Virus record (IMG/VR): IMGVR_UViG_3300014026_000115
Span: 1 to 8,785 of that record
Origin: a virus
DNA length: 8,785 nucleotides
Reading direction: 5' to 3' (one strand)
Made by a program: the position numbers and the translations under genes. Position 1 is the stretch's first letter; every line of letters starts with the position of its first letter. The notes beneath the pieces were generated by a model, which had not been told where the DNA came from, did not search any database, and was given only the letters and a program-made list of their open reading frames with translations. Shown here one piece after another: positions 1 through 8,785 of the stretch.

Positions 1-467
1 GCTTGCGTCAGGCCGGCAAGCTTGCATAGATCGACCGAGCCTTCGGTGTGCCCCGTGCGGCTTAGTACGCCGCCTTTTTTAGCGATGAGCGGGAAAATAT
101 GCCCAGGGCGCACGAAATCCTCCGGCTTTGACATCGGATCGGCTGCCAGGCGGATCGTGACGTCGCGTTCGTAGGCGCTCACGCCCGTGGTCGTGTTTTT
201 GGCGTCTATGGTGACGGTAAACGCCGTCTCGTGGCAGGACGTGTTTTTATCCACCATCAAATTTAACTCAAGCCTCTTTGCAATCTCCTCGTTTAGCGCG
301 AGGCACAGCACGCCTTTTGCGTGAGTTATGGCGAAATTTACCTTTTGGGTGTCGCTAAAGGTCGCCGCAAATACGAGATCGCCCTCGTTTTCGCGATCCT
401 CGTCGTCGACCATGACGACCATTTTGCCGTTTTTGATGTCGTTTATGGCCTGCTCTACTCTATCCAT
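1..467 (-). CDS. ribB: 3,4-dihydroxy-2-butanone 4-phosphate synthase domain (RibB, or N-terminal part of RibBA). 5' part only; the gene runs off the left edge.
   Basis: Absent from the ORF track because it is open at the window edge. The reverse complement from the ATG (complement of 465-467) reads without stops: [156 protein letters not shown]. It carries DHBP-synthase signature blocks ([49 protein letters not shown]). An AAGGA Shine-Dalgarno (complement of 474-478) sits 6 nt before the ATG. Confidence 0.9.
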
Positions 468-496
468 TGTTATTCCTTGTTTAAAAATTTAAGATA

Positions 497-504
497 ATTA
501 TACA
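497..504 (-). promoter_or_regulatory. Candidate extended -10 promoter element (TGTATAAT) for ribB
   Basis: The complement of 497-504 reads TGTATAAT (TGn plus TATAAT). It lies about 30 nt upstream of the ribB ATG in an AT-rich stretch, consistent with a short-leader sigma70-type promoter. No experimental support. Confidence 0.4.
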
Positions 505-1166
505 TTTTTAGCTTTAAATTTAGGCTTTTACGCGGGCTTGGATTGAGATTTTACGGACTTTTAGACACGGCCAGACGCAGCACGTACGGAGTTTGGTTAA
601 ATTTAAACGAAGCAACCAGGCTTGTAAGTTTTTGTTTAATTTTTACGGATTTATCAAATTCGACCGATTTTGGGCATAACCCGCACCTTGAAAATGTTAA
701 GGTCAAATTTAGCGATAATAATATGCGTGAGGTAAATTTTGCGCGTCTTTATTTTGGTTAAATTTGCCAAACCTTTAAAAATACGCACGATAGGATTTAG
801 GCCGTTTTATGGCGACGACCAAATTTGATCAAACTCGCCGCCAACCGCATGCCGTTTTGGAGCAAATTTGCCGACCCAAAAGTGCAGACACGCCTGCTTG
901 ACGTTACGCGAGCAGTAAATCATCTTAACGTCCTGCCTCGTGCCTTGCCCGCACGGTTTTATCACCTATACTCAGACCGGCAACTACGGTTGCGATACCG
1001 ATACTTAAATCTGTTTTTTCGAACAACCGCAAACACTTTTAAATAGTCGATTTTCTAATTTAATAAATTTTGTATCCATCGAATTTAACTGCCGTCTTCT
1101 TGCGTTTTGTATTCTATTTGCATACAAATTTGCGACAAGGACGGAAGCATTTAAATTTGATAAATT

Positions 1167-1610
1167 TTACTGTTTTGGCTTGATTTGATATTTTGCACCG
1201 AGCCTTGCAAATTCTTTTGTAAAAAATGCGTTTAAATCTCGCAGGCTGTCGTCGTTCATTTGGATAAGTTTTAGGCGATTTTTCTTGTAAATTTTAATTT
1301 TTTTGCTTTTTCTTTTTAGGTATTGCGGCGTCTCAAGTCCCCAAAATTCGATATAAATTTCGCTTTGCGTAAGGTAAAAATCGCTAACGACGCGCTCTTT
1401 GGTCGGCGCTTTTTTCTCGTAGATAAAATCTATGCCGCGGTAAAACAGCCAATTTGCCACGATGAGCTCGGCACGGCTTTTTACCGTATCGCCGCTATCG
1501 CTCTTGTATCTAGTTTGCTTGATTTTTTGCTTTTTAAATAGCTTTAAAGCCAGCAAAATAATTACGATCAGCAGCAAAACGATTAAAATTTTTGGTACGT
1601 CAAAGCTCAT
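1167..1610 (-). CDS. Membrane-anchored hypothetical protein with a PD-(D/E)XK-like nuclease-fold motif pattern
   Basis: 147-aa ORF with an ATG start (complement of 1608-1610). It has an N-terminal hydrophobic helix (KILIVLLLIVIILLALKLF). This is followed by SRAELIVANWLFYRGIDFIYEK ... VVSDFYL ... IYIEFWG ... YLKRKSKKIKIY ... LIQMNDD. This is the S-x-x-E / D-F / E-x-x-G pattern that I recognise from nuclease-like N-terminal domains of some UvrD/helicase IV-type proteins. The function is inferred from motifs only. GC is lower than in ribB (hand counts 23/60 for line 1201-1260 and 17/60 for line 1501-1560). Confidence 0.7.
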   Translation of the reverse strand: MSFDVPKILIVLLLIVIILLALKLFKKQKIKQTRYKSDSGDTVKSRAELIVANWLFYRGIDFIYEKKAPTKERVVSDFYLTQSEIYIEFWGLETPQYLKRKSKKIKIYKKNRLKLIQMNDDSLRDLNAFFTKEFARLGAKYQIKPKQ

Positions 1611-1670
1611 AAATAATTTTCTTTAGTGCGAAATTTGATTCTTCGGAGTAAATGAAGGAAAAACTAGATT

Positions 1671-1715
1671 TGGTTGCGGAGGACGGACTTGAACCGCCGA
1701 CCTTCGGGTTATGAG
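1671..1715 (-). tRNA. Truncated 3' fragment (anticodon loop to CCA) of an initiator-type tRNA-Met(CAU). Not a functional gene; a candidate att core.
   Basis: The complement reads CTCATAA-CCCGA-AGGTC-GGCGG-TTCAAGT-CCGTC-CTCCGCA-A-CCA. These segments are the anticodon loop with CAT, the 3' anticodon stem starting CCC, the variable loop, the T arm with TTCAAGT, the 3' acceptor strand, discriminator A, and CCA. The CCC at 39-41 and the GCAACCA end are initiator tRNA hallmarks. The 5 nt upstream in tRNA sense (TAATC) cannot pair with CCCGA. No D arm or 5' acceptor strand follows, so only the 3' 45 nt are present. Confidence 0.8.
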
Positions 1716-1740
1716 GATTATGCGCTGCAAAATCTTTTTT

Positions 1741-1768
1741 AAAACGTCCATTTTTTGGGCGTTTTTTT
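1741..1768. terminator. Candidate bidirectional rho-independent terminator at the att/prophage junction
   Basis: The stem ACGTCCA (1744-1750) pairs with TGGGCGT (1756-1762), 7 bp with one G-U on the plus strand, around a TTTTT loop. It is flanked by AAAA upstream (1741-1743 onward) and a T run (1762-1768). It lies 7 nt downstream of the stop of the minus-strand 98-aa ORF. On the minus strand the stem has one C-A mismatch and is followed by TTTTAAAAAA. Confidence 0.45.
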
Positions 1769-1774
1769 GTTATT

Positions 1775-2071
1775 TTAATCAAAAAAAGCTCTGTGTTTTA
1801 TTTTTTCTCCTGTTGTTTTTTCAATGTGTTCCTCTAGTTCATAAAATCTTAATTCTAAATTTTTTATTTTTCTTTCTGCTTCTTTTGCTAAGGTATAGCT
1901 TCTAAAAATATAATATATCATTGCGATCGTTATTATAATGCTTATTACTGCTTCTGCTGTTCCCATGTAATACATTTGTGTTGCTCCTTTTGCCATTGCT
2001 TGATTAAATTCCTGCATACCTTTTGCTGATTCTTCCATTATCTTGCCCATATTTTTAATATATTCGTCCAC
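1775..2071 (-). CDS. Hypothetical single-pass membrane protein (third gene of the AT-rich cassette)
   Basis: 98-codon ORF. The track start is GTG (complement of 2069-2071), 11 nt after the upstream stop and preceded by a purine-rich AAGAAG. Alternative in-frame ATGs are at 2050 and 2038. It has a central hydrophobic helix (AEAVISIIITIAMIYYIF) followed by a charged helix (KEAERKIKNLELRFYELEEHIEK). I recognise no family. Confidence 0.6.
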   Translation of the reverse strand: MDEYIKNMGKIMEESAKGMQEFNQAMAKGATQMYYMGTAEAVISIIITIAMIYYIFRSYTLAKEAERKIKNLELRFYELEEHIEKTTGEKIKHRAFFD

Positions 2072-2082
2072 GTTCTTCTTTT

Positions 2083-2565
2083 TTAGTTTATTTTAATCGC
2101 TTTTTTTGCTCTTTCTCTTTCTCTCCGTTGAATTTCTTTTTTGTCTAAAATTTCACACATATATACATCTCTTTCCCTGTTTATTACATTTACTAAATAG
2201 CAATTTCTATTTTCTTTTAAATTTATTTTTTCTTTTATTTTTATATAGTCGTTTACAAGGCTACCGAATACAAAATTTGATAATTCCTTGTTTTCTGTTT
2301 GAAATTCAAAGTTTATATGCACTATCCCTTCTTTATCGTATTTCCAGTTTAGTTGTTTTTTGGCCTCTTTTTCTTTGGAAATATCATATATTGATCCATC
2401 TTGTTTGAAGTTAAAAACCCATTTGTTACCTACTCCAGATGCAAAAGAAAAAACTAAATCATCTACGCTTCTTATATACCATTTTCCTACTATATCAACA
2501 TCTTTTCCAAAATCTAAAGCTATTAATTTTATTCCTATTGATATTACTGTTACTATTTTTTTCAT
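2083..2565 (-). CDS. Hypothetical protein with an N-terminal hydrophobic segment (second gene of the AT-rich cassette)
   Basis: 160-aa ORF. Its ATG (complement of 2563-2565) overlaps the stop of the upstream HTH gene as ATGA, which suggests translational coupling. The N-terminus MKKIVTVISIGIKLIAL looks like a signal sequence or anchor. It is followed by a beta-rich region (IVGKWYIRSV, KWVFNFKQDGSIYDI, LNWKYDKEGIVHINFEF) reminiscent of lipocalin-like small barrels. The C-terminal tail is basic (RRERERAKKAIKIN). Confidence 0.7.
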   Translation of the reverse strand: MKKIVTVISIGIKLIALDFGKDVDIVGKWYIRSVDDLVFSFASGVGNKWVFNFKQDGSIYDISKEKEAKKQLNWKYDKEGIVHINFEFQTENKELSNFVFGSLVNDYIKIKEKINLKENRNCYLVNVINRERDVYMCEILDKKEIQRRERERAKKAIKIN

Positions 2566-2798
2566 TGACCTAGCTCTTTTTTTAATACAGTTATTTTTAT
2601 ATTTGATAAGTAAAATTCTTGTTCTTTTTCTGTAAGCTTTTCAAAATATTCTTTTAATTCGTCAAATTTAGAATTTTTTTCAATAGATTTATTAATATTT
2701 TCAACTATAAATTTGTATAGTACTGGTCGATTTTTTTCCCAATTATAAAGCGTTCTTAGCTCTATTTCTAGCAAATTTGCTATTTCTTTTTTTTCCAT
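2562..2798 (-). CDS. Small helix-turn-helix DNA-binding protein; candidate prophage repressor, regulator or excisionase-like protein
   Basis: 78-aa ORF with an ATG start. The N-terminal KKEIANLLEIELRTLYNWEKNRP matches the pattern of short phage HTH proteins (excisionase/MerR-like HTH with R-T-L-Y-x-W). It is divergently oriented from the plus-strand phage operon, as rstR is in CTXphi and the repressor is in Pf phages. It is the first gene of a coupled three-gene minus-strand unit. Confidence 0.75.
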   Translation of the reverse strand: MEKKEIANLLEIELRTLYNWEKNRPVLYKFIVENINKSIEKNSKFDELKEYFEKLTEKEQEFYLSNIKITVLKKELGQ

Positions 2799-2844
2799 AT
2801 TTTTAGAAATTCTTTCATTTTTTTATTTTGTATTAAGCTTATAT

Positions 2845-2890
2845 ATGAAATAATTTCATTGTTGAAATCTAATTTGTTGAAAGTATTTCA
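2845..2890. promoter_or_regulatory. Operator-like dyad and direct-repeat cluster in the divergent control region
   Basis: ATGAAATAATTTCAT (2845-2859) is a perfect 15-bp palindrome with core TGAAA-N3-TTTCA. A second TGAAA-N3-TTTCA dyad, TGAAAGTATTTCA, lies at 2878-2890, with centres about 32 bp apart. A third TGAAA half-site lies at 2863-2867. The 9-bp direct repeat TTGTTGAAA occurs at 2859-2867 and 2874-2882. Confidence 0.5.
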
Positions 2891-2950
2891 TATTTTTGGA
2901 TTATATCAAAAATTATGGAATTCCGCCCTGAATATGGCGCTAAACTATTT

Positions 2951-2998
2951 CCGCCGTGTTTTGGCATAGAGCACCTCCACGGCGGCGTTTATGCTCTA
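2951..2998 (+). promoter_or_regulatory. Two overlapping, mutually exclusive stem-loops in the leader of the phage plus-strand operon
   Basis: Hairpin A pairs CCGCCGTG (2951-2958) with CACGGCGG (2978-2985). Hairpin B pairs TAGAGCA (2967-2973) with TGCTCTA (2992-2998) and is followed by AAATTTATTTTTA. Each hairpin loop contains one arm of the other. TTCCGCC is directly repeated at 2921-2927 and 2949-2955. The local GC is far above that of the surrounding AT-rich spacer. Confidence 0.4.
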
Positions 2999-3021
2999 AA
3001 TTTATTTTTAAGAGGTGCATT

Positions 3022-3402
3022 ATGGAATTAGTTGACAAAGGTTACGAAGTAACTTATACACTTGTTAAGGGACTTATTAGAAGTTCCGCTTCCGGTAAAT
3101 TTGAGGGTAATGACTATTCCTCATCTGTCCGAATATCTACTGTAAACGTTTATGATGTCGAGAATAAAAAGACCGGCATTATAGATAGCGTTCAGCAACC
3201 CGTAGTATTTAAAATCGTTTGCCCTGATGATACTACAGCCGGGCTCGTTGGGAATGCTGTTCGCGAAAAGCTTAAAAAAGGCCCTATTACCTTACATGGC
3301 GGTTTCCCTGCTGGTGAACAACGCATTATAGCCGTAGCCGAGCCTTACGAATACTTCTTATTTGATTCAAAGCCAACCGATAAAGCTTCTAAGGGGGCTT
3401 AA
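3022..3402 (+). CDS. Hypothetical phage protein, paralog 1 of a tandem pair (gV position; candidate ssDNA-binding or replication-accessory protein)
   Basis: The start was moved from the track GTG at 2956 to the ATG at 3022. This ATG has an AAGAGG Shine-Dalgarno (3010-3015) with a 6-nt spacer, and the GTG extension would run through the leader hairpins. 126 aa. It shares with the next ORF the blocks (V/I)TY.L, F(K/R)I.CPDD(T/P)TA, G.FP.G and PYE.FL. Confidence 0.75.
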   Translation: MELVDKGYEVTYTLVKGLIRSSASGKFEGNDYSSSVRISTVNVYDVENKKTGIIDSVQQPVVFKIVCPDDTTAGLVGNAVREKLKKGPITLHGGFPAGEQRIIAVAEPYEYFLFDSKPTDKASKGA

Positions 3403-3403
3403 A

Positions 3404-3736
3404 ATGAGCTTTTCTATCACTTATAGGCTTAAATGCGGGGAAGTAAGGGTTGTTCCTTTTGGTGCTGTTTTTTGTGAGGATAATGCCGCTCACGTTGTTA
3501 TCAGTTGCTCGAATACTTATAAAAACGTAAGTGAAGGAGTTTTTTTAAGTCAGCATGTTGATTTTAGAATTCCTTGTCCCGATGATCCGACTGCTGCTCG
3601 CATTGCGGATATTATTAAAAAGAAATTTGACCTTGGCGAAGAGGTCGTTTTTTTAGGCACTTTCCCTAATGGTAACGGTTCTTCTATAGTTATTACCCCT
3701 TACGAGCATTTTTTACCCAAGGCGGTGGAAAAATGA
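3404..3736 (+). CDS. Hypothetical phage protein, paralog 2 of the tandem pair
   Basis: The ATG at 3404 lies 1 nt after the upstream TAA and is preceded by AAGGGGG (3391-3397). 110 aa. It aligns by eye with paralog 1. Paralog 1 reads VVFKIVCPDDTTAGLVGNAVREKLKKGPITLHGGFPAGEQRIIAVAEPYEYFL. Paralog 2 reads VDFRIPCPDDPTAARIADIIKKKFDLGEEVVFLGTFPNGNGSSIVITPYEHFL. The upstream 14 codons in the track are unlikely because they overlap the end of paralog 1. Confidence 0.75.
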   Translation: MSFSITYRLKCGEVRVVPFGAVFCEDNAAHVVISCSNTYKNVSEGVFLSQHVDFRIPCPDDPTAARIADIIKKKFDLGEEVVFLGTFPNGNGSSIVITPYEHFLPKAVEK

Positions 3737-3960
3737 AAAATCCTTACAATACTGACGAAATGGTCGAGATTGTAGAAAAGTGCTATACCGACTTTAAGGA
3801 GTTTAAGGAGCGTTTTTATCTCTTTGATAATGGCACTGGCAATTATGACACTCATTACGATAACGTGTCTGACGTAGATTTATCTATAAGAGATGCTATC
3901 AAACTTTTAAAGGCTCGTGGCTATAAGCTTAATATTGAGCTTGAGCCTGGTTTGTTTTAA
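3733..3960 (+). CDS. Small acidic hypothetical phage protein
   Basis: 75-aa ORF. Its ATG overlaps the upstream stop as ATGA (3733-3736), placing it in the same operon. It is acidic and helical-looking (DEMVEIVEKCYTDFKEFKERFY ... IRDAIKLLKARGYKL). I recognise no family. Confidence 0.65.
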   Translation: MKNPYNTDEMVEIVEKCYTDFKEFKERFYLFDNGTGNYDTHYDNVSDVDLSIRDAIKLLKARGYKLNIELEPGLF

Positions 3961-3963
3961 ATT

Positions 3964-3984
3964 TAGCCGAATTTATTTCGGCTA
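3964..3984 (+). terminator. Hairpin after the 75-aa ORF; weak candidate terminator or attenuator
   Basis: TAGCCGAA (3964-3971) pairs with TTCGGCTA (3977-3984) around a TTTAT loop, followed by CTTATTT. It begins 4 nt after the stop at 3960. The T tract is short, so it is at best a partial terminator. Confidence 0.3.
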
Positions 3985-4023
3985 CTTATTTAAGCGTTAT
4001 TCTTTAGCTCTTAAATAAGTAGC
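3981..4023. repeat. Perfect 14-bp inverted repeat (15-nt loop) immediately upstream of the major coat gene
   Basis: GCTACTTATTTAAG (3981-3994) and CTTAAATAAGTAGC (4010-4023) are exact reverse complements. The left arm overlaps the preceding hairpin by 4 nt. The right arm overlaps a small TAGC-TTGC-GCTA palindrome (4020-4031). Confidence 0.8.
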
Positions 4024-4056
4024 TTGCGCTACTAAATTTTCTTGAAAGGATGGGAA

Positions 4057-4284
4057 ATGTTTAAAAAACTTTTCTCTGGGCTAAAATCTGCGTTTTTAGC
4101 TCTTGGTTTGGGGTTAGGTGCGGTTAATGCTACTGCCGCTGATTTAACTATGGGCACAGATGGAACCGTTACAGGTACTATTAACCTAGCCAACGTTTAC
4201 GTTGTTGGTGCTGCCGTATTCGGTGCGCTTGCTGCTATCGCTGTTGTTTCAATAGCGTTCAGAATGATTCGCAAAGTCGGTTAA
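4057..4284 (+). CDS. Major coat protein precursor (pVIII-like)
   Basis: The start is set at the ATG at 4057, with an AAGGA Shine-Dalgarno at 4047-4051, rather than the track TTG at 4042. 75 aa. The signal peptide is MFKKLFSGLKSAFLALGLGLGAVNATA with an A-x-A cleavage motif. The predicted 48-aa mature peptide has an acidic N-terminus (ADLTMGTDG), a hydrophobic core (VYVVGAAVFGALAAIAVVSIAF) and a basic C-terminus (RMIRKVG). This is the canonical inovirus coat architecture, in the correct position before the pIII-like gene. Confidence 0.85.
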   Translation: MFKKLFSGLKSAFLALGLGLGAVNATAADLTMGTDGTVTGTINLANVYVVGAAVFGALAAIAVVSIAFRMIRKVG

Positions 4285-4308
4285 TCTGAATATTTCAAAG
4301 GCTCTAGT

Positions 4309-4443
4309 ATGTTTGAATTTATAGAGTTGGCTAAATTTTACAAGTTTTTGTTTTCTCTATACGTTCCTATGTTCGGAGCCTTTGTCGCTTATTTCGTGGT
4401 ATCTCTTGCGATTGATTTTTTTAGGAGATCGGCTAATGATTGA
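4309..4443 (+). CDS. Small hydrophobic protein (44 aa); candidate minor virion or assembly protein (pVII/pIX-like class)
   Basis: Not in the supplied track because it is too short. The ATG at 4309 is preceded by AAAGG (4297-4301). Translation: MFEFIELAKFYKFLFSLYVPMFGAFVAYFVVSLAIDFFRRSAND. It has one TM-like helix with a charged C-terminus, and its stop TGA is at 4441-4443. Confidence 0.5.
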   Translation: MFEFIELAKFYKFLFSLYVPMFGAFVAYFVVSLAIDFFRRSAND

Positions 4444-4552
4444 TCTCGGTCTTTCTCAAGAGCAATATAACTTTATGATGGCTCTATCGGGCGTTTTATT
4501 TGGCTTCCTCGTGAATTTGCTGTTTATTTTGCTCGTTCATAAATTTAGCTAA
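4436..4552 (+). CDS. Small hydrophobic protein (38 aa); candidate minor virion or assembly protein
   Basis: Not in the track. The ATG at 4436 has an AGGAGA Shine-Dalgarno (4423-4428) with a 7-nt spacer, and it overlaps the previous ORF by 8 nt. Translation: MIDLGLSQEQYNFMMALSGVLFGFLVNLLFILLVHKFS. It has one TM-like helix. Confidence 0.55.
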   Translation: MIDLGLSQEQYNFMMALSGVLFGFLVNLLFILLVHKFS

Positions 4553-4562
4553 GGTGCTTAAA

Positions 4563-4685
4563 ATGTTTACTATTACTGGCGTTGCTTCATTTGATTATTT
4601 TGCTAGCATATTTATCTATTTCTTATTTATATCATTTCCATTTTCACTTTGTATAAGCATCTTAGCTAAGAAATTGATTAAGTAG
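4563..4685 (+). CDS. Small hydrophobic protein (40 aa); candidate minor virion or assembly protein
   Basis: Not in the track. The ATG at 4563 is preceded by AAGGTG (4551-4556). Translation: MFTITGVASFDYFASIFIYFLFISFPFSLCISILAKKLIK. It has a hydrophobic core and a basic C-terminus, and it ends 8 nt before the pIII-like start. Confidence 0.5.
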   Translation: MFTITGVASFDYFASIFIYFLFISFPFSLCISILAKKLIK

Positions 4686-4693
4686 GCCTTATC

Positions 4694-6025
4694 ATGCCTA
4701 TCCTAAAATCTTTAATCCTTTTACTTTTTCTTTCCGTTTTGGTCTTTGCTGAATCATATACTATTGTTTCTAATCCTTATCAACGTGAATTTGAAAAGAC
4801 AAATTTGGAGCCTGTAAGCTCTGATTTATTTAGGTTTTTAAAGGGCGATAGTTATGTATATTATAAAATTCGTGACGCTTTCCCCGATGTTTATTATTTT
4901 AATATTGATACTGGTATGACTGGCGGCGTTTATAAACATAGCAACGGTTACTTTTATCTTGAATCTAGCCCCTCTTTTAAATCTGTTTGCGGTAGGCCTC
5001 GAACTTATGATTCTTTTACTTTTCGTGATTGTGACTCTACAAATCCCCCTGACGGCAACTGGTGGTTTTCTATTTCTGCTCGTAAAGCTAATAAGTATAT
5101 TTTTAATGAAGTAGGCACTTGTAAAATCGATGAGGATTTTAACTCGGTTACTGGTCAGTGTCAAAAATGCCCTAGTGGTCAAACATGGAATCCAAAAACA
5201 AATAGTTGTTTTACTGATTGCACCGATAAAAACAAAAATAAATGGGGTTTTACAGATGGTTCTTGTGCTGATTGTAGCGGCGAAAATGATTCTAACGGCG
5301 TTAAGAAATGTTATTGTAATTTTATAGGCACAAGTCCTATGTTGCAAGAGGTTGAATTAATTAAAGGTAATTTTCGTCTTACTGGTTGCCAGAATGGCTC
5401 TCAGTTTTGGTATAAAGTACCTGGCACTCCAGATTCTGACGATAATAAAACTAAGCCTGATGATCCAAAGCCTGATGATCCTAATACTCCTAATCCTGGT
5501 GGTGGTAATTCTGGTGGTGGAAATTCTGGTGGTGGAAATTCTGGTGGTGGAAATTCGGGCGGAGGTAATTCTAACACTGATCCAAAACCTAACCCTAAGC
5601 CTGATGGTCCTAAACCTGATCCTAAGCCTGATAATGGAAATAATGACAATAAGGGTAAAGACCCTAAATTTAGTTCTGGTGATTTTAATTATGACAACCT
5701 TAAAAAAAATGAAGAAGGCTTGACAGGTAAATATATGGGGGCTATTGGTGATACTTTAAAGAATTTTGACGGCTTCAAAAATGGCGTCGATCAGTTTATT
5801 GATAACGTTAAAGGTAGAGGATTAAGCGATGTTTCTAAACAAAGCGTTCCTAAAACTTGTTCCCATAAAGAAACGATTGATTTTTTCGGACATACTATAA
5901 CTATGGATTTTGACTTTTGTAAGATTATTTCGCCTGCTTCTGGTGCTTTTTACTATCTTTTTTATGTGTTTTTCTTTGGCTGCTTTTTGTTTTTGATTAT
6001 TAAGCTTTTAATATTTACATTTTAG
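4694..6025 (+). CDS. Minor coat / adsorption protein (pIII-like)
   Basis: 443 aa. The signal peptide is MPILKSLILLLFLSVLVFA. The N-terminal region is Cys-rich (13 Cys, including CQKCPSGQTWNPKTNSC and CADCSGENDSNGVKKCYC). A Pro/Asp-rich plus (GGGNS)x5 plus PKPxP linker follows. The C-terminal domain ends in a hydrophobic anchor (GAFYYLFYVFFFGCFLFLIIKLLIFTF). Domain logic and position (after the coat gene, before the pVI-like and pI-like genes) match g3p of Ff phages. Confidence 0.8.
   Translation: MPILKSLILLLFLSVLVFAESYTIVSNPYQREFEKTNLEPVSSDLFRFLKGDSYVYYKIRDAFPDVYYFNIDTGMTGGVYKHSNGYFYLESSPSFKSVCGRPRTYDSFTFRDCDSTNPPDGNWWFSISARKANKYIFNEVGTCKIDEDFNSVTGQCQKCPSGQTWNPKTNSCFTDCTDKNKNKWGFTDGSCADCSGENDSNGVKKCYCNFIGTSPMLQEVELIKGNFRLTGCQNGSQFWYKVPGTPDSDDNKTKPDDPKPDDPNTPNPGGGNSGGGNSGGGNSGGGNSGGGNSNTDPKPNPKPDGPKPDPKPDNGNNDNKGKDPKFSSGDFNYDNLKKNEEGLTGKYMGAIGDTLKNFDGFKNGVDQFIDNVKGRGLSDVSKQSVPKTCSHKETIDFFGHTITMDFDFCKIISPASGAFYYLFYVFFFGCFLFLIIKLLIFTF
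5498..5572 (+). repeat. Five tandem 15-bp coding repeats (GGTGGTGGWAATTCN) encoding (GGGNS)x5
   Basis: The units are at 5498-5512, 5513-5527, 5528-5542, 5543-5557 and 5558-5572. Units 2 and 3 are identical, unit 4 differs from them at one position, and units 1 and 5 are more diverged. They are preceded by two tandem copies of AAGCCTGATGATCC (5453-5466 and 5468-5481) encoding KPDDP twice. Confidence 0.9.
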
Positions 6026-6034
6026 GGTTTATTA

Positions 6035-6454
6035 ATGCAAGCTATATTTAGTTTAATCGGTTTTATTTTTGGCTTCAATACCTGGAAAGAAGTTGTTGCA
6101 AGCGTTAGGCGTATTGTAACGTTTGGCGCTATGGTTGTTGTTAATACTGCTCTTGTGATTATGCTTTTTGCTTATGGTGCTGCCGTATTATCTCTTTTGC
6201 TTTTTGTTTATAACAAAACTAATCAATTTATATCATATTTGAGTAATTTAACCTCTGGCGGTAGTAATGAAATTTTAGCTTGGGCTATGGATATTTTTAG
6301 GGCTCTTGGCGTTTGGAATGCCTTTGTTGATGCCTATAACGTCTTTTCCGTTCCTATTGTTTCCATTATTACTATTTATGGCATGCGTTTAGGTCTTAAT
6401 GTTTTCCATTCTCTACAAAATACGCTTATGGCGTATTCTATCGCAAAGCTCTAA
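6035..6454 (+). CDS. Hydrophobic minor coat / assembly protein (pVI-like by position)
   Basis: 139 aa with multiple hydrophobic helices (IFSLIGFIFGF, FGAMVVVNTALVIMLFAYGAAVLSLLLFVY, VPIVSIITIYGM). It sits between the pIII-like and Zot/pI-like genes, as gVI does in Ff and ace does in CTXphi. The assignment is positional and compositional only. Confidence 0.65.
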   Translation: MQAIFSLIGFIFGFNTWKEVVASVRRIVTFGAMVVVNTALVIMLFAYGAAVLSLLLFVYNKTNQFISYLSNLTSGGSNEILAWAMDIFRALGVWNAFVDAYNVFSVPIVSIITIYGMRLGLNVFHSLQNTLMAYSIAKL

Positions 6455-6457
6455 CCC

Positions 6458-7606
6458 ATGATAACCTATATAGTCGGCAATCCAGGCTCCGGAAAATCCT
6501 ATTTTGCTGTATATAAGCTTTGGTATATGTTTATCTATAATCCAAAGCCCGCTAAAGGCATTTTAGGTAAAATTTTTAAGCCTAAACTTCCTGAAAACAA
6601 ATATCTCTACGCCTATACTAATATCAATGAATTTAAGTTCGAGCTTGATGAGCGACTGTTAAAATTTGACTATGATGAAATTTACGCCAACCTCGCAAAG
6701 CTCTATAACGCTTACAAGGTAGAAAAAAAGACCGATAAGGAGCTGATCGAGCTAGCTAAAGAAATGAGGCTTTATAAGGTTCTTTTTGTCGTTGATGAAA
6801 TTCACAACTATTTTAAGGCCAAAGAGGATCCGGTTCTCGTCTGGTGGGTTACTTATCACAGACACCTTTATCAAGACCTTTTATTTATTACCCAGGATTT
6901 AAGCCTCGTAAACAATGAATACAAGCGCGTAGCCGAGAAGTTTTACCGCGCGATAGATAGCTCTAAACGTCTATTCTCTAAGCGTTTTAAATACGCTTAT
7001 TTTACTTCTTATAAGATGTATCAATCTGACCGGGTCAATAATTTTAATATAAATTTGCCTTTTAATCAGGAAGTTTTTAATCTCTATCATTCCGGCCAGG
7101 ACAGCAAGAGTAAATCGGTAGTTAAATTTTTTATGGTCGCTGGCCTTATTATCTCTCTTTTAAGCGTGTTCGCGTTTATTTACGTATTTAATACCTTTTT
7201 CGCCGTTCCCGACGAATATGCGACTACTCCGTCTGAAAATTTAACCTCGCAAGTTTCAACGACTTCTGCTGCTTCGTCTAGGGCTTCTTTGCCGTCTAAT
7301 ACTTCCAAATCTGACGAGCCTATCGAGGCTGCTTATATTTACGAGATCGTTTGCGTTGCCGATAGCTGCCGTTTTAAAGGCGGTTCGGGTTCTTTCCCTT
7401 ATACCTATGTATCTTTTGTTATTTCAAGCCATAAGCCCGCCTATTTTTACTCTACTACGAAAAATAAGCATTATGTTGAATATTATCTTGTTTTTAAATC
7501 CCCGGTGCTTGATACTATCAAGCTTGCTTCATTTCAAAAATCTAATAAAGGTGCTCTTTATGAAAACTCTCAAGAAAATTCTAATTCTAATTCTTTGTTT
7601 AAGTAG
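6458..7606 (+). CDS. zot: Zot-like / pI-like filamentous-phage assembly ATPase
   Basis: 382 aa. An N-terminal P-loop, IVGNPGSGKSYFAV (Walker A), starts at residue 5. The Walker B-like motif is VLFVVDEIHNYF. A central TM helix (FFMVAGLIISLLSVFAFIYVF) starts around residue 224. A Ser/Thr-rich periplasmic C-terminal domain follows. This is the topology of Zot/gpI proteins, and the gene sits directly upstream of a secretin gene. Confidence 0.85.
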   Translation: MITYIVGNPGSGKSYFAVYKLWYMFIYNPKPAKGILGKIFKPKLPENKYLYAYTNINEFKFELDERLLKFDYDEIYANLAKLYNAYKVEKKTDKELIELAKEMRLYKVLFVVDEIHNYFKAKEDPVLVWWVTYHRHLYQDLLFITQDLSLVNNEYKRVAEKFYRAIDSSKRLFSKRFKYAYFTSYKMYQSDRVNNFNINLPFNQEVFNLYHSGQDSKSKSVVKFFMVAGLIISLLSVFAFIYVFNTFFAVPDEYATTPSENLTSQVSTTSAASSRASLPSNTSKSDEPIEAAYIYEIVCVADSCRFKGGSGSFPYTYVSFVISSHKPAYFYSTTKNKHYVEYYLVFKSPVLDTIKLASFQKSNKGALYENSQENSNSNSLFK

Positions 7607-8702
7607 CTTTGCCAAAGCTGAAACTATTTACACCGATTTACTAAATTTCGCCGAGCTTGCGAGTAAATTTAATAATATCGCTATCGTTACAGATGACAGT
7701 ATCGACGACAATTACTATTATTTCATTTACCAGCACGATACAAATTTAACCCTTGCTATGTTTAGAAAAATGCTTGAATCTAAGGGCTTATTTCTCTATA
7801 AAAAGGACAATTTTTACTATATTACGGATAAAAAGCTGCCCGATTACGATTTAAGGCGCATTGATCTTAGTAATTACATTGTTGAGGACGTTCGCCGAAT
7901 AATGGCAAATTTTGAGCTAAATGCGACTTATTCCACGACTTCAAATTCTGTATTCTTTCGCGCCGATGACGTAGCATACGAGCAAATAAAGCAAGCCGTG
8001 GCTTCTATTGATAAGCCTCTGGAGCAAGTAGAATTTAAGCTCACTATAACCGAGACAAATTTAAAAGACATCAAAGACCGCGGCGCAAAACTTCAAAGCC
8101 TGCTTAAGCCGCTAAATCACGGCGATTTAGCTTATTATATAAATCTTATTACTTCGCCTTACACTACTAATTCAAACGTTGTAAGAAACGATAGCGAGGG
8201 CTTTTTCGGCGTCTTAAATTTCCTCGATACAAACGGCTTAACGAAAATCATATCTAGCCCTTTTTTGACTGCTAAAAATCACACTGAAGTTAATTTCTCT
8301 GCCGTTCAAAACATTCCTTATTTAGTTCAAAATAGCCAAACCTCGGCTACCCAGACGACGACTCAAAATTCATACGAATACAAAGACGTTGGATTAAAAA
8401 TCACTCTTAAACCGGTTATTCTTAAAGATCACGTTGATTTTGACTTACATCTTATCCTCGAGGACTTACTTTCATCTAGCAATACATTAACGCCTATTAC
8501 AAGCAAAAAGGAGCTTAAAAGCTCTTATTCTCTCAAACGCGGCGATATTTTAGTTTTATCAGGCATTAACAAAACCACTACACAAAAACAGCGTAACGGC
8601 ATTCCCATTTTAAAAGACATTTTCATTCTTAAGTATCTCTTTTCCGTCGAACAAGACCAGGACATCAATTCCGTAGTTACTTTGACTATCCAAGTTATCT
8701 AA
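7560..8702 (+). CDS. Secretin (pIV-like, GspD/PulD superfamily)
   Basis: The start is set at the ATG at 7560, with an AAGGTG Shine-Dalgarno at 7548-7553. This gives the signal peptide MKTLKKILILILCLSSFAKA. The 68 extra codons in the track lie inside the zot reading region and look non-protein-like. The C-terminal secretin-domain pattern reads YEYKDVGLKITLKPVILKDHVDFDLHL ... LKRGDILVLSGIN ... NGIPILKDIFILKYLF ... LTIQVI. The gene overlaps the zot 3' end by 47 nt. Confidence 0.85.
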   Translation: MKTLKKILILILCLSSFAKAETIYTDLLNFAELASKFNNIAIVTDDSIDDNYYYFIYQHDTNLTLAMFRKMLESKGLFLYKKDNFYYITDKKLPDYDLRRIDLSNYIVEDVRRIMANFELNATYSTTSNSVFFRADDVAYEQIKQAVASIDKPLEQVEFKLTITETNLKDIKDRGAKLQSLLKPLNHGDLAYYINLITSPYTTNSNVVRNDSEGFFGVLNFLDTNGLTKIISSPFLTAKNHTEVNFSAVQNIPYLVQNSQTSATQTTTQNSYEYKDVGLKITLKPVILKDHVDFDLHLILEDLLSSSNTLTPITSKKELKSSYSLKRGDILVLSGINKTTTQKQRNGIPILKDIFILKYLFSVEQDQDINSVVTLTIQVI

Positions 8703-8717
8703 TCTAAATTTTGTGTC

Positions 8718-8761
8718 GTGCGGCGCGTAGCGTGGGAGCAAGGGTTCCCGCGCCGCCGCAC
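8718..8761. repeat. GC-rich imperfect hairpin just after the secretin stop (candidate ori, packaging-signal or att-type structure)
   Basis: GTGCGGCGCG (8718-8727) pairs with CGCGCCGCCGCAC (8749-8761), a 10-bp stem with a 3-nt GCC bulge. An inner GGGA/TCCC pairing is possible. GTGCGG recurs directly at 8771-8776. No T tract follows, so it is not a canonical terminator. Confidence 0.5.
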
Positions 8762-8785
8762 ATAACCAGGGTGCGGGGGAGCCGC

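Follow-up and report, generated by a model that had tools for sequence, protein, structure and literature searches.

A probable lysogeny operon with a cargo hotspot in an integrative inovirus of oral Campylobacter

The region between the attachment site and the phage operon of this virus is best read as the repressor (lysogeny) operon of an approximately 9-kb integrative inovirus residing in tRNA-Met of a Campylobacter showae-like host, and the position behind its likely repressor gene is, on comparison of related prophages, a real cargo hotspot whose contents differ between otherwise near-identical phages. The DNA analyzed here, referred to as the window, is an 8,785-nt stretch of IMG/VR record IMGVR_UViG_3300014026_000115, and the Campylobacter host of the prophage is an oral one. 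Three minus-strand genes encode proteins of 78, 160, and 98 amino acids and are flanked by the 49-nt att repeat of tRNA-Met on one side and by the Zot/secretin phage operon on the other (Table 1). As a whole, the region is best explained, with a likelihood that we would place somewhat above even, as an immunity operon consisting of a helix-turn-helix (HTH) repressor, a swappable slot, and envelope-acting 160-aa and 98-aa proteins whose function would most likely be superinfection exclusion. To our knowledge, work on the filamentous Zot prophages of oral Campylobacter has been confined to Zot as a possible toxin with a link to inflammatory bowel disease, and the regulation and other genes of these prophages have been left unannotated. 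The analysis provides a testable switch composed of one small repressor, three candidate operators, and one promoter region, as well as a defined position at which Campylobacter Zot phages swap genes proposed to be expressed in the lysogen.

Table 1. Features in and around the lysogeny operon, in order of window position.
Feature	Position	Strand	Basis or remark
att repeat, copy of the tRNA-Met 3' end, 49 nt	1667..1715	-	marks the prophage end
349-nt presence/absence segment carrying the 98-aa gene and the hairpin	1727..2075		comparison with relatives
10-bp hairpin separating att from the 98-aa stop codon	1741..1765		terminator-like on the plus strand, weak on the minus strand
98-aa bitopic membrane protein (p98), GTG start, accessory cargo	1775..2071	-	open reading frame, hydropathy
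160-aa exported lipocalin-like protein ("lip")	2083..2565	-	predicted Sec-type signal peptide at about residues 1-16 and eight-strand barrel
78-aa helix-turn-helix protein, likely phage repressor	2562..2798	-	putative HTH at residues 3-25, followed by a helical C-terminal half
Candidate operator O3, AGAAATTCTTTCA	2805..2817		7 nt upstream of the HTH start codon
Candidate operator O2, TGAAATAATTTCA	2846..2858		perfect 5-3-5 palindrome
Candidate operator O1, TGAAAGTATTTCA	2878..2890		perfect palindrome
Extended -10 of the HTH operon, TGATATAAT	2900..2908	-	about 100 nt upstream of the HTH start codon
GC-rich structured segment separating the switch from the first phage gene	2912..3021	+	12 predicted pairs, 8 compensatory across lineages

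The att site that had been claimed beside these genes from the sequence alone is real. It copies 49 nt of the tRNA-Met 3' end; blastn aligned it at 94-100% identity with the 3' portion of an intact tRNA-Met in four related loci (L001, L008, L012, and L014), and in related prophages the intact tRNA-Met adjoins the integrase. The att core occurs once in the window; no complete tRNA was found there by ARAGORN or Rfam (the latter gave no matches at all in the window), and it holds no second att copy by which the 147-aa gene could be assigned to an older element. Previously described Campylobacter zot prophages (CON_phi2/3/4, URE_phiZA, COR_phiZA, and others; PMC5025632) resemble this element in their integrase, Zot, secretin, and insertion at the tRNA-Met 3' end, and share essentially the same att, CTCATAACCCGAAGGTCGGCGGTTCAA.TCCGTCCTCCGCAACCA, the same att having been reported for CON_phi4. 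Liu et al. 2016 left all prophage proteins but Int and Zot hypothetical and did not describe a repressor, operators, or a cargo slot (PMC5025632); the repressor-linked cargo position proposed here was worked out by sequence comparison in the present analysis. The phage operon itself is a single, long one of DNA-binding-like genes, coat, pIII, pVI, Zot, and secretin, with Rep and Int following outside the window. Searched with megablast against annotated phages and plasmids, the full window gave no match, and the window phage is a distinct mosaic, its HTH protein being L008-like (94%) and its 160-aa protein L003-like (94%).

Direct reading of the sequence bore out the predicted arrangement of three tightly coupled minus-strand genes. 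Open reading frames are present at all three positions, the HTH gene ends and the 160-aa gene begins within a shared ATGA at 2562-2565, and an 11-nt gap (2072-2082) separates the 160-aa and 98-aa genes. With dN/dS values of 0.12-0.46 for the HTH gene, 0.13-0.21 for the 160-aa gene, and 0.06-0.11 for the 98-aa gene, all three are genuine genes under purifying selection. The four hand GC counts of the original prediction (17/60, 13/60, 24/60, and 29/60) proved exact on recount, and the drop in GC within the cassette was as described, at 26.1% compared to 36.6% in the phage operon, where the minimum of any 1024-nt window is 33.1%; the host flank has a GC content of 44.9%. The reading of this drop as a sign of separate acquisition was not supported, as the deviation is clade-wide and a property of this module, with the HTH and 160-aa genes being low-GC in all lineages (0.22-0.32 versus 0.26-0.42 for structural genes). 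Because the low GC is common to all lineages and includes the core HTH gene, it provides no evidence of recent import and dates no acquisition.

The cassette had also been proposed to be one separately acquired moron, and in this form the proposal was rejected, since both the low GC and the HTH gene are clade-wide, the latter belonging invariably to the phage switch across the lineages examined. For the two genes behind it, the comparison with morons is mixed. The 160-aa and 98-aa genes are patchily present among close relatives, which the HTH gene is not, and the base composition deviates (26% versus 37% GC), yet that of the core HTH gene deviates too. The 4-nt overlap and the 11-nt gap leave no room for a promoter, so these genes fail the classical moron definition with its own flanking promoter and terminator. 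The terminator-like hairpin said to close the unit at 1741-1768 does exist, in a slightly shorter form (Table 1), but it reads as a good terminator on the plus strand only, where it folds at -12.8 kcal/mol (z -3.2) and is followed by a T-run. Read in the sense of the cassette (-7.8 kcal/mol, z -1.6), it includes a C.A mismatch and has just four U residues ahead of an A-run, so that it could serve the cassette as no more than a weak or bidirectional terminator.

The 78-aa gene is the likely repressor of the phage and not cargo, as judged from its family, position, and control region. The window protein itself scored below threshold against HTH_Tnp_1_2 (17.3 bits, cut-off 27.9) and weakly against a PHROG DNA-binding protein (E 2.7e-3), and a family profile search against PDB sequences yielded nothing meaningful; its positional orthologue in L023 scored 24.4 bits with Pfam HTH_3, above the cut-off of 23, and that in L036 matched HTH_17 (E 6.7e-5). 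The family conserves the motif A7..T16-L-Y-N-W-E-K..P25. The gene was present in 61 of the 80 relatives selected by Zot, many of the 80 being truncated contigs, and at every locus examined it is oriented divergently from the phage operon.

Upstream of this gene, three 13-bp palindromes of the form TGAAAnnnTTTCA, with spacings of 32 and 41 bp, are candidate operators. This pattern has four matches in the window, three of which cluster in an 86-bp stretch of the divergent intergenic region, compared to about 1.07 expected for the whole window. O1 lies just downstream of the -10 of the HTH operon and overlaps a plus-strand -35-like TTGAAA. Three palindromes stand at distances from the HTH start codon that are roughly matched across nine lineages, and their sequence covaries with the recognition-helix allele, as EIELRT occurs with TGAAAnnnTTTCA, KKDITT with TTGAATnATTC, and KKDIKT/GKDLKT with GGAAnTATTkC. 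The extended -10 is conserved in nine of nine aligned lineages, reading TGATATAAT in six (the window included), TAGATATAAT in L017, and TGCTATAAT in L020 and L026. A divergent gene and repeated palindromes in the shared control region are thus both found, as in Cro/C1-type switches. In addition, HTH alleles show no relation to Zot identity (Spearman -0.04) and so shuffle independently of the backbone, as expected for immunity determinants. We propose the following switch. The HTH repressor would be transcribed from the conserved extended -10 promoter and would bind the three palindromes, found both within its leader and across the divergent promoter region of the phage operon; such binding would silence phage production and autoregulate the repressor, and the genes behind it would be translationally coupled passengers of a transcript expressed in the lysogen.

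Two known systems are close to this proposal in layout. In lambda cI-rexA-rexB, an autoregulated repressor gene is followed by non-essential genes that are expressed in the lysogen, one of them for a membrane protein, and that protect against other phages, with three operators between divergent promoters. The present operon is alike in having a repressor followed by passengers in what is proposed to be the same transcript and three candidate operators between divergent promoters; it differs in that there is no sequence or fold relationship, the passengers here being an exported barrel and a single-pass protein in a non-lytic ssDNA inovirus. In filamentous prophages, CTXphi RstR (with ig-2) and Pf4r are small repressors, divergent from the replication and assembly operon, that set the immunity type, and the 78-aa HTH gene is likewise small and divergent from the phage operon.

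The original suggestion that this slot may be a variable cargo hotspot in related Campylobacter Zot prophages was supported by a survey of 55 IMG/VR loci, in which the occupants of the slot differ. These loci were chosen by Zot, as choosing by homology to the 160-aa protein had biased the sampling and hidden alternative occupants. The slot holds the 160-aa family in 36 loci, an unrelated secreted helical protein in nine, and nucleases in five (membrane-anchored, Mrr-like or PDC-S69-like), with other genes in the rest; transmembrane-anchored Mrr_cat nucleases occupying the slot elsewhere matched Pfam at E 1e-13. Convergent HigB/HigA-like toxin-antitoxin pairs follow the operon in about 20 loci, and a convergent gene for a secreted 155-aa protein is found in several of the 55, in L045 taking the place of the 98-aa gene. 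In the C. showae prophages L001-L006, the 349-nt segment is cleanly missing, such that window position 2076 adjoins window position 1726. The closest relative, L040, has 96% Zot identity and is 90-92% identical to the window from 2732 to 8785; in it, a PDC-S69-like candidate defence gene (PADLOC E 3e-76) replaces both the 160-aa and 98-aa genes. Despite this turnover, the order from the phage operon through the divergent HTH gene, the 160-aa gene, and optional cargo to att is kept in every lineage sampled, even at 23-28% identity of the 160-aa protein. Together, these comparisons show that the slot position is a recombination hotspot.

The same survey bears on whether the 160-aa gene serves the phage itself. 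The idea that it is a core phage gene was rejected once the Zot-based sampling revealed the alternative occupants. A weaker form would make the protein, perhaps with p98, an accessory of the phage life cycle that aids virion assembly or extrusion as a periplasmic chaperone, secretin pilotin, or envelope-stress damper. Its gene is the commonest in the slot, with a fixed position and retention down to 23% identity; its identity is moderately correlated with the backbone (rho 0.51 with Zot); and the protein is predicted to be periplasmic like the assembly machinery. We nevertheless regard such an accessory as improbable, as L040 has nearly the same structural module without the 160-aa gene, other phages hold unrelated genes in this position, and the gene runs with the repressor, divergent from the morphogenesis operon; moreover, lacking a lipobox Cys, the protein is not a pilotin-type lipoprotein. 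We also considered a decoy specific to pIII. As the identity of the 160-aa protein tracks the pIII N-terminal domain (rho 0.50) no more than the backbone explains, such a decoy is not indicated and was set aside. The proposed immunity operon would instead have both proteins dispensable for phage replication and assembly.

The 160-aa protein is predicted to be exported by the Sec pathway and to form a disulfide-bonded, lipocalin-like barrel located in the periplasm. The N-terminal hydrophobic segment and the beta-rich body with a lipocalin-like start that had been read from its sequence both gained support. A hydrophobic N-terminal stretch is present in 55 of 59 family members and K/R near the start in 58, the region being variable in sequence while its character is kept. 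An AF2 model from a 59-sequence alignment reached pLDDT 83 and pTM 0.74, with eight main strands plus helices; it replaced a first model from a shallow 19-sequence alignment (pLDDT 57). The top 50 PDB matches in Foldseek were nearly all lipocalins, with probabilities up to 0.99, at TM-scores of 0.25-0.37 and a best E-value of 2e-3 (none below 1e-3). Like Lipocalin_4 (PF13648) and the calycin fold, the protein as modelled has a GxW motif (G27, W29) at the first strand, about eight antiparallel strands, and a C-terminal helix; it differs in an extra internal helix (residues 93-104), the Cys122-Cys137 pair, the length and charge of the C-terminal helix, and TM-scores of at most 0.37. G27 is nearly invariant, W29 is invariant in alignments A1 and A2 and at least 90% conserved in the 59-sequence alignment A4, and the two cysteines are invariant or nearly so. 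Four of 23 family members, distant ones, match Lipocalin_4 in Pfam (best E 1.4e-5). The window protein had no match in Pfam even at E <= 1, Lipocalin_4 included, nor in PHROGs, PADLOC, or NCBIfam, and a family profile search against PDB sequences gave nothing meaningful. The family occurs only in Campylobacter inoviruses, from C. showae, C. concisus, C. gracilis, and uncultured-Campylobacter assemblies.

The Foldseek matches also include GrlR from the GrlR-GrlA complex (4kt5, E 1.3e-2), which, together with the translational coupling of the HTH and 160-aa genes through their ATGA overlap, would fit a regulator and its partner, either with the barrel as a cytoplasmic anti- or co-repressor of the HTH protein like GrlR-GrlA or with the two as a type II toxin-antitoxin pair. 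Such a partnership is very improbable given the signal-peptide character of nearly all members and the conserved Cys pair, the independent assortment of HTH and 160-aa alleles (rho 0.03), and the unrelated genes that follow the same HTH types in other phages. Where a type II system would have a cytoplasmic, co-varying toxin, the partner found here carries a signal peptide, does not covary, and matches no toxin family.

The third protein, p98, is predicted to be a bitopic inner-membrane protein. Hydropathy analysis agreed with the earlier description of a single-pass protein with a charged tail, placing a 36-residue N-terminal segment before a transmembrane helix that spans roughly residues 38-56 and peaks in hydropathy (2.6) over residues 41-53; a net charge of +3 comes immediately after the helix, and the C-terminal tail is charged and helical. 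Homologues fall in seven clusters, all of 98 aa and 84-93% identity, one labelled Inoviridae sp. ctTUL13, and the gene is always directly downstream of the 160-aa gene. The protein matched PHROG 3999 (unknown function) at E 3.4e-05; other matches (DUF7365, holin, spanin, and LlsX) were sub-threshold and are not trusted, with E >= 0.2 for the PHROGs holin and spanin. No homology was detected between p98 and a 91-aa transmembrane protein of L023.

Family-library searches were in line with the earlier statement that neither the 160-aa nor the 98-aa protein matches an inovirus core function. Neither matched a PADLOC defence model, a PHROG-annotated, NCBIfam, or PDB sequence family, or, by tblastn, any of 50,697 phage records, and a literature search on lipocalin-like prophage exclusion factors found nothing relevant. 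By analogy with other prophage operons, and also from the company kept in the slot, the two proteins may act at the envelope of the lysogen, most likely excluding superinfecting phage, and an exclusion or defence role for them is plausible. Tentatively, and in a form that we would rather doubt than affirm, the 160-aa protein alone or with p98 may be an envelope-acting exclusion or anti-phage factor of a kind new for filamentous prophages that blocks a periplasmic step of phage entry, with the slot as an inovirus defence hotspot trading such factors against nucleases and toxin-antitoxin pairs. The link to defence genes is circumstantial. Toxin-antitoxin pairs and superinfection-exclusion genes are common inovirus cargo (Roux et al. 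2019, PMC6813254), a repertoire that the HigBA-like pairs and nucleases of this slot fit, and the small inner-membrane protein PfsE of Pf4 blocks superinfection through PilC binding (PMC8764522). No homology was found between the 160-aa or 98-aa proteins and the CTXphi, Pf4, and PfsE systems. If the 160-aa protein does block phage entry, it would constitute a periplasmic inovirus exclusion mechanism unlike PfsE.

As the commonest occupants of the slot are exported proteins, a role in lysogenic conversion fits equally well. The exported proteins would then be fitness cargo with no anti-phage role, altering the bacterial envelope or the way in which the bacterium interacts with its human host or with other bacteria, for example by scavenging ligands, by protecting against host factors, or by adhesion. 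Small hydrophobic ligands are what lipocalin folds typically bind. Most occupants are secreted (the 160-aa family, the helical protein, and in several loci the 155-aa protein), the 160-aa family is confined to Campylobacter, and neither protein has defence-family homology in PADLOC. Secreted proteins in Campylobacter zot prophages have been flagged previously (PMC5025632). On the other side, the slot also carries PDC-S69-like and Mrr-like nucleases, a type of gene typically seen in cargo for phage defence or competition, with toxin-antitoxin pairs following the operon, and nothing points to a host target or a pocket for a ligand. On this evidence, we consider conversion possible but unlikely; if it applies, the 160-aa protein would be a prophage-borne secreted protein in human-associated Campylobacter and would bear on the Zot-centred view of these phages. 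The analysis also yields two uncharacterised families, one exported and lipocalin-like, the other bitopic, found in association with candidate defence nucleases and toxin-antitoxin pairs.

Finally, the GC-rich structured segment beyond the switch (Table 1) adjoins the cassette and lies outside it; its possible roles are those of a leader, an origin, or a packaging signal.

A filamentous prophage is integrated here, and the window contains its left end; host ribBA, a 147-aa gene, an att repeat, three minus-strand genes and the plus-strand phage operon follow one another. The att repeat shares 94-100% identity with the 3' end of an intact tRNA-Met that, in related prophages, adjoins the integrase at the opposite end; there is no complete tRNA within the window. 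The operon encodes two paralogous small proteins, coat-like, pIII-like and pVI-like proteins, Zot and secretin, the last of which is followed in related loci by Rep (Phage_GPA) and a tyrosine integrase. Campylobacter zot prophages with the same element type and att sequence have already been described, with only integrase and Zot named and all other genes left hypothetical (PMC5025632). An 8893-nt contig, L007, appears to be a complete, circularly permuted phage genome with the order HTH, 167-aa lipocalin-like gene, hairpin, attP, Int, Rep, secretin, Zot, a layout confirming that the cassette directly adjoins attP in the free phage; its attP matches a tRNA-Ser-type 3' end (TTCAAATCCCTCTCTGTCCACCACCA).

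Coordinates of features in the window
Feature	Position	Strand	Remark
Host ribBA	start at 465, runs off window	minus
Segment between ribBA and 147-aa gene	466-1166		~700 nt
147-aa gene	1167-1610	minus	just outside att
att repeat	1667-1715		49 nt
Hairpin	1741-1765		after 98-aa gene
98-aa gene	2071-1775	minus	11-nt gap to 160-aa gene
160-aa gene	2565-2083	minus	ATGA overlap with HTH gene, 2562-2565
HTH gene	2798-2562	minus	78 aa
Candidate operator O3	2805-2817		palindrome TGAAAnnnTTTCA
Candidate operator O2	2846-2858		palindrome TGAAAnnnTTTCA
Candidate operator O1	2878-2890		palindrome TGAAAnnnTTTCA
Extended -10	2900-2908	minus	TGATATAAT
GC-rich structured segment	2912-3021	plus	between switch and first phage gene
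First paralogue	3022-3402	plus	first phage-operon gene
Second paralogue	3404-3736	plus	second phage-operon gene
pIII-like gene	4694-6025	plus	443 aa
GGGNS-type repeat	5453-5632		15-nt unit, 5.4 copies

The three minus-strand genes are a likely repressor gene and the prophage cargo linked to it; the observation behind the original prediction is confirmed, and its interpretation is partly supported. On recheck, the coordinates, overlap and gap of the cassette and the four hand GC counts were all exact. All three open reading frames are real genes, with dN/dS between lineages of 0.13-0.21 (160-aa), 0.06-0.11 (98-aa) and 0.12-0.46 (HTH), comparable to the values for Zot and secretin. The GC content is 26.1% in the cassette and 36.6% in the phage operon, which has no 1-kb stretch below 33%. 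This drop had been read as a sign of separate acquisition, a reading that does not hold, as the HTH and 160-aa genes have the lowest GC of any genes (0.22-0.32) in every lineage. The hairpin said to close the unit is terminator-like on the plus strand, with a T-run, and unconvincing in the cassette sense, in which it contains a C.A mismatch and its U-run is short; it would be better at stopping host-side transcription entering the prophage than at closing the cassette.

The 78-aa HTH gene, previously grouped with the cargo, is the likely phage switch. Every related locus, among them those of C. showae, C. concisus, C. gracilis and many metagenomic contigs, has a small homologous gene that points away from the phage operon. 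The window protein has sub-threshold HTH matches only; an A..T-L-Y-N-W-E-K..P motif is conserved in the family alignment, and one of the positional orthologues scores above the HTH_3 cut-off of Pfam. The intergenic extended -10 is kept in 9/9 lineages, either as TGATATAAT or slightly altered to TAGATATAAT or TGCTATAAT. Three palindromes separate it from the HTH start codon and make up three of the four TGAAAnnnTTTCA matches in the whole window (~1 expected by chance). Other lineages carry three palindromes at approximately -92 to -76, -60 to -55 and -19 to -13 from the start codon, with differing distances in the divergent lineage L023. Palindrome sequence varies with the recognition-helix allele of the HTH protein: EIELRT, the allele of the window, L008 and the distant L026, pairs with TGAAAnnnTTTCA, KKDITT with TTGAATnATTC, and both KKDIKT and GKDLKT with GGAAnTATTkC. 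HTH alleles and phage backbone vary independently (rho -0.04 with Zot), which is what exchangeable immunity determinants should show. Candidate operator O1 coincides with the transcription start predicted for the HTH operon and also overlaps a plus-strand -35-like hexamer, and therefore one protein could shut down both promoters. We infer that the 78-aa protein binds the palindromes and represses the phage.

The 160-aa family is so far restricted to Campylobacter, always in this phage context, and no model in Pfam, PHROG, PADLOC or NCBIfam covers the protein. Its N-terminus is variable in sequence and keeps signal-peptide character in 55/59 members. In the mature part, G27 of the GxW motif is nearly invariant, and W29 is invariant in two smaller alignments and at least 90% conserved in the 59-sequence alignment; W74 is also invariant, and a Cys122/Cys137 pair is conserved on neighbouring strands. 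Taken together, these features suggest that the protein is exported by Sec and forms a disulfide in the periplasm. An AlphaFold2 model built from the 59-sequence alignment (pLDDT 83, pTM 0.74) has, besides eight main strands, an internal helix and a charged helix at the C-terminus. Lipocalins (Bla g 4, NGAL and anticalins, beta-lactoglobulin, Can f 1) account for nearly all of its top Foldseek matches in the PDB, at probabilities of up to 0.99, although TM-scores are low (0.25-0.37) and the best E-value is 2e-3. Four distant members match Pfam Lipocalin_4. The expected lipocalin-like protein with a hydrophobic N-terminus is therefore supported, and we use the label lipocalin-like, short of assignment to the lipocalin family. 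The alleles move between phages: the window protein is 94% identical to the copy in L003, although the Zot proteins share 51%, and 71% identical to that in L008, although the Zot proteins share 93%.

As anticipated, the 98-aa protein is single-pass with a charged, helical tail; its one TM helix spans approximately residues 38-56, and the stretch right behind that helix is net positive. Homologues form only seven clusters (84-93% identity, one labelled inovirus), and two IMG/VR variants show ~65% identity. The gene lies directly 3' of the 160-aa gene in every case, even where the 160-aa homologue is 34% identical to that of the window, an adjacency that hints at, short of proof, a functional link between the two.

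A first sample of loci, chosen by homology to the 160-aa protein, had identical synteny throughout and suggested a core gene. Because such sampling is biased, loci were resampled by Zot, which removed the bias and that suggestion. Of 80 IMG/VR loci, those with an HTH gene and a contig continuing for 300 nt or more beyond it were counted (55), and the slot behind the repressor held the 160-aa family in 36, a secreted helical protein of 106-142 aa unrelated to it in nine, a TM-anchored Mrr_cat nuclease (Pfam E 1e-13) in three (one also having the 160-aa gene and counted within the 36), a PDC-S69-like PD-(D/E)xK protein in two, a small TM protein followed by the end of the contig in three, and other genes in the remainder. 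In ~20 loci, convergent HigB/HigA-like pairs lie between operon and att. In L040, the closest relative of the window phage (Zot 96% identity; DNA 90-92% over window positions 2732-8785), the 160-aa and 98-aa genes give way to a convergent secreted protein and a gene resembling PDC-S69 (PADLOC E 3e-76). The 349-nt segment bearing the 98-aa gene is cleanly absent from C. showae, and in L045 another gene replaces the 98-aa gene. The proposed cargo hotspot therefore stands for the 160-aa and 98-aa genes and fails for the HTH gene, present in every related locus.

Two slot occupants deserve separate description. A 206-aa protein (L036, 5260-5880; also L110, L118 and L119) joins an N-terminal TM segment to an Mrr_cat restriction-endonuclease domain (Pfam E 1e-13; PADLOC PDC-S02 and ZorD ~1e-7), its gene lying between the repressor and lipocalin-like genes or substituting for the latter. 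The 142-aa secreted helical protein of L080, L091 and L100 shares with P0040, a lipocalin-like protein of C. concisus-type phages, the signal peptide (MKKLLILIIAIINLNA) and last nine residues (KKKLKIIMK); the centres are unrelated, which looks like a central domain swapped within a conserved export frame.

Best supported is an autoregulated repressor operon whose passengers, without promoters of their own, would be expressed by the lysogen, with the envelope as their site of action. A morphogenesis role for the 160-aa gene is unlikely because near-identical phages are without it. A role as cytoplasmic partner or toxin-antitoxin component is likewise unlikely, since the protein has a signal peptide and HTH and 160-aa alleles assort independently. 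For the slot cargo, exclusion or defence is a plausible role, favoured by its company and by precedent: its nucleases match PADLOC candidate defence models (PDC-S69, PDC-S02/ZorD), toxin-antitoxin pairs accompany the slot, and lambda cI-rexAB is a precedent for exclusion genes in a repressor operon. Further precedents are PfsE of Pf4 (PMC8764522) and the exclusion genes of inoviruses (PMC6813254). The 160-aa and 98-aa proteins match no known defence family, and no covariation of the 160-aa protein specific to the pIII receptor-binding domain was found. Lysogenic conversion is a real alternative because most slot occupants are secreted. The cassette combines a switch that is well defined and open to testing with two protein families that are uncharacterised.

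Outside att, the 147-aa gene, which matches PADLOC PDC-S69 (E 1e-28), encodes a TM segment and a PD-(D/E)xK-like domain. In related phages (L040, L072) the slot behind the repressor holds longer homologues (204-261 aa, PDC-S69 E 3e-76), and the 147-aa gene also follows att at loci with other host flanks (L014). It may have been left behind by a previous phage, although the window has no second att copy. Between it and ribBA are short ORFs only, none with evident support, and upstream of ribBA no Rfam family, FMN riboswitch included, reached the gathering threshold.

In the GC-rich segment preceding the phage operon, RNAalifold predicted 12 pairs, eight with compensatory changes across seven lineages. 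The segment is flanked by the conserved motifs AAACTA and GGAATTCC and may serve as operon leader, replication origin or packaging signal. The first two operon genes, with 34% identity over 107 residues (E 1e-15) and a common CPDD.TA motif, are paralogues; they gave no family match, and by position may encode ssDNA-binding or replication-accessory proteins. The pIII-like protein also carries PKPD-rich repeats, and its N-terminal two-thirds are unrelated in DNA between the window and L008, L041 and L042, phages otherwise 87-92% identical, which suggests rapid turnover of a receptor-binding domain.
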